From: Candidatus Dormiibacterota bacterium
Lineage (GTDB): Bacteria; Chloroflexota; Dormibacteria; Aeolococcales; Aeolococcaceae
Length of the DNA: 64,000 nt
Assembly: GCA_963709585.1 (NCBI GenBank)
Contig: CAVPXI010000004.1
Coordinates: forward strand, 1 to 64,000
Reading direction: 5' to 3'
A program made the translations under genes and the position numbers. Within the stretch, counting starts at the first letter, position 1. Each line of letters opens with the position of its first letter. Positions 1-64,000 of the stretch are shown here, one piece after another. The notes beneath the pieces are model-generated. The model did no database searches. It worked only from the letters and a program-made list of their open reading frames with translations, and was not told the origin of the DNA.

Positions 1-1500
1 ACGCGAGCAACGCTTGGATCGCAGTCCAGCCACCCGACCCGAACGCCGACACCGCCGACGTCGCCACCGAGCACGGTGTCACCACTATCGACGTGCCCAA
101 GAACGTAAAGCCTCCCGGACACGTACCGGAGCCGGTATCCGACTGAACCTCTCCGACGAGCCGCTGGGAACGTGGCCACCGTCGACACAATCGACGCCAT
201 CCAGTCAGTCGCCGGGACCAGCCCGTCCCCAGCCCGCTACACGTCGTTGACACCCCGAACGTGCACGTCAAGTCCTGTACATGCTTCTGATCGGGTATGA
301 AGAAGAATTGCAACCCACACAACGCCGCCGAAATCGGGTTGAGTAATGTAATCAGATCCCCGACCGGATCCGTCCACGACCACCCATTACAGTCACCCGC
401 GCCCGAGCCCGTACCTGTGCCATTGCCACCCGGCCCGCAGTTCGTCCCCGTACAACCTCCACCACCACCCGTAGAACCCCACCCAGGCGCGTGCGGAGCT
501 GGCGTTACACCCACACCGGGCGTCCCCGTCGCCGCACCCCAGCACAAAATCCCCTGGACACCATTCTTCGGCACCGCCGACTGTGTCGCGTCCGCGGCAC
601 TAAGCACCGGCTTAGTCCCCGCATCAAGCACCCCGAACAACGACGCGTACATATCGCCAAAATCCGCCGACCCCGAGGCCGTCCCACCCGCATCCTGCGC
701 GGTATATGGCGCAGCTTGATAAAGCCGCGTATAGCCCGTAAACCCCGACACGTCCGTTATCACGTCATCGTGCAACGCACCCACCGGAGATGGAGCACCG
801 AACACAAACCCGACACAAACCTCGTCTGCAGACGTCGTGCCCTCCGTGTCAGTCGTAAGCACCGTGCCCGTAACGTCACCCCCCTGCGTCACGAATCCCT
901 GATCGAAATATTGCGGAGCCCAGTCACCACTAGTCCCCACGACCGACCCACCCTCGAAAATCACATACGACGACCCGAATACCCACCACCACCCACCCCC
1001 TCGATCCACCCCACGTTTGTCGAATTCGTCTCCGAAATCACCTCAATATAGGAATTCGCCGGCGCCCCGTTATCACCCGGGATTGACTGCCAATCCTCCG
1101 AGAACCCAGTCGAGAACGAAAGCGTCGCACCGACCGGCACCGCCACCACGACAATCCCGATGTGATAGACGTCGGAAGGCGCATCAGCGAACGGCGGGCA
1201 CTGCGTACCGAACGGGCACGTTCCCCCCTTGCCCGAATCACCACCGAAAGTAAACGACGCCAGCGACGCATGGCCGAACTTCGGCAACGCCGATGGCAAC
1301 GGTGGGGTTACAACCGACAATCCCTGAATTACCAAGACGATCAACAGCAAAAGGCCAGCTACTTCCAAGGCACGCCGTGAAGTGTTACGCCACAGCCACG
1401 CGAAGAACGACGCCCAGCTCGCCCGGGACGACACACCAGCCCACCAAGTCCGAACGCTGCCCACACCCCGATGCAGGAGCCCAAGAGGAGACTTAGACAC
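1..1500 (-). CDS. pIII-like minor coat/adhesion protein (apparent frameshifts near 990 and 880; runs off window)
   Basis: ORF 961..1500 has an N-terminal hydrophobic segment; manual translation continues in shifted frames through a Gly/Cys-rich linker (GSTGGGGGCTGTNCGPGGNGTGTGSGAGDC) to the window edge; lies directly downstream of the major coat gene as in inoviruses. Confidence 0.6.
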
Positions 1501-1521
1501 GACCCCTGCACCGGAGAACGA

Positions 1522-1780
1522 TCAGCTCCCGGCCGCCCGCTTCATCCAACGACGAAGAAGAAGGATCCCGATTGCAAAGCCCGCGATCGTCACCACGAAG
1601 ACAGCCGCTTCCCCGAGGTAAGTCGTGAAAGTCGTTGTCGCCGAGGTGAAGCCCGAGTCCACCGGGTCGGCAAATGCAGCACCGCCCGCCAGAACCGAAG
1701 CCACCACTACCGTCGCCGCAACCCCGACCATCCGGCCGCGAGCCACCATCGCCGCGCACTGGACGCTTGACAAGGTTCAT
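1522..1780 (-). CDS. Inovirus major coat protein (pVIII-like)
   Basis: Strong RBS GAGGGGAGGTG before ATG 1780 (one apparent indel near 1750); signal peptide ending AAFA; 48-aa mature DPVDSGFTSATTTFTTYLGEAAVFVVTIAGFAIGILLLRRWMKRAAGS with acidic N-terminus, TM helix and basic C-terminus. Confidence 0.85.
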
Positions 1781-1804
1781 CTGTAATTCACCTCCCCTCA
1801 CGCC

Positions 1805-1918
1805 CTAGTCGGATGCGAACAGCCTGAGAACCAGGCCGCACGCTCCCCCAACGACAAAACCAAGCAGAACCGTCTTAATTGCTTCCAACACAATGTCAAC
1901 CGGGAAGTTCGCCGGCAT
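1805..1918 (-). CDS. 37-aa single-TM protein, pVII/pIX-like minor coat candidate
   Basis: MPANFPVDIVLEAIKTVLLGFVVGGACGLVLRLFASD immediately upstream of the major coat gene; GGGAG RBS-like motif. Confidence 0.6.
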   Translation of the reverse strand: MPANFPVDIVLEAIKTVLLGFVVGGACGLVLRLFASD

Positions 1919-2110
1919 CCGACTGCTCCCTCGGCCACGAGTGCCACACCTGCACGGTCTTCGGGTGATACACGACATGAGAGCCGATATGCCCGAACGG
2001 CCGATGACACTCCGCCACAAACCACACCTTCCCCCGCGCCGGCGAGTCTTCGACAACAGCGGCCCCTCCGCACCGCACACACGCGAGCAGTCGATCAACA
2101 CGTCACTCAA
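1896..2110 (-). CDS. Small Cys/His-containing phage hypothetical protein (probably frameshifted)
   Basis: Overlapping ORFs 1805..2110 and 1896..2078 (C-x3-C; C-x4-GHIGSH) fill the gap between neighbouring genes. Confidence 0.35.
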
Positions 2111-2423
2111 CCGACCTACGGCCCTGATGAATCAGCAGCGCCATACCAAGCAGCGGCACGAAGACCAGCAACGAACCAAGCGCGAGATCCGGGAGCACTT
2201 GCCCGTCGTATTCGCTCACAAATCCCTCCGTGTCCGAATCCGAGTTGTTGCAGTAGGTCGGTCCGGGGCCAGTCGTGCCAGTCACGGTGCAGGATGCTCC
2301 GCTGGCAGCTCCCGTAGCGAACGCCGCAACCGATCCGCACGACGCCACGAGCGCGCACAGTGCCACGGAACGCGACGGCATACCCCCAGAGAACGAGCAA
2401 CGCAGCAGAACCCACCCGGTCAC
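2103..2423 (-). CDS. Small phage membrane protein (signal-like N-terminus, Cys pair, C-terminal TM)
   Basis: GTGA overlap with upstream stop; ends LALGSLLVFVPLLGMALLIHQGRRSVE. Confidence 0.55.
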   Translation of the reverse strand: MTGWVLLRCSFSGGMPSRSVALCALVASCGSVAAFATGAASGASCTVTGTTGPGPTYCNNSDSDTEGFVSEYDGQVLPDLALGSLLVFVPLLGMALLIHQGRRSVE

Positions 2424-3193
2424 GTCCCCCCCGCTCGTTTCATCCACCGACGAAGCATCACGATCCCGATCGCCAGGAACCCAACCGCGAGAACCATCGC
2501 GAGCGCATCAACCAAATAGCCCGACGTGAGCCCCTCGACGGAGGAAAAACCAGCACCGACCGGATCTGGCGGATTCCAAGGCCAAGACGTTCCATTACAG
2601 AACCCCGCCGCTGCCGAGTACCCATTACCCGTCGCCTCCTGCGCCGCCAGATCGCCACCCGTCGCCGGGTACGACGTCCCACCGATCGCCGCCGTCGGAT
2701 CGAAATTGCCCGTGTCCCAGTTCGGCGGATTGGACCAGTCCGCACTACCGTCCGAGTACCACGTCGTCCCACCGTCGAACGATTCGAACAGCTCAAGCGA
2801 GTCCGTCGCGTGCGACCCGTCAGGCCCGTAGATCGTGCCCGACGCACCATTGAACGCGACATTGACGTCATCGCCAGCCGTCGCCACCACGAACGTCGTC
2901 ACCGACGATGCGCCCGAGTAGCCGTACGTCGGCACGCCATCCGCGCCGTATTCCACCCACTCGGCAACAAACTTGATCGACTGACCCGCCGTCGTGCCCG
3001 CACCCGACGCCGCCCCCTCCGTCGCCACCGGAGCAGCAGGCACTCCCGGATCCGTGCACGCCGCATACGGCGTATAGGCGCCACCACCACCGCGCACCAA
3101 CTCAACGCGCGGTCCCGACCACGCAACCCAGGCCAGCGCGACGACCACCACGACCGGACCACACCGAGCACCCCAGCGCTTCAACCGCTTCAC
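2420..3193 (-). CDS. Secreted-domain / major-coat fusion protein (extended pVIII paralog)
   Basis: Signal-peptide-like N-terminus, ~175-aa domain with Asp-box SFDGGTTW, C-terminal 48 aa align gaplessly with the mature coat (23/48 identical by hand count). Confidence 0.8.
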   Translation of the reverse strand: MKRLKRWGARCGPVVVVVALAWVAWSGPRVELVRGGGGAYTPYAACTDPGVPAAPVATEGAASGAGTTAGQSIKFVAEWVEYGADGVPTYGYSGASSVTTFVVATAGDDVNVAFNGASGTIYGPDGSHATDSLELFESFDGGTTWYSDGSADWSNPPNWDTGNFDPTAAIGGTSYPATGGDLAAQEATGNGYSAAAGFCNGTSWPWNPPDPVGAGFSSVEGLTSGYLVDALAMVLAVGFLAIGIVMLRRWMKRAGGT

Positions 3194-3735
3194 CGTGACA
3201 CCCCGTCCAGGGTGGACGATGGATCGCCAGGCGCAAGCCCTCGGCCTAACGACCCACCGTCAGCCCCACCGCCGCCTAAAGCCCGTTGGGGGGTAACGAC
3301 CCCAGGCGACACCTCGCTCAGCAGCCCGCACTGTCCGCAGGCCGCCAAGACGTGATCCCCGATTACTTGCGGAACGCCAAGAATCCCGCCAACACAGCGA
3401 GAACAAAGAGCGCGATCAGACCCAGCGCCAAGTCCTCTTGATGCGTCGATGACGGATCCTGCGTCGAAGCTATCCAACTGATGACCAACACGCGTACCCC
3501 CTACTTGAACCGTCGTATGTTGCTGCACCGCCAGTGTCGCCGCGAGCTGCGCGTTCGCTTCCGTAAGCGTCTTTATTTGCAGCTCCATCTTCTGACGAAC
3601 GTCGATCGCGCCTTGATAGCTGCGACGCCACTTTCGGCCGATCAGAAAACACACCGCCGCGAAGAACACGAGCGGAATAATGCCCGTCCACGACCTATGA
3701 GCTGCCGCAACCGCCAGGAAACCGCCCACCGCCAA
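3190..3735 (-). CDS. Phage membrane protein with coiled coil and CxxC...CxxC zinc ribbon
   Basis: N-terminal TM segments, heptad-like segment QKMELQIKTLTEANAQL, CSRC and CGQC motifs; GGGAGG RBS; stop overlaps next start. Confidence 0.6.
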   Translation of the reverse strand: MAVGGFLAVAAAHRSWTGIIPLVFFAAVCFLIGRKWRRSYQGAIDVRQKMELQIKTLTEANAQLAATLAVQQHTTVQVGGTRVGHQLDSFDAGSVIDASRGLGAGSDRALCSRCVGGILGVPQVIGDHVLAACGQCGLLSEVSPGVVTPQRALGGGGADGGSLGRGLAPGDPSSTLDGVSR

Positions 3736-3752
3736 CCGCCTCCCGCCTTGAA

Positions 3753-4001
3753 TTACTTACCTGAACAGCACCCCTGCCGCGCTACGTGATCGTCCCACGC
3801 GGGCCGAGCAGCGTGATTTGCAACGCGCACACGGCCCGGGCCGTAGAGCGGTATGTGGTTCCAGACCACAAGCACCGAGCCGGTTGACGACGAGAACACC
3901 TCACCGTCGATGAGTGCGTGACACTCGCGACAAGTCGCGTGAACCTTGTCGCCCACCTGAACCTCCGTCGCAGGGATCACGCGCTTGGGCGGCGAGGGCA
4001 T
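3753..4001 (-). CDS. Phage hypothetical protein (CxxC motif)
   Basis: 82-aa ORF within the co-directional cluster; AGAAGGTG upstream. Confidence 0.45.
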   Translation of the reverse strand: MPSPPKRVIPATEVQVGDKVHATCRECHALIDGEVFSSSTGSVLVVWNHIPLYGPGRVRVANHAARPAWDDHVARQGCCSGK

Positions 4002-4071
4002 CCGTCACCTTCTGGGCCCATACCCGCTCTTACCTGGTGACTCCCGACCCAAGCACGATCTACGAAGACCA

Positions 4072-4551
4072 TCACGCTTCGACATTCTCCGGCCCATAAA
4101 GAGTGGGCGAGTCGTAAGGATCGTCCCCGGCATCCACCTCACCCGGCCGCTCCGCTTCGCGACGCATGAACCCGGCAGGCGACTCCTCGTAACGCGAGCC
4201 CCGCATAATCCCATCGGACGTCACCGGCTCGACCGTGTGGACCGACTCCGCAACGAAGGTAGGAAATGCGCCCTTGTTCCAGGGACGAGCGTCCACGTCG
4301 ACGCCGACCGCGACGACCGTGCCCGACGCGATCTTTCTAAGTGAGTCACCGACCTGCGTCGGCTGCCCGGTCCGAGGATCGAAAGCCGTGAACTCGATAC
4401 GAGCTTCGGTGTCTTTCGACCACGCCTGGCGGAAATACTTGACAAGCAGAAATTGCCTGCCCTTGTCCTCTTTCGTTCCTACGAACGTCCCAATGACAAC
4501 CGGGCCGGTAAGACGGCCGGCGCGCTGACTGTGCCCATCTGGCACCTCCAC
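4072..4551 (-). CDS. Putative ssDNA-binding (OB-fold, pV-like) protein
   Basis: Beta-rich pattern (GTVVAVGVDVDARPW) with acidic tail; GGAGGTG RBS precedes ATG ~4539 in a neighbouring frame (probable indel); position ahead of the structural genes. Confidence 0.5.
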   Translation of the reverse strand: MEVPDGHSQRAGRLTGPVVIGTFVGTKEDKGRQFLLVKYFRQAWSKDTEARIEFTAFDPRTGQPTQVGDSLRKIASGTVVAVGVDVDARPWNKGAFPTFVAESVHTVEPVTSDGIMRGSRYEESPAGFMRREAERPGEVDAGDDPYDSPTLYGPENVEA

Positions 4552-4685
4552 AAGATCGCAGGGTCTGTAGCCCTGGGTGACCTGTCCGTCACCTGGGCGG
4601 GCACGCTACACGGACCCCGTGACATAGGCAAGCACCCAACGCCTTACTCCTTGGCCTGCCGCATCGTGCTGACCGCTCGCTTCCC

Positions 4686-4733
4686 GTTGTCAACCCCTAC
4701 GTCATGACCTCGCTGCGCTCGGGGGTTGACAAC
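4686..4733. repeat. Perfect 12-bp inverted repeat hairpin, candidate phage origin, packaging signal or operator
   Basis: GTTGTCAACCCC (4686-4697) / GGGGTTGACAAC (4722-4733) in the divergent intergenic region; internal palindrome GTCATGAC. Confidence 0.6.
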
Positions 4734-4850
4734 CGCTCACCGGCACCACCTCGCCGGCTGACGCCGGCAACGGCTCAGCACACATGCGACACATGCCAAA
4801 GAAGGCAGGGGCCTGCCCCGAATACGGGGCGACCGTGAGAGGAGCACACC

Positions 4851-5093
4851 ATGGGGAGCACCAAGACCGTCACCGAGGTTCTAACCGACCACAAGGCAGA
4901 GCTTGACGAGCTGTCCGAGCAGATCCGACAGGTGGCACGTGACCTCGGAGACTTAAGCGCCTGGTTGCATCGGGAATTCGAGACGATCGAAAACCGCTTG
5001 AGGTACAAGGTCAATCACGGCGAGCTGCGTCGCATTATCAGCGCGGCGTGGGAAGCGAACAACAGCGAAGCCGACTCGAAGGTCGGAGGCTAA
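4851..5093 (+). CDS. Small coiled-coil hypothetical protein
   Basis: GAGGAG RBS, 80-aa helical ORF, TAATG overlap with next ORF. Confidence 0.6.
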   Translation: MGSTKTVTEVLTDHKAELDELSEQIRQVARDLGDLSAWLHREFETIENRLRYKVNHGELRRIISAAWEANNSEADSKVGG

Positions 5094-5289
5094 TGGCACC
5101 CGACCGACTGGCACTCGACCTACCGGCCGGTGATCTCACGACCACCATTCGCCGGCTCGAAGCACTCATCGCCCTCGCGGCGACGTGGGGCAAGACCCCA
5201 ACAAAGCGCACATCTACTACGACGGGTCGATTTGGTCCGTCACCTACGACAAGGAGACCACCAATGTGCTTGGCTCATCGTATTGCTGA
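5093..5289 (+). CDS. Small hypothetical protein (probable frameshift near 5200)
   Basis: GGAGG RBS and TAATG coupling; shifted frame reads NKAHIYYDGSIWSVTYDKETTNVLGSSYC then stop. Confidence 0.35.
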
Positions 5290-5299
5290 GAAGCTCGGG

Positions 5300-5508
5300 G
5301 CCCAATTCCTGGATGATGCCGCCCCTCATAACGGAATGATGTCACCCCCAAATTCCGAGATGATCGCGCCCCCCATCGGAATGATCCCGCCCGGTCGTGG
5401 CGCAACGACCGGCGCCGCCGTTGGCTTGATCAGGTCGCCCCTGGCAACCCCAAAGGAGGATGAGATGCCAGCGGAGCGGATTGGGATGCGCGATGCGCGC
5501 GAGAGATC
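5300..5508 (+). mobile_element. istA: IS21-family left end with truncated istA start (remnant)
   Basis: Four ~22-24-bp-spaced repeats of ATGAT-N-(G/A)CCC type, AAGGAGGA RBS, and ATG 5465 encoding MPAERIGMRDARE, recognised as an IstA N-terminus, broken at GATC 5505. Confidence 0.65.
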
Positions 5509-5637
5509 GCCAGCAGCAGCGCGTGCTCGCGGGTGTGGTCGGTGTGCGGGGCGGTCGGGTGGATCGCCGTGGTCGGCCGTCAGTATCAACAGGTCGTCGT
5601 CGCCCAGCAGCGTGAGCCACTCCCCGCCCGATCGATC
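5505..5637 (-). pseudogene. deoB: Phosphopentomutase C-terminal fragment
   Basis: Minus strand reads EWLTLLGDDDLLILTADHG..PT..HTDHTREHALLLA, matching the DeoB motif TADHGNDPT...TDHTRE; bounded by GATC and GATCGATC. Confidence 0.6.
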
Positions 5638-5915
5638 AAAGCATCGTGGAAGTTGTTACCTGGACATCGTGACGGTGGCCGTGAGCCTGATCGGTCTCGA
5701 CAAGGTAAGGAAGGATCAGGGCCCGATTCGAGGGCTGGAAAAGCAAGAAGGCGGTCAATCCGAGGCCACCACGACCGTCAAGCCACATCAGCCTCAGTAC
5801 CAACACCCACAAACAGGTAACAACCTCCATGCCACCACCATGCCTCCACCGCTCAGCATATACTCGTACCTCAAAGTGTAGCCGTCAGCGTGCCGATGAC
5901 CATATGCAGCTAAGG

Positions 5916-6041
5916 GGAGGGGATGGCATTGACGGAGGCGGGCCGTCTCGCGGTCGGGGCTACCCCCGCCGGCGAGAGCGAGGGGCGGAACGGCGAAGGC
6001 GTTCCGACCCCGTGCCCGCGGCACTCGATGCCGTCCCCTCC
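5916..6041 (+). ncRNA. 126-nt structured element (17-bp closing stem plus three-way junction); unknown ncRNA or MITE-like element
   Basis: GGAGGGGATGGCATTGA pairs with TCGATGCCGTCCCCTCC using two G-U wobbles on the + strand; inner stems GCGGGC/GCCCGC, TCTCGC/GCGAGA, CGGGG/CCCCG, GGGGCGGAACG/CGTTCCGACCCC. Confidence 0.45.
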
Positions 6042-6046
6042 GACCC

Positions 6047-6343
6047 TCACAGGGCGTCGAGCAGTTTCTGGCGGAGGACCTCGAGCTTCTCGAAGTCGTC
6101 GACCGACGGACGGGTCGTCGCCTTGTTGGGGAATTTGAGGTGCTGGACGGCTTCCGAGAGGATCCGCAGCTCGTCGTCGGTCAGACGGACCGAGCGCATG
6201 TGCGGCGCCGGGGCGGTCGGAACCGGATGCACCGCGTCGTCGTTGACGCCGACCGACAGCGGGGCGTCGAGCTGTTCAGGTTCCGCGGACCGGAAGAGCT
6301 CGTCGCTGCCGCGCAGCTGTGCGCGGCGGAATCCGCGCATCAC
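6047..6343 (-). CDS. Small ParA-partner hypothetical protein
   Basis: Overlaps parA stop; N-terminal RRAQLRGSDELFR motif; helical C-terminus. Confidence 0.7.
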   Translation of the reverse strand: MMRGFRRAQLRGSDELFRSAEPEQLDAPLSVGVNDDAVHPVPTAPAPHMRSVRLTDDELRILSEAVQHLKFPNKATTRPSVDDFEKLEVLRQKLLDAL

Positions 6344-7182
6344 CGTCGTGCCGCGCGCACCCGCTCGCGTGGACGTTCCGCGCTCCCGGAGACCTCGATG
6401 GTGCCGTCGTCACCGCGATCCTGAGCGATGACGGCCTTGGCCAGTGCCCGGTAGGAGCGAGCCCCAGGCGAGTTCGGAGCGTATTCGAGGATCGACTGGC
6501 CCGCCAGCGGGGTCTCGGCGAATCTGATCGAGGAGTTGACGGTGATCGGGAAGACCAGGTCGGGATACGCGCTCTTGACCAGATCGAGCACCTCCTGGCT
6601 GTGCAGGGTGCGCGACTTGTACAGCGTCGGCAGGATTCCGGCAACCCGCAGGTGGCTGTTGAGCTTGGCGCGCACGCGATCGATGGTGCGCTGCAGCTGT
6701 TGCATCCCCTTCATGCCGAAGTACTCGCACTGCAGTGGGATGATCACGTCCGTCGAGGCGACCAGCGCGTTGATGCAGAGCAAGCCGAGCGATGGTGGGC
6801 AATCGATGACCACGTAGTCGTAGCGACCCTCGATCGGCTCGAGCTTCTCCTTGAGGATCGACTCGCGGCCGAACTCGGTGACCAGTTGCAGCTCGGCTCC
6901 GCTGAGGTCGATGTTCGCCGGGATGAAGTCGAGCCCCATGCTCTCGGACGTGAGCAAGACGTCGCCGGTGTTGACGCGGTGGTCTGTGAGCAGGTCGTAG
7001 ATAGTCCGCTCCAGCTCGTCGGGCCGGCGGCACCCCATGTTGATGGTGAGGTGACCCTGGGGATCGAGGTCGATGGCGAGCACTCGCAGCCCCGCTTCCG
7101 CGATGGCTGCCGCGAGGTTGACTGCGGTCGTGGTCTTGCCCACACCGCCCTTCTGGTTCGCGACCGAAATGATCCGCGTCAT
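6340..7182 (-). CDS. parA: ParA/Soj family ATPase
   Basis: ANQKGGVGKTTT deviant Walker A, DLDPQG, IDCPPSLG. Confidence 0.95.
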   Translation of the reverse strand: MTRIISVANQKGGVGKTTTAVNLAAAIAEAGLRVLAIDLDPQGHLTINMGCRRPDELERTIYDLLTDHRVNTGDVLLTSESMGLDFIPANIDLSGAELQLVTEFGRESILKEKLEPIEGRYDYVVIDCPPSLGLLCINALVASTDVIIPLQCEYFGMKGMQQLQRTIDRVRAKLNSHLRVAGILPTLYKSRTLHSQEVLDLVKSAYPDLVFPITVNSSIRFAETPLAGQSILEYAPNSPGARSYRALAKAVIAQDRGDDGTIEVSGSAERPRERVRAARR

Positions 7183-7309
7183 GGCCGGCGCGGTGTCAAG
7201 AGATCGCAAAGGGAACAGACGCGCCTCACTGAGCAGGTATCATAGCGAACCCGATTGCCTCTCTCGGCCGTGGGTCGGGAGCAAGTGCACTTGCAGCGGT
7301 CATTGACCC

Positions 7310-8206
7310 TTGAATCCGGAGTGGTGTTTGGTGTCTGAAGAACGTGTGAAGCCTCGCAGCCTGTTCGTCGACGAGGCTATTGCGCTTGCACTCGAGAGCC
7401 GCTGGGCGGACGCGCTCGCCGTCAATCAGGCGCTGGTCGAGCGCCACGGTCCCGACGAGGACACGCTCAACCGGATCGGCAAGGCGCTGACCGAGCTCGG
7501 GCAGCGCGAGGAGGCGCTCGCCTCGTATTCGAGCTCGCTCCAGATCAACCCGCTCAACCTGATCGCGCAGAAGAACGTGCGCAAGCTCACGGCGATGCTC
7601 GAGAGCAAGAGCACCGCCGCCGGCTCCGCGGCAGCGATCGACGTCGAGCTTTTCACCGAGGAGCCCGGCAAGAGCGCGATCACGGTGCTGAGCGCGCCCT
7701 CGAAGTCGGCGACCGTATCGATCGCCCCAGGGGACGTGGTGGAGCTCTACCGGGAGGGGTCGACGCTCCGGGCTCAGACGTCGCGAGGGGTGTCGCTCGG
7801 CGAGGTGGACACCAAGATCGCCCGGCGCCTGGTGCCGCTGATGGAGACCGGCAACCGCTACTCGGCCGCGGTCGCCAGGCTGGAGGACGAGCGGGTCGAG
7901 ATCATCCTGCGCGAGACCTACCAGGCTTCGGAGAACGCCCGGAAGTCTTCCTTCCCGCTGGCCAAGGGCGGCCGGCGCGAGGAGTTCCGTCCTTACGCCA
8001 AGGATTCGCTGCTCTCAGCCCGCGAGATCGACTCGAGCCCGCTCGACGACGACGGTGACGAGATCGTCGGCCGACCGGCGGTCGACGATTCCGAGGACGA
8101 CCTTGGGGAGCTGGGGATGAGCACCTTCCAGTCCGACGCCGAGGAGACGCCGCCCGGAGCGGACAGCGAGGATGACGATGATTCCCGACCCGAGGACGAG
8201 TACTAG
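7310..8206 (+). CDS. TPR-repeat protein with acidic C-terminal tail
   Basis: TPR-like helices (NRIGKALTELG...EALASY...INPLNLIAQKN); Asp/Glu-rich tail; start may be 7331. Confidence 0.75.
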   Translation: MNPEWCLVSEERVKPRSLFVDEAIALALESRWADALAVNQALVERHGPDEDTLNRIGKALTELGQREEALASYSSSLQINPLNLIAQKNVRKLTAMLESKSTAAGSAAAIDVELFTEEPGKSAITVLSAPSKSATVSIAPGDVVELYREGSTLRAQTSRGVSLGEVDTKIARRLVPLMETGNRYSAAVARLEDERVEIILRETYQASENARKSSFPLAKGGRREEFRPYAKDSLLSAREIDSSPLDDDGDEIVGRPAVDDSEDDLGELGMSTFQSDAEETPPGADSEDDDDSRPEDEY

Positions 8207-10082
8207 CCCGGCGGATCCCAAGGGCCGCACCGTCTCCCACGAGCGGATCGACGGGTACCTTCCGATCGGGGCGTACGGGCTGATCGGCGACTGTCGGTCG
8301 GCTGCGCTGGTCGGGGTGGACGGCAGCATCGATTGGCTCTGCCTGCCCCGTTTCGACGACGATTCGCTCTTCGGGCGGATCCTCGACGCGGGCCGGGGTG
8401 GGAGCTGGCAACTCCACCCCGACGAGCCCCACCAGGTGCACCAGCGCTACCGAGACCGAACCAACCTCCTCGATACCGTCTTCGCGACCGGCACCGGCGT
8501 GGTGGTGGTGACCGATTTCATGCCTGTCGATGAGCACAGCGTCGTCCAGCACGCCAAACCGCACAACCACGCCCGAGTGATCCGCCTGGTCGAGTGTCTG
8601 GCGGGCGAGATGACCATGCATCACATCTTCGACCCGGCGCCCGGGTTTGCCCGCTTGCCAGTGACGCTCAGAGTCGAGGATAGGCAGCTCCACGCCGACG
8701 CGCAGAAGCTGCATCTGTGCCTCAGCTCGACGGTCGAGCTCGACGGTCCCGACGACACGTTTCTGCTCCGCGCCACCGATGCCGTGGCTTTCGCGCTCCA
8801 TACCGGGGTGGCCGGGCGCTGTCGGGCGAGAGCGTGGAGCGTCGAGCGAGCGCGTGCAGCGCTGCGCGAAAGCCAGCGCTACTGGTGGCGCTGGGTCGGG
8901 CAGGTCGACTACCACGGTCCGTACCAGGTACACGTCTGGCGATCGGCGCTGGCGCTGAAGCTCATGACCTATGCGCCGACTGGCCCGATCATTGCAGCGC
9001 CCACCACCAGCCTCCCCGAGGACATCGGCGGTGAGCGCAACTGGGACTACCGGTTCACATGGTTGCGCGACGCCGCGTTCACGCTCTACGCCTTCTTTCA
9101 ACTCGGCCTCACCGCCGAGGCGACGGCCTACTTCGACTGGCTGACTCACCGGCATCTCGCTGACCGAAAGTCGTCGGAAATTCCCAATCTCTTCGACCTG
9201 AGCGGACACGCGCACGCAACGGAGCACGTCCTCGATCACCTCGAGGGATACCGTGGATCGCGGCCGGTTCGCACCGGCAACGCCGCGGTCAATCAACTCC
9301 AGCTCGACGTCTACGGCGAGTTGCTCGACAGCGCCTACGTGTACGCCCGATTCGGTGGCGTTGTCAGCCAGACCCTGTGGGAGGAGCTCCGCAACATCGT
9401 CGAGATGGCGATCAGTCGGTGGGAGGAGCCCAACTCGTCGATCTGGGAGGTGCGCAGCGAGCGCAGGCAGTACGTCTACAGCAAGGTGATGTGCTGGGTC
9501 GCCGTCGATCGAGGCATACGAATCGCCGAGCGTTACGGGCTCGCGTACGACAGGGAGGCGTGGCGCCGGGTGCGGCTGCGCATGCACCGGACGATCACGT
9601 CGCGAGGATACTCGCAGCACCGCCACTCCTTCACCCAGGAGCTCGACAACGATGCGCTCGACGCGTCCATCCTGCGCATCAGCCAGGTGCGCTTTCTTGC
9701 CAGCAAGGATCCGCGCCTTCTCTCGACGGTACGCGCGATCGAGCAACACCTCGGCGAAGGCGTGCTCGTCAAGCGCTACCGCAGCGACGAGAGCGACGAC
9801 GGGCTCCGCGGCGAGGAAGGTGCGTTCTTCATGACCTCGTTCTGGCTGGTCGACGCGCTCGCCCACTGCGGTGATCTCGAGCACGCGGAGCGCCGCTTCG
9901 AACGACTGCTCAACTTCAGCTCCCCTCTCGGGCTGTTCTCCGAGGAGGTGGACGTGCGCACGGGGGAACTGCTCGGGAACTTCCCGCAGGCATTCACGCA
10001 TCTCGCCCTGGTTGGCGCGGCCGTGAACATCGAACGCGCCCGGCAGCGCTCGCTCGGCGTCAAAGGTTTGCGCCGCCGCTGA
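8172..10082 (+). CDS. Glycoside hydrolase family 15 (trehalase/glucoamylase-like)
   Basis: IGDCRSAALV, AAPTTSLPE, RNWDYRFTWLRD, QLDVYGE, GNFPQAFTH motifs. Confidence 0.95.
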   Translation: MTMIPDPRTSTSPADPKGRTVSHERIDGYLPIGAYGLIGDCRSAALVGVDGSIDWLCLPRFDDDSLFGRILDAGRGGSWQLHPDEPHQVHQRYRDRTNLLDTVFATGTGVVVVTDFMPVDEHSVVQHAKPHNHARVIRLVECLAGEMTMHHIFDPAPGFARLPVTLRVEDRQLHADAQKLHLCLSSTVELDGPDDTFLLRATDAVAFALHTGVAGRCRARAWSVERARAALRESQRYWWRWVGQVDYHGPYQVHVWRSALALKLMTYAPTGPIIAAPTTSLPEDIGGERNWDYRFTWLRDAAFTLYAFFQLGLTAEATAYFDWLTHRHLADRKSSEIPNLFDLSGHAHATEHVLDHLEGYRGSRPVRTGNAAVNQLQLDVYGELLDSAYVYARFGGVVSQTLWEELRNIVEMAISRWEEPNSSIWEVRSERRQYVYSKVMCWVAVDRGIRIAERYGLAYDREAWRRVRLRMHRTITSRGYSQHRHSFTQELDNDALDASILRISQVRFLASKDPRLLSTVRAIEQHLGEGVLVKRYRSDESDDGLRGEEGAFFMTSFWLVDALAHCGDLEHAERRFERLLNFSSPLGLFSEEVDVRTGELLGNFPQAFTHLALVGAAVNIERARQRSLGVKGLRRR

Positions 10083-10099
10083 GGCAGTCGAGCTCCGAC

Positions 10100-10129
10100 T
10101 GCATAAGTATGCAGCCTAGACCGTATACT
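10100..10129 (+). promoter_or_regulatory. ARG box (ArgR operator) and -10 element of the arg operon
   Basis: Palindrome TGCATAAGTATGCA at 10100-10113; TATACT at 10124-10129, 8 nt before argC ATG. Confidence 0.85.
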
Positions 10130-10137
10130 GCTCGGCG

Positions 10138-11163
10138 ATGACGCCCACGACACCGCTTCGCGCTGCCGTCGCCGGTTCCACCGGCTACATCGGGATGCAG
10201 TGCACGGCCCTGCTCGCGGGTCATCCCAATGTCGAGCTGACCCGCGTGCTCGGGCGCAGCAGCGCCGGCAAACGCTACTCCGACGTGGTCCCCGGGAGCT
10301 CCGTCGATCTGATCATCGAGGACAGCCTCGACCCCGGCCCCGCCGACCTGGTGATGGCCGCGTTGCCTCACACCGTCGCGGCGGCACTGGCGCCCGGGTG
10401 GCTCGCGGGTGGCGCGACCGTCATCGACTGCTCCGCCGACTTCCGGCTCCACGATGCGGCCTCCTATCAACGCTGGTACGGGGTCGAGCATCCCGCGCCG
10501 GACCTGCTCGGTGAGGCCGTGTACGCCATGGTCGAGCTCGAGCGCGAGCGGCTGGTGAGCGCCAACCTGATCTCGGTGCCCGGGTGCTACCCGACCGCCA
10601 CCCTGCTCGCCTGCGTCCCGGCGCTGCGTGCCGGGTTGATCGAGCCCGACATCATCGTCGACGCCAAGAGTGGGGTCAGCGGCGCGGGGCGCGAGGCGAA
10701 GGTTGCCAATCTCTTCTCCGAGGTCAACGAGTCGGTGCACGCCTACGGCGTTGCAGGCCATCGACACAAGTCCGAGATGCTCGAGCAGCTGCGCGACGCG
10801 GCGCACGGCGATGTCCGGCTCACATTCGTGCCCCACCTGATCCCGATGACTCGCGGCATCTTGGCCACGGCGTATCTCCGCCCCCGACCGGGCGTGAGCG
10901 CGGCGCACTTCCAGGAGCTGTACGCGACCTTCTGCGCCAGCAGCCCGTTTCTCGACCACGTGCCCACACCCCCGGCGACCAAGAGCGTCACCGGGACCAA
11001 CCGCGCGGCCATCCATGCCGGCTGGCAGGACGGCATGGTGGTCGTCACCGTTGCGATCGACAACCTTGGCAAGGGTGGCGGGGGCCAGGCGGTGCACGCG
11101 ATGAACATTCGCTTCGGGTTCGACGAGACGGCCGGGCTGGAGTCCCGTGTCCTGTGGCCGTGA
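10138..11163 (+). CDS. argC: N-acetyl-gamma-glutamyl-phosphate reductase
   Basis: GSTGYIG, PGCYPT, SGVSGAGR, DNLGKG motifs. Confidence 0.97.
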   Translation: MTPTTPLRAAVAGSTGYIGMQCTALLAGHPNVELTRVLGRSSAGKRYSDVVPGSSVDLIIEDSLDPGPADLVMAALPHTVAAALAPGWLAGGATVIDCSADFRLHDAASYQRWYGVEHPAPDLLGEAVYAMVELERERLVSANLISVPGCYPTATLLACVPALRAGLIEPDIIVDAKSGVSGAGREAKVANLFSEVNESVHAYGVAGHRHKSEMLEQLRDAAHGDVRLTFVPHLIPMTRGILATAYLRPRPGVSAAHFQELYATFCASSPFLDHVPTPPATKSVTGTNRAAIHAGWQDGMVVVTVAIDNLGKGGGGQAVHAMNIRFGFDETAGLESRVLWP

Positions 11164-12390
11164 GCGCGCCGGTCGCCGAGCAGACCCGGGCGGGGGTCTG
11201 CGCGCCGCTCGGCTTCCGCGCCGGGGTCGCCGCAGCCGGCATCCGCGGCGATGGGGACGACGCCCGCACCGACGTGGCGGTGTTCCGGTCGGATACACCG
11301 GCGACCGCCGCTGGCGTCTTCACGCGCAACACCGTCAAGGCGGCACCGGTGGTGATCTCGCAGCTCACGCTGCGTCGCGGGACGCCCATCTCCGCGGTCG
11401 TCGTGAACGCCGGCAACGCCAACGCGTGCACCGGCGCGCAGGGATTCCGTGACGCCCTCGTCATGTGTACCGCCGCCGGTGACGCGCTCGATCTCGACCC
11501 CGGCGATGTGCTTGTGTGCAGCACCGGGGTGATCGGGCGGGCGATGCCGATGGACCGTGTTGTGCGGGGTATTCGTGCCGCGGCGCTGGCGATGTCGCCT
11601 GCGGCCGGCGGCGATGTGGCGCGCGCGATCATGACCACCGACACGGTCGCCAAGGTTGCGGAGGCGACGTTCAGCGCGGACGGCGTGACCTACACCATCG
11701 GCGGCACCGCCAAGGGCGCAGGGATGCTCCACCCTGACATGGCCACGCTGCTCGCCTTCATCACCACCGACGCACCCATCGACGCGACCGTGCTCCAGCC
11801 GGCGCTGTCACGCGTGACCGACAGCACCTTCAACTGCGTCACCGTCGACGGGGATACGTCGACCAACGACTTCGTGCATCCTGCTCGCCAACGGCGCGGC
11901 GGGCGGTGCGCTGTTCGCCGAGGGCTCGAGTGCGGCGGCGGCATTCGAGCTCGCGCTGCTTGCGGTCTGCGACTCGCTCGCCGAGCAACTCGTCGCCGAT
12001 GCCGAGGGCGCGACTCGCCACTTTCGCGTCGCCGTGGACGGCGCCGCGGACGCGGATCAGGCGCGCATCGCCGCGCGCGTCGTCGCCCAGAGCCCGCTGG
12101 TCAAAACCGCGATCCATGGCGGTGACCCCAATTGGGGCCGCATCGTCGCCGCCCTGGGGCGAAGTGGAGCACAGTTCACGCTCGATCGCTGCCGGGTCGC
12201 CATCGGCGGCCTCGTCGTGTTCGATCGTGGCGCTCCCGAGCCGGTCGACGCCGAACGGATCCGGATCGCGCTCTCCCACCCGCGCGTCGACATCGCCATC
12301 GACCTCGGTGCGGGCGACGGCGCGGGTCACGCCTGGGGCTGCGATCTCTCCGCGGAATACGTGCACATCAACGCCGACTACACCACCTGA
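11160..12390 (+). CDS. argJ: Ornithine acetyltransferase (frameshift near 11871, likely sequencing indel)
   Basis: [33 protein letters not shown], then shifted frame [17 protein letters not shown]...[10 protein letters not shown]. Confidence 0.93.
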
Positions 12391-12414
12391 TACGGAGCAA
12401 TCACCACAACCACC

Positions 12415-13287
12415 ATGCCTGAACAGACCATCGACGAACGGATCCATCGCGCCGAGGTGCTCATCGAAGCACTGCCGTACATCAAGCGCTTCGCCGGCCA
12501 CATCCTGGTCATCAAGGTCGGCGGCGCCGCCGGTGCCGCGGCCGACCTCGATGCGATCCTGGAGGACGTCGTGCTCCTGCGGTTCGTCGGCATGCGGCCG
12601 GTCATCGTGCATGGCGGCGGATCGGAGATCAGCGCGTGGCAGGAGCGGATGGGCATCGAGACAAAGTTCGTGAACGGGCTCCGGGTCACCGATGCGCCGA
12701 CGATGGAGATCGCCAAGATGGTGTTGACCGGCAAGATCGGACCCGACATCGTCGCGCGCATCCACACGCTCGGAGCGGGAGCGATCGGGCTGTCCGGTGA
12801 GGATGGGCCGACGCTGCTGGTGCGCCCGCGATCGGACGCGGGTGGGGCGGATCTCGGCTTCGTCGGCGACGTCGCCCAGGTCAACGCCGAACCGCTGATG
12901 GCCATCCTCGATCAGGGGCGCATCCCCGTGATGGCGTCGATCGGGCTCGGCTACGACGGCCAGGCCTACAACGTGAACGCGGACACCGTCGCCGCCGAGC
13001 TCGCGGTCGCGCTGCACGCCAGCAAGCTCATCCTCATGACCGACGTCGAGGGTGTCTGCGACGCCGGCGGCGCGCTGATCAGCGAGCTCGACGCCGCGCG
13101 CGGCCGCGAGCTGCTTGGCGCGGGTGTCATCCGCGACGGGATGATCCCCAAGGTCGAAGCGGCGATCAGGGCCACCGACAGCGGGTGCGCGACCCACATC
13201 ATCGACGCCCGCCTGCCGCACGCACTGCTGCTCGAATTGCTGACCGAGCGCGGAATCGGAACCATGCTCACCCAAACGGGCGCATGA
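12415..13287 (+). CDS. argB: Acetylglutamate kinase
   Basis: EALPYI, VHGGG, GLRVTD, NVNAD, GMIPK. Confidence 0.97.
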   Translation: MPEQTIDERIHRAEVLIEALPYIKRFAGHILVIKVGGAAGAAADLDAILEDVVLLRFVGMRPVIVHGGGSEISAWQERMGIETKFVNGLRVTDAPTMEIAKMVLTGKIGPDIVARIHTLGAGAIGLSGEDGPTLLVRPRSDAGGADLGFVGDVAQVNAEPLMAILDQGRIPVMASIGLGYDGQAYNVNADTVAAELAVALHASKLILMTDVEGVCDAGGALISELDAARGRELLGAGVIRDGMIPKVEAAIRATDSGCATHIIDARLPHALLLELLTERGIGTMLTQTGA

Positions 13288-14513
13288 GCGCGCCCGCCGT
13301 GTCCACGGCCACAGGCTCGATCGCCGATCGCGCCAACGCGGTGCTCATGGACACGTATCAGCGCCAGCCGATCGCATTGCGCAGCGGCCACGGCATCTGG
13401 GTCACCGCCGACGACGGGCGTGAGTATCTCGATCTCGTCGCCGGCATCGCGGTGAACATCCTCGGCCACAATCACCCGGCGCTGCGACAGGCGATCGCCG
13501 ACCAGGCGTCGACGCTGATGCACACCAGCAACCTCTACTACACGGAACCGCAACTCGAGCTTGCCGAGCTGCTGATCGCGTCGGCGTTTCCGTCGCGGGT
13601 GTTCTTCTGCAACAGCGGCGCCGAGGCCAACGAGGGTGCCATCAAGCTGGCCCGCAAGTGGGGCAAGCTGCACCGCGACGGCGCGCACGTCGTCGTCTGC
13701 GCGCAGGGCGCCTTTCACGGACGCACCATGGGCGCGCTCGCGGCAACCGCGAACACTCGCTACCGCAAGCCGTTCGAACCGCTACCGAAGGGCTTCGTGC
13801 ACGTCCCCTACGACGACCTCGGCGCGCTCGAGCAGTCGATCGACGGCGCGACCTGCGCGGTGATGCTCGAGCCGATCGAGGGCGAGAGCGGCGTGATCCC
13901 GCTCGAGCCGGGCCGGCTCGCCGCGATCCGCCGGCTGTGCGACGAGCGCAACGTGCTGCTCATCCTCGACGAGGTCCAGACCGGGATGGGGCGGACGGGT
14001 CGCTGGTGGGCACATCAGCACGAGGCGGCGGCGCCGGACGTGATGACCGTGGCCAAGGCGCTCGGCGGCGGCGTCCCCATCGGCGCGATCCTGGCCGCGC
14101 CTCGCGCCGACGTCTTCGAACCCGGTGATCATGGCTCCACGTTTGGGGGCGGCCCGCTGGCATGCGCGGCCGCGATCGCGGTGATGCGGACCGTGGACGG
14201 GCTGGGCCTCGTCGAGCATGCCGGCGAAGTCGGTGACTACCTGGCTGAATCGGTGAGCGCGCTGGCGGACCGCGGCGCGCCGATCGCGGGCGTGCGCGGC
14301 CGGGGCCTGATGCTGGGGATCGCGCTGAGCCGCGATGTCGGCCGCGCTGTCGCCGCCGCCGCGCTGGACCGGGGTCTGATCGTCAACGCCATCGGCGATC
14401 GCACGCTCCGGCTGGTGCCCGCATTGATCATCACCCGCGACGAGGTCGACGAGGCTGTGCTGCGCTTGAGCAGTGCCTTCGATTCCGTGGCGGCACCCGG
14501 CGGAGACGCATGA
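13284..14513 (+). CDS. argD: Acetylornithine aminotransferase
   Basis: NSGAEANE, FHGRT, DEVQTGMGRTG, AKALGGG, HGSTFGG. Confidence 0.95.
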   Translation: MSAPAVSTATGSIADRANAVLMDTYQRQPIALRSGHGIWVTADDGREYLDLVAGIAVNILGHNHPALRQAIADQASTLMHTSNLYYTEPQLELAELLIASAFPSRVFFCNSGAEANEGAIKLARKWGKLHRDGAHVVVCAQGAFHGRTMGALAATANTRYRKPFEPLPKGFVHVPYDDLGALEQSIDGATCAVMLEPIEGESGVIPLEPGRLAAIRRLCDERNVLLILDEVQTGMGRTGRWWAHQHEAAAPDVMTVAKALGGGVPIGAILAAPRADVFEPGDHGSTFGGGPLACAAAIAVMRTVDGLGLVEHAGEVGDYLAESVSALADRGAPIAGVRGRGLMLGIALSRDVGRAVAAAALDRGLIVNAIGDRTLRLVPALIITRDEVDEAVLRLSSAFDSVAAPGGDA

Positions 14514-15007
14514 GCGCGAGCGCCGCGCGTCAGATCGGTCCGGCGGCGAAGCCCGCGCGACACCGTGCCATCCTGGCGTTGGTTCGCGGTGGTGTCATCC
14601 GCACCCAGGAGGACCTTGTGGATGAGTTGCATCGCAGACGCTTCCCGGTCACGCAGGCGACGGTGAGTCGCGATATCCGCGAGCTCGGCCTGCTCCGAGT
14701 CCACGACGACGCGGGGCCGCGGTACATGGCCCCGGTCGCCGAGCTCGACGTCGAGCAGACCATGCAGCGATTGCGCAACGCGATCCGCGAGCACGTCCAG
14801 GCGATCGAGTTCGTCGACCTGTTCGGCATCGTGCACACCGCACCAGGATGCGCGCCGCTGGTCGGCGGTGCACTCGACGGGTCCCGGTTCGAGGAGGTCG
14901 CCGGTACCATCGCCGGGGATGACACGGTGCTCGTGATCGCGCGATCGCGACCGGCGGCACAACGTCTCCTGCTCCGCCTCAACTCGATGTCCGAGGGGGA
15001 CGCTTGA
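14510..15007 (+). CDS. argR: Arginine repressor
   Basis: TQATVSRDIREL and GTIAGDDT motifs. Confidence 0.97.
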   Translation: MSASAARQIGPAAKPARHRAILALVRGGVIRTQEDLVDELHRRRFPVTQATVSRDIRELGLLRVHDDAGPRYMAPVAELDVEQTMQRLRNAIREHVQAIEFVDLFGIVHTAPGCAPLVGGALDGSRFEEVAGTIAGDDTVLVIARSRPAAQRLLLRLNSMSEGDA

Positions 15008-16254
15008 GTACGCGCCAACGCTGCGTGCTCGCCTACAGCGGCGGCCTGGACACATCGGTGGCGATCCGATGGCTGCAGGAGGAGCTCGGCTACGACGTCA
15101 TCACGCTCACCGCGGATCTCGGCGAGTTGAAGGATGTCGACACGGTCGCGACACGCGCACTGCGCACCGGTGCGCTCAGCGCGCACGTCGCCGATGCGCG
15201 CCGCGTGTTCGTCGACGCCTTTTGCTTCCCAACCCTCGCGGCCGGGGCGGTCTACGAGGGGGTCTATCCGCTCGCGACCGCGCTGGCGCGCCCGCTGATC
15301 GCCAAGTTGCTGGTCGACGTCGCCCGCGAGGAGGGCGCGAGCGCGGTCGCGCACGGATGCACCGGCAAGGGCAACGACCAGGTACGTTTCGACGTCGCCG
15401 TCGGTGCGCTCGCCCCCGAGCTCCGCGTGGTCGCGCCGGTTCGCGACTGGGACATGGGGCGCCCGCAGGAGCTCGAGTACGCAGCCGAACACGGCATCGA
15501 GGTCCCGGTCACCAAGTCCTCCCCGTATTCGGTGGACGCGAACCTCTGGGGTCGGAGCATCGAGACCGGCGTGCTCGAGGACCCGTGGATCGAACCCCCC
15601 GACGACGTCTTCGAGTGGACCGCGCGCGAGCCCGTCGCAGGCGTCGTCGTGGAGATCGGGTTCGAGCGCGGTGTCCCGGTGTCGCTCGACGGCCGCCGCC
15701 TCGAGGGTGATCGCCTGGTCGCGGAGCTCAACACGACCGCAGGGGCACGCGGCATCGGTCGCATCGACCACGTCGAGAACCGCCTTGTCGGCATCAAGTC
15801 TCGCGAGGTGTACGAGGCACCGGCGGCGGTCACCCTGCACGCGGCGCATCACGCGCTCGAGAGCCTGACGATCACGCGCGACGTCGCGCGCTTCCAGCGC
15901 ATCGTCGCCGACGAGTGGGCGCGACTCGTGTACGACGGCCTCTGGTTCTCGGCGCTGCGTACGGCGCTCGACGCCTTCGTCCAGGAGACTCAGGTGCACG
16001 TGACCGGTGTGGTCCGGATGCGCCTCCAGGACGGCGCTGCCCAGGTCGTCGGCCGGCGCGCCGAGCGATCCCTGTACAGCAATAACCTCGCGACCTACGA
16101 TCGGGTCAGCGACACCTTCGACCATGCGGCGGCGCGCGGCTTCATCGAATTGTTCGGCCTGCCGCTGCGCACCCAGACGCGTGTGCAAGGGTCGCTCGAG
16201 GACACGGCGCCGCTCCACGTCCAGCGGCGTACCACGCGACGTGGCGACGCCTGA
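15004..16254 (+). CDS. argG: Argininosuccinate synthase
   Basis: AYSGGLDTS, HGCTGKGNDQVRF, ENRLVGIKSREVYE. Confidence 0.98.
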   Translation: MSTRQRCVLAYSGGLDTSVAIRWLQEELGYDVITLTADLGELKDVDTVATRALRTGALSAHVADARRVFVDAFCFPTLAAGAVYEGVYPLATALARPLIAKLLVDVAREEGASAVAHGCTGKGNDQVRFDVAVGALAPELRVVAPVRDWDMGRPQELEYAAEHGIEVPVTKSSPYSVDANLWGRSIETGVLEDPWIEPPDDVFEWTAREPVAGVVVEIGFERGVPVSLDGRRLEGDRLVAELNTTAGARGIGRIDHVENRLVGIKSREVYEAPAAVTLHAAHHALESLTITRDVARFQRIVADEWARLVYDGLWFSALRTALDAFVQETQVHVTGVVRMRLQDGAAQVVGRRAERSLYSNNLATYDRVSDTFDHAAARGFIELFGLPLRTQTRVQGSLEDTAPLHVQRRTTRRGDA

Positions 16255-17680
16255 TCGGCTGGCGCGCGGCGGTGCGCGCGCACCCAAGGTGTGGGCCGGA
16301 CGTCTGAGCGCGCCGACTTCCGAACGAGTGGAGCGGTACACCTCGAGCCTCGCCGTCGATCGACGTCTCGGCGCCGACGACGTTGCGGGCTCACGCGCCC
16401 ACGCGCGCATGCTGCGCAGCATCGGCGTGCTCACCGTCGCGCAGCATCGCGCCATCGACGCGGGACTGCGCGCCATCGCCGCCGAACTCTCCGGCGATGT
16501 CTTTGCGGCGTCGCCGGGCGACGAGGACATCCACACAGCGGTGGAGCGCCGGCTCTTCGAGCTCGCCGGACCGATCGCAGGCATGCTCCACACCGGGCGA
16601 AGCCGCAACGACCAGGTCGCAACCGATCTGCGCATGTGGGCACGGCGCGCGTGCGCCGATCTCCTGGTCGAACTTGCAGGTGTGCAAGAGGCGTTGCTGG
16701 CCCGCGCCGCCGAGCATCGAACCGCGCCGATGCCCGGATACACCCACCTGCAGCGCGCCCAGGTGGTGTCGCTCGCGCATCACCTGCTCGCCTACGTGGA
16801 GATGTTCGCCCGAGACGCGCTCCGCCTCGGCGCGGCGCGGCTCGCCTGCGACGAGCTTCCCCTCGGCAGCGGCGCGCTCGCCGGGTCCACGCTGCCGCTC
16901 GACCGCCAGCGCGTGGCTGACGAGCTCGGCTTCGGTCGCATCGCCGCCAACAGCATGGACGCGGTCGCCGACCGCGATTTTGCGGTCGAGATCACCGCCG
17001 CCTGCGCGCTGACCATGGTCCACTGCTCCCGCCTCGCCGAGGAACTGGTGCTCTGGTCGAGTGCCGAGTTCGGGTTCGCGAGCCTTCCCGACAGCCACGC
17101 CACCGGATCGTCGTTGATGCCGCAGAAGAAGAACGCCGACGTCGCCGAGCTCGCCCGGGGGAGAAGCGGACGGGTCATCGGGGACGTGGTCGCGCTGCTC
17201 ACCGTCCTCAAAGGGCTGCCGCTCACCTACAACCGCGACCTCCAGGAGGACAAGGAGCCGCTCTTCGACTCGGTGGACACCACCGCGGCCACGCTGCGGA
17301 TGCTCACCGAGGTCATCACCGTCGTGCATTTCGATGTCGGCGCCATGCGCCGGGCGGCGTCCGATCCGGCGCTCCAGGCCACCGATGTTGCTGAGCACCT
17401 CGTCGCCAACGGCGTGCCCTTCCGCGAGGCGCACACCATCGTCGGCGCGCTGGTGGCGGAGACCGTCGACGCGGGGCGGACGCTCGCCGACCTGGACCTC
17501 GGCGAGTGGCGGGCTGCATCCGATCACTTCGCCCCGACGGTCGTCGATCTCTTCGATCCCGATTCAGCGCTCCGCCGCCGCGACGTTCCGGGAGGACCCG
17601 GACCAAGGTCGGTGGGCAGGCAGCTCACCCGTGCACGGGCGCTGGTGGCGCGCACGCGAAGAGCCGCCGCCGGCGGCTGA
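16241..17680 (+). CDS. argH: Argininosuccinate lyase
   Basis: HTGRSRNDQ, GYTHLQ, GSSLMPQKKN, YNRDLQEDKE. Confidence 0.97.
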   Translation: MATPDRLARGGARAPKVWAGRLSAPTSERVERYTSSLAVDRRLGADDVAGSRAHARMLRSIGVLTVAQHRAIDAGLRAIAAELSGDVFAASPGDEDIHTAVERRLFELAGPIAGMLHTGRSRNDQVATDLRMWARRACADLLVELAGVQEALLARAAEHRTAPMPGYTHLQRAQVVSLAHHLLAYVEMFARDALRLGAARLACDELPLGSGALAGSTLPLDRQRVADELGFGRIAANSMDAVADRDFAVEITAACALTMVHCSRLAEELVLWSSAEFGFASLPDSHATGSSLMPQKKNADVAELARGRSGRVIGDVVALLTVLKGLPLTYNRDLQEDKEPLFDSVDTTAATLRMLTEVITVVHFDVGAMRRAASDPALQATDVAEHLVANGVPFREAHTIVGALVAETVDAGRTLADLDLGEWRAASDHFAPTVVDLFDPDSALRRRDVPGGPGPRSVGRQLTRARALVARTRRAAAGG

Positions 17681-17695
17681 CCGTATCCTGAGAGC

Positions 17696-18475
17696 GTGAC
17701 CCGGGACACCCTGATCGTCGGCGACGTCCAGGGTGACGTCGACCGGCTCAAGGAGGCGCTCGAGCCGTACCCCGAGGACGATGTCGACACCATCTTCCTG
17801 GGTGACTTCTTCCAGGGGGGCGAGCCCGGCGCCGGCGGCGGTGCAGCGGCGGCGAAACTCGCGATGAGCCGTCGCAACGCGCGTTCGGTGCTCGGCAACC
17901 ACGATCTCTTCCTGCTGGTCATCCTCGAGCGCTCGCGTGGCGCCGACGAGCTCGGTGCCTGGCGAACGCGCGACGGGCTCAGCATGGAGGACCTCTGGCT
18001 GAGCCGTCGTGGCGACTGGGCGGACCTGAGCGCCGTCGCGGCGGATGCGCAGCTCGAGGACTGGCTGCGAGCGCTCCCGTTCCTCGTCGAGCTCGAGGAC
18101 GGCACCCTCGCCCAGCACACCGACGACGACCGGTACGCGGAGATCGGCGACACCGTCGACGCGGTCAATGGCGCGGTGCGAGCCTGGCTCGAAACCACCG
18201 GCGGAGCCTTCCAGGCCCTGCGTTACACGATCGGGCGGCACGGCTTCGACGACCCCGAGCGGTTGCGCCGATATCTCGAGCACTTCGGCGTCCGGCGCGT
18301 CGTCCACGGGCACACGCCGCACTGGGACGAGGTACCGATCTCCGTGCACGGCGGCCTCGCCGTCGGGTACGACGGGCGGTTCTCGCGGTTCTGGGGACGA
18401 GCCGAGGGCGAGGAGCCGGGCCCGATCGGCGCGACCGTCGCCCTGCTGCCGCCGCTCCCCGTCGGCGCCGGGTGA
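17696..18475 (+). CDS. Calcineurin-like metallophosphoesterase
   Basis: GDVQG, LGD, LGNHD, HGHTP motifs. Confidence 0.85.
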   Translation: MTRDTLIVGDVQGDVDRLKEALEPYPEDDVDTIFLGDFFQGGEPGAGGGAAAAKLAMSRRNARSVLGNHDLFLLVILERSRGADELGAWRTRDGLSMEDLWLSRRGDWADLSAVAADAQLEDWLRALPFLVELEDGTLAQHTDDDRYAEIGDTVDAVNGAVRAWLETTGGAFQALRYTIGRHGFDDPERLRRYLEHFGVRRVVHGHTPHWDEVPISVHGGLAVGYDGRFSRFWGRAEGEEPGPIGATVALLPPLPVGAG

Positions 18476-18487
18476 GCGCCGGCGCGA

Positions 18488-19192
18488 TCAGGGGTGGCGG
18501 CTGAGCATCTCTCCGAGCCGCGCGATCGGCGGCTCCTGCCCGGCGGTGACGTATGCGGTCACCACCAGCGAGAGCAGGAGCACCTTGAGGGCGCGGAAGG
18601 GCGCGGCCGGCGGCTGCTGCACCACCAGGCCAGAGAGCGCGATCCCGTCGATGGCACTCAGGATCGCGCCGGCAAGCTCGCGCGGCGACACCAGCGAGTA
18701 CGCGGGCAGGCGGCCGAGCACCTGGCGCAGCTCGATCTCGATCTCGTCTACGAGATGGGTGCGGAGGCTGGCGCAGCGGACCCGGAGCGCCGGGCTGCTC
18801 AGGCTGACCGTGTACAGGTCCAGGAGCAGTCGGAAGAACTCGGGCTGATCCGCGCAGCGGGCTTCGGCGTGGTCGAGGCCGGTCACGATGCGCTCGAGGG
18901 GATCCTCGACCGCCTCGACCACCGCCTTCCAGTCGGCGACCATCTGACGTTCGGTGACCATCACCACCTCGAGGAGCAACTCCTCCTTCGAGTCGAAGTA
19001 GTAGTGGAGGAGGCCGGGCGCGACCCTCGCCTCACGGGCGACGTCCTTCAGCGACGTCTCGGCATAGCCTTGACGGCCGAGCACGGCCGCGGCGGCACGG
19101 ACGATCTGGATTCTCCTGCCGGCCTCGTCGACCTCGGTGCCCCGCAGCGTCGTCCCCTCGTCCCTGGCGCCGATCGTGGCGATCTGTCTCAC
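18488..19192 (-). CDS. TetR-family transcriptional regulator
   Basis: GYAETSLKDVAREARVAPGLLHYYF HTH. Confidence 0.9.
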   Translation of the reverse strand: MRQIATIGARDEGTTLRGTEVDEAGRRIQIVRAAAAVLGRQGYAETSLKDVAREARVAPGLLHYYFDSKEELLLEVVMVTERQMVADWKAVVEAVEDPLERIVTGLDHAEARCADQPEFFRLLLDLYTVSLSSPALRVRCASLRTHLVDEIEIELRQVLGRLPAYSLVSPRELAGAILSAIDGIALSGLVVQQPPAAPFRALKVLLLSLVVTAYVTAGQEPPIARLGEMLSRHP

Positions 19193-19265
19193 GCGTTCAA
19201 CCTGAGCGGCAATGCTAACCCGGCCCGGGCGGGTTAGGAAAGCTGGTGAGGGCCGCGCCTGCTGC

Positions 19266-20114
19266 TCAGGCGATCGGTTTGTGGAAGCCCACGCCGATGG
19301 CCCCCGGCCCGCTGTGGCAGCCGACCACGGGCCCGACCACCGTCAGCGCCGGCTCGCTCGACACCAGGGGACGCATCCTGTCCACGAGCTCGGCGGCGAT
19401 CCGGGGGCGGTCGGCGTGAGCGACGACGACGTCGGCGCCCCCCCAGGCCGCGGCGGCCCGCTTGCACTCCTCGACGACGCGGTCGATCGCGCGCGGATAG
19501 GTCCGAACTCGTCCGACCGGCTCGATGACCCCGTCACGGATCTCGAGGATCGGCTTGATGTCGAGCATGGAACCGAGCAGCGCTCGCGCTCCGCCGATCC
19601 GGCCGCCGCGGCGCAGGAACTCGAGGGTCTCGACGGTGAAGAGCACCTTCTCGGTGGCGAGCACGGCAGCGATCGCGGCCTCGACCTTGGCGGCGTCGGC
19701 GCCGGCCTCGATGCTCCGAACCGCCTCGCGGACGGCAGCGTAGTGACCGACCGCGACGCTGCGCGTGTCGATGACCCGGATGTCCTGATTGGGCAGCGCC
19801 GCGCGGGCCTGGGTTGCCGACGCGTAGGTGCCACTGAGATCGGCGGAGATGGTCGTGCAGATGATCGCGCCGCCGTCCGACCCCAACTCCCGGAAGACAT
19901 CCTCGAATTCGGCGGGGGTCGGTTGTGAGGTCCGCGGAAACGGGCCGGGCGCAGCCAGCCGGGTGTAGAACTCGGCGGCCGAGATGTCCACGCCGTCGAG
20001 GTAGGTCTGATCGCCGAAGATCACCTTGAGCGGGACGACGCGCACGGTGTGGGCGGCCCGAAACCCGGGATCGAGATCGGCGGTGCTGTCGCACACCAGG
20101 TGGACCGACGGCAT
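19266..20114 (-). CDS. DegV family fatty-acid-binding protein
   Basis: DSTADL, TSQPTP, LSGTY, GGRIG, IKPIL, HSGPG. Confidence 0.95.
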   Translation of the reverse strand: MPSVHLVCDSTADLDPGFRAAHTVRVVPLKVIFGDQTYLDGVDISAAEFYTRLAAPGPFPRTSQPTPAEFEDVFRELGSDGGAIICTTISADLSGTYASATQARAALPNQDIRVIDTRSVAVGHYAAVREAVRSIEAGADAAKVEAAIAAVLATEKVLFTVETLEFLRRGGRIGGARALLGSMLDIKPILEIRDGVIEPVGRVRTYPRAIDRVVEECKRAAAAWGGADVVVAHADRPRIAAELVDRMRPLVSSEPALTVVGPVVGCHSGPGAIGVGFHKPIA

Positions 20115-20126
20115 GGGCGCCGTAGC

Positions 20127-20990
20127 CTACCTCGCAGCCAGCAGTCTGGCCTGATCCTCGCCGTTGTCCTCGGCGATCAGCAGGGCGCCGAGCAGGGATC
20201 GGTCCTCGCCCAGGGTGCCGCGCGCGATCTCGGGGTGCGGCTGGAGGAAGAGGGAGCGGTCGACGGTCTCGAAGAGCGACGGCGAGAACCGGCTCCAGCT
20301 CGCGCACACGCCGCCCCCGAACACCACCACGTCGGGGTCGTGCACGGTCGTGACGTTCACGGTTGCGAGCCCGATCCACCTGCCGATCTCCGCCCAGGCG
20401 TCCGGGTCACTCAGCTGCTCGGCGGCGATGCCGTACCGCCGCGCGATCGCACGACCGCTCGCCAGCGCCTCGAAGCAGCCTGCGCCGCCACAGTGGCATG
20501 GCGGGCCGCCGAGCCATGCGGGCCAGAGCACCATGTGGCCGCCCTCGGTGTCGTGCCTGCCGACCACGATCCGGCCGTCGCGGACGACCCCGCACCCGAT
20601 GCCGGTCGAGACCGTCCAGTAGACCACCGTTCGGTGACCCGAACCGGCGCCGAGACGCGCCTCGGCGAGCGCTGCGCAGTTGGCGTCGTTCTCGACCACC
20701 ACCGGGCAGTCGAAGCGCTGGCCGAGGAGGTGCGCCATCTCGAGCCCGTGCCATGACGCCGGCATGCCTGGCGGGTTGAGCAGCGCGCCGGCAACGCGGT
20801 CGAAGGGGCCGGGGGCCGAGATCGCTATCGCCTCGGGAAGGACCCCGCCCATCACCCCCTCGATGAGACCGCGCAGGGTCGCCAGCGGGGAATCGACCGG
20901 CGTCGGGGTCCTGCGGACCGTGCCGAGCGAAGCGCCGCGACCGGCGGATGCGGCGATCTTGGTGCCGCCGATGTCGAGGAGCGCGATCAC
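20127..20990 (-). CDS. ROK family sugar kinase
   Basis: DIGGTKI, ENDANCAALAE, STGIG, CHCGGAGCFE. Confidence 0.92.
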   Translation of the reverse strand: MIALLDIGGTKIAASAGRGASLGTVRRTPTPVDSPLATLRGLIEGVMGGVLPEAIAISAPGPFDRVAGALLNPPGMPASWHGLEMAHLLGQRFDCPVVVENDANCAALAEARLGAGSGHRTVVYWTVSTGIGCGVVRDGRIVVGRHDTEGGHMVLWPAWLGGPPCHCGGAGCFEALASGRAIARRYGIAAEQLSDPDAWAEIGRWIGLATVNVTTVHDPDVVVFGGGVCASWSRFSPSLFETVDRSLFLQPHPEIARGTLGEDRSLLGALLIAEDNGEDQARLLAAR

Positions 20991-21017
20991 CGGGCGATGA
21001 TGCCTACACTCGCCGCC

Positions 21018-21782
21018 ATGCTGCTCGCGATCGACGTCGGAAACACCAACATCGTGGTCGGGGTCTTCGAAGGCGAGCAGCTGGTCGCCGACTTCCGGAT
21101 CCACACGGACGACCGATTCACCGGGGACGAGCTGGGGCTGGTGCTCGTTGACCTACTGGGACGCCGGAACCTCCTCCCGGGGCAGGTGACCGCGGTGGTG
21201 GTCAGCAGCGTGGTTCCCACGCTCGCGCGGAGCATCGACGAACTTTCCCACACCTACTTCAACCGGCCGCCGATGGTCGTCGGCCCGGGGACGCGGACCG
21301 GCATCCGCATCCACTACGACGACCCCCGCCGGGTGGGCGCCGACCGGATCGCGAACGCGATCGCAGCCCACCATCTCTACCGGGGACCGGCGATCCTCGT
21401 CGACTTCGGCACCGCGACCACGTTCGACGCCATCGACGCCAACGGCGACTACCTCGGCGGCGCCATCGCCCCGGGGATCCAGCTCAGCCACGACGCGCTG
21501 GTGAGCCACGCCGCAATGCTCATCCGGGTCGAGCTCACGGCTCCCGTCGAGGCGATCGGGCACTCGACCACGGGGAGCATGCAGTCGGGGATCGTGTTCG
21601 GCTACGTTGGCCTGGTCGAGGGGCTCGTCGCGCGGTTCCGCAAGGAGATGGAGGGGCAGCCCACGGTGGTCGCCACCGGGGGCCTGGCGCCGTCACTCGC
21701 CAGGCTGATCCCGGCGATCGACGTCGTCGACGAGCGGCTCACCCTCCACGGGCTCCGCCTCATCCACGATCAGAATCGCTGA
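21018..21782 (+). CDS. coaX: Type III pantothenate kinase
   Basis: IDVGNTN, GADRIAN, DFGTATT, ATGG. Confidence 0.95.
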   Translation: MLLAIDVGNTNIVVGVFEGEQLVADFRIHTDDRFTGDELGLVLVDLLGRRNLLPGQVTAVVVSSVVPTLARSIDELSHTYFNRPPMVVGPGTRTGIRIHYDDPRRVGADRIANAIAAHHLYRGPAILVDFGTATTFDAIDANGDYLGGAIAPGIQLSHDALVSHAAMLIRVELTAPVEAIGHSTTGSMQSGIVFGYVGLVEGLVARFRKEMEGQPTVVATGGLAPSLARLIPAIDVVDERLTLHGLRLIHDQNR

Positions 21783-21813
21783 GGCGCGCCGGGGCGCCCC
21801 GTACCATGGGGCG

Positions 21814-22854
21814 ATGGCTGTCGCAGCGACCGCTCTCCGCCCCCTGCGGGTCGGCGGGCTCGAACTCTCGTCACCGGTGCTTGTGGCGCCGATGGTGGGG
21901 ATCACCGACGCGCCCTGCCGTGAGCTGTGCCGGGAGTTTGGCGCCGGCCTGGTGTCGACCGAGATGGTCGCTGCCGAGGCGGTGGTCCGCAGCACCGACG
22001 CCGTGATGCATCTCCTCGACTTCCCGGGCGACGTGGCACCGGTCGCGGCGCAACTGGTGGGCTGCGATCCGGCCATGATGGCCGACGCCGCCCAGGTCTG
22101 CGTGGAGCGCGGCGCCGTGATCGTCGACGTCAATCTCGGCTGCCCGGTATCCAGGGTTGTGAGCCGGGGCAGCGGCGCCGCCCTCGCCCGGGACGTCGGC
22201 GCGACCGCGCGGGTGGTCACCGCGATGGTCGAGGCTGTCCGCGTCCCGGTCACCGTGAAGATGCGCCTTGGCTGGGATGCGTCGACCATCAACGCCCCCG
22301 ACCTTGCCCGTGCCCTCGAGGACGCGGGGGTTGCCGCCGTGACCGTGCACGGCCGGACCCGCTGCCAGAAATACGAGGGAACCGCCGACTGGGCGGAGAT
22401 CGCCCGGGTCAAGGAGGCCGTCGGGGTCCCGGTCTTCGGCAGCGGCGACGTCGAGGACGTGGAGACGCTCGCGCAGCGCATCGAGGCCGGGATGGTTGAT
22501 GGGGTCGTGATCGCGCGCGGCATGCTCGGCAACTTCTGGTTCGTCCGCCAGGCGGTCCACCGGCTGGCCGCGGGCACGATGCTGCCCGACCTCGACTTCG
22601 CGGCCCGCATCGCCCTGGCCCGCCGCCATCTCGACATGCTCTGTGCGTATCACGGTGAGAACCGTGCCCTACGCACCGGCCGTAAGTACGTCGCGTGGAC
22701 AATTCGCGGCTGCGCAGGCGCTGCGCGACTTCGGGCCGAGGTTCAGACGATCGACACGCGTGAGCGGCTCGACGCGTTGCTCGATCGTGCGCTCGAGGCA
22801 GGACCGCGATCCGAGGGATGGTTCCGGCCGGTGTTCGTCAGCGGCGAGGGCTGA
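21814..22854 (+). CDS. dusB: tRNA-dihydrouridine synthase
   Basis: APMVGITD, NLGCP, VTVKMRLG, VHGRT. Confidence 0.9.
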   Translation: MAVAATALRPLRVGGLELSSPVLVAPMVGITDAPCRELCREFGAGLVSTEMVAAEAVVRSTDAVMHLLDFPGDVAPVAAQLVGCDPAMMADAAQVCVERGAVIVDVNLGCPVSRVVSRGSGAALARDVGATARVVTAMVEAVRVPVTVKMRLGWDASTINAPDLARALEDAGVAAVTVHGRTRCQKYEGTADWAEIARVKEAVGVPVFGSGDVEDVETLAQRIEAGMVDGVVIARGMLGNFWFVRQAVHRLAAGTMLPDLDFAARIALARRHLDMLCAYHGENRALRTGRKYVAWTIRGCAGAARLRAEVQTIDTRERLDALLDRALEAGPRSEGWFRPVFVSGEG

Positions 22855-22860
22855 CGAGAG

Positions 22861-22897
22861 CAAAAAAGAAGGGCGCCTCTGGAAACCAGAGACGCCC
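22861..22897 (-). terminator. Rho-independent terminator (minus strand)
   Basis: GGGCGTCTCTGG-TTT-CCAGAGGCGCCC followed by TTCTTTTTTG; the one non-Watson-Crick pair is a G-U wobble only on the minus strand. Confidence 0.85.
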
Positions 22898-22938
22898 CGA
22901 GAGGGGGGGCAGTAATGAAGATCCCCACATCGACCTCG
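22861..22938 (-). ncRNA. Candidate ~78-nt small RNA with C-rich seed
   Basis: Lies between a near-consensus promoter and an intrinsic terminator, with no complete ORF inside; contains CCCCCCCTCTC. Confidence 0.65.
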
Positions 22939-22944
22939 CGACGG

Positions 22945-22973
22945 ATCATATGAACCATAACGATTTCCGTCAA
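22945..22973 (-). promoter_or_regulatory. Sigma70/SigA-type promoter
   Basis: TTGACG-N17-TATGAT on the minus strand. Confidence 0.75.
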
Positions 22974-23086
22974 GGAATAACGACAAGTTGTTACGCCGCG
23001 CCGGATGTGCCTCGCCTATACTCCGGGCTCCGCAGCGCGGAGGTAGCCGGATACCCCGCCGAGATTTTGTCGTATCAGGGAATTAT

Positions 23087-23548
23087 ATGGACAAACCTGT
23101 GTTGCTCACGCGAGACGGTCTCGTCAAGCTCGAGCACGAATTGGAAGAGTTACGTACGGTCCGTCGCTCCGAGGTGGCCGAGCGCATCAAGTACGCCAAG
23201 GACTTCGGCGACCTCTCGGAGAATGCCGAATACGACGAGGCGAAGAACGAGCAGGGAATGCTCGAGGGCCGCATCCTCGTGATCGAGAACATGCTCCGCA
23301 ATGCCGTCATCATCGAAGAGGGCAGTGAGAGCGGAATCATCAGTGTCGGCACGACCGCCGAGGTCAAGGACGACTTCGGCAAACAAACCCTGACGATTGT
23401 CGGTCCCGCCGAGGTCGATGTTGCCGAGGGGCGGATCTCGATGGAGTCGCCGGTCGGCAAGGCGCTGCTCGGTCACCGGGTCGGGGACACCGTCGACGTG
23501 GTCAGCCCGGGTGGCTCCCGGCAGATCAAGATCGTCAAGATCAACTAG
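23087..23548 (+). CDS. greA: Transcription elongation factor GreA
   Basis: GDLSENAEYDEAK, ISMESPVGKALLG. Confidence 0.97.
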   Translation: MDKPVLLTRDGLVKLEHELEELRTVRRSEVAERIKYAKDFGDLSENAEYDEAKNEQGMLEGRILVIENMLRNAVIIEEGSESGIISVGTTAEVKDDFGKQTLTIVGPAEVDVAEGRISMESPVGKALLGHRVGDTVDVVSPGGSRQIKIVKIN

Positions 23549-23600
23549 ATCGCAGCACCGCGTGCGCACGCGGCGAGCCCTGCCGGGGAAGATAGGCCGC

Positions 23601-25145
23601 ATGCCATCCGACGACCTCTTCGCAGAGCGCCGGCGCAAGGTCGATGAGCTCGCCGCGCGTGGGATTCCCTCCTACGGAGTCGATTTCACGCCCAGCGCGA
23701 CCATGGACGAAGCGCGCCTCCGGCTCGGCGCGTATGAAGCCGAGCATCCGGACGCCGACGTCGACGCAACGGACCGGCCGGTCGTCGCCGTGGCCGGCAG
23801 GATCATGCAATTGCGCGATCTCGGTGGTGCCGCATTCGCCCACGTCGAGGACGAGTCGGGTCGGATGCAGATGTGGTTTCGCGCCGACCGCTCCGGAGGT
23901 GCCCACGCGATGGTGGGGATGCTCGATCTCGGCGACATCGTCGGGATCACCGGACCGATGACCCGCACGCGGCGTGGCGAGCCGAGCGTTCTCGTCGACA
24001 CCGTGACGCTGCTGGTCAAGGCGCTGCACGCGCCTCCCGAGAAGTTCCACGGTCTCCACGACCAGGAGACCCGCTACCGAAAGCGCTATCTCGACCTGCT
24101 CAGCAACTCGGGTCAACGACGCCACTTCGCGACGCGCACCCGATTGATTCGCGCGCTCCGGGCGACACTCGATCAACGCGGGTTCCTCGAGGTCGAAACC
24201 CCTGTGCTGCAGCCGATTCCCGGTGGTGGCCACGCGCTCCCGTTCAAGACGCACTGGAACGCCCTGCACACCGATGTCTATCTGCGCATCGCGATCGAGC
24301 TGCATCTCAAGCGCCTCATCGTCGGCGGCTATGCCCGCGTGTACGAGATCGGCCGCGTGTTTCGCAATGAAGGACTGTCGCCGCGGCACAACCCGGAGTT
24401 CACCATGCTCGAGGCGTACCAGGCCTACGCGACCTACGACGACATGCGCGAGCTCACCGAGTCGCTGGTCACCGCCGCCGCCAACGCGGCCGGTCCGCAG
24501 ATGGCGAAGCAGAACGACGGGGGCAGCGAACCGAGCGAGGACCCATTGCTGCGCACCGCGTTCGGCCGCTCGCTCCACCTCCGGCCGCCGTATCGCGCCG
24601 CGACCATGGTCGACCTTGTGCTCGAGCACACCGGCGTCGATGCGCGCGCGGCGTGGGATGAGATGCACGCGGCGGCAGCAAACCTCGGCGTCGAGGTCGC
24701 GCCGGATCTCAGCCCGGGGGCCGTGCTCGTCGAGATCTATGAGCAGCGAGTCGAGGGTGAGCTCTGGGATCCGACCTTCGTGCTCGACTACCCCGCCGAC
24801 GTCAGCCCGCTGGCGCGCCGGCGGCGCGACGACCCGCGATTCGTCGAGCGATTCGAGCTGATTGTCGCCGGTCGTGAGATCGCCAATGCGTTCAGCGAGC
24901 TCAATGATCCGATCGACCAGCGGGCGCGCTTCGAGGAGCAGGCGCGCATGCGCGCCGCGGGAGATGCGGAGATTCCGCCGATCGACGAGGACTTTCTCGA
25001 GGCGATCGAAACGGGCATGCCGCCTGCCGGCGGGCTCGGTGTCGGCGTCGATCGGCTCGTGATGCTGCTCACCAACTCGGCGACCATCCGCGACGTGCTG
25101 CTGTTTCCGACCATGCGTCCCCAGCCACGCGGCGGCAACTCCTGA
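23601..25145 (+). CDS. lysS: Lysyl-tRNA synthetase (class II)
   Basis: PEKFHGL, RYRKRYLDL, FRNEG..HNPEFT, ELNDPIDQ, GMPPAGGLG. Confidence 0.98.
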   Translation: MPSDDLFAERRRKVDELAARGIPSYGVDFTPSATMDEARLRLGAYEAEHPDADVDATDRPVVAVAGRIMQLRDLGGAAFAHVEDESGRMQMWFRADRSGGAHAMVGMLDLGDIVGITGPMTRTRRGEPSVLVDTVTLLVKALHAPPEKFHGLHDQETRYRKRYLDLLSNSGQRRHFATRTRLIRALRATLDQRGFLEVETPVLQPIPGGGHALPFKTHWNALHTDVYLRIAIELHLKRLIVGGYARVYEIGRVFRNEGLSPRHNPEFTMLEAYQAYATYDDMRELTESLVTAAANAAGPQMAKQNDGGSEPSEDPLLRTAFGRSLHLRPPYRAATMVDLVLEHTGVDARAAWDEMHAAAANLGVEVAPDLSPGAVLVEIYEQRVEGELWDPTFVLDYPADVSPLARRRRDDPRFVERFELIVAGREIANAFSELNDPIDQRARFEEQARMRAAGDAEIPPIDEDFLEAIETGMPPAGGLGVGVDRLVMLLTNSATIRDVLLFPTMRPQPRGGNS

Positions 25146-26401
25146 TGCTGTCCATGCAGCGCATTCGCGACGACCCGGACTCGGTTCGCGAGGGCGCGCG
25201 CAGAAAAGGGGAGACCGCGCCGATCGATGAGCTGCTCGCGGTCGACGCCGAAGCACGCAGCCTGCGCACCACCGTCGAACAGTCGCGCGCCGAGCAGCGT
25301 GCGGCATCGGCGGCGGTGCGGGGCAAACCGTCGGACGAACAGCGCGCATCGCTGACGTTGCTCAAGCAGCGCATCCAGGACGGGGAGGTGCGCCTCGCGG
25401 ATCTCGATCAGCGCGTCGAGGCCCTGCTGCTCGAGGTGCCCAATCCGCCGCACGCGAGCGTCCCCGACGGTGGCGGCCCCGCGGACAACGTCGTCGTGCG
25501 CACGTGGGGCACCGCCCCGAGCTTCCCCTTCGACGCGCAGCCGCACTACGAGCTCGGCGAGCGACTCGGCGTGTTCGACTTCGAGCGCGCCGTGAAGATC
25601 AGCGGATCGAGGTTCGTGGTGCTGCGCGGCGACGGCGCGCGGCTGCAACGCGCACTGACGTCGTTCATGCTCGATGTCGCCCGCGAGCACGGCTACACGG
25701 AGGTGGCACCCCCGTTCCTGGTGCGCCGCGAGGCGATGATCGGCACCGCACAGCTGCCCAAGTTCGAGGATGAGGCGTACCACGCCGACGACGGGCTCTT
25801 TCTCATTCCCACCGCCGAAGTTCCCGTGACCAATCTCTACGCAGGCGAGATTCTCGAGGCGGCGCAGCTGCCGATCGCGCACGTCGCGCTGACCCCGTGC
25901 TGGCGGCGGGAGGCGGGCGCGGCCGGCAAGGACACGCGCGGGTACATCCGGTTGCACCAGTTCGAGAAGGTGGAGATGGTGCGCTTCACGAGACCGGAAG
26001 CGTCGTTGGACGAGCTCGAGCTGATCACCGCGCACGCCGAGCACGTGCTCCAGCGGCTCGGCCTGCACTATCGCGTATTGCTGATGTGCACCGGCGACCT
26101 GGGCTTCGCGCAGTGGAAGAAGTACGACGTCGAGGTGTGGGCGCCAGGGATGCGCCAGTGGCTCGAGGTCTCATCGTGCTCGGTGTTCGCTGACTTCCAG
26201 GCGCGGCGAGCCAACATTCGGTACCGTCCCGCGCCGGGCGAGAAGCCACGTCACGTGCACACGCTCAACGGCAGCGCGCTCGGCGTTCCGCGCACGTTCG
26301 ATGCCGTCCTCGAGACTCACCAGCAGGAGGACGGCAGCGTGCTCATACCCCAACCGCTGCGCGCGTATCTCGGTGGCCTCGAGCGTCTGACCGTCTCGTG
26401 A
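25145..26401 (+). CDS. serS: Seryl-tRNA synthetase
   Basis: LIPTAEVP, RREAG, HQFEKVE, EVSSCS, HTLNGS. Confidence 0.98.
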   Translation: MLSMQRIRDDPDSVREGARRKGETAPIDELLAVDAEARSLRTTVEQSRAEQRAASAAVRGKPSDEQRASLTLLKQRIQDGEVRLADLDQRVEALLLEVPNPPHASVPDGGGPADNVVVRTWGTAPSFPFDAQPHYELGERLGVFDFERAVKISGSRFVVLRGDGARLQRALTSFMLDVAREHGYTEVAPPFLVRREAMIGTAQLPKFEDEAYHADDGLFLIPTAEVPVTNLYAGEILEAAQLPIAHVALTPCWRREAGAAGKDTRGYIRLHQFEKVEMVRFTRPEASLDELELITAHAEHVLQRLGLHYRVLLMCTGDLGFAQWKKYDVEVWAPGMRQWLEVSSCSVFADFQARRANIRYRPAPGEKPRHVHTLNGSALGVPRTFDAVLETHQQEDGSVLIPQPLRAYLGGLERLTVS

Positions 26402-26877
26402 TCAACCGCGACATCGACCCTGCGTGGCTCAACGATCGCAGCGAATTCCAGCAGAACTGGGTGCACGGCCTGCGCAACCCGTCGGGACTGCATTTGCAGT
26501 ACGAGCTCGACGGCAACCTCGTCTTCACGCACTGGACCCCGGGCGACGACCACGCCGGGTTTCCCGGTCTTGCGCACGGCGGCATCATCAGCGCGGTGCT
26601 CGACGACGTCATGGGGCGATGCTCGGCGCTGCACCGTCACTGGGTGGTCACGGGCCGCCTCGAGGTGCGCTACCGGCGCGCGGCGCCGCTCGGGGCCCGG
26701 CTTCGCATCGAGGGTCGCATCACCCGGCTCCTGCGTCGCGCGTTGCACACCGACGGGCGTGTCCTGCTTCCCGATGGCGGTGTTGTGGCCGAAGCCACGG
26801 GAACGTACCTCCCGCTCTCGCACGAGCTGCGCCGGCAGATGGTGGATGCCTGGCCGGGATTCGAGGAGTTCCTCTGA
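26398..26877 (+). CDS. PaaI-family hotdog thioesterase
   Basis: GLAHGGIISAVLDDVMG motif. Confidence 0.85.
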   Translation: MINRDIDPAWLNDRSEFQQNWVHGLRNPSGLHLQYELDGNLVFTHWTPGDDHAGFPGLAHGGIISAVLDDVMGRCSALHRHWVVTGRLEVRYRRAAPLGARLRIEGRITRLLRRALHTDGRVLLPDGGVVAEATGTYLPLSHELRRQMVDAWPGFEEFL

Positions 26878-26965
26878 CGCGCTAGCCAGGCAGTGACGCG
26901 CGCTTGCTCCGCCGGCGCGCCTCGGCTGAACCCGGTCCCGCAAGCGCCGATTAAAGTCAGCGACC

Positions 26966-27589
26966 ATGCCCGAGGAACGCGAGATCAAGATTCCCGTCCA
27001 CGCGGACTTCGTGCTGCCCGACCTCGACGACGTGGTTGAGGGCACGCACGCCGTCGACCGCGGCACCGTGGAGCTGTCGGCGACGTATTGGGACACCGAT
27101 GCGCTGACCCTGCTCCACGCCAACCTCGGCCTGCGCCATCGGAGCGCTGCGGGCGAGCCGGGTAAGTGGACCCTCAAGGCGGGCAACCGGATGGTGGGGC
27201 AGGCCGTCTCTCGCGAAGAGACGGACTTCCCGGGGGCGCCGGACCAGCCGCCTCAGGCGGCCCTCGAACTGATCCGCCCAGAGGTCGGCGAGGTCGCGCT
27301 CCACCCCATCGCGCGGCTCGTGACCGACCGGCACACCGTGGATCTCATGGCCGGCGCCGCACGGCGCGCCGAGGTTGCCGACGACCGCGTGTCGGTGCGC
27401 TCCGGCGACCGGACCGCGTCAACCTTTCGAGAGGTCGAGGTGGAACTCTTCGACGCCGATGCGGCATTGATCGACGCCGTCATGACCCGGCTCCGCGCCG
27501 CGGGAGTGGGGGAGCCCGACGGTACGCCGAAGTACGTTCGGGCACTCCGGGCGCTGGGTCACGACATTCCAGACCGCGTTTCCGTCTGA
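26966..27589 (+). CDS. CYTH domain protein
   Basis: EREIK, YWDT, WTLK, FREVEVEL, PKY motifs. Confidence 0.88.
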   Translation: MPEEREIKIPVHADFVLPDLDDVVEGTHAVDRGTVELSATYWDTDALTLLHANLGLRHRSAAGEPGKWTLKAGNRMVGQAVSREETDFPGAPDQPPQAALELIRPEVGEVALHPIARLVTDRHTVDLMAGAARRAEVADDRVSVRSGDRTASTFREVEVELFDADAALIDAVMTRLRAAGVGEPDGTPKYVRALRALGHDIPDRVSV

Positions 27590-27635
27590 TCGTCTTGGGC
27601 CGGCTCGTTAGATTCACCATTCTTTACCGCATGCA

Positions 27636-27650
27636 AACAAATATTTGCCC
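27636..27650. promoter_or_regulatory. AT-rich palindrome, putative MarR operator
   Basis: CAAATATTTG palindrome upstream of the marR gene. Confidence 0.4.
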
Positions 27651-27704
27651 GAGACCGCCCTCAAGGGCTCGATCGACCCTTCCCAGCCGCGTAAAGTCGG
27701 ACGC

Positions 27705-28211
27705 GTGACGCTCGCGACCAAGGCCGAGCCCGCAGCTCGAAACACCGACTTCTTCCAGGACGCCACGATCGACGATCTGCGCCTCGCGGCGATCTTCCGG
27801 CGCGGATTCCGGCAGGCGATGATCCAGATCAATCGCTCGCTCGCGCAGCATGACCTGAGCCCCCTGCAGTACCACCTCCTCCTCGAGGCCGGCGCTGCCG
27901 GGGTCGAGGGATGCGTGCAGGGCGACCTCGCGGAACTCATCCAGGCGCCCGAGGCGCGTGTGTCCCTGATGGTTCACGAGTTGAACGCTCGCGGGCTGGT
28001 TCGGACGCTTCGATGCGCGCCTGATCGGCGCATGGTTCGCGTCGGCCTCACCGAGGCCGGTTGCCGGGTGGTCGAGGCGGCGCTCCATGCCCAGCGCGCC
28101 GCGCTGCACGAGATGGCTCAGGACTTCAACGTCCCGGGCGTCGCGCAGATGCTCCGGGGAGCGGTCCAGCTATACCTCGGGGTCGATATTGCCGAGGAAG
28201 GCCGCCTCTAG
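27705..28211 (+). CDS. MarR-family regulator
   Basis: LSPLQYHLLL, QGDLAE, DRRMVRVGLTEAG. Confidence 0.88.
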   Translation: MTLATKAEPAARNTDFFQDATIDDLRLAAIFRRGFRQAMIQINRSLAQHDLSPLQYHLLLEAGAAGVEGCVQGDLAELIQAPEARVSLMVHELNARGLVRTLRCAPDRRMVRVGLTEAGCRVVEAALHAQRAALHEMAQDFNVPGVAQMLRGAVQLYLGVDIAEEGRL

Positions 28212-28788
28212 GACCTCGCCGACGCGGAACGCGAAGCGCGGCGCGTTGATGACGAGCCAGAGCGCCTGACTCCAGTTCGCCGGCTGCCGGATCGCGCGTG
28301 TTGGAGCAGCCCACGCCGCGGACAGCTCGCGCGTCGGCGTGTCGAGGATCACCCGGAGCACCCCGAAGCGCTGTGCGGATTCCGCCGCTGCGGCCGAACT
28401 CCATGTCCACGGCGACATGACCGCGGCCGGCCCATGTCTCCCTGGCGGTGCCGGTGACCATCCCTGACGTCGAGATGAGCGACCCGCTCACCACCGGGAG
28501 GCGCAGGTACCGCGCGGCGTGCTCGAGCGCGGCGACGACACGCGGGTCGCACGTATGGGTCAGCCCTCGCTCATCAACGACCTGGGTGGGAATGACCACC
28601 GTGCCCGGCGTCTGCTCGGGGAGCAGGCCGCCGCAGAGCCCAGCGCTGATGACGATTCCCGGCATCGCTGCCGGAGGCCTCCCGCCGATCCCGACCTGCA
28701 CCACGCGGACATGCCGAGCCCGGCGCCGCACCCCCCATGCCTCCACGCCCATGGCGCAGATGGCCGTGACCCGCGTGTCAGGCGGCAT
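28170..28788 (-). CDS. hpnG: Hopanoid-associated nucleoside phosphorylase-like protein (frameshift near 28395)
   Basis: AMGVEA, SAGLCGGL, AVDME then shifted SAAAA...VLRVILD; last gene of the hpn cluster. Confidence 0.7.
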
Positions 28789-29773
28789 AGCCGTTGTCGC
28801 GATACCAGCGCACGGCGCGTTCGATTGCGTCGGCTGCGCTCGAAGGACGGTATCCGAGCTCGGAGACCGCCCTCGCGCTCGACGAGTACATCTCGAGGCG
28901 GCCCATGCGCACCCCTTCGAGCGGAATCGCGGGCACACCGCCGGTGACCCGGACGCGAACAGCGTCAACCCGCGCCCCAGCGGCGGCGATTGCGTAGGGA
29001 AGTCGAAACGTCCGCTCCGGCCTGCCTGACGCCCGCGCGATCAGCCGCCACAGCTCCGCGAGCGTGAGGTTGACGCCTCCCGCGATGTAGCGCTCTCCCG
29101 AGCGTCCGCGCTCGAGCGCCAGCACGTGCGCGTTGGCGACGTCTTCGACGGCGACGACGTTCATGCCCCCGCCCAGGGTTGCGGGCATGCGTCCGCGCAG
29201 CAGGTCGACGATGATCTTGCCGGTCGGCGTCGGCCGCCGGTCAGCGGGGCCGACCGGCGCCGTCGGCAGCACCGTGGTCACCGGGATCGGCGCGCGCAGC
29301 GCCGCCCGCTCGGCGGCGAGCTTGGAGGCGTGGTACGACCACGCCCCGTGGTCGGGGCTCGCCCAGTCGCTCTCGGTCGCCGGATGCGAGCCCGTTGCCG
29401 GCGGCAGCGCCGCCGAGCTGGACGTGACCACGCACCGTTCGACGCCGGCGATGCGCGCCGCCTCGAGGATGCCCGACGTCCCCTGGATGTTCACCGCCGC
29501 GATGGTTGCCCGATCGAGCGGTGAGAACGAGTACAGCGCGGCGGTGTGGATCACGTACCGGCATCCTCGTAGCGCCGGAACCAGCGCTCCCGGTGAGCGC
29601 AGATCCCCGGTCACCGTGACCACACCAGCCGGCGCCTCCCACCGCCCGCGGACGAGCGCACGAACGGTATATCCGCCCACGAGCAGCGCGGTGAGCACGT
29701 GCGATCCGACGAACCCCGACGCACCCGTGAGAAAGACGTCACCCGCGCCGGGCGCTGCCTGCGGCGCGTTCAT
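28778..29773 (-). CDS. hpnA: Hopanoid-associated NAD-dependent epimerase/dehydratase
   Basis: TGASGFVG, YHASK, PTPTGKI motifs; cluster context. Confidence 0.85.
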   Translation of the reverse strand: MNAPQAAPGAGDVFLTGASGFVGSHVLTALLVGGYTVRALVRGRWEAPAGVVTVTGDLRSPGALVPALRGCRYVIHTAALYSFSPLDRATIAAVNIQGTSGILEAARIAGVERCVVTSSSAALPPATGSHPATESDWASPDHGAWSYHASKLAAERAALRAPIPVTTVLPTAPVGPADRRPTPTGKIIVDLLRGRMPATLGGGMNVVAVEDVANAHVLALERGRSGERYIAGGVNLTLAELWRLIARASGRPERTFRLPYAIAAAGARVDAVRVRVTGGVPAIPLEGVRMGRLEMYSSSARAVSELGYRPSSAADAIERAVRWYRDNGYAA

Positions 29774-29774
29774 G

Positions 29775-30812
29775 TCAGTTCAGATGCGACTTGGTCCCGA
29801 GCGGGCGGAGGCTGTCGCGCGCCGCCCGCAGCGATTCGCGCAGCGACGAGGATGTCGCAACCACCGCGGTCGGCTCGTACCCGCAGTGCGCCATGCAGTT
29901 CCCGCAGCGTTCATCGCGGCCTCGACCGTACTTCTCCCACTCGGTCGTCTCGACCAGTTCCCGGTACGAGGTCGCATAGCCGTCCGACATGAGGTAGCAG
30001 GGACGCTGCCAGCCGAGCACCGAGTAGCTCGGGATTCCCCACGCGGTGCAGCTGAAGTCGACCTTGCCCTCGAGGAAGTCGAGGAACAGCGGGGAGTGGT
30101 TGAGCCGCCACTTCTTGCGCCGTCCATCCGCGAACGCATCGCGGAAGATCGCATGAGTGCGCTCGACATTGAGCCAGTGGTCCTGGTCGGGCGCCTTCTC
30201 ATAGGCGTAGCCGGGTGAGATCTGCATGCTGTCGACCTGCACCTCGTCGTTGAGGAAGTCGAGCACGCCACGGATCGAACGCGCGTCGTCCTGGTCGAAG
30301 AAGGTCGTGTTGGTGGTGACGCGGAAGCCGCGCGCCTTGGCTGCCGCGATGGCGGCGATGGCTTTGTCGAACACGCCGGTGCGGCAGACGGACTCGTCGT
30401 GGCGCTCGCGGAGGCCGTCGATATGAATCGAGAACGAGAAGTACGGCGAGGGTGTGAAGAGATCGAGCTTCTTCTCGAGCAGGAGCGCGTTGGTGCAGAG
30501 ATAGACGTAGCGCTTGCGGGCGACCAGCGCGTTGACGATCTGGTCGATCTCCTTGTGTACCAAGGGCTCTCCGCCTGCGATCGACACCATCGGCGCCTCG
30601 CATTCCTCGACCGCGTCGATGCACTGCTGCACCGTCAGCCGCCGCTGGAGGATCGCGTCCTCGTGCTGGATCTTTCCGCAGCCCGCGCACGCCAGGTTGC
30701 ATTGGTAGAGCGGTTCGAGCTGGAGCACGAGCGCGAACTTCTCATTGCGGCGCAGCCGTTGCCGGGCCACGTAGCTCCCAACTCGTATCGCCTGTCGCAG
30801 TGGCACCGCCAT
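29775..30812 (-). CDS. hpnH: Adenosyl-hopene transferase (radical SAM)
   Basis: LEPLYQCNLACAGCGKI, C-terminal CGNCMAHCGYE; AAGGAG RBS. Confidence 0.95.
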   Translation of the reverse strand: MAVPLRQAIRVGSYVARQRLRRNEKFALVLQLEPLYQCNLACAGCGKIQHEDAILQRRLTVQQCIDAVEECEAPMVSIAGGEPLVHKEIDQIVNALVARKRYVYLCTNALLLEKKLDLFTPSPYFSFSIHIDGLRERHDESVCRTGVFDKAIAAIAAAKARGFRVTTNTTFFDQDDARSIRGVLDFLNDEVQVDSMQISPGYAYEKAPDQDHWLNVERTHAIFRDAFADGRRKKWRLNHSPLFLDFLEGKVDFSCTAWGIPSYSVLGWQRPCYLMSDGYATSYRELVETTEWEKYGRGRDERCGNCMAHCGYEPTAVVATSSSLRESLRAARDSLRPLGTKSHLN

Positions 30813-30837
30813 GGCTGTCTCCTTGTGTCTCTTCGGG

Positions 30838-32712
30838 TTATCGGTGGGCGACGAGCTCGCGCTCGACGGCGGGTTGTGCGCTCTGGATGGACTCGCCGCC
30901 GGCGAGCGCCAGGGTCGGAAACACGTGTCGGTAGAGGTGGTAATTGATGTAGAAGTCTCCGGGGAACCCGGTGCCGGTGTGCTCGGGCTCGTCCCAGGTG
31001 CCGTCCCGCTGACGCTCCAGCAGGAACGCCCGGCCGCGCGCGCATGCGGGGTCGTCACCGCGCCCCGCGAGCTGCAGGGTGAGCATCGCCCACGCGGTCT
31101 GCGACGGCGTGCTGGTGCCGACCCCGGCGAACAACTCATCGACATAGGAGTGACAGGATTCACCCCAGCCGCCGTCCGGGTTCTGCACCCGGCGCACCCA
31201 CGCAGCAGCGTCGCTCACCATGTCGCCGCCGGTGCGCAGCGCGACCAGCGCGCTGACCACGCACCAGGTGCCATAGATGTGGTTCACGCCCCAGCGGCCG
31301 TACCACGAACCCCACGGACGCTGCGTGGCGCGCAGGTATGCGAGGGCGCGCGGGATGTCGGCGTCGTCGACGCCGCAGCCGACCGCGGCCAGCATCTCGA
31401 TGACGTGCGCGGTCACGTCCTCGGACGGCGGATCGAGCATCGCCCCGAAATCAGCGAACGGCAGCTTGTACACCAGGGCGCGCGTGTTGTCCTTGTCGAA
31501 CGCCGCCCAGGCACCATTGCGAGAGCGCATCGCTCTGCACCACCGGACGGCGTCGGCGACCGGCTTCGCCACGCGCGCCGGGTCGCCTGACTCCAGCAGC
31601 GCGAGGACGACGACCGCGGTGTCGTCGACGTCGGGATAGATGTCGTTGTCGAACTCGAAGGCCCAACCGCCGCATCCGTCGAATGGCACCTTGACGTTCC
31701 AGTCGCCACCCCCCGAGATCTGCTCGGCGAGCAGCCACTCCACCGCGCTGCGCAGCGCCGCATGCTCGCGCGGAATCCCGGCTTTGCGTAGCGCGAGCAT
31801 CGCCCACGCCGTATCCCACACCGGCGACATGCATGCCTGGAGACGCCAGCCCTGCTCGTCGTCGATGGCGAATCGACGGAATCCCTCGAGCCCGCGGCGG
31901 ATGACCGGGTGATCGAGCGACATGCCCTCGAGGTTCAGCGCTATCAGCGAGTAGACCCATGGAGGCTGGATCCCGCCCCAGCCGCCGTCGGCCTCCTGCC
32001 GTTGGGTGATCCAATCGACGAGCCGGCCGCGCGAGGCCGCGCGTCCCGGTTGACGGGGCAGACGGTCGTAGAGCTTCAGCGCATGGTCGAGCCACAGGAA
32101 CACGCCGGAGCCGGAGACGCGCTGCATCCGGGGTTCGCTTCCAGGGACGATCACCTCGTCGACGCTGACCCCGAGGTCGCGGACGGGGCGCCGCGAGATG
32201 ACGATGAGCAGCGGCGCGATCGTGCCTCGCGCCCAGCATGCGAAGTCGTACAGGTTGAGTGGCGCCCACGAGGGGAGACGCACCAGCTCGGGTGGCATGC
32301 TCGGCACGCCATCCCACGGAAAGACGCCGAAGAGCGCGAGCCAGATCTTGGTGAAGACGCGCGCTTCGGCCAGCCCGCCCTGGTCGAGAATCATGCGCAG
32401 CGCCTTGCGCAGCGGCGCTTGGGTCGCGTCGATCCCGAGGACCCGAAGCGCGACATACGCCTCGATGGTCGTGCTCAGATCGCCAGGGCCGTCGTGGTAC
32501 AGCGCCCATGTGCCGTCATCGCGCTGCGCTCCGAGAATATGACGGGCCGCCCCCTCGCGGATGTCGTCGTGCGATGCGCCGAGGAATCGGAGCAGGAGCA
32601 CGTGCTCGGCGGTCATGGTGACGTTGGTTTCGAGCTCGCCGCTCCACCACCCGGATGCATCCTGGTGCGCGACCAGCCAGTCGACCGCGGAGCCCAGCGC
32701 CTCAGACGGCAC
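30838..32712 (-). CDS. shc: Squalene-hopene cyclase
   Basis: YPDVDDTAVV catalytic motif, QW repeats, GTGFPGDFYINY. Confidence 0.98.
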   Translation of the reverse strand: MPSEALGSAVDWLVAHQDASGWWSGELETNVTMTAEHVLLLRFLGASHDDIREGAARHILGAQRDDGTWALYHDGPGDLSTTIEAYVALRVLGIDATQAPLRKALRMILDQGGLAEARVFTKIWLALFGVFPWDGVPSMPPELVRLPSWAPLNLYDFACWARGTIAPLLIVISRRPVRDLGVSVDEVIVPGSEPRMQRVSGSGVFLWLDHALKLYDRLPRQPGRAASRGRLVDWITQRQEADGGWGGIQPPWVYSLIALNLEGMSLDHPVIRRGLEGFRRFAIDDEQGWRLQACMSPVWDTAWAMLALRKAGIPREHAALRSAVEWLLAEQISGGGDWNVKVPFDGCGGWAFEFDNDIYPDVDDTAVVVLALLESGDPARVAKPVADAVRWCRAMRSRNGAWAAFDKDNTRALVYKLPFADFGAMLDPPSEDVTAHVIEMLAAVGCGVDDADIPRALAYLRATQRPWGSWYGRWGVNHIYGTWCVVSALVALRTGGDMVSDAAAWVRRVQNPDGGWGESCHSYVDELFAGVGTSTPSQTAWAMLTLQLAGRGDDPACARGRAFLLERQRDGTWDEPEHTGTGFPGDFYINYHLYRHVFPTLALAGGESIQSAQPAVERELVAHR

Positions 32713-34040
32713 GGGCCACCTCCCGCGCCGGCCCGGCGGCTTGCGCGCTCTGCGCAGACGGCCATGCGGCGGCGTTGCTGTACAGCGTCAGCGCCGCGGT
32801 CCGTCCGCTGCGCACCGCCGACTTGATCGTCGCCGGCCAGCCGGTGTCGGTCCACGCACCCGCGATCACGAGGTTGGAGAGCACGGTCGTGGGGCCGGGG
32901 CGGCGCACGCCCGGCGCGGGAATGAAGGTGGCGTCGGGGTCGCGCGTCGCGGCCCCACGCAGCAATCGGGCGCGCGCCGCCTGCGGCAGCACCGCGGCCA
33001 GCTCCGTGCGACCGAGCTCGACGAGCTCCCGCTCCGGGCGCTGGACGAGGTCATCGGCCGCGCTCAGGCTGCAGCACACGTATCCAGGCGACTTCTCGAA
33101 CACCCACTGCACCGGCGAGTTCGAGGAGCGCCGCGAAGTCGCACCCCAGGACCGGCCGGTCGTACCAGAGGTGCACATCGACGATGGGCATGGCTTGAAA
33201 GGCGTCCAGCCCGGCGACACCCAACGCCGGTGCGTCGTCGAGCATCGCGTTGAGGCGCTTCGGCGGCACCGCGATGACGCATGCGTCGCACGCGGCCCCG
33301 GCCCCGCCGCTCAGCTTCACGCCGGTGATGCGGTCGCCCTCACGATGCACGCCGACGACGGCCTGGCGGAGGTGAACCCCGTCGAGACGTGCGGCTGCGG
33401 CCTCCGCAAGTCGCGCGAGCGGGACCTTGAGATACGCGATGCGCGCCGCATCGCGATCGCCGAGAAACGCGGTCCGGATGACGAACAGTCCCATCGCCGC
33501 AGACACGCGGTCGAGGGGCGCGTTCAGCGCCGGAACCAGAAACGGCTCCCAGAATGCGCGCAGCGCGCGGCGGCTCTGATGATGCCGGCGCAACCAGGCG
33601 GCCATGTCTCCCTTCGGCGAGACGTCGGTGCGTGCCGCGACCAGCGCGCGTCCCACCCGGACGCGATCGAGCGTGCTCAGGTGCGGATACCGAGCGAAGC
33701 CTGCCATCAGGTGGAGCGGCGCGGGAAGCGCGGAAGCGCGCAGGTGTGCGGGTCGACGCTTGCGCGAGAGCACCGTGACCTCGAATCGCGGCTGGATGTA
33801 GAGCGAATCGGTGAGCCCGAGCTCCTCGACCAGGTCGAGAGTCGCAGTGCAGCAGGCGAGGACCACGTGCTGGCCGCAGTCGACCTCGTGGCCCTCGACC
33901 TCGAACGAGGTTGCCTTACCACCCAGCAGCCGGGAACGCTCGTACAGGTCTACATGCCAGCCGCGCTTGGCGAGCTCGAGCCCGGCGGTGAGGCCCGCGA
34001 GCCCGGCTCCGACGACGGCGACGCGTGGCTGCCGGCTCAT
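32702..34040 (-). CDS. hpnE: Hydroxysqualene dehydroxylase (frameshift near 33120)
   Basis: VVGAGLAGL FAD fold, DCGQHV, C-terminal AGAWTDTGWPATIKSAVRSG. Confidence 0.88.
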
Positions 34041-34900
34041 ACCGCAGCCAGCCAGGAACGAGCCATCACACCCAGCTTCGCCGCCTTCGAGAGCCGCGCG
34101 CGTCCGCGAAGCGGCAGCTCGGGCGCGGCCTCGATCCGATCCAGGATCCCGAGGTAGATCCCGGCCATGGTGCGCACGCACACCGCGGGTTGCTTGGGAA
34201 TGGACTCGGTCACGCGAATGCCGGATCGGTGCAGCTCACGCGCGCGAGCGATCTGCATCGCCATGAAGGCGTGCCAGCCCGGGGCGACGCGGCCGTCGAG
34301 GATGTGTCCCTCGGTGATGCCGAACTCGGCGAGCTCGTCCAGGGGCAGATAGATGCGTCCGCGGGTCGCGTCCTCCTGCACGTCGCGCAGGATGTTGATC
34401 AGCTGCAGAGCCACACCCAGCTCATCGGCGCGTTCCAGCGCGATCGGGTCGCGGAATCCGAAGATGCGCACGCACATCCGCCCGACCACCGACGCGACCA
34501 GGTTGGCATACGCGCGCAGCTCGTCCCACGTCTGGTATCGAGTTTTGGTCAGATCCATCGCCACGCCGTCGATGAGCATGTCGAGCTCGGCGATCGGAAT
34601 CGCGTGACGTCGCATTGCGATCGCGAGCAGGCCCATAACCGGGTCGGTACTGTCGCCGGGGCGCGTTTCGCGGAGGCGGCGTCGATGGTGCTCGAGGCGT
34701 TGGTCGCGCGACGCGCGACCGTCGAGGTCGGCATCGTCATCGACCTGCCGCGCGAAGTCGTAGAGCGCGTAGATCGAGGTGCGCTGCTGACGCGGAAGGG
34801 CGATGAATCCCCAGTAGAAGTTGGCCGCCTCGCGGCGCGCCATGTCCTCGCAGTAGCGCTCCAGTGCGCGAACGTCGGGCAGCGCGGGCGTGTCAAGCAC
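34037..34900 (-). CDS. hpnD: Presqualene diphosphate synthase
   Basis: NFYWGF, YDFARQVDDDAD, QLINILRDVQED, GRIYLP; start approximate. Confidence 0.9.
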   Translation of the reverse strand: MLDTPALPDVRALERYCEDMARREAANFYWGFIALPRQQRTSIYALYDFARQVDDDADLDGRASRDQRLEHHRRRLRETRPGDSTDPVMGLLAIAMRRHAIPIAELDMLIDGVAMDLTKTRYQTWDELRAYANLVASVVGRMCVRIFGFRDPIALERADELGVALQLINILRDVQEDATRGRIYLPLDELAEFGITEGHILDGRVAPGWHAFMAMQIARARELHRSGIRVTESIPKQPAVCVRTMAGIYLGILDRIEAAPELPLRGRARLSKAAKLGVMARSWLAAV

Positions 34901-35774
34901 GCCGGTGTTCCGCCGGCCGCGCCGGCACCGGCACGGCGTGCGCCTCGCCGCCACGCCCGCCCGCTGACAGCGCTGCCGCGATGATTCGCATCCGCGCCGA
35001 TCGATCCACGCTCGGGCGGTGTGCGGCGGTGCGATACCCGGCTGCGGCGATGGCGTCGAGGATCGCCTCACCACCGAGGCGATAGAGCGCCAGTTGCAGG
35101 CGCAGCCGCGGCGGCGCTTGCGCCTCCAAGGCGACGCCCGATGCAAGCAGCGTGCGCGCCCGCTCGCACATCGAGCGTGTCGCGCCTTCGATGCCATGCT
35201 CGCGAATGTCGCTCTGCAGCAGGTAGGTGCGGCCGAGCCGCTTGTCGACCGAGACATCCTGCGCGAAGTTGGCGAGTTGCAGCCCGATGCAGACGTCGTC
35301 ACTCAGCGTCACCGCGGCCGGGTCGCGAATGTCGAACAGGCGGAGCACGATGCGCCCGACCGGCGCAGCCGAATGTGCGCAGTAGCCGCGCAGCGCGGGC
35401 CAATCGTCATACGTGTCGACGCGCTGGTCCTGAATATTGGCGTCGATCAGGTCGACGAAGGGTTGTGCGTCCAACTGGAAACGGCGAACCGTGTCGGTGA
35501 GCGCGACCAGGACAGGATGGGTGCGCTCGTCGTGGTCGAAGCTCTCGCGGGTCTCGTCGCGCCAGCGTCGCAGGCGTCGCATCGCGATCGCACGATCACC
35601 GCTCTCGTCGCCGAGATCATCGGTGAACCTGCAGAACGCGTACACCCTGGTCAGGTCGCGGCGCAGCGACCGCGGCGAGAGCCGTGAGGCGACCGTGAAG
35701 TTCTCGTAGTGCTTGACCAGCTGCCGGCAGTACGCGTCGGCAGCGTCGAGCGACATGGTGGTTTGCGCCGTCAC
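34893..35774 (-). CDS. hpnC: Hydroxysqualene synthase
   Basis: HYENFTVAS, DDLGDE, SAAPVGR, QLANFAQD. Confidence 0.92.
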   Translation of the reverse strand: MTAQTTMSLDAADAYCRQLVKHYENFTVASRLSPRSLRRDLTRVYAFCRFTDDLGDESGDRAIAMRRLRRWRDETRESFDHDERTHPVLVALTDTVRRFQLDAQPFVDLIDANIQDQRVDTYDDWPALRGYCAHSAAPVGRIVLRLFDIRDPAAVTLSDDVCIGLQLANFAQDVSVDKRLGRTYLLQSDIREHGIEGATRSMCERARTLLASGVALEAQAPPRLRLQLALYRLGGEAILDAIAAAGYRTAAHRPSVDRSARMRIIAAALSAGGRGGEAHAVPVPARPAEHRRA

Positions 35775-36844
35775 GGCGCCTGCCCGTCGCGGCGAACCAG
35801 GCGGGCGTCGGTTCGCAAGTCGACGACTCTCGCTGCGCCGACACAGAACATGGCCAGGCGCAGCTCCTCAAGGATCACGATGACGGTCTCGTCGAGCGCC
35901 TCGTCACCCGCTGCGGCGGCGCGCACCAACGGGCCCGCCATCCCGACCGAATCGGCGCCGAGCGTCAGCGCCTTGGCGATGTCGATGCCATTGCGCACTC
36001 CGCCGCTCGCGATCAGCACACCACTCGGAGCCGCGCTGCGCGCGCGGATCAAGGCGTCGGTCGTCGGGATGCCCCAGCCGGCGAAGGACGCCGCAACGCG
36101 CGCCCGGACCGGGTCGCTCATCCGATGGCGCTCGACCTCGCTCCACGACGTGCCACCCGCGCCGGCGACGTCGACCGCGGCCACGCCGGCTTCGAAGAGT
36201 TGCGTCACCAGGTCGTCGGCGATGCCCCAGCCGACCTCCTTGACGATCACCGGCGCGCCCAGCCCCGCGCACACCGCCGCGATCCGCCGGAGCAACCCGG
36301 CGAACCCGGTGTTCCCCGAGGTCTGCAGCGCCTCCTGGAGCGGGTTGAGATGCAGCACCAGCGCATCGGCGCGAAGCACCCGCAGGAGCTGACGGCATTC
36401 GTCGATCCCGACACCGAGGTTGAGTTGCACCGCGCCGAGGTTGGCGAGCAGGGGAACGTCAGGGGCGAGCCCGCGCACGTCGAACGTCGGCAGGACCTCC
36501 GGTCGTTCGAGGAGGACGCGGCAGGAGCCGAGACCCATCGCCAGACCATGGGATTGCGCGACACGAGCGAGCCGCTCGTTGATCACCCGCGTGTGTTCGG
36601 TTCCGCCGGTCATGCACGAGACCAGCAGCGGTGCGCCGACGTGGCGGCCGAGAAGATGGGTGCGCAACTCCACGTCGTCGAGGTCGACCTCCGGAAGGGC
36701 GCGATGCACGAAACGCCAGTCGTCGAAACCGGTTTCGACGCCTTTGGCGGCGACGTCCTCCTCGACGTTGACGCGCAGATGCTCGTCCTTGCGCGAGGCG
36801 GTGCGCGTGCCGGCGCTCGAGTCAGCGGTTGCGTTCAGCAACAT
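35771..36844 (-). CDS. fni: Type 2 isopentenyl-diphosphate isomerase
   Basis: RKDEH, MTGG, HLNPLQE, KEVG, GGTSW, ASGG. Confidence 0.95.
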   Translation of the reverse strand: MLLNATADSSAGTRTASRKDEHLRVNVEEDVAAKGVETGFDDWRFVHRALPEVDLDDVELRTHLLGRHVGAPLLVSCMTGGTEHTRVINERLARVAQSHGLAMGLGSCRVLLERPEVLPTFDVRGLAPDVPLLANLGAVQLNLGVGIDECRQLLRVLRADALVLHLNPLQEALQTSGNTGFAGLLRRIAAVCAGLGAPVIVKEVGWGIADDLVTQLFEAGVAAVDVAGAGGTSWSEVERHRMSDPVRARVAASFAGWGIPTTDALIRARSAAPSGVLIASGGVRNGIDIAKALTLGADSVGMAGPLVRAAAAGDEALDETVIVILEELRLAMFCVGAARVVDLRTDARLVRRDGQAP

Positions 36845-37868
36845 GGATCGCCAGGTCCGCAAAGTCGGTGAGCGCCTGGTCGGGGAGGCCGGTGAGCGCG
36901 GCGATGGCGTCGCGCGCCAGCACCATCGGAACGCCGGCGGTCAGGGCCGGACCACCCAGCTCATCGAGCAGGGCGCGCAGACGGAACTCGCCGCCCGGTT
37001 CCCTTTCGCGAAAGAGGCGTCGCAGCTCGCGACGGCGCACGGGCGTGGCCACCTCGTACGCGGCGACCACCGGGTAGGTGAGCTTGCGCCGGCGCAGGTC
37101 GCCGCTCCGGCCCTTGCCGGTGAGCTGCGGGTCACCCCACGTGCCCAGCCAGTCGTCGCGCACCTGGAAGGCGAGCCCGAGCAGCCTGCCTGCGGCGTCG
37201 AACCGCTGAGCAATCGCGCGCGGTGCTCCCGCGAGCACGGCTCCCGCGGCCATCGCGGCGCCGAGGAGCGCTCCCGTCTTCATTGTGACCAGCCGGAGGT
37301 AGGTCGCCTGGGCGGCGCCGGCGCGACCCTCGAGGGAGAGGTCGAGGCACTGGCCCTCGACGACCTGCACCACCGCGGCACTCAGCAGGTGGGCGGCGCG
37401 CATCCTGCGCCCAGGCCGCGGTCCCGGCGCCAGCATCCCGCTCAGGGCGTTGGCGAACATGCCGTCGCCCGCGTTGATGCCCTGCTCGGTGCCCCAGATC
37501 GCCCACACCGTGGGGCGATGGCGGCGCAGCTGGTCGCCGTCCTGGATGTCGTCGTGGATCAGCGTGAAGTTGTGGATCAGCTCGACGGCGACGGCCGCCG
37601 GCAGCGCCCAGTTCGGGTCGCCCCCGAGCGACTCGCACGCCCAGAGCGCAAGCGCGGGCCGGATCCGCTTTCCGGCCGGCTCGTTCGCGGGGCGCCCCTG
37701 CTCATCGGTCCAGCCGAGATGGTAGGCCGACATCTGGCGGAGCAGCCCCCTGGTGCGAGGAGCCGTCCTTCGCAAGCCAGAGTCGAGTAGGTCCGTATGC
37801 CGATCGAGTAGCGCCGGACGCCCCTCGCTCGGCGCCGACGCATCGATGTCGAGAACGCGTTCCGCCAT
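36822..37868 (-). CDS. Polyprenyl (FPP/GGPP) synthetase
   Basis: GKRIRP, LIHDDIQD, RRHRPT, KT, FQVRDD. Confidence 0.93.
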   Translation of the reverse strand: MAERVLDIDASAPSEGRPALLDRHTDLLDSGLRRTAPRTRGLLRQMSAYHLGWTDEQGRPANEPAGKRIRPALALWACESLGGDPNWALPAAVAVELIHNFTLIHDDIQDGDQLRRHRPTVWAIWGTEQGINAGDGMFANALSGMLAPGPRPGRRMRAAHLLSAAVVQVVEGQCLDLSLEGRAGAAQATYLRLVTMKTGALLGAAMAAGAVLAGAPRAIAQRFDAAGRLLGLAFQVRDDWLGTWGDPQLTGKGRSGDLRRRKLTYPVVAAYEVATPVRRRELRRLFREREPGGEFRLRALLDELGGPALTAGVPMVLARDAIAALTGLPDQALTDFADLAIHVAERNR

Positions 37869-37965
37869 GGGCCTCCCCCTGCCAGGAAAGCTTTCTACGT
37901 CGTAACTATCGCGGAATGGTAACCAACCACCTTCCGCGACGGCAAGCCGGTCAATCGCCGCGGGA

Positions 37966-39018
37966 TCAGCCGTCCTCGGCGGAGGGGAGGACGACCTGGA
38001 ACTCGGTCCCATGGCGAGGCTCGGAGGTCACCGAAACGGTCCCGCCGTGGGCTTCGACCACGTGGCGGACGATGGCGAGGCCGAGCCCCGACCCCTCGCC
38101 GTCGCGCTGCCGCGAGCTGTCCGCCTTCCAGAAGCGCTCGTAAATCCGCGGCAGGTCCGCAGGGGTGATCCCCACGCCGCTGTCGCGACAGCTCAGCACG
38201 ACGTGGCCCGCGTGTCCCGAAGTCGCGCTGATCGCGATTCGCCCGCCCGAGGGTGTGAACTTGATCGCGTTGTGAGCGAGGTTGCGGAGCACCTGGCCGA
38301 GGTGCGAGGCGTCGCCGATCAAGTCCGGGGTCCCCGGAGCGACGCTGATGTCGAACGCGACGCCCTTGCTCTCAGCGAGGGGACGGAGACGGTCCAGGCT
38401 GCCCATCAGCGTGGCGATCGGGACGCGCTCACTGGCCATCGGGCGCAGCCCCGACTCGATCGTGCTCAGCTCGAGCAACTCCTCGACCATCTGGGCCATG
38501 TGCGACGCCTCCTGGCCGATCCGCCGGACGAAGCCGGCGGCCGCGTCCGAGTCCTCGAGGCCACCGTTCGCGAGCGTCTCGGCGATGAGCTGGACCGCGG
38601 TGATCGGGGTGCGCAGCTCGTGCGAGACGTTACTGACAAAGTCGCGCCGAACTCGCTCGAGATGGTGCACGCGCGTCTCGTCTCGCACCACCAGCACGCT
38701 CGCCACCTCACCGTTGAGCGCGATCGCCCGAGCGTTGAAGTCTCGGTCGTGGAGGGTGATCGCGCGCTCCTCGACATGCCCGCTCTGTCGCGCGGCGTCG
38801 AGCAGGCGGATGAGTCGGTAGTCGACCTCGCCGGCGACAAAGTCCGAGCCCTCCACGAGCGCAAGCCCGAGGAGCCGGCGAGCGGGCTCGTTGGCGAGCA
38901 GCACCCGGCCCTTTGCATCGAGGCCGACGATGCCGGGATCGAGCAGCAGCCCCACAGCTCGGAGCACGTCGATGCTTCCTGAGCCGGAGAGAAGTTCGAC
39001 GCCGCTCAACGCCTCCAC
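37966..39018 (-). CDS. phoR: PhoR-like sensor histidine kinase without evident TM segments
   Basis: PAS-like region, FVSNVSHELRTP, NAIKF, GSGLGL; TATACT 7 nt before GTG 39018 (ATG 39054 is an alternative start). Confidence 0.85.
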   Translation of the reverse strand: MEALSGVELLSGSGSIDVLRAVGLLLDPGIVGLDAKGRVLLANEPARRLLGLALVEGSDFVAGEVDYRLIRLLDAARQSGHVEERAITLHDRDFNARAIALNGEVASVLVVRDETRVHHLERVRRDFVSNVSHELRTPITAVQLIAETLANGGLEDSDAAAGFVRRIGQEASHMAQMVEELLELSTIESGLRPMASERVPIATLMGSLDRLRPLAESKGVAFDISVAPGTPDLIGDASHLGQVLRNLAHNAIKFTPSGGRIAISATSGHAGHVVLSCRDSGVGITPADLPRIYERFWKADSSRQRDGEGSGLGLAIVRHVVEAHGGTVSVTSEPRHGTEFQVVLPSAEDG

Positions 39019-39079
39019 CCTGGCGAGTATAAGCGCGTCGCCGAAAGCGCTCATCGAGGCGAAGAGCTAAGCTCATTTC

Positions 39080-39805
39080 ATGGCGCCCACCGTCGCCAAA
39101 CGTATCCTGGTGGTCGAGGACGAGGACGCCATCCGCGAGACGCTGCGCTACAACCTCGCGCGTGAGGGCTACCACGTCCTCGAGGCTGCGACCGGTCCGG
39201 ACGCGCTCAACGTTGCTCGGACGGGGCGCCCCGACCTGATCCTCCTCGACGTGATGCTTCCGGGATTGAGTGGCCTCGAGGTGTGCCGGGTGCTGCGCCA
39301 GGAGTCGTCGACGCCGATCCTCATGCTCACCGCCAAGGGAACCGAGGTCGACAAGGTCGTCGGTCTGCAACTGGGCGCCGATGACTACGTGACCAAGCCC
39401 TTCTCGTTCAACGAGTTGCTCGCGCGGGTCACCGCGCTGCTGCGCCGCTCGGACATGAGCGCGCGGCCGGTCGGCGCACCGGAGATCGAGGAGTTCGACG
39501 GCTTCAGGATCGACCGTGCCGCCCGCACGATTCACGTCGATAGCGTGGAGCTGCGGCTCGCCCCGAAGGAGTTCGACCTGCTTTCGTTGCTCCTGCGCAA
39601 CACCGGGCGGGTGCTCTCGCGTCAAGCGATCATCGCGGCGGTGTGGGGCAACCGCTTCTATGGCGATCCCAAGACCGTGGATGTGCACATCCGCTGGCTC
39701 CGCGAGAAGTTCGAGCCCTTCGCGCAGATGCCGTTCCGGATCACCACCGTCTTCGGAGTCGGATACCGGCTCGACCGAATCGGCGCAAGCGAGCCCTCCC
39801 CGTAA
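39080..39805 (+). CDS. phoB: OmpR/PhoB-family response regulator
   Basis: LVVEDE, LLDVMLP, GADDYVTKPF, TVDVHIRWLREK; near pst operon. Confidence 0.85.
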   Translation: MAPTVAKRILVVEDEDAIRETLRYNLAREGYHVLEAATGPDALNVARTGRPDLILLDVMLPGLSGLEVCRVLRQESSTPILMLTAKGTEVDKVVGLQLGADDYVTKPFSFNELLARVTALLRRSDMSARPVGAPEIEEFDGFRIDRAARTIHVDSVELRLAPKEFDLLSLLLRNTGRVLSRQAIIAAVWGNRFYGDPKTVDVHIRWLREKFEPFAQMPFRITTVFGVGYRLDRIGASEPSP

Positions 39806-39834
39806 ACTCGAACCCAGCATCGGAAAGGAGGCGC

Positions 39835-40949
39835 GTGGACGCAGCGGTCATCGGCGGGGGTGTCATCGGTCTTTCGGTCGCCTGGCGGGCTGCTCGGGCC
39901 GGGCTCAGCGTGGCCGTCGTCGATCCCGATCCGGGATCCGGCTCCTCGCATTTCGCCGCCGGGATGATCGCCCCGGTGGGGGAGGCCGAGTACGGCGAGG
40001 AGGCGGTGGTCGCGCTCAACCGCAACTCGGCGGCGCGGTATCCATCGTTCATCGCCGAGCTCGAGCTGGACGCGGGTCGATCGGCCGGCTACCGCGAGAC
40101 CGGGACGCTGCACGTGGCCATCGACATCGACGAGCAGACCGCGCTTGAGCGTGACTTCCGCTACCGTCAGGATCTCGGACTTCCTGTGGAGCGGCTGACG
40201 TCGCGCCAGACCCGTGACGTGGAACCGGGCCTCGCGCCGTCGATTCGCGGCGGCATGCTCGTGGAGTCCGACCACCAGGTGGACCCACGCGCCATGGTGG
40301 CCACGCTGCTCCAGGCATGCAATCGCCTCGGGGTGCAGATCCATCGGTCCAGGGCGTCACTGCTGATCGAGGCGGGACGAGTGGCCGGCCTCGGTCTCGA
40401 CGGCGGCGAACGGCTCGAGGCGTCGCGGGTGGTCCTCGCAGCCGGCTGCTGGTCTGGCGCGGTTCCCGGCGTGCCCGACGAAGACCTCCCGCCTGTACGG
40501 CCGGTGAAAGGCCAGATCCTCCGCCTGCGCGGGGCGCCGGACATGATCGTACGAACCATCCGTGGCGGCGCCGTCTACATCCTCCCCCGAGGGGACGGGC
40601 GCGTCGTGATCGGCGGCACCGTCGAGGAGCGCGGCTTCGACACGTCGGTGACCGCCGGCGCCGTGTACGAACTGCTCCGTGAAGCGCGAGCGCTGGTACC
40701 GGATGTCGCCGAGCTCGAGCTGGTCGAGGCGTCGGCTGGGCTGCGGCCGGGCTCGCCGGACAACATGCCGATGGTCGGTGACACCACGACCCCCGGGCTC
40801 ATGGTGGCGACCGGCCACTATCGGAACGGGTATCTGCTCGCGCCGGCGACGGCTGACGCGGTTGCCGGCGTGCTCGCCGGGGGTCGGTGGCCGGAAGCCG
40901 CCCGTCCTTGGTCGCCGTCACGATTCCGCCGCACCGCGGAGGTCGGGGC

Positions 40950-40953
<4 letters not shown>
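39835..40953 (+). CDS. thiO: Glycine oxidase
   Basis: AAGGAGG RBS; IGGGVIG, AAGMIAP, RPVKGQ, GHYRNG. Confidence 0.95.
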
Positions 40954-42632
<1,679 letters not shown>

Positions 42633-42640
42633 CCATCACC

Positions 42641-42700
42641 GGCAAAGGCCAGGCAAACCGTTAAGCGCCCGTTAACCATCTGGCTGTGTCGCCCTTAACC
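42641..42700 (+). promoter_or_regulatory. Putative PHO box
   Basis: GTTAA direct repeats at 42660 and 42671 (11-nt period) plus CTTAACC at 42694, upstream of pstS. Confidence 0.6.
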
Positions 42701-42770
42701 AGGCGATGGGCAGGATAAGGCCGTGCAGTCGCCAGGACGGCGGATGAGAAACGGGGTAATGAGGGCCGAC

Positions 42771-43991
42771 ATGACAGTCGAGACGAGACCATCGTTGACG
42801 CGCGGGCACGCCGTCTGGCGTAAAGCGGCGACCGTTCGGGGTGCGCTCACCCTCCTCGTGGGAGGCTCAGTCCTCGCCGCCTGTGGGTCGTCAAGCACTG
42901 GAGCCACGACACTCGCTCCAACTGCAACCCCCACGCCGGTGTGCACCGGGACCACAGCGAACCCCGGCTACAGCAACGGTCTTGCCACCGTTGCCGGCCA
43001 GGCGACGACACTGAGTGGTGCGGGCTCGACGTTCGTCGCACCGATGATGTCCGTCTGGACGAAGGCATACGCCACCTCCAACAGCGTCCAGGTCGCGTAT
43101 TCGTCGGTTGGCTCAGGCGCCGGCATCGCGCAGCTTCAGGCGAATACTGTCGACTTCGGCGACTCGGATGCCTTCATGAAGGACTCCGACATCGCCAAGG
43201 CCAAGGGTGGGCCGGTCGTGCAGATCCCACTGGTGCAGGCGCCGGTCGTGGTTGCATACAACCTCCCCGGCATCGCCAGCGGTCTCAAGTTCGACGGCAA
43301 CACCTTGGGCAAGATCTTCTCGGGCGGCATCACCGTTTGGAATGACCCTGCGATCAAGGCCCTGAACCCGGGGATCACGCTTCCGAGCACGCCCATCGCA
43401 ATCGCCCACCGCTCAGACGGATCGGGGACGACGAACATCTTCACCGACTTCCTCACGCAGACGAGCCCGGCCTGGGTGACCGCTCTCGGCGGATCGACGA
43501 CCAGCGTTGGCAAGACCGTGGCGTGGCCGGTCGGGATCGGCGGCAAGGGTAACGACGGCGTGTCCGCGATCATCAGCCAGACCCCGGGTGGCTTCGGATA
43601 TGTCGAGCTCGACTACGCCATCGCGCAGCACCAGACCTATGGAGACGTCGAGAACAAGGCAGGCAAGTTCGTCGAGCCGTGCGAGCAGACCGCCGCCAAT
43701 GCCACGGTCGGCATCACCAGTTACCCAGCCGACCTGCGCGTCGACATCGTCAACGAGTCGTCGAATCCCGAGGCGTATCCGATCACCGGTTTGACCTGGG
43801 CGCTCGTGTACCAGAACCAGACCAAGGCAGCCGTCGCGGCCGGGCTCGTCAACTTCCTCTCGTGGGTCCTGACCAAGGGTCAGGATCTGACGGGCTCCGT
43901 CAACTACACTCCGCTCGGACCGACGCTGCAGGCCCTGTGCATCGCCCAACTCAAGAAGATCACGGTCAACGGTACCCCGGTCTCGCCGTGA
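42771..43991 (+). CDS. pstS: Phosphate ABC transporter substrate-binding lipoprotein
   Basis: Lipobox LAAC, GAGSTF, GSGAG, RSDGSGTT, YPI; start approximate. Confidence 0.95.
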   Translation: MTVETRPSLTRGHAVWRKAATVRGALTLLVGGSVLAACGSSSTGATTLAPTATPTPVCTGTTANPGYSNGLATVAGQATTLSGAGSTFVAPMMSVWTKAYATSNSVQVAYSSVGSGAGIAQLQANTVDFGDSDAFMKDSDIAKAKGGPVVQIPLVQAPVVVAYNLPGIASGLKFDGNTLGKIFSGGITVWNDPAIKALNPGITLPSTPIAIAHRSDGSGTTNIFTDFLTQTSPAWVTALGGSTTSVGKTVAWPVGIGGKGNDGVSAIISQTPGGFGYVELDYAIAQHQTYGDVENKAGKFVEPCEQTAANATVGITSYPADLRVDIVNESSNPEAYPITGLTWALVYQNQTKAAVAAGLVNFLSWVLTKGQDLTGSVNYTPLGPTLQALCIAQLKKITVNGTPVSP

Positions 43992-44024
43992 GCCACCGAC
44001 CGCATTGACCGTGGTGGGCTTCTG

Positions 44025-45044
44025 ATGCCGCCGCCAGCTGGTGTGGGCGGCGGCATCGCCGCCTCTGGCGTTCGGGTGGCGCCGATCCTGTTGAAGCGTG
44101 GCCGGCCCCGCATCGCCGACCGGATCTTCGGTACCGGCGTCTCGATCACCGGCGGGATCGTGCTTGTTGTGATCGCCGCGATGATCGTCTTCCTGGTGTT
44201 GCAGGGCCTTCCAGCCATGCAGCAGTACGGCTTCTTCTCCTTCATCACATCGTCGCGATGGACGCCATCGACCGCGTTTCCGAATGTCTCGCATCCGAAC
44301 CCATACGGGATCCTGCAGTTCATCTACGGCACGATGCTCACGTCGATCATCGGCATGATCATCGCTGTGCCACTTGCCGTTGGTGCCGCGCTGGTCATCA
44401 CGGAGGTGGCACCGCAGCGCATCAAGGGTCCGCTCTCGGCACTCGTGGATCTGCTGGCCGCGGTACCCAGCGTCGTCTACGGGTTCTGGGGGATCTTCGC
44501 TCTCATCCCGGCGATCAGGCCGGTTGTGGACTTCCTGACCACGACGCTCGGCACCGTGCCGGTGATCGGTATCGCATTCCAGGGGCCGTTTTTCGGCGTG
44601 TCGTATTTCAGCGCGGGGTTGGTGCTCGCGATCATGGTGCTCCCGATCATTGCGGCAGTCTGCCGTGAGGTCTTCCGGAGCACGCCGCGGAACGAGAAGG
44701 AAGCGGCACTGGCTCTGGGGGCCACGCGCTGGGAGATGATCCGCATCGCGGTGCTTCCGCGTGCACGTTCGGGCATCGTCGGGGCTTCGTTGCTCGGTCT
44801 CGGCCGCGCGTTGGGGGAGACCATCGCGGTGACCATGGTGATCGGCAACGCGGTGCTGCACATCAACTCGAGCATCTTCTCGCAAGGGGCGACGATGTCC
44901 AGCGTCATCGCCAACGAGTTCACGGAGGCCACCGAGCCCTTCCACCTGTCCGCTCTCTTCGTGGTGGGGTTCTGGCTCCTGATCGTCGCGCTGGTGGTGA
45001 ACATTCTTGCGCGCCTGGTTGCGCGCCGTGGGGTGGCGCTGTGA
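44025..45044 (+). CDS. pstC: Phosphate ABC transporter permease
   Basis: LAAVPSVVYG, EAALALGATRWE, RALGETIAV. Confidence 0.95.
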   Translation: MPPPAGVGGGIAASGVRVAPILLKRGRPRIADRIFGTGVSITGGIVLVVIAAMIVFLVLQGLPAMQQYGFFSFITSSRWTPSTAFPNVSHPNPYGILQFIYGTMLTSIIGMIIAVPLAVGAALVITEVAPQRIKGPLSALVDLLAAVPSVVYGFWGIFALIPAIRPVVDFLTTTLGTVPVIGIAFQGPFFGVSYFSAGLVLAIMVLPIIAAVCREVFRSTPRNEKEAALALGATRWEMIRIAVLPRARSGIVGASLLGLGRALGETIAVTMVIGNAVLHINSSIFSQGATMSSVIANEFTEATEPFHLSALFVVGFWLLIVALVVNILARLVARRGVAL

Positions 45045-45928
45045 CCCAGCTCGCACTCCGCACGCCGGGATTTCGCAACCGCCCGGCGCTGCGCCGGCGA
45101 CGTGCCAGGAGCGCCGCGCTTGTCGGCCTGCTGATCGCGGCGGTGGTCGTGGCGGTCGGCGTGCTCGCCTGGGTGCTCGTCTATGTCGCCGTCCAGGGCG
45201 CCGGTGCGTTGAACCTCGGTTTCCTCACCCAGACGCCTCCAGGCAACCCAGCCGCCGCCGGCGGTGGGTTCTTCAACGGAATCGTCGGCAGTCTCATCAT
45301 CGTCGGAATAGCGGCGGCGATCGCGATCCCACTCGGGATCGGCGCGGCGATCTACCTCGTCGAGTACGGGCGGGGACGCCTCTCAGCCACGATTCGTTTC
45401 TTCAATGACGTGTTGATCGGGATTCCGACCATCGTCACCGGTGCCTTCATCTATGCGATCTGGGTGACGCGGTTCGGCTTTTCCGGTTTCGCCGGATCGC
45501 TGGCGCTCGCGATCGTCATGCTCCCGCTGGTGACGCGAACGACTGAGGAGATGCTGCGCCTGGTGCCGAACGAGCTCCGGGAGGGCAGCCTGGCGCTCGG
45601 GGCCACTCGGAGTCAGACGGTGATGCGGGTCTGCATCCCGACCGCACTGCCCGGAATCATCACCGGAGCCATGCTGGCCGTCGCCCGCGCCATGGGGGAG
45701 ACCGCCCCGCTGCTCCTGACCGCCCTCGGCAATGACCTGTTCACGGAGTACAACCCGGCACGACGCATGTCGACGCTCTCCCTGCAGATCTTCGACAACG
45801 CGGTCACCGGGTTCCAGGAAGGTCAGTCACGGGCCTGGGCGGGTGCGCTCACACTTATCGCGATCGTGCTGATCTTCACCTTCGTTGCTCGCTTCTTCGG
45901 CCGCCGGGTCCGCACGTCGAATGCCTGA
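45041..45928 (+). CDS. pstA: Phosphate ABC transporter permease
   Basis: [20 protein letters not shown]. Confidence 0.95.
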
Positions 45929-46769
45929 CGTGGCCACCGAACCGGCCCCCGCACGTGCGAAGGTGCACGACATGCTGACCACGCCGGACACAGCGGTCGA
46001 GGGGTTGTCGATCGAGCAGCTCAACGCCTGGTTTGGCAAGCATCACGTGGTGGCCGACGTGAGCCTGGTGGCCCCGGCCCATCAAGTCACGGCGCTTATC
46101 GGCCCCTCTGGGTGCGGCAAGAGCACGCTCTTGCGCTGCGTCAATCGCATGCACGAGATCGTGCCCGGTGCACGAGTCGGCGGACGGGTGATGTTCGGTG
46201 GTCAGAATGTCTACGATCCGGACATCGACCCAGGCTCGGTGCGCAGCGAGATCGGGATGGTATTTCAGCGCCCGAATCCATTTCCGACCATGTCGATCTT
46301 CGAGAACACGATCATCGGCGTGCGCCTCGCCAAGACCGCGGGGAGTCGAAAGCTGGACGACATCGCAGAGAGCGCTCTGCGCCGCGCGGAGCTGTGGGAC
46401 GAGGTCAAGGACCGCCTCAACAAACCGGCGGTCAGCCTCTCCGGTGGTCAGCAACAGCGGCTGTGCATCGCGCGGGCTGTCGCCGTGGATCCCGCCCTCC
46501 TCCTCATGGATGAGCCGTGCTCTGCGCTCGACCCCATCGCAACCTTCAAGATCGAAGAGCTCATCCGCGAGATTGCCGATCAATACACCGTGATCATCGT
46601 CACGCACAACATGCAGCAGGCGACTCGCGTATCGCAGTTCACCGGCTTCATGACCATCGAGCACGCAGGCGAACCTGGGCGATTGATTGAATTCGGCACG
46701 ACGGATCAGATTTTTGGGTCGCCGGCGCAGCCGGCGACCGAGGCATATGTGAGTGGTAGGGTGGGGTGA
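45921..46769 (+). CDS. pstB: Phosphate ABC transporter ATPase (copy 1)
   Basis: [31 protein letters not shown]. Confidence 0.95.
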
Positions 46770-46770
46770 G

Positions 46771-47628
46771 ATGGCGAGTGAGTTGAGCATCCTGGGTCGG
46801 TTGCAGGAGGCCGACCCCGGCCGGGGACGGCCAGCACGACCCGGCATCGCGCAGGTGGAGAATCCCGCGATCAGCACGCGAAATGTCAACGCACGCTATG
46901 GGGCGTTCCTTGCGCTTCGCGACGTCTCGATCTCCGCACCGCGCGGTGAGATCACCGCGATCATCGGTCCATCCGGATGCGGCAAGTCGACGTTGCTGCG
47001 CAGCCTCAACCGGATCAACGATCTGATCCCTTCGTTCACCCTCGAGGGTGAGGTCATGGTCGACGATCAGGACGTCTACGCGCCCGAGGTGGACGTCGCG
47101 AGCCTGCGCCGGCGCGTGGGCATGCTCTTCCAGCGCCCGGCGCCTTTTCCGATGAGCATCTACGACAACGTCGTCTACAGCCTGCGTCTCGACGGACGCC
47201 AGGCCAGGGCGACGTTGGACGATGCGGTGGAGCGTTGCCTGGAACAGACTGGTCTGTGGGAGGAGGTGAAGGACCGCCTCAAGGCATCGGCCACAGGACT
47301 CTCTGGGGGACAGCAGCAGCGTCTGTGTCTGGCGCGCACGCTGGCCGCGGGGAGCGACGTCATCCTCATGGATGAGCCATGCGCAGCGCTCGATCCCATC
47401 TCAACGCTGCGGATCGAGGAGTTGATGCGCGAGCTGCGCGAGACGGTGACGATCGTCATCGTGACTCACAACCTGCAACAGGCGGCGCGAGTGAGCGATT
47501 ACACCGCGTTCATGCTGATGGGTGAAGGACGCGCCGGCGAACTTGTCGAGCTCGGCAAGACCGATGACGTCTTCAAGGACCCGGTGGACAAGCGCACCGA
47601 GGACTACATCACGGGGAGATTCGGGTGA
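46771..47628 (+). CDS. pstB: Phosphate ABC transporter ATPase (copy 2)
   Basis: [25 protein letters not shown]. Confidence 0.95.
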   Translation: MASELSILGRLQEADPGRGRPARPGIAQVENPAISTRNVNARYGAFLALRDVSISAPRGEITAIIGPSGCGKSTLLRSLNRINDLIPSFTLEGEVMVDDQDVYAPEVDVASLRRRVGMLFQRPAPFPMSIYDNVVYSLRLDGRQARATLDDAVERCLEQTGLWEEVKDRLKASATGLSGGQQQRLCLARTLAAGSDVILMDEPCAALDPISTLRIEELMRELRETVTIVIVTHNLQQAARVSDYTAFMLMGEGRAGELVELGKTDDVFKDPVDKRTEDYITGRFG

Positions 47629-48311
47629 GCCAGCCAACCCCCGCGAGCCCTCACGTCACCCACCGACCGGTGCTGCAGGCAGAGCTGGACGCGATCCGCG
47701 CGGCGATCGTCGCCCTCACCAAGCAGGTTGAGGTCGCCATCGAACGTGCCATCTGGGGTCTGCGTGAGCGCAACCCCGACATCTGCACGTCGGTCATCGA
47801 GGGCGATGCCGCGATCAACGAGCAGCACCGCAAGATCCGCGACGCCTGCTTTCACGTGATCCTCACCCAGGCTCCTGTGGCGCGCGACCTCCGCGACATT
47901 CGCGGCTTCGATCACATCGCCTCGGAGCTGGAGCGAATGGCAGACCACTGCGTGTCGATCGCCCGCATCGGCAGGTCGATGACCGAGTTGCCGGACGTAC
48001 CGTCGTCGGAGCCGCTCGGCGTGCTCGCCGAGCAGGCCGAGACACAGGTGCGCGACATTCTTGCGGCATTCGAAGCGCACGACACGCTCGCCGCGCGGGA
48101 CATCGCTCGCCGCGACAGCATGGTCGACATGAAATATCGCCAGATCTTCTCCACGTATGTCGATCAGATGACCGCTGATGGGAGCCTCGCGCCGCGAGCG
48201 ACCGGACTCGTCTTCGTGGCGCACTACCTGGAGCGGATCGGCGACCGGGTGACGAATATCGCCGAGGAATTGATCTTCGCCGAGACCGGCGGGATCGAAG
48301 AGCTCGGGTAG
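47625..48311 (+). CDS. phoU: Phosphate signalling protein
   Basis: APVARDLR, ELERMADH, LERIGDRVTNIAE. Confidence 0.95.
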   Translation: MSQPTPASPHVTHRPVLQAELDAIRAAIVALTKQVEVAIERAIWGLRERNPDICTSVIEGDAAINEQHRKIRDACFHVILTQAPVARDLRDIRGFDHIASELERMADHCVSIARIGRSMTELPDVPSSEPLGVLAEQAETQVRDILAAFEAHDTLAARDIARRDSMVDMKYRQIFSTYVDQMTADGSLAPRATGLVFVAHYLERIGDRVTNIAEELIFAETGGIEELG

Positions 48312-48407
48312 GCTCGCCCGCCGGGGCGCGGGCCACGTTTGGGTCGCACGTGTCCGGATCCTATCCAGATTTGCGGGGTAGGATGGGGACGCCGTGGAGT
48401 TCCGCCG

Positions 48408-49115
48408 ATGAGCAGCCTCTTCCGGCGCCGACGCCCGGAACCGCTGCCGCCGCCCCTGGAGCCCGGGCGCGCCCCCGTCGGCATCGGCGTCGCCTGCAGC
48501 GTGCCCGAGTGCCCAAACGGCAACGCCCGGAGCTGCGAGTACCGCGATCGTCGTGGGCGCATGTGTCCGCTGGCCTTCTGCGCCGACCACGGGGTCGTGA
48601 TCGAGGGAGTCCCGTTCTGCCGCCGCCACGCGAGCACCGTGCAGGCGATCGGGGCACTCGCGACCGACCCCAACGGTCGGCCCGACATCAACGACCGCAC
48701 CCCGTCGCTGGTCAACTGGATCTCGCGCGAGCTCGACGGGCACATCCGATCGCAGCTGCAGGCTGCGGCGCGCGAGGGTGAGTCCGTCGTCGCCGATGAT
48801 GCGGTTCACCTCACCCGTGACAGCAATCGGAGCCTTCGCTGGGAGCGAAGCTGGCGGCTTGTCGAAAGCACAGGCCTGGTGCTCAGGATCAGCATCAACG
48901 TGTCCGAGGAGAACGATGCGCTGGTGCGCATCAACGTCGGGAGCGACATGGTCGCCGACGGGATTCCGCCCTGGATCGCGCGCCGCCGGATGGGTGAGGA
49001 CGTGGACGTTGCGATCGACATCGCGCAGCGGCAGCTTTTCTACCAGTACCTGCGGGAGAGCATCGCCAAGGCGGTGGCGGAGTTCCGCGGCGGCGATCGT
49101 CCGTACGCTCGGTAG
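48408..49115 (+). CDS. Hypothetical Cys/His-rich (zinc-finger-like) protein
   Basis: CSVPEC...C...C..FCADH...FCRRH; host-like codon usage. Confidence 0.7.
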   Translation: MSSLFRRRRPEPLPPPLEPGRAPVGIGVACSVPECPNGNARSCEYRDRRGRMCPLAFCADHGVVIEGVPFCRRHASTVQAIGALATDPNGRPDINDRTPSLVNWISRELDGHIRSQLQAAAREGESVVADDAVHLTRDSNRSLRWERSWRLVESTGLVLRISINVSEENDALVRINVGSDMVADGIPPWIARRRMGEDVDVAIDIAQRQLFYQYLRESIAKAVAEFRGGDRPYAR

Positions 49116-49184
49116 GGGGACCGCGCCGCCCGCTACGCTGTCGCCTGCGGCAGACGGGTTGCGAACTGGCCTACAGGAGATTCG

Positions 49185-50156
49185 ATGAGCGCCGAGACAT
49201 ACCTTGACAACACGGGTCGGGACGACATCCTCGGGGGCGGCGCGAGGCGGATTCCGATCACCACCACCAAGGGGGAGTTTCACGTCTGGACCAAGCGCTT
49301 CGGGAACAACCCCACCGCGAAGTTGCTGCTCCTCCACGGCGGCCCGGCCTGCACCCATGAGTACTTCGAGGCGTGCGACAGCTACCTTCCGGCGGCCGGC
49401 ATCGAGTACTACTACTACGACCAGCTCGGCTCGACCTACAGCGACCAGCCTGACGACCCCGATCTCTGGCAGCTCGACCGGTTCGTCGACGAGGTCGAGC
49501 AGGTGCGCGTCGCGCTCGGCCTGGACGAGGGGAACTTCTTCCTGCTTGGTCACTCGTGGGGCGGGATCCTCGCTACCGAGTACGCGTTGAAGTACCAGCA
49601 GCACCTGAAGGGTCTCGTGATCTCCAACATGATGATGAGCATCCCGGCGTACAACGAGTACGCGCGCACGGTGCTGATGCCGACGATGGATCAGGACGTG
49701 CTCGCGGAGATCAAGCGTCTCGAGGCAGCCGGTGAGACCGAGACACCTCGGTACATGGAGCTGCTCAACGACCACTACCTCCAGCACGTCCTCCGCATGC
49801 CCTTCGAGGAATGGCCGGATCCAGTCAACCGCGCGTTCGCCCACGTCAACCGGTCGATCTACGTGCCGATGCAGGGGCCAAGCGAGCTTGGTGCGAGCGG
49901 GATCCTGGCGAACTGGGACAGAACCGATGCGCTCGAGAGCATCAACGTGCCGGCGCTGGTGATCGGCGCAACCTACGACACCATGGATCCGGCGCACATG
50001 GAGATGGTGGCGGGACGGATGCCCCACGGTCGATTCCTCCTCTGCCGGAACGGCAGTCACATGGCCATGTACGACGACCAGCTGACGTACTTCCGCGGAC
50101 TGATCGACTTCATCACCGACATCGATCACTGGAGCACCGCCCAGCACCGGAGGTGA
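49185..50156 (+). CDS. Proline iminopeptidase-family alpha/beta hydrolase
   Basis: AGGAGA RBS; HGGP, YDQLG, GHSWGG, GSH. Confidence 0.9.
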   Translation: MSAETYLDNTGRDDILGGGARRIPITTTKGEFHVWTKRFGNNPTAKLLLLHGGPACTHEYFEACDSYLPAAGIEYYYYDQLGSTYSDQPDDPDLWQLDRFVDEVEQVRVALGLDEGNFFLLGHSWGGILATEYALKYQQHLKGLVISNMMMSIPAYNEYARTVLMPTMDQDVLAEIKRLEAAGETETPRYMELLNDHYLQHVLRMPFEEWPDPVNRAFAHVNRSIYVPMQGPSELGASGILANWDRTDALESINVPALVIGATYDTMDPAHMEMVAGRMPHGRFLLCRNGSHMAMYDDQLTYFRGLIDFITDIDHWSTAQHRR

Positions 50157-50216
50157 CGTCCAAGCGGCTGAACGACCCGCGTTGACGGTCGACGGCGACC
50201 CTCGAGCCCCTATCCT

Positions 50217-52098
50217 GTGCCGGTGCGGGCTCCCCAGGATCACCTCGGTGACGTTGCGCCGGGGCAACAGCGCTCGCCCTGGCGGATCTGCGCGGAGGCG
50301 TTGCTGCTCGCCCTCGCACCGGCGGCAGCCTTCTTCGGGCTGCGGCTGACGTTGATGGCGCCACCGGATCTGAACGATCCGGCGATGCACACCACTTTCA
50401 TCATCGACCCGCACGACATCTACCTTCGCTACACGGCGGCATTCGAACCCACCGAGCGGTTGCGCGAGGGAGCGCGAGTCGGGTTTCTGGTGCCCGGTCG
50501 CATCGCATACCTCCTCTTTGGCGGCGTGCCGGGATTTGTCGTGTTCCGCTACGTCCTCGCTCTTGTCGCGGTGGTGCCGACCTACCTCTTGCTGCGCCGC
50601 CTGTACAGCCGTGTGGCCGGGGTGATCGGGGTCATCGTCATCCTCAGCTGCCCGGTCATCATCCTGGCCTGGGGTACCGACTTTCCCGAACTCGGCCGCG
50701 GTCTCGTACCTGATCGGCGGTCTGGCCTGCCTCGCGATGCCGTCGACGCGGCGCCGTACCGGATGGCTGATCGGTGCGGCAGTCCTCTTCACGCTTGCGG
50801 TGTGGGCACTGGCGACATCAGCGGCGTTGATCCTTGCGACGCTTGTGGCGTACTGGCTCGTCCGGCGCAAACGCGACCGGCCGAGGCTGTGGCGAGACCT
50901 GTCGGTCATGGCCGGCGTCGCCGTGGCGGTCACCGGTCTGCTCGTGATCGGCTCAGCCGTGCTGATCGGCCCGTGGGACTACATCCTGACCACGATCCAG
51001 TCGCTGATCTACCTCGCACAGCCCGCGCAGACGATCGTGAATCACTCGCGGAGTCCGCTCTGGGCGCCATACATCACCTATCTGCTCGTTCCGCCCGCGG
51101 TGGGACTGGCATGCTACGCCGCGTTCGGGGGCCGGATCAACGACTTTCTTGCGACCGATCGGTTGAAGCGCATCGGGCGCCGCCTGGCTTCGATTCCGAC
51201 CCCGCAGCTTCTGGTGAGCGTGACCTGCGCCTTTCAGATCGTGATCTACGCGATCCTGCAGTTCATCGGCAGCACACAGGTTCTCGAGGTTCACTACTTC
51301 TCATCGCTGTTGTGGGCCTCGGTGTTGCTGACCCTGGCGATCACCATTGCAGAGCTTGGTGCTCCGATCCTCGAGCACGCGCGCTACCGGTGGCTGATCC
51401 CAGTAGTGCTCGTCGCGATCCCGCTGGTGTTCGAGCTTTCTCCCAGCGTGCCGCAGTTCGGCTGGATGCCCGTCGGACTCCTGATCGTCGTGGCGATCGT
51501 GCTGCTCGCGTGGGTCGCGAAGCGGGAGGCCGCGTCGCACGACATCGTGCGATCACGGCTCATGGTCGGCACTGCGCTCACCGCGATTGTCGCCGGACTG
51601 CTCGTCCTGACGGTCACGCCGACACAGCACAAGCACGAACGCGGCACCGTCGTCGACACCTTCCCCGATTACGCCTACACGCTGGGCGGCAACGACCCTG
51701 CATGGGGCAACGATTCCACGTGGGTGAACCTGTATGCCGTCACCACCGAGATGCCCACATTCGTCGGTCCCGCGACGTACTCCGGCGAGCAGCTGCTGAT
51801 GTGGTGGAACGGAGATCAGCTGAAGGAGCTGCGCGAGCCCATCGGCATCTTCCACGCATTCTTCAACTCGATCCCGAGCGCGCTCGGTGACCTCACCCCG
51901 CTCGACACATACTTCTTCGGACAGCGTCACCCCGCACAGATACTCCTGATGAGCCTGACCGGGCAGGGATTTGCTGCGTCGCTCAGCGCGCTGAAGCCGT
52001 TCCAGCCGCAGCTTGTTCGCACCGGAGTCCTGCGGTCGGGATCGGTCGTGCTCCACCTCTGGCTGATCGACCTGCACAAATATTTGCAAACTCCGTAG
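50217..52098 (+). CDS. Multi-pass membrane protein, possibly GT-C-like (frameshift near 50690)
   Basis: Consecutive hydrophobic frames 50217.. and ..52098 with many TM helices and an N-terminal loop PDLNDP. Confidence 0.65.
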
Positions 52099-52265
52099 CC
52101 GGAACCGGAACCCCGGCCGCGGGGAGCGATCCCATCTGGTGACGATCTCGTTGCGAGAGGGGCGATCTGTGCTACCCGGTGGGATCGTCGCCTATCGTGG
52201 TTGACGATGGAAGCGGCTCGCCGTACGACTGGCATGCGTCGTCGTCGTGTAGGCGCCGGCTCAGG

Positions 52266-54861
52266 GTGAACGTCGTCGCAGCGCCGGCACGCCATCGAAC
52301 CTGGATCGCGGGCTTCCCCCTTGGGGCGCTCCTGGCCGGCATGCTCAGCTTCGGCGGGCCGGTTACGACGGCAGAGGCATCAGGGACGCCGGCCTGGACC
52401 GCATATGTCGCCAACCAGGCGACGAACAACGTGACGCCGGTCGACACCGCAACCGGGGCGACGGGATCAGCGATCGCAGTGGGCAGCGAACCCGGCGCGA
52501 TCGCCATCACGCCGGACGGGAAGACCGCTTATGTCGTCAATCAGAGTTCGGACAACGTGACACCGATCAATACACTGACCAACATCGCGGGGGCGCCAAT
52601 AGCAGTGGGGTCCCTTCCGCAGGGAATCGCCATCTCGCCGGACGGCAAGATGGCCTACGTGACCAACGCGTTGTCGAACTCGGTCACTCCCATCAATATC
52701 GCCACAAATACCACTCAACCTTGGATTCCAGTTGGCCAGGATCCCGAAGGCATCGCAATCACACCCGATGGACGCACCGCCTACGTGGTGCACCCGGGCA
52801 CCGGCACCGGCAGCGTGAGCGCGATTGACCTGGCGACCGGGAAAGTGGGCACGACCATTACGGTTGGGGGCGGGGCACAGAATCTTGCAATCACTCCTGA
52901 CGGTGTCACCTTGTACGTGGCCGACGGACGATCGGACGCTGTGACGCCCATCGCCACGGCTACGAACGTCGCTGGAACGCCGATCGCGCTCGGCGCGAAC
53001 ATGAACGCGGACGATGTCGCAATCTCACCAAATGGCGCGACGGCGTATGTGACCGTCGGGGGTGGCAGCGTCATTCCGATCCACGTTGCCACCAACACTG
53101 CCGCCGCTCCAATTCCGGTCTCGGGCGGTTCTGCTGGGATCTCGTTGACGCCGGACGGCAAGACGGCGTTCGTCACCAGTCTCAACACCATCGTCACCCC
53201 GATCGATACGGGTACGAACACAACCGAGACGCCCATCACTGTGGGGAATGAATCCACCGGTGTCGCGATCACACCCGACCAGGCGCCGGTGGCGGATCTC
53301 TCCGTCTTGGGTTCGGCCCTGGGCACCGCTACGAGCTTTGATGCATCGAGGTCGACGGTGGCGTACGGCAGCATCGCTTCGTACGCCTGGAATTTCGGAG
53401 ACGGCGCCACAGCCACGACGACGACGTCCACGACCACGCACACCTATGCGGCCGTCGGGACCTACACGGCGACGGTCACGGAAACTAGTACTGCCGGAAC
53501 GTCGACGACCACCGTCTACACCGGCCAGATGATGAGTCAGAACGGCGGACCGTCGGCGCGAACGTCACAGGTGGTCACGATCATCGCGCCCGGGGCGTAT
53601 ACAGCCCTGAGTTCCCTTCCGCGTATGCGATACGCGAGCGGTGCTGCCGACCAATCAGTGCACAGCGCACACGTTCGGGACTGCGACTTCGATCGACGTA
53701 CACGTGACTGGAAAGACAGGTCCGCTGGGTCAGACCGTTCCGGCAGACGCGCTGGCGGTGGCGTTGAACGTGACCGCGCTCAGCGAAAGCACGACAAACA
53801 GCTTCATCAGCGTCTTCCCGGCCGGCGAAGCCCTCCCCAAGGTCTCGAACATCAGCTTCGATGCGGGCGCGACCCAGGCAAATCTCGTGGTGGTTCGCCT
53901 TGCCGTTGGCGGTGACGTCAGCGTGTTCAACGCCGTCGGGCGAGCCGATGTCGTCGTCGATGTCGAGGGCTATTTCGCGCCACCCGGCCCCACTCCAGTT
54001 GCGGGTGAGTATCACACCATGCCGCCACTCCGGATCTGCGATACTCGCGCCGGCAAGGGCACGGAGTGCGCGGGCAGCTTCGACAATCCCTTGCCAGCGA
54101 ACACCTGGCGTGACGTGGTGCTTTCGGGTCTTCCCTCCGGTGCGGCGAACAACACGCCGTCGATTCCCACGCAGAGTGCGGCAGCGGCAGTGTTCAACCT
54201 CACCGCGGTGAACGGCACGCAGGCGACCTACGTCACGGTTGCATCGCCGAACATGACGACAGACGCCTGCCCGACCAAACCGCCCGCGGCCTCCAACCTC
54301 AATCCGCCGACTGGCTCGGCGCTGCCCAACCGGATCATCTCGGCTCTCGGACCCCACCAGGACGTGTGCGTCTACAACGCGGCCGGCAGCATTGACGTCA
54401 TCATCGACATCAACGGCTGGTTCGGGGATGGCACGGAGGGAACAACCGCCCCACCCGGCGCGCTCTTCTACTCGATACCCCCGGCTCGCATCTGTGACAC
54501 TCGCCCCACCAGGAATGGATCGATAGCGAACTGTCAGAATCAGTTAATTGGGCCCAAAAGCCTCTTGGGGATCCAGGTGGCGGGCAAGAGCCTCGTGCCC
54601 GACTCGGGAGGGCCGAACCCGCCGATCGCAGTTGTGGCCAACCTCACCGCAGTGGCGGGGACTGCGACAACCTTCTTCACGCTCTTTCCTACGGACGCGA
54701 CGCAACCACTCTCGTCCGATCTCAACCCTCGCGCCGGGGACGTGGTGGCGAACCTTGCCTTCGTGACGATCGCGACGAGCGAGTTCTCCGGCGAGGTGAC
54801 CCTCTACAACGCCGCCGGTTCGATCAACGCGATACTCGACGTCGCAGGATGGTTCCAGTAG
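52266..54861 (+). CDS. Secreted YVTN/YncE beta-propeller + PKD + C-terminal repeat-domain surface protein (frameshift near 53610)
   Basis: Signal peptide; repeated AI(T/S)PDGxTAYV blades; PKD YAWNFGDG; repeated P.RICDTR...NLTAV...DVxGWF modules. Confidence 0.85.
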
Positions 54862-54919
54862 CCAACGAGTAGCCCGTAGGCCTAGCGTCAGTCGCGGGAT
54901 CGCCCTGGCGATCGAGAAC

Positions 54920-55615
54920 CTATTGCGGCGGTAGAAGTGGCGGCGGCGGCGGCGGTGGAGGAGGCGGCGGCGCCACCGGTGGCACCGGCATCGAAGCGTG
55001 AGCGCTAACCGGCGCGGGTCGCCGGGGCGCAAGAAAGGTCATGGTCAGCACGTATGCGAATCCCGCGTCGCAGAGCAGGGAGACGACGCTGGCGGCTACC
55101 GCGGTCGCCGGCTCCGCGCCGAGTCGGGACACGGCAGCGAGCGCCCCGATCACGACGACCACCAACACGATTACACGGGCAACCCCGTACTTGATGAGCC
55201 AGACAACCACCGCGTAGAACACGATGGCGAAGAACGCGACAATCGCAAGGAATGGGCGAATGTTGAGCGTCTGGTCGAGGATCTGGCCAGTGTTCGCATC
55301 CTGCACCGGAACACTGATCGTTGGGACGAGCAGCGCCACCGCAAAGATGCCGAGCACCGAGAGCGCGCCATAGGCGAGCGCGATCCAGCGCGCGATCGAG
55401 ATCCAGTCGGTCCCCACCACCAGCGGTGCGAGCGAGACCATGGGTGCATTGGTGGCGACGGCCGTGGGAGCCGTGCCATCCCGGGCCTGGTCGACACGAC
55501 GGCCGTCGGGCAGAATGAGCGGCGACCCGCACCGTTTGCAGGTCGTCGAGCTCTTGAGCTCCGACCATCTCCAACAAGTGGGGCAGCAGACGGCAACGGC
55601 GGCGGTGGCGGCCAT
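54920..55615 (-). CDS. Zinc-ribbon membrane protein with poly-Pro tail
   Basis: CCPTC...CKRC, about four TM helices, C-terminal poly-P. Confidence 0.75.
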   Translation of the reverse strand: MAATAAVAVCCPTCWRWSELKSSTTCKRCGSPLILPDGRRVDQARDGTAPTAVATNAPMVSLAPLVVGTDWISIARWIALAYGALSVLGIFAVALLVPTISVPVQDANTGQILDQTLNIRPFLAIVAFFAIVFYAVVVWLIKYGVARVIVLVVVVIGALAAVSRLGAEPATAVAASVVSLLCDAGFAYVLTMTFLAPRRPAPVSAHASMPVPPVAPPPPPPPPPPPLLPPQ

Positions 55616-55698
55616 CGCCCATTCTCTGCAGCGATCGACGGAAGGCTCAGCGCCGTTCGCGGACGGTGCCACGCCCGTGACCGGTCCGCGTCAATCCG

Positions 55699-55911
55699 TC
55701 AGCGGACTCGGACGGCCCACCCCACGGGTGCGACATCCACGGGCGGCGGCTCAGGGGCAGCGACGGTATCACTGGGTGGCGGTGCCGCCGCAACCTCGTC
55801 GGCTCGACGACCGTCCGGAAGGATGAGCGGCGTGCCGCAGCGCTTGCAGGCCATCGCCGTCCCCAATTCCGACCATTTCCAGCACGTCGGGCAACAGAGT
55901 TGTATGAGCAC
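55699..55911 (-). CDS. Stand-alone zinc-ribbon paralog (70 aa)
   Basis: CCPTCWKWSEL...CKRCGTPLILPDGRR, nearly identical to the N-terminus of the downstream gene. Confidence 0.65.
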   Translation of the reverse strand: MLIQLCCPTCWKWSELGTAMACKRCGTPLILPDGRRADEVAAAPPPSDTVAAPEPPPVDVAPVGWAVRVR

Positions 55912-56070
55912 CGCTCATTCTCAGCAGTCACCGGCGGCTGGCCGGGCATCGTGCGAGGACGGTGCCGGGACCGTGACCGGTTCAGCGCAGACCGAGATAT
56001 AGCATAACCGGCGGTCGTAACTGCGCCGCCGATCGCTGCGTTTCTCGCATTGATGGCACGAACGGTTCGG

Positions 56071-57258
56071 ATGACGCGTCTTCTCGCCGGCGGCGCCGGA
56101 AGCGTCCTGCTGCTCGCGGCTTGCTCGTCTGCGCCCGGAACGCCTTCACGGAGCCCGAGCCCATCGCCGTCTGCAGCGGTCACGACGACGCCGAGCCTGC
56201 TCCCATCACCATCTCCGAGCGCGTTGCCATCGCCAACTCCGTTGCCGGCGCAGGCGTCAGTCCCCGCCGGCTTCGAGCCGAACTCGGTTACCTTCGTCTC
56301 GCTCGAGATGGGATGGGTTCTCGGGAGTGCCCCCTGCGGGAGCGGCACCTGTCTCGCACTCGTTCGAACCCTGAACGCGGGGCGGACCTGGTCTGCAGTG
56401 CAGGCACCGCCAACCCTGTTCTCACCGACGAGCGCGTCGGACCAGGGTGTGAGCCAGGTGCGTTTCGCCGACGCGCACGACGGATGGGTGTTTGGACCCC
56501 AGCTCTGGTCGACGCATGACGGCGGCACCCACTGGCGCGAGAGCAGCCTCACCGGCGTCTGGACCCTGGAGACGTCAGCCGGCCACGTGCATGCGGTCGC
56601 ATTCGGGCAGTCGACGGACGGCTTTGCGATCGAATCGAGCGTGACCACCAGCGACGTGTGGGTCAGGACCGGCTCACTTCAGACCGGCGCGGGGCCCGTG
56701 CCTGCATCCGACCTCGTACTCCAGGGGACCACCGGGTGGGCCATCGAGAACGACAGAACGGTTGTCGGCGGCGCTCGTCTCGTTGCGGGCCACTGGGTCA
56801 CATGGCGCGCACCCTGCGCTACCAATGGCGGTGCCGCGGAGATCGGCGCAGCGAGTATCTCGTCGCTCGTCGCGGTCTGCCAGCAGGGGATCTGGGGGCC
56901 GTCCGGTTACGCCGGACCGCCCGCGGTGCGTGCGTACTTCTCCGGCAACGGTGGCGCCACCTTCTATGGCGGTGGCACTGTTCCGGGCCAGGCGAATGCA
57001 TCCGGCCACGTGGTGGCCAGCCCCGCCCCGGGAGTGGCCGTGACCGACATTCTCACGAACACGCATCGCGCTCTCGTCGAGACGTTCAACAACGGAGCCT
57101 CCTGGCGAGTCGTGGCGAGTGTTTCACCAATGGCCATGTTCACGTACCTCGGCTTCACGAGCTCATTGCAGGGCGTGACGATCGAATCGAACGGCACGGC
57201 GTCGGCCCTGCTCATGACGTTTGACGGCGGACGAGTCTGGTCGCTGGTGAGGTTCTAG
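56071..57258 (+). CDS. Lipoprotein with Asp-box/BNR (YCF48-like) beta-propeller
   Basis: Lipobox LAAC, Pro/Ser linker, repeats TLNAGRTW, THDGGTHW, TFDGGRVW. Confidence 0.85.
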   Translation: MTRLLAGGAGSVLLLAACSSAPGTPSRSPSPSPSAAVTTTPSLLPSPSPSALPSPTPLPAQASVPAGFEPNSVTFVSLEMGWVLGSAPCGSGTCLALVRTLNAGRTWSAVQAPPTLFSPTSASDQGVSQVRFADAHDGWVFGPQLWSTHDGGTHWRESSLTGVWTLETSAGHVHAVAFGQSTDGFAIESSVTTSDVWVRTGSLQTGAGPVPASDLVLQGTTGWAIENDRTVVGGARLVAGHWVTWRAPCATNGGAAEIGAASISSLVAVCQQGIWGPSGYAGPPAVRAYFSGNGGATFYGGGTVPGQANASGHVVASPAPGVAVTDILTNTHRALVETFNNGASWRVVASVSPMAMFTYLGFTSSLQGVTIESNGTASALLMTFDGGRVWSLVRF

Positions 57259-57345
57259 CGCTCCGACCTCAGACGAATCGCGCAAATCGTCAACCCTCGA
57301 TCGTCATAAGCTGCGCGGGGATGGATCACAAACCACGGAGAACTC

Positions 57346-58158
57346 ATGGTCCAAACAGCGCGCTCCGCAGACGGAACGACGATCGCGTACGAACGCACGG
57401 GTGACGGCCCCGTCCTGATCCTCGCCGGCGGTGCGCTGAACAACCGGCACTCCGCCGACGCGTTGGTCCCTCTCCTCGCGGAGAAGTTCTCCGTCGTCGC
57501 CTTCGACCGTCGTGGTCGCGGAGACAGCACCGACACGCCGCCGTACGCCCCGGCGCGCGAGGTGGAGGACCTCATGGCGCTTATCGATGCGGTCGGTGGT
57601 TCGGCGATGGTCTTCGGACACTCCTCCGGGGCTGTGCTCTCGCTGGAGGCCGCGGCAGACGGCGCAGCAATCACCCGGCTCGCCGTCAACGAGCCGCCCT
57701 ACCTCACGGGCAACGCGGAGACGGGAAGCGCCACGCTGCGGGGGATCGAGGCTGCCCTCGACGCAGGCGATCGGGGCACGGCCGTGGAGATCTTCATCCG
57801 CGGTACCGGCGTCCCGTTCGACCCGGCGATGAAGACGCAACCCTGGTTCGTCGGCCTGGAAGCGGTGGCCCACACCCTTCCTTACGATCTCGCCATGGTT
57901 GGGGACAGCAGCGTCCCCGTCGACCGCCTGGCGAAGATCACCGCCCCCACGCTCGGCCTTTACGGCAGCGCCAGCCCCGCGTGGGCTGCAGCATCAATCG
58001 GCGCAGTCATCGGCGCCATCCCCGGTGCGACCCAGAAGGTGCTCGAAGGCCAAACGCACGCGGCCGACCCTGCGGTGCTGGCGGCGGTCCTGATCGACTA
58101 CTTCGGCCTTCCAGCACGGGACACTTCCGGCCCCCGCATCCGAACCGTAGCCCCATAA
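57346..58158 (+). CDS. Alpha/beta hydrolase
   Basis: SADGTTIAY, DRRGRGDS, GHSSG, GQTH. Confidence 0.9.
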   Translation: MVQTARSADGTTIAYERTGDGPVLILAGGALNNRHSADALVPLLAEKFSVVAFDRRGRGDSTDTPPYAPAREVEDLMALIDAVGGSAMVFGHSSGAVLSLEAAADGAAITRLAVNEPPYLTGNAETGSATLRGIEAALDAGDRGTAVEIFIRGTGVPFDPAMKTQPWFVGLEAVAHTLPYDLAMVGDSSVPVDRLAKITAPTLGLYGSASPAWAAASIGAVIGAIPGATQKVLEGQTHAADPAVLAAVLIDYFGLPARDTSGPRIRTVAP

Positions 58159-58460
58159 GTCAGTCCGTCATCGACAACACCGCCGAAGGACAACTCGCCG
58201 TGTCCATGGACGGGACCACGGCAACGCTGGAGTACAAGCTACACGGCGATCGCTTGCACCTCTTGCACACCGAAGTCCCCGAAGCGTTTCGCGGCCAAGG
58301 CGTCGGCGGCCGACTGATCGAAGCGGCCCTTGCCAAAGCCCGGGCAGACCACCTTACGATCGTGCCCTGGTGCCCCTACGCACGCAGATGGCTGGAGGAG
58401 CACCCCGACCAGATCAGCGACGTCACCTTGGACTTCAAAGCTAGACCGTCCAAGAAGTAG
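58155..58460 (+). CDS. Small GNAT-family (YjdJ-like) acetyltransferase; start uncertain
   Basis: HTEVPEAFRGQGVG, VPWCPY. Confidence 0.8.
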   Translation: MSQSVIDNTAEGQLAVSMDGTTATLEYKLHGDRLHLLHTEVPEAFRGQGVGGRLIEAALAKARADHLTIVPWCPYARRWLEEHPDQISDVTLDFKARPSKK

Positions 58461-58501
58461 GGAGAGGGATTCGCCTCCTCACCTGACATCGGACGCCGTC
58501 G

Positions 58502-59173
58502 TCACCCCGCAAGCAGCATGGAGCCGAGTGCTCCTGCAAGCCAATGTTCGTACCGAGCGTGACTCCAGCCGCGATCGCGCGTGAGCACCCAGTGCAACTC
58601 GGGTGACATGAGCCCGTAGACGATGTCCAGCGCCATGGCATCGGTGAGCGATGGGGTCAGCGCATCAAGTCGCCGCAGCGCGGCGATGACTCGCGATTGG
58701 CCGTCGGCCCGCTGCCGCCGGTTGATAGCGAGAAGCTCCGCTGCAGTCGGTTCAACCGACGCAGCGGTGCGGAGCATGTGCTGCAGCGAAGCGGAGCGCT
58801 CGAGCACAGTCCTCGCCAGGTGCGCATATCCAGCGAGGAGCTTGCGAGGGTCGCTCTCCGCCGCTGCGCGCATCGCGTCGGGACGTTCATGGAGGGCCGA
58901 TGGCAGGTCGTCGCCGACGTAGGCCGTCTCGAGCACCGCACGGAGGATGTCGGCCTTGGTCGCAAAGAGGCGGTAGAGGGAGGCCATCGGCGTGTCCGAT
59001 GCCGTGCCGATCGCCTCCATCGTGGTTGCCGGATAGCCGCGCTCGAGGAAGAGGGACCCCGCAGCATCGACGACCCGCCGGCGAACGGTCCGGACACGAT
59101 CGGCACGGCGTGAGTTGTCGTAGCTGCGCGGCCCGGACGACCGAGGACCGCTGGGCCGCTTGACAAGAGCCAT
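58502..59173 (-). CDS. TetR-family regulator
   Basis: RSYDNSRR, GYPATTMEAI...SLYRLFATK. Confidence 0.9.
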   Translation of the reverse strand: MALVKRPSGPRSSGPRSYDNSRRADRVRTVRRRVVDAAGSLFLERGYPATTMEAIGTASDTPMASLYRLFATKADILRAVLETAYVGDDLPSALHERPDAMRAAAESDPRKLLAGYAHLARTVLERSASLQHMLRTAASVEPTAAELLAINRRQRADGQSRVIAALRRLDALTPSLTDAMALDIVYGLMSPELHWVLTRDRGWSHARYEHWLAGALGSMLLAG

Positions 59174-59182
59174 GCAATTTGC

Positions 59183-59217
59183 GAGAGTACCACTCTCAGG
59201 TGAGAGTTACACTCTCA
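59183..59217. promoter_or_regulatory. Tandem palindromic TetR operators
   Basis: GAGAG-TACCA-CTCTC and TGAGAG-TTACA-CTCTCA in the 59-bp divergent intergenic region. Confidence 0.8.
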
Positions 59218-59232
59218 CCAAAGAGGTGATCG

Positions 59233-59667
59233 ATGGAGGACGACCACATGGCAGCGACGACACTGAGCAACAAACAGGTGGTCGACGAGTTCGACCGCAT
59301 CCTGAACACCCGTGACGTGAAGCGTCTCGACGAGCTCTGCACCCCCGACATGGTCAACCACGCGCTTGCCCCCGGTCGGCCCCCCGGGCTGGCGGGCACG
59401 AAGGAGTTCTTGGCGTCGGAGGCCGGGCGGAGCTTCCAGGGCGATACCTGGGAGAGCCTCGAAACAATCGCCGAGGGTGACTTCGTTGTGCAGCACGGTG
59501 TTCGCGGCGGCCACTGGCCCGGCGGCCCGTTTCTCGGGTTCCCGACTCAGCCGGGCGACTATCGGCGCGAGGTCGTCTTCATGTACCGGCTTCGCGATGG
59601 TCGCATCTGCGATCGGTGGGCAGTGCGCGACGACCTCACCATGCTGCGGCAGCTGCGAGCAATCTGA
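59233..59667 (+). CDS. SnoaL-like ester cyclase / NTF2-family protein
   Basis: IAEGDFVV, FLGFP, YRLRDGRI..RWAVRDDL. Confidence 0.88.
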   Translation: MEDDHMAATTLSNKQVVDEFDRILNTRDVKRLDELCTPDMVNHALAPGRPPGLAGTKEFLASEAGRSFQGDTWESLETIAEGDFVVQHGVRGGHWPGGPFLGFPTQPGDYRREVVFMYRLRDGRICDRWAVRDDLTMLRQLRAI

Positions 59668-59706
59668 TGTCGAGTCGCTCCGGGCGTTCCACGATAGCTG
59701 TGCGTA

Positions 59707-60539
59707 TCAGCCCCGCTGTTCCGCGATTGAGTTGCCGCCATCGACCACGAGACACTGGCCTGTGATGTACGAAGCCCCGGGCGTGCACAGGAACCCGACC
59801 ACCGCGGCGACCTCGTCGGGCCGTGCGCAGCGGCCGACGGGAGTGTGCTCGCCTTGCCGGACCTCATCGGGCGCCTGGCTCGCTGTTGCGACCCATCCCG
59901 GCGCGACCGCGTTGACCGTCACTCCTGCCGCGGCACTGTCGACAGCGACAGCACGTGCCAGCCCCACCATGCCGGCTTTGGCCGCGGCGTAGGCGGTCTC
60001 TGCTCGCATCGCCATGACCGGCCCCTGAGCGACGCGAGCATCACCACCCGGCCCCAGCCGCCGGCGATCATCGGCGGAAGGACGGCGCGCGTCGTCAGGT
60101 AGGCGGTGTCCAGATTGCGGTTGAGTGCCCGATGCCACTGCTCCATCGGCAGGTCGGCCAGCGCGCCTGACTCAGAGCCGCTGCCGGGCTCGAGGGACAG
60201 TGCGGGAAGCGACACACTCGTCATGCCGGCGTTGTTCACCAGCACGGTGGGAGTGCCCAGTGCCGCCACGACTTCGGCGACTGCGCGACCAACTTGTTCC
60301 TCGTCGGTGAGGTTGGCGATCACGCCGACAGCTGCAGCGCCACTCGCAGCCAGCTCGGCGGCTCGCTCGTGTACCCGAGCGGTAGTTGCCGTCAACGCCA
60401 CGGCCGCACCCAGTTCGGAGAGCAGCCGGGCCGTTGCGAAACCGATGCCCTCAGCGGAGCCGGCGCCGGTCACCAACGCCACCTTTCCAGCCAACGAGAA
60501 GGCTGCGGGCACGATGCTCGACGATGTGTTGTCGCCCAC
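59707..60539 (-). CDS. Short-chain dehydrogenase/reductase (frameshift near 60030)
   Basis: ALVTGAG..GIG, NNAG, YAAAK, VNAVAPG. Confidence 0.88.
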
Positions 60540-60540
60540 G

Positions 60541-61911
60541 TCAGTTGCTCGCGCTGCCGATCAAATCGTCAACCGCATCGGCGAATAGCCCCGTGTGCAG
60601 TTGCACGTCGGCCGCGCTGGTGACGGGACACATCAACGCCATATTGTGAAATGGAGTGATCAGGACGCCTCGATTGATCATGTAAAGATGAAAATACTCG
60701 TCGAGCTCCTCGTCGCCAGCAGCTGCCGACGAGCTGCCGTCGCGCGGGGCGGGTGACGCGAAGCGATACTCTGAGCGAGCACCCAGCTGACTGATCGACC
60801 ACGGCACTCCCCTGCGGTCGATGGTCTCCTGCACACCACGAGTGAATGTGGTGGCGGCGTCGATCATGTGAGCGAACGCCTCGGCTGTCAGCACCTGCTC
60901 GAGCGTGGCCCGCATTGCTGCGACGGAGAGGGCGTTGCCGGCCAGCGTGCCGCCAACTCCACCGACATCGATGAGATCGGCCTCGGGGTGCGCCTCGATC
61001 ATGTGAGCGACAGCCTCGCTGATGCCATAGGCGCCGGACGGGATGCCGCCCCCGATGCTCTTGCCGATCACGAGGATGTCCGGCCGAAGACCCCAGAGCC
61101 GTGTCGCGCCTCCAGGGCCGGCCGAGAACGTGTGTGTCTCGTCGATCACGAGCAGCGCGCCATGCACGCTCGCGAGCTCACGCAAGCCGTCCATGAATCC
61201 CGTCGTGGGTAGAACGATCCCGATGTTGGTCAGAGCCGGCTCTGTGAGAATCGCCGCCACGTCGCCATGGGCGAGCTGCGCGGCCACGGTATCCAGGTCG
61301 TTGAACTCGGCGACGCGCGTCGTCATCTGCAGCGGAACGGGTGCACCAGCGTTGCCGGCTCTCGCCACAGCCTCCGCGTCAGGGCCGGGTACCGCGAAGG
61401 CCTCGTCCACCGAGCCGTGGTAGCAGTAGGCGAATGTCAGGACCTTCGGCCGTCCGGTGGCGAGCCGGGCGAGCCGGAGCGCCCATCGGTTGGCGTCGGT
61501 CGCCGTCAGCGTGAACGACCACAGCGGTAACCCAAAGCGCCGGGTCAGCTCCGCGCCGACCCATTCGCCGTCGGCGGTCGGCAGCATGGCGGTGGCACCA
61601 CCCAGCCGGCTCAGGCGCTCGCTAACAGCGTCAACCACCGGCTTGGGGCTGTGTCCGGCCATCGCCCCCGTGTCTCCCAGCGCGAAATCGACGTATTCGT
61701 GTCTGTCGACGTCGACGATGCGATTGCCGAACGCGTGCTCGAGATACAGCGGAAAGCCGCCACTCCATTTGGCCATCCACGTCATCGGCACGTGTCCAAA
61801 CAGGTGATCGGCGGCCCGGAACAGCGCCGCCGATTTTGGGTGCAGTGCGTCGTAGGAGGCACGCTCGCGTGCGATCAGAGATCCAAGCCGAGCGCGTTCG
61901 ATCACGGACAC
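60541..61911 (-). CDS. Class III PLP aminotransferase (GSA-aminomutase-like)
   Basis: YHG, IDETHT, GKSIGGG, GGTLAGN. Confidence 0.88.
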   Translation of the reverse strand: MSVIERARLGSLIARERASYDALHPKSAALFRAADHLFGHVPMTWMAKWSGGFPLYLEHAFGNRIVDVDRHEYVDFALGDTGAMAGHSPKPVVDAVSERLSRLGGATAMLPTADGEWVGAELTRRFGLPLWSFTLTATDANRWALRLARLATGRPKVLTFAYCYHGSVDEAFAVPGPDAEAVARAGNAGAPVPLQMTTRVAEFNDLDTVAAQLAHGDVAAILTEPALTNIGIVLPTTGFMDGLRELASVHGALLVIDETHTFSAGPGGATRLWGLRPDILVIGKSIGGGIPSGAYGISEAVAHMIEAHPEADLIDVGGVGGTLAGNALSVAAMRATLEQVLTAEAFAHMIDAATTFTRGVQETIDRRGVPWSISQLGARSEYRFASPAPRDGSSSAAAGDEELDEYFHLYMINRGVLITPFHNMALMCPVTSAADVQLHTGLFADAVDDLIGSASN

Positions 61912-62006
61912 CCGGCGACTTTGGCATCCATGGGCCATCGCGTCAAACTGCGACCGCTCGTCTTTGACTGCACAAACCCCGGAGGTCGGAGCGAATGTTC
62001 CTCGCG

Positions 62007-62615
62007 TCAGCTCGCGCGCTTGGTGCGAGCGGATGGGGCACGCGCGGCTTGCCTTCGGAGCGTCACCGCCGGTACGGGGCGCGCTCCCATCGCCTCGGCG
62101 TTCGCCCGGAGCTTCGCAAGCGTCTGGATGAGGTGCTCACGATCGGCTTCGCTGATCCCCGCCATCGCGTCCGTCGAAGTTGCGTGCACTTGCGCGAGCA
62201 TGAGGTCGACGAGCTTCCGAGCCTCGTCCGTGATATTGACGAGAAGCTTTCTCCGGTCGTCCGGATGCGGTTCGCGGCGCACGAGTCCGCGGCGTTCCAA
62301 CGTGTCGAGGAGTGACGTGATGCTCCCGCTCGTCAGCAGCAGACGCTCACCGATCACCTTTGGCGGCAGCGGCTCGCCGGCGCCTTCGATGACTGCGAGT
62401 GCCTGCCAGGCACTCAAGGAGAGATTGCCGATCGCCGACTTGTGGCGTCGATCCAACTCGGCGAGACAGACGGAGGACGTGCGAGCGAGGTTCAACAAAA
62501 CCTCGCTCGCAGACCTGCTTGCGCCCGGGAACTCGACCTCGAAGTGCGCCGCCTGGCGCAGCGGTTCCGGGCTGGGCTGCGCGTTCTTAGGCCGGCTGCG
62601 CGGCGAGGATTTCAC
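62007..62615 (-). CDS. MarR-family regulator
   Basis: LLTSGSITSLLDTLERRGLV, PDDRRKLLV. Confidence 0.9.
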   Translation of the reverse strand: MKSSPRSRPKNAQPSPEPLRQAAHFEVEFPGASRSASEVLLNLARTSSVCLAELDRRHKSAIGNLSLSAWQALAVIEGAGEPLPPKVIGERLLLTSGSITSLLDTLERRGLVRREPHPDDRRKLLVNITDEARKLVDLMLAQVHATSTDAMAGISEADREHLIQTLAKLRANAEAMGARPVPAVTLRRQAARAPSARTKRAS

Positions 62616-62874
62616 CGATCACCACTGTGGGCTCGCTGATCACTCCGATATTGTCCATGGTGGTCTTCAGCGAGGGATCAGAGAGGAAGCCCAGAACAGC
62701 CTCGCGTGACGGGGCATCCAGGACGACCAGGATGTTGTTCGGGTCATCGGCGCCGCGGTACACCTCGGCGTTCGTAAGGTCGTGCTTCTCCCTGACGGCC
62801 GCGTGGGCGTCGAAGCCGGGACGCCAGACGTCGTAGTCGCGAACCTTGTGCGCCACGGAGACTTTGGTTGCCAT
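62587..62874 (-). CDS. Small dimeric alpha-beta barrel (ABM/cyclase-like) protein
   Basis: HKVRDYDVWRPGFD...YRGADDPN; GGAGGA RBS. Confidence 0.8.
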   Translation of the reverse strand: MATKVSVAHKVRDYDVWRPGFDAHAAVREKHDLTNAEVYRGADDPNNILVVLDAPSREAVLGFLSDPSLKTTMDNIGVISEPTVVIGEILAAQPA

Positions 62875-62909
62875 GGTGGTCCTCCAGGGTCATGCTCGAG
62901 TGAGCATGT

Positions 62910-62939
62910 AACTTGAAACCAAGCTACTTGATATCAAGT
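62910..62939. promoter_or_regulatory. Putative MarR operator (tandem palindromes)
   Basis: Perfect ACTTGATATCAAGT at 62926-62939 preceded by imperfect CTTGAAACCAAG. Confidence 0.7.
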
Positions 62940-62974
62940 GGCTTTGTCAAGCCCTGGGCCTCTGGGCGGGTTTT

Positions 62975-63032
<58 letters not shown>

Positions 63033-64000
63033 TTCGTCCCCCGCAACTCCGGTGGTGGTCGTGGACGTCTGCAGCGTATTCAGAATTCGGCGTTCACATG
63101 GAGATTCCGTCGCTGGAGTTCGGTTCTGACCGCGCCATACGGTGTCAGTTAGGGTGTCAGGCGGCTCAAGGCTGACGAGGCTCGTGTGGCTGAGAGTTCG
63201 CTGACTCCCCTACCGAGTCGGTCACCGATTGTGAACAGCGAACTGGGAGGGCGCGGCCCGCTCCCCTTCTTGGAGATCTGCTAAGGCTGCGGGAGTTCCA
63301 CGTTTACTCCGTAGACAAGGATCTCCCATGTCATGGCTGGGTCAGCCTTGATGACCAGCGTTAGTGGAACCCCGGGCTGGATCGACCCGCCGCTACCGCT
63401 GATCTCTCCCGTGCAGGATTCTGTGCCGTCGGTCGACCCATCAGATCCGATGATCTCGAGCGATCCAGGTCCGGAGCACCTGAGCACGATATTTGCGTAC
63501 TCGGTTTTCGGCGTGAAGGTCGGAAGCGTGATGGAACCGCTGCCGTTGGTGGCAGGGACGAGGGGCGTAGCCCCTGCTGGCACCTTGAAATCCATTGGGT
63601 ACCCGGGGGCCGGCGTTGGCGGCACGATCTCGTAGGGTTTCGGCGCAGCCCCACTGAACTGCACGACGCGCGCCTCCCATGTCGTCGACTGTGTCGTCGC
63701 TATCCGCAGGGACACTGGTTGCCCGGTGACCTGATTCCGCGGCACCAGGAGGCCGTTGATGCCGGGTGAGGCGTTGCAGCTCTCTGACGTGTAGTCCACC
63801 GAACCATCGGACGAGAGGATGGTGATCGACCCGATTCCCATGCAGGCATACTGAATCCAGTACGGCTTGGTCGGAGTGAAGGTCGGCAGGGACGCTGACC
63901 CGTCGGCGTACGTGTCGCCGACCAAGAGCGGAAAGGCGCCCACCGGGAACGCGATACTCAGACTCGGAAAGTTCGCCGGCACCTGGCTTTCTGCGACGAG
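63033..64000. mobile_element. Edge of a tRNA-Ser-integrated genomic island (extends off window)
   Basis: Truncated tRNA repeat plus GGTGTCAG direct repeats at 63141 and 63153, resembling integrase arm-type sites. Confidence 0.6.
63281..64000 (-). CDS. Hypothetical protein with two ~95-aa repeated beta domains (5' end off window)
   Basis: Repeats share GSxxLPTFTP, CxGxGS, SDGS, ESC and TWE; frame open to the window edge. Confidence 0.7.
   Translation of the reverse strand, partial: LVAESQVPANFPSLSIAFPVGAFPLLVGDTYADGSASLPTFTPTKPYWIQYACMGIGSITILSSDGSVDYTSESCNASPGINGLLVPRNQVTGQPVSLRIATTQSTTWEARVVQFSGAAPKPYEIVPPTPAPGYPMDFKVPAGATPLVPATNGSGSITLPTFTPKTEYANIVLRCSGPGSLEIIGSDGSTDGTESCTGEISGSGGSIQPGVPLTLVIKADPAMTWEILVYGVNVELPQP

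Follow-up and report, generated by a model that had tools for sequence, protein, structure and literature searches.

The window analysed here, a stretch of 64,000 nucleotides, opens inside a segment that homology and composition identify as a truncated, integrated inovirus prophage of an uncultured soil bacterium. This element carries two genes for the filamentous phage major coat protein pVIII, a plain one (1522..1773, minus strand) and an N-terminally extended paralog of 257 aa (2420..3193, minus strand). The first-pass annotation had likened this layout to type 88 phage display, and the comparison holds: as described in PMC4523942, in type 88 (or 8+8) display one genome carries gene VIII twice, as wild type and in an N-terminally extended form whose passenger is attached at the mature N-terminus, and both kinds of gene share a single element in the window. 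We rate it about equally balanced whether this lineage builds natural mosaic coats of the type 88 kind, in which the extended protein would be incorporated into the virion next to the plain one.

Homology identifies the short protein as a real major coat protein of the Ff type. Its frame opens at TTG 1773, which gives a pVIII precursor of 83 aa, and contains an in-frame ATG at 1749, from which the product would count 75 aa; ATG 1780, previously taken as the limit of the gene, proved to be out of frame, with an in-frame TGA at 1779..1777. The leader of this precoat terminates in the signal-peptidase motif AFA and is followed by a mature part of 48 aa. Like members of the Ff pVIII family (PF19199), the protein pairs a cleaved leader with a mature helix of about 50 aa, which is acidic at its outer end, hydrophobic in the middle and basic in the tail that binds DNA, although the score of the plain coat against PF19199 Phage_coatGP8 (24.1 bits, E 3.9e-5) lies just below the curated cut-off of 24.6. 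The PHROGs major coat family phrog_1646 also matches the plain coat (E 2e-4). A profile of six coat-family units recovered the M13 procoat (G8P) among PDB sequences with an E-value of 4.2e-7, and aligned end to end with it as well as with mature pVIII of M13 (E 1.2e-5) and fd (E 1.9e-5). The original assignment of the short protein to the Ff-type coats is supported by these family-profile matches to M13/fd pVIII, which span E 4e-7 to 2e-5.

The extended protein, as its alignments indicate, keeps the whole mature coat unit. It is composed of a leader (residues ~1-27), a passenger (~28-209) and a mature pVIII unit (210-257), the last of which is encoded by 48 codons (DPVGAGF...RRWMKRAGGT; 2423..2566, minus strand) and was delimited by homology to the plain coat and to the coat unit of P0002, an independent 408-aa protein. 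BLASTP aligned residues 36-83 of the 83-aa ORF with residues 210-257 of the 257-aa ORF at 23/48 identities and 32/48 positives (E 2e-12), reproducing the ungapped alignment and the 23 identities counted earlier by hand; the alignment opens at DPV after AFA and reaches both C-termini, RRWMKRA included, also as described before. A profile built from three extended units alone also retrieved the M13/fd pVIII chains (E 1.1e-4 to 3.3e-4), and its alignment with M13 takes in residues 2-49 out of 50. Pfam returned no match for the fusion protein or for the protein P0004, the fused coat unit going unrecognised. The N-terminal leader of the extended ORF is basic and hydrophobic and has no textbook A-x-A cleavage site, cleavage between AWS and G being a hand reading. 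About 180 residues separate this hydrophobic leader from the coat unit, in agreement with the domain that had been placed between the two, and no second signal peptide was found between passenger and coat unit.

Seven 48-aa coat units, four plain and three extended, were available for comparison. All of them contain 3-4 acidic residues in the first 21 positions and 3-4 basic residues in the last 12, and their leaders terminate in AFA, ASA, ALA, SYA or AWA (cleavage sites read by hand). The four plain coats agree with one another at 17 invariant positions, and of these the extended units keep 15 (window fusion), 14 and 17, respectively. The two units of the window are 48% identical to each other, and none of the seven diverges more than its plain unit, which has at most 25/48 identities to any other, so that the lattice compatibility of the window pair is an assumption. 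Between the two large fusions (window and P0002) the coat unit is 33/48 identical, as compared with 31% for the passenger, and the exposed N-terminal 20 residues of the unit agree in 14 positions (hand count). A mere membrane anchor would not need a conserved exposed N-terminal segment, which counts in favour of a coat role.

That the element is an inovirus was substantiated by its collinear homology to L007, a complete relative that has both Zot and Rep. L007, obtained from metagenome contigs, is a complete circle of 6,907 nt with a 123-nt terminal repeat; it scored 24.0 bits for Zot (pI; cut-off 20.3) and 33.3 bits for REP_ORF2-G2P (cut-off 27.8), and five of its genes have homologs in the window, arranged in the same order. 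Its plain and extended coat genes (5174..5458 and 5510..5854) are adjacent. The plain L007 coat reaches 23.6 bits against PF19199 (cut-off 24.6), and the extended copy bears a 13-aa extension with a Cys-loop (Cys-x5-Cys). The two L007 units are identical in 43 of 48 residues and in 79% of their DNA, and they differ by 22.3 synonymous versus 7.7 non-synonymous changes (dS 0.97, dN 0.078; dN/dS ~0.08), so that the pair must be old and both copies have been kept at nearly the same protein sequence. P0002, encoded on a 325-kb contig of an independent assembly, carries two passenger copies on the same type of coat unit. The fusion layout recurs with passengers of different size, which measure 13 residues in L007, ~180 in the window and ~325 in P0002.

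The passenger region of the window (2567..3112, minus strand) has a beta-rich core of about 130 aa that is homologous to both P0002 repeats: it aligns with repeat A over 134 aa (31% identity, E 9e-8), and repeats A and B are 43% identical to each other (E 8e-13). The Asp-box and the two cysteines which the first-pass annotation had pointed out in this protein were both located, SFDGGTTW at residues 138-145 fitting S-x-D-x-G-x-T-W, and the cysteines past the leader being C46 and C199. One Asp-box is present in each of the three domain copies (3/3), with W replaced by Y in one of them, and a single copy per domain does not suggest a propeller. Neither PF02012 BNR/Asp-box nor any other Pfam family matched the passenger, even at E 10, and PHROGs likewise gave no match. 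A phmmer search of P0002 against PDB sequences returned only noise (E 1.5), and among 1.84 billion representatives the passenger had no relative except P0002. AlphaFold2 modelled the fusion with a mean pLDDT of 43.3 from the single sequence and 40.1 from a two-row alignment; the passenger (pLDDT ~30) was predicted as beta strands only, and the confident parts were the leader and the coat helix alone.

In its general plan the fusion is reminiscent of Ff pIII, in which a leader, outer domain or domains and a short linker precede a C-terminal membrane anchor that enters the particle. In contrast to pIII, the anchor of the window fusion is a whole pVIII unit and not a pIII C-domain, and the passenger is not significantly similar to either pIII-like protein, that of the window or that of L007 (BLASTP and passenger profile; best E 0.047-0.33, short stretches only). 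Derivation of the passenger from the pIII-like protein was considered and rejected, as the shared string CNG-x-SW...DPVG has an E-value of 0.33-0.86 and the passenger profile scores nothing there. Both elements, moreover, possess a separate pIII-like gene, hence the fusion is not the sole candidate for an adsorption protein.

In the product of the extended gene, a Sec-type leader would be followed by a folded, beta-rich passenger of ~180 residues that contains a disulfide, and this in turn by a complete mature coat unit, present from its first residue onwards. Both coat proteins would be inserted into the cytoplasmic membrane so that the N-terminus faces outwards and the basic tail inwards, and the assembly machine would take both into the growing helical sheath. 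Such co-incorporation is proposed because packing residues, acidic outer segment and a DNA-binding tail with four charges are all retained in the coat unit. The outcome would be a mosaic filament of mostly plain subunits and scattered ones exposing the passenger on the shaft, and the plain copy would be needed since a bulky N-terminal addition presumably cannot sit on every subunit. At a guess, the passenger would most likely bind a surface polymer of the host or of its surroundings.

In M13, according to PMC4523942, additions to pVIII that are longer than ~5-8 residues require a hybrid virion in which wild-type pVIII is also present; these hybrids contain ~1-300 copies and accept passengers of >50 kDa, and folded proteins on hybrid pVIII are typically present at much less than one copy per virion. 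In view of this low copy number of folded passengers, dense decoration is not expected in the window system without special adaptation. The 13-aa Cys-x5-Cys loop of L007 resembles the disulfide-constrained peptide inserts of type 88 display. Unlike the engineered systems, that of the window and L007 arose in nature, and a dS of ~1 separating the L007 copies marks it as old; its two leaders are not alike, an orphan domain, single or doubled, makes up the passengers, and mosaic virions would be its predicted product. It is possible, though we would lean slightly against it, that an Ff-related lineage evolved a modular display in which the second gene VIII serves as a scaffold and presents along the shaft passengers as small as a disulfide loop of 13 residues and as large as two folded domains in tandem. 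If this were true, the filament would be a multivalent adhesin and would reveal nature's solution to high-load pVIII display. A likeness may be seen in the capsid decoration domains of tailed phages, such as T4 Hoc, which are non-essential outer domains on the capsid lattice with a role in weak adhesion. Decoration proteins of the Hoc kind are, however, separate proteins that bind the finished capsid, whereas the window domain is genetically fused to the lattice subunit.

Two other placements of the fusion protein deserve weighing against the mosaic shaft. The pVIII-derived unit might dock at one filament end in few copies, like pVII/pIX or pIII, making the fusion a tip-restricted minor coat and its passenger a second receptor-binding or cap module. 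The gene order is suggestive in this respect, as the fusion gene lies upstream of the pIX-like and coat genes, in the place occupied by genes VII and IX in Ff phages, and a bulky domain may be able to pass the assembly site only at an end. We nevertheless regard confinement to the tip as unlikely, since no sequence feature restricts the full pVIII unit to an end and the DNA-binding tail RRWMKR, which an end protein need not keep, is kept exactly. Furthermore, the minor-coat slots are already filled by the large pIII-like protein and several small membrane proteins, the extended L007 copy departs from the plain one in 5/48 residues and the 13-aa loop, which gives no basis for end-specific placement, and engineered pVIII fusions have been seen along the shaft. 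Alternatively, the protein might stay outside the virion altogether, the coat unit acting as a membrane anchor or assembly-site decoy and the passenger functioning in superinfection exclusion, as a lysogenic-conversion adhesin or as an extrusion regulator. Prophage-encoded surface proteins that block reinfection are common, and the fusion gene has stayed intact although the prophage may be defective. A plain anchor, on the other hand, needs neither the exposed amphipathic N-terminal segment nor the exact mature N-terminus and tail, and the 13-aa version of L007 is too small for receptor masking, yet its unit is 43/48 identical to the plain coat at a dN/dS of ~0.08. The probability of such a non-virion role appears low to us.

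It should also be considered that the fusion might be an artefact or a product of decay, either through chimeric assembly or as a pseudogene left by a deletion that joined a passenger gene to a second coat gene. The source is a metagenome-assembled genome in 24 contigs (88.8% complete), and the 2566/2567 junction is unbridged in public DNA runs, whose contigs are short and of depth 1-6; among the public runs listed for the stretch, none was of RNA. Such an origin is very improbable in the light of P0002, in which an independent assembly (325-kb contig) shows this fusion again, with its parts joined by the same logic. The frame is open over 257 codons and has the codon composition of the element throughout, GC3 being 0.76 and 0.69 in its two halves versus 0.84-0.89 in host genes. 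The better conservation of the coat unit than of the passenger between the two fusions also speaks against such an origin, and the absence of a second signal peptide ahead of the coat unit speaks against a chimera.

Filamentous phage sheaths have been described as built from one small protein, and functional variety is usually placed at the tips. One of the two window paralogs differs from Ff pVIII in that it bears a putatively folded N-terminal domain, a feature that is not known from any characterised pVIII in the literature searched; the earlier statement that no natural example had been described was not contradicted by a full-text literature search. If real, a natural second sheath protein with a folded domain would alter the one-protein picture of the sheath. 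A coat of this kind would be a new way of recognising hosts, of adhering or of building biofilm matrix, and the phages would be a source of coat and leader sequences evolved to carry large passengers, for which engineered pVIII display is poorly suited. A large inovirus survey, as PMC6813254 describes it, sought structural proteins of 30-90 aa after leader removal. With such a size range, coat fusions would not have been called coat proteins, and this constitutes a blind spot of the catalogue.

Across the databases that were searched, the lineage proved to be very rare. Genome contigs, viral contigs and a first scan of metagenome contigs yielded no further locus, and L007 came from the second metagenome scan alone. 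A short-protein search for plain coats found none besides the window's own. The fusion had no convincing match in 116 other genomes of the family, where three short matches (E 0.006-0.008) were recorded, two of them with stops; the coat profile had none in 400 other genomes sampled from the phylum, and L007 pI none in 161 genomes of the order. Among GenBank phages, the fusion and L007 pI remained unmatched, and the single match to L007 Rep was a distant one (MW202783.1, 30% identity).

The foreign, prophage-like DNA occupies positions 1..6046 (its genes on the minus strand) and was delimited by GC, GC skew and GC3; its right border falls within ~5900-6046, and the contig ends before its left part. 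Its GC content is 0.61-0.64 versus ~0.70, the GC skew is strongly negative to ~4500, and GC3 of its genes is 0.62-0.77 versus 0.84-0.89 in host genes. No Zot and no L007-like pI or Rep were detected anywhere in the 88.8%-complete genome, nor did any other contig of the genome show the skew of the element; the window prophage, cut at the contig end, may be defective. Unlike the setting of Ff phages, the host genome has no detected Omp85 or secretin gene. The window contains no tRNA, and promoter and terminator scans of it did not rise above chance level.

The remaining genes of the element all lie on the minus strand. A large, Gly/Thr-rich pIII-like protein is cut by the contig start, leaving its N-terminal 336 aa (2..1009); its 525-aa L007 homolog matches at 47.5% over 40 aa (E 3e-8). 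Between the coat and pIII-like genes lies a 179-aa membrane protein (961..1500), the positional counterpart of a 152-aa L007 ORF, to which it has no significant similarity. A 37-aa hydrophobic protein (1805..1918) is encoded immediately upstream of the coat gene, at the site that gene IX has in Ff phages; it is preceded by a GAGGGAG ribosome-binding site and corresponds to L007 4778..4876 (42% over 33 aa, E 9e-6). A 92-aa protein without family match (2103..2381) is a candidate minor coat, in which a signal peptide or lipobox-like VASC is combined with a short outer part that contains Cys and, at the C-terminus, a membrane anchor. The GTG start of the extended coat ORF overlaps the stop of its upstream gene (GTGA), which codes for a translationally coupled 181-aa membrane protein with coiled-coil (3190..3735; 193-aa L007 homolog, 34% over 53 aa, E 3e-6). 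The gene V slot is taken by a 159-aa protein (4072..4551) with no Pfam match and a 108-aa L007 homolog (33% over 96 aa, E 1.9e-9), which by its position is a candidate single-stranded-DNA-binding protein.

Residues 36-83 of the 83-aa precoat (1522..1773, minus strand) and the C-terminal residues 210-257 of the 257-aa fusion protein (2420..3193, minus strand) share 23 of 48 positions without gaps (BLASTP, E 2e-12), and the match, which starts at the DPV downstream of the AFA motif for leader cleavage, reaches both C-termini, reproducing the likeness that the first-pass annotation had claimed from the mature N-terminus to the end. The Asp-box string, the two cysteines after the leader and the intervening domain that it described in the fusion were also present as stated, the insert comprising approximately 180 residues. 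The left limit of the coat gene, previously set at 1780, had to be corrected, as the ATG at this position is out of frame and the frame opens at TTG 1773. A strong GGGGAGG site upstream is separated by 10 nt from the out-of-frame ATG and by 17 nt from TTG 1773. This spacing implies an unusual start or, alternatively, a one-base assembly error in the leader; leader and mature part are intact under both explanations.

Profile searches related this coat unit to the major coat proteins of filamentous phages. The precoat scored 24.1 bits against Pfam Phage_coatGP8, slightly under the cut-off of 24.6, and matched the PHROG major-coat family (E 2e-4). A profile of six coat units aligned end to end with M13 procoat (E 4.2e-7), mature M13 pVIII (1.2e-5) and fd pVIII (1.9e-5), and a profile built from three extended units alone matched the same M13 and fd chains (E 1.1e-4 to 3.3e-4) over M13 residues 2-49. 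Relatives of the fusion are very rare: among 1.84 billion representative proteins, five were found at E <=0.001, namely the query itself, P0002, of 408 aa, and the short precoats P0004, P0005 and P0006.

The window covers 64 kb from the start of contig C4 in a genome assembly of 24 contigs (88.8% complete), and its first ~6 kb differ in composition from the remainder (GC 0.61-0.64 versus ~0.70), with strongly negative GC skew up to ~4.5 kb and third-codon-position GC of 0.62-0.77 versus 0.84-0.89 in the adjacent ParA, GH15 and ArgC genes. All plausible genes of this region lie on the minus strand. In transcription order they encode proteins of 159 aa (4551..4072) and 82 aa (4001..3753), a membrane protein of 181 aa (3735..3190), the fusion (3193..2420), whose GTG start overlaps the preceding stop codon in the sequence GTGA, a protein of 92 aa with leader and C-terminal anchor (2381..2103), a hydrophobic pIX-like protein of 37 aa (1918..1805), the precoat (1773..1522), a second membrane protein, of 179 aa (1500..961), and a Gly/Thr-rich, pIII-like ORF of at least 336 aa (1009..2) that runs off the contig start. 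Searches of the assembly detected neither a pI nor a Rep gene. Element-like composition continues for ~1.5 kb ahead of the 159-aa gene (4552-6046), where no Rep, integrase or repressor is recognisable and the sole gene-like ORF encodes an 80-aa coiled-coil protein (4851..5093, plus strand). Immediately next to the prophage border (6047-7209, minus strand) are the genes of a ParA-type ATPase (AAA_31, E 1e-62) and its 98-aa partner, of host-like codon composition.

A relative of this element was found on a single metagenome contig, L007 (1-7030), which carries P0004 and, as its 123-nt terminal repeat shows, is a complete circular inovirus genome of 6,907 nt. Its products include a Zot/pI ATPase (24.0 bits, cut-off 20.3) with no match among GenBank phages, a rolling-circle Rep (REP_ORF2-G2P, 33.3 bits, cut-off 27.8) with a single distant match there (30% identity), and a pIII-like protein of 525 aa that matches PKD weakly. 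For five genes of the window, L007 has collinear homologs, for which reason the window appears to contain the structural half of an inovirus integrated in the host genome: the 159-aa protein matches a 108-aa protein (E 1.9e-9), the 181-aa protein a 193-aa protein (E 3e-6), the 37-aa protein the stretch 4778..4876 (E 9e-6), the coat both L007 coat genes (best E 9e-14) and the pIII-like ORF the 525-aa protein (E 3e-8). The two L007 coat genes, one plain (5174..5458) and one extended (P0004, 5510..5854), stand in tandem, each preceded by the same ~24-nt stretch with the ribosome-binding site; the mature part of P0004 carries 13 extra residues with Cys-x5-Cys ahead of the coat unit.

The fusion layout recurs in P0002, encoded on a 325-kb contig of a separate assembly, where a leader ending in ASWA is followed by two copies of the passenger domain (43% identical, E 8e-13) and the coat unit ADPVDAGF...RRWMKRAGSV. 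The window passenger is 31% identical to the first copy (E 9e-8), and each of the three domain copies has one Asp-box. One coat scaffold thus bears passengers of 13, ~180 and ~325 residues in L007, the window and P0002, respectively.

The extended copies bear signs of constraint. The plain and extended units of L007 are identical at 43 of 48 residues and only 79% identical in DNA; the differences number 22.3 at 41 synonymous sites and 7.7 at 103 non-synonymous sites (dS 0.97, dN 0.078). The pair is old, and both copies are kept to near-identical protein sequence. Of the 17 positions at which four plain units do not vary, 15, 14 and 17 are retained in the extended units, with substitutions of I by V or T and of A by G, and every unit has an outer end with 3-4 acidic residues and a tail with 3-4 basic ones. 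The window plain unit shares at most 25 of 48 residues with any other unit. The units of the window fusion and P0002 are each other's nearest (33/48), and the fusion is therefore one conserved gene. Between these two proteins the coat unit is 69% identical versus 31% for the passenger, and 14 of the exposed first 20 coat residues are identical (hand count).

The reading that the passenger would be displayed on the virion is plausible, and the two further examples and this selection signal strengthen it. Placement of the fusion at the filament tip alone agrees with gene position and passenger bulk; it is nevertheless unlikely, as the minor-coat slots are already occupied and restriction to an end finds no further support. 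Similarly doubtful is a membrane protein outside the virion, such as an exclusion factor or conversion adhesin, which leaves unexplained why the exposed segment of the coat, its precise mature N-terminus and the tail are retained, as well as the 13-aa version in L007. An artefact is made highly improbable by P0002, which shows the same fusion, and by codon composition that is uniform across the gene, although no read spans the passenger-coat junction. Full-text searches, within the portions of the literature they covered, returned no published case of an inovirus with two major coat genes or with a naturally extended gene VIII. A large inovirus survey (PMC6813254) selected structural proteins by a size of 30-90 aa once the leader was removed, a filter that would miss such fusions.

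For display on the virion, fusion and plain coat would both enter the membrane as procoat does and lose their leaders, after which the assembly ATPase complex would wrap the two subunit types around single-stranded DNA into a mosaic sheath whose passengers face outward. This is the working principle of engineered type 88 vectors, here inferred from sequence. In M13, according to PMC4523942, additions longer than ~5-8 residues require accompanying wild-type subunits, and hybrid virions carry ~1-300 copies, folded proteins usually far fewer than one per virion. Searches of the host genome (88.8% complete) for Omp85, secretin and WhiB genes gave no hit, hence the host may, as a suggestion only, have a single membrane and no secretin pore limiting passenger size. 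The Asp-box, disulfide content and secreted location lead us to guess that the passenger binds a cell-surface or matrix polymer.

The host genome has 70% GC, which together with the absence of Omp85, secretin and WhiB hits suggests a high-GC single-membrane lineage and not a typical actinobacterium; the only public runs containing the window stretch are labelled soil metagenome. A string CNG-x-SW...DPVG, located where passenger and coat unit of the fusion meet (2599-2555, minus strand), is also present in the pIII-like linker (361-242, minus strand); the likeness is not significant (E 0.33), and the string could mark an old recombination point. The 92-aa protein (2103-2381, minus strand), without a counterpart in L007, has a lipobox-like VASC leader, two more cysteines and the C-terminal anchor, and is a possible further minor coat protein or surface protein.
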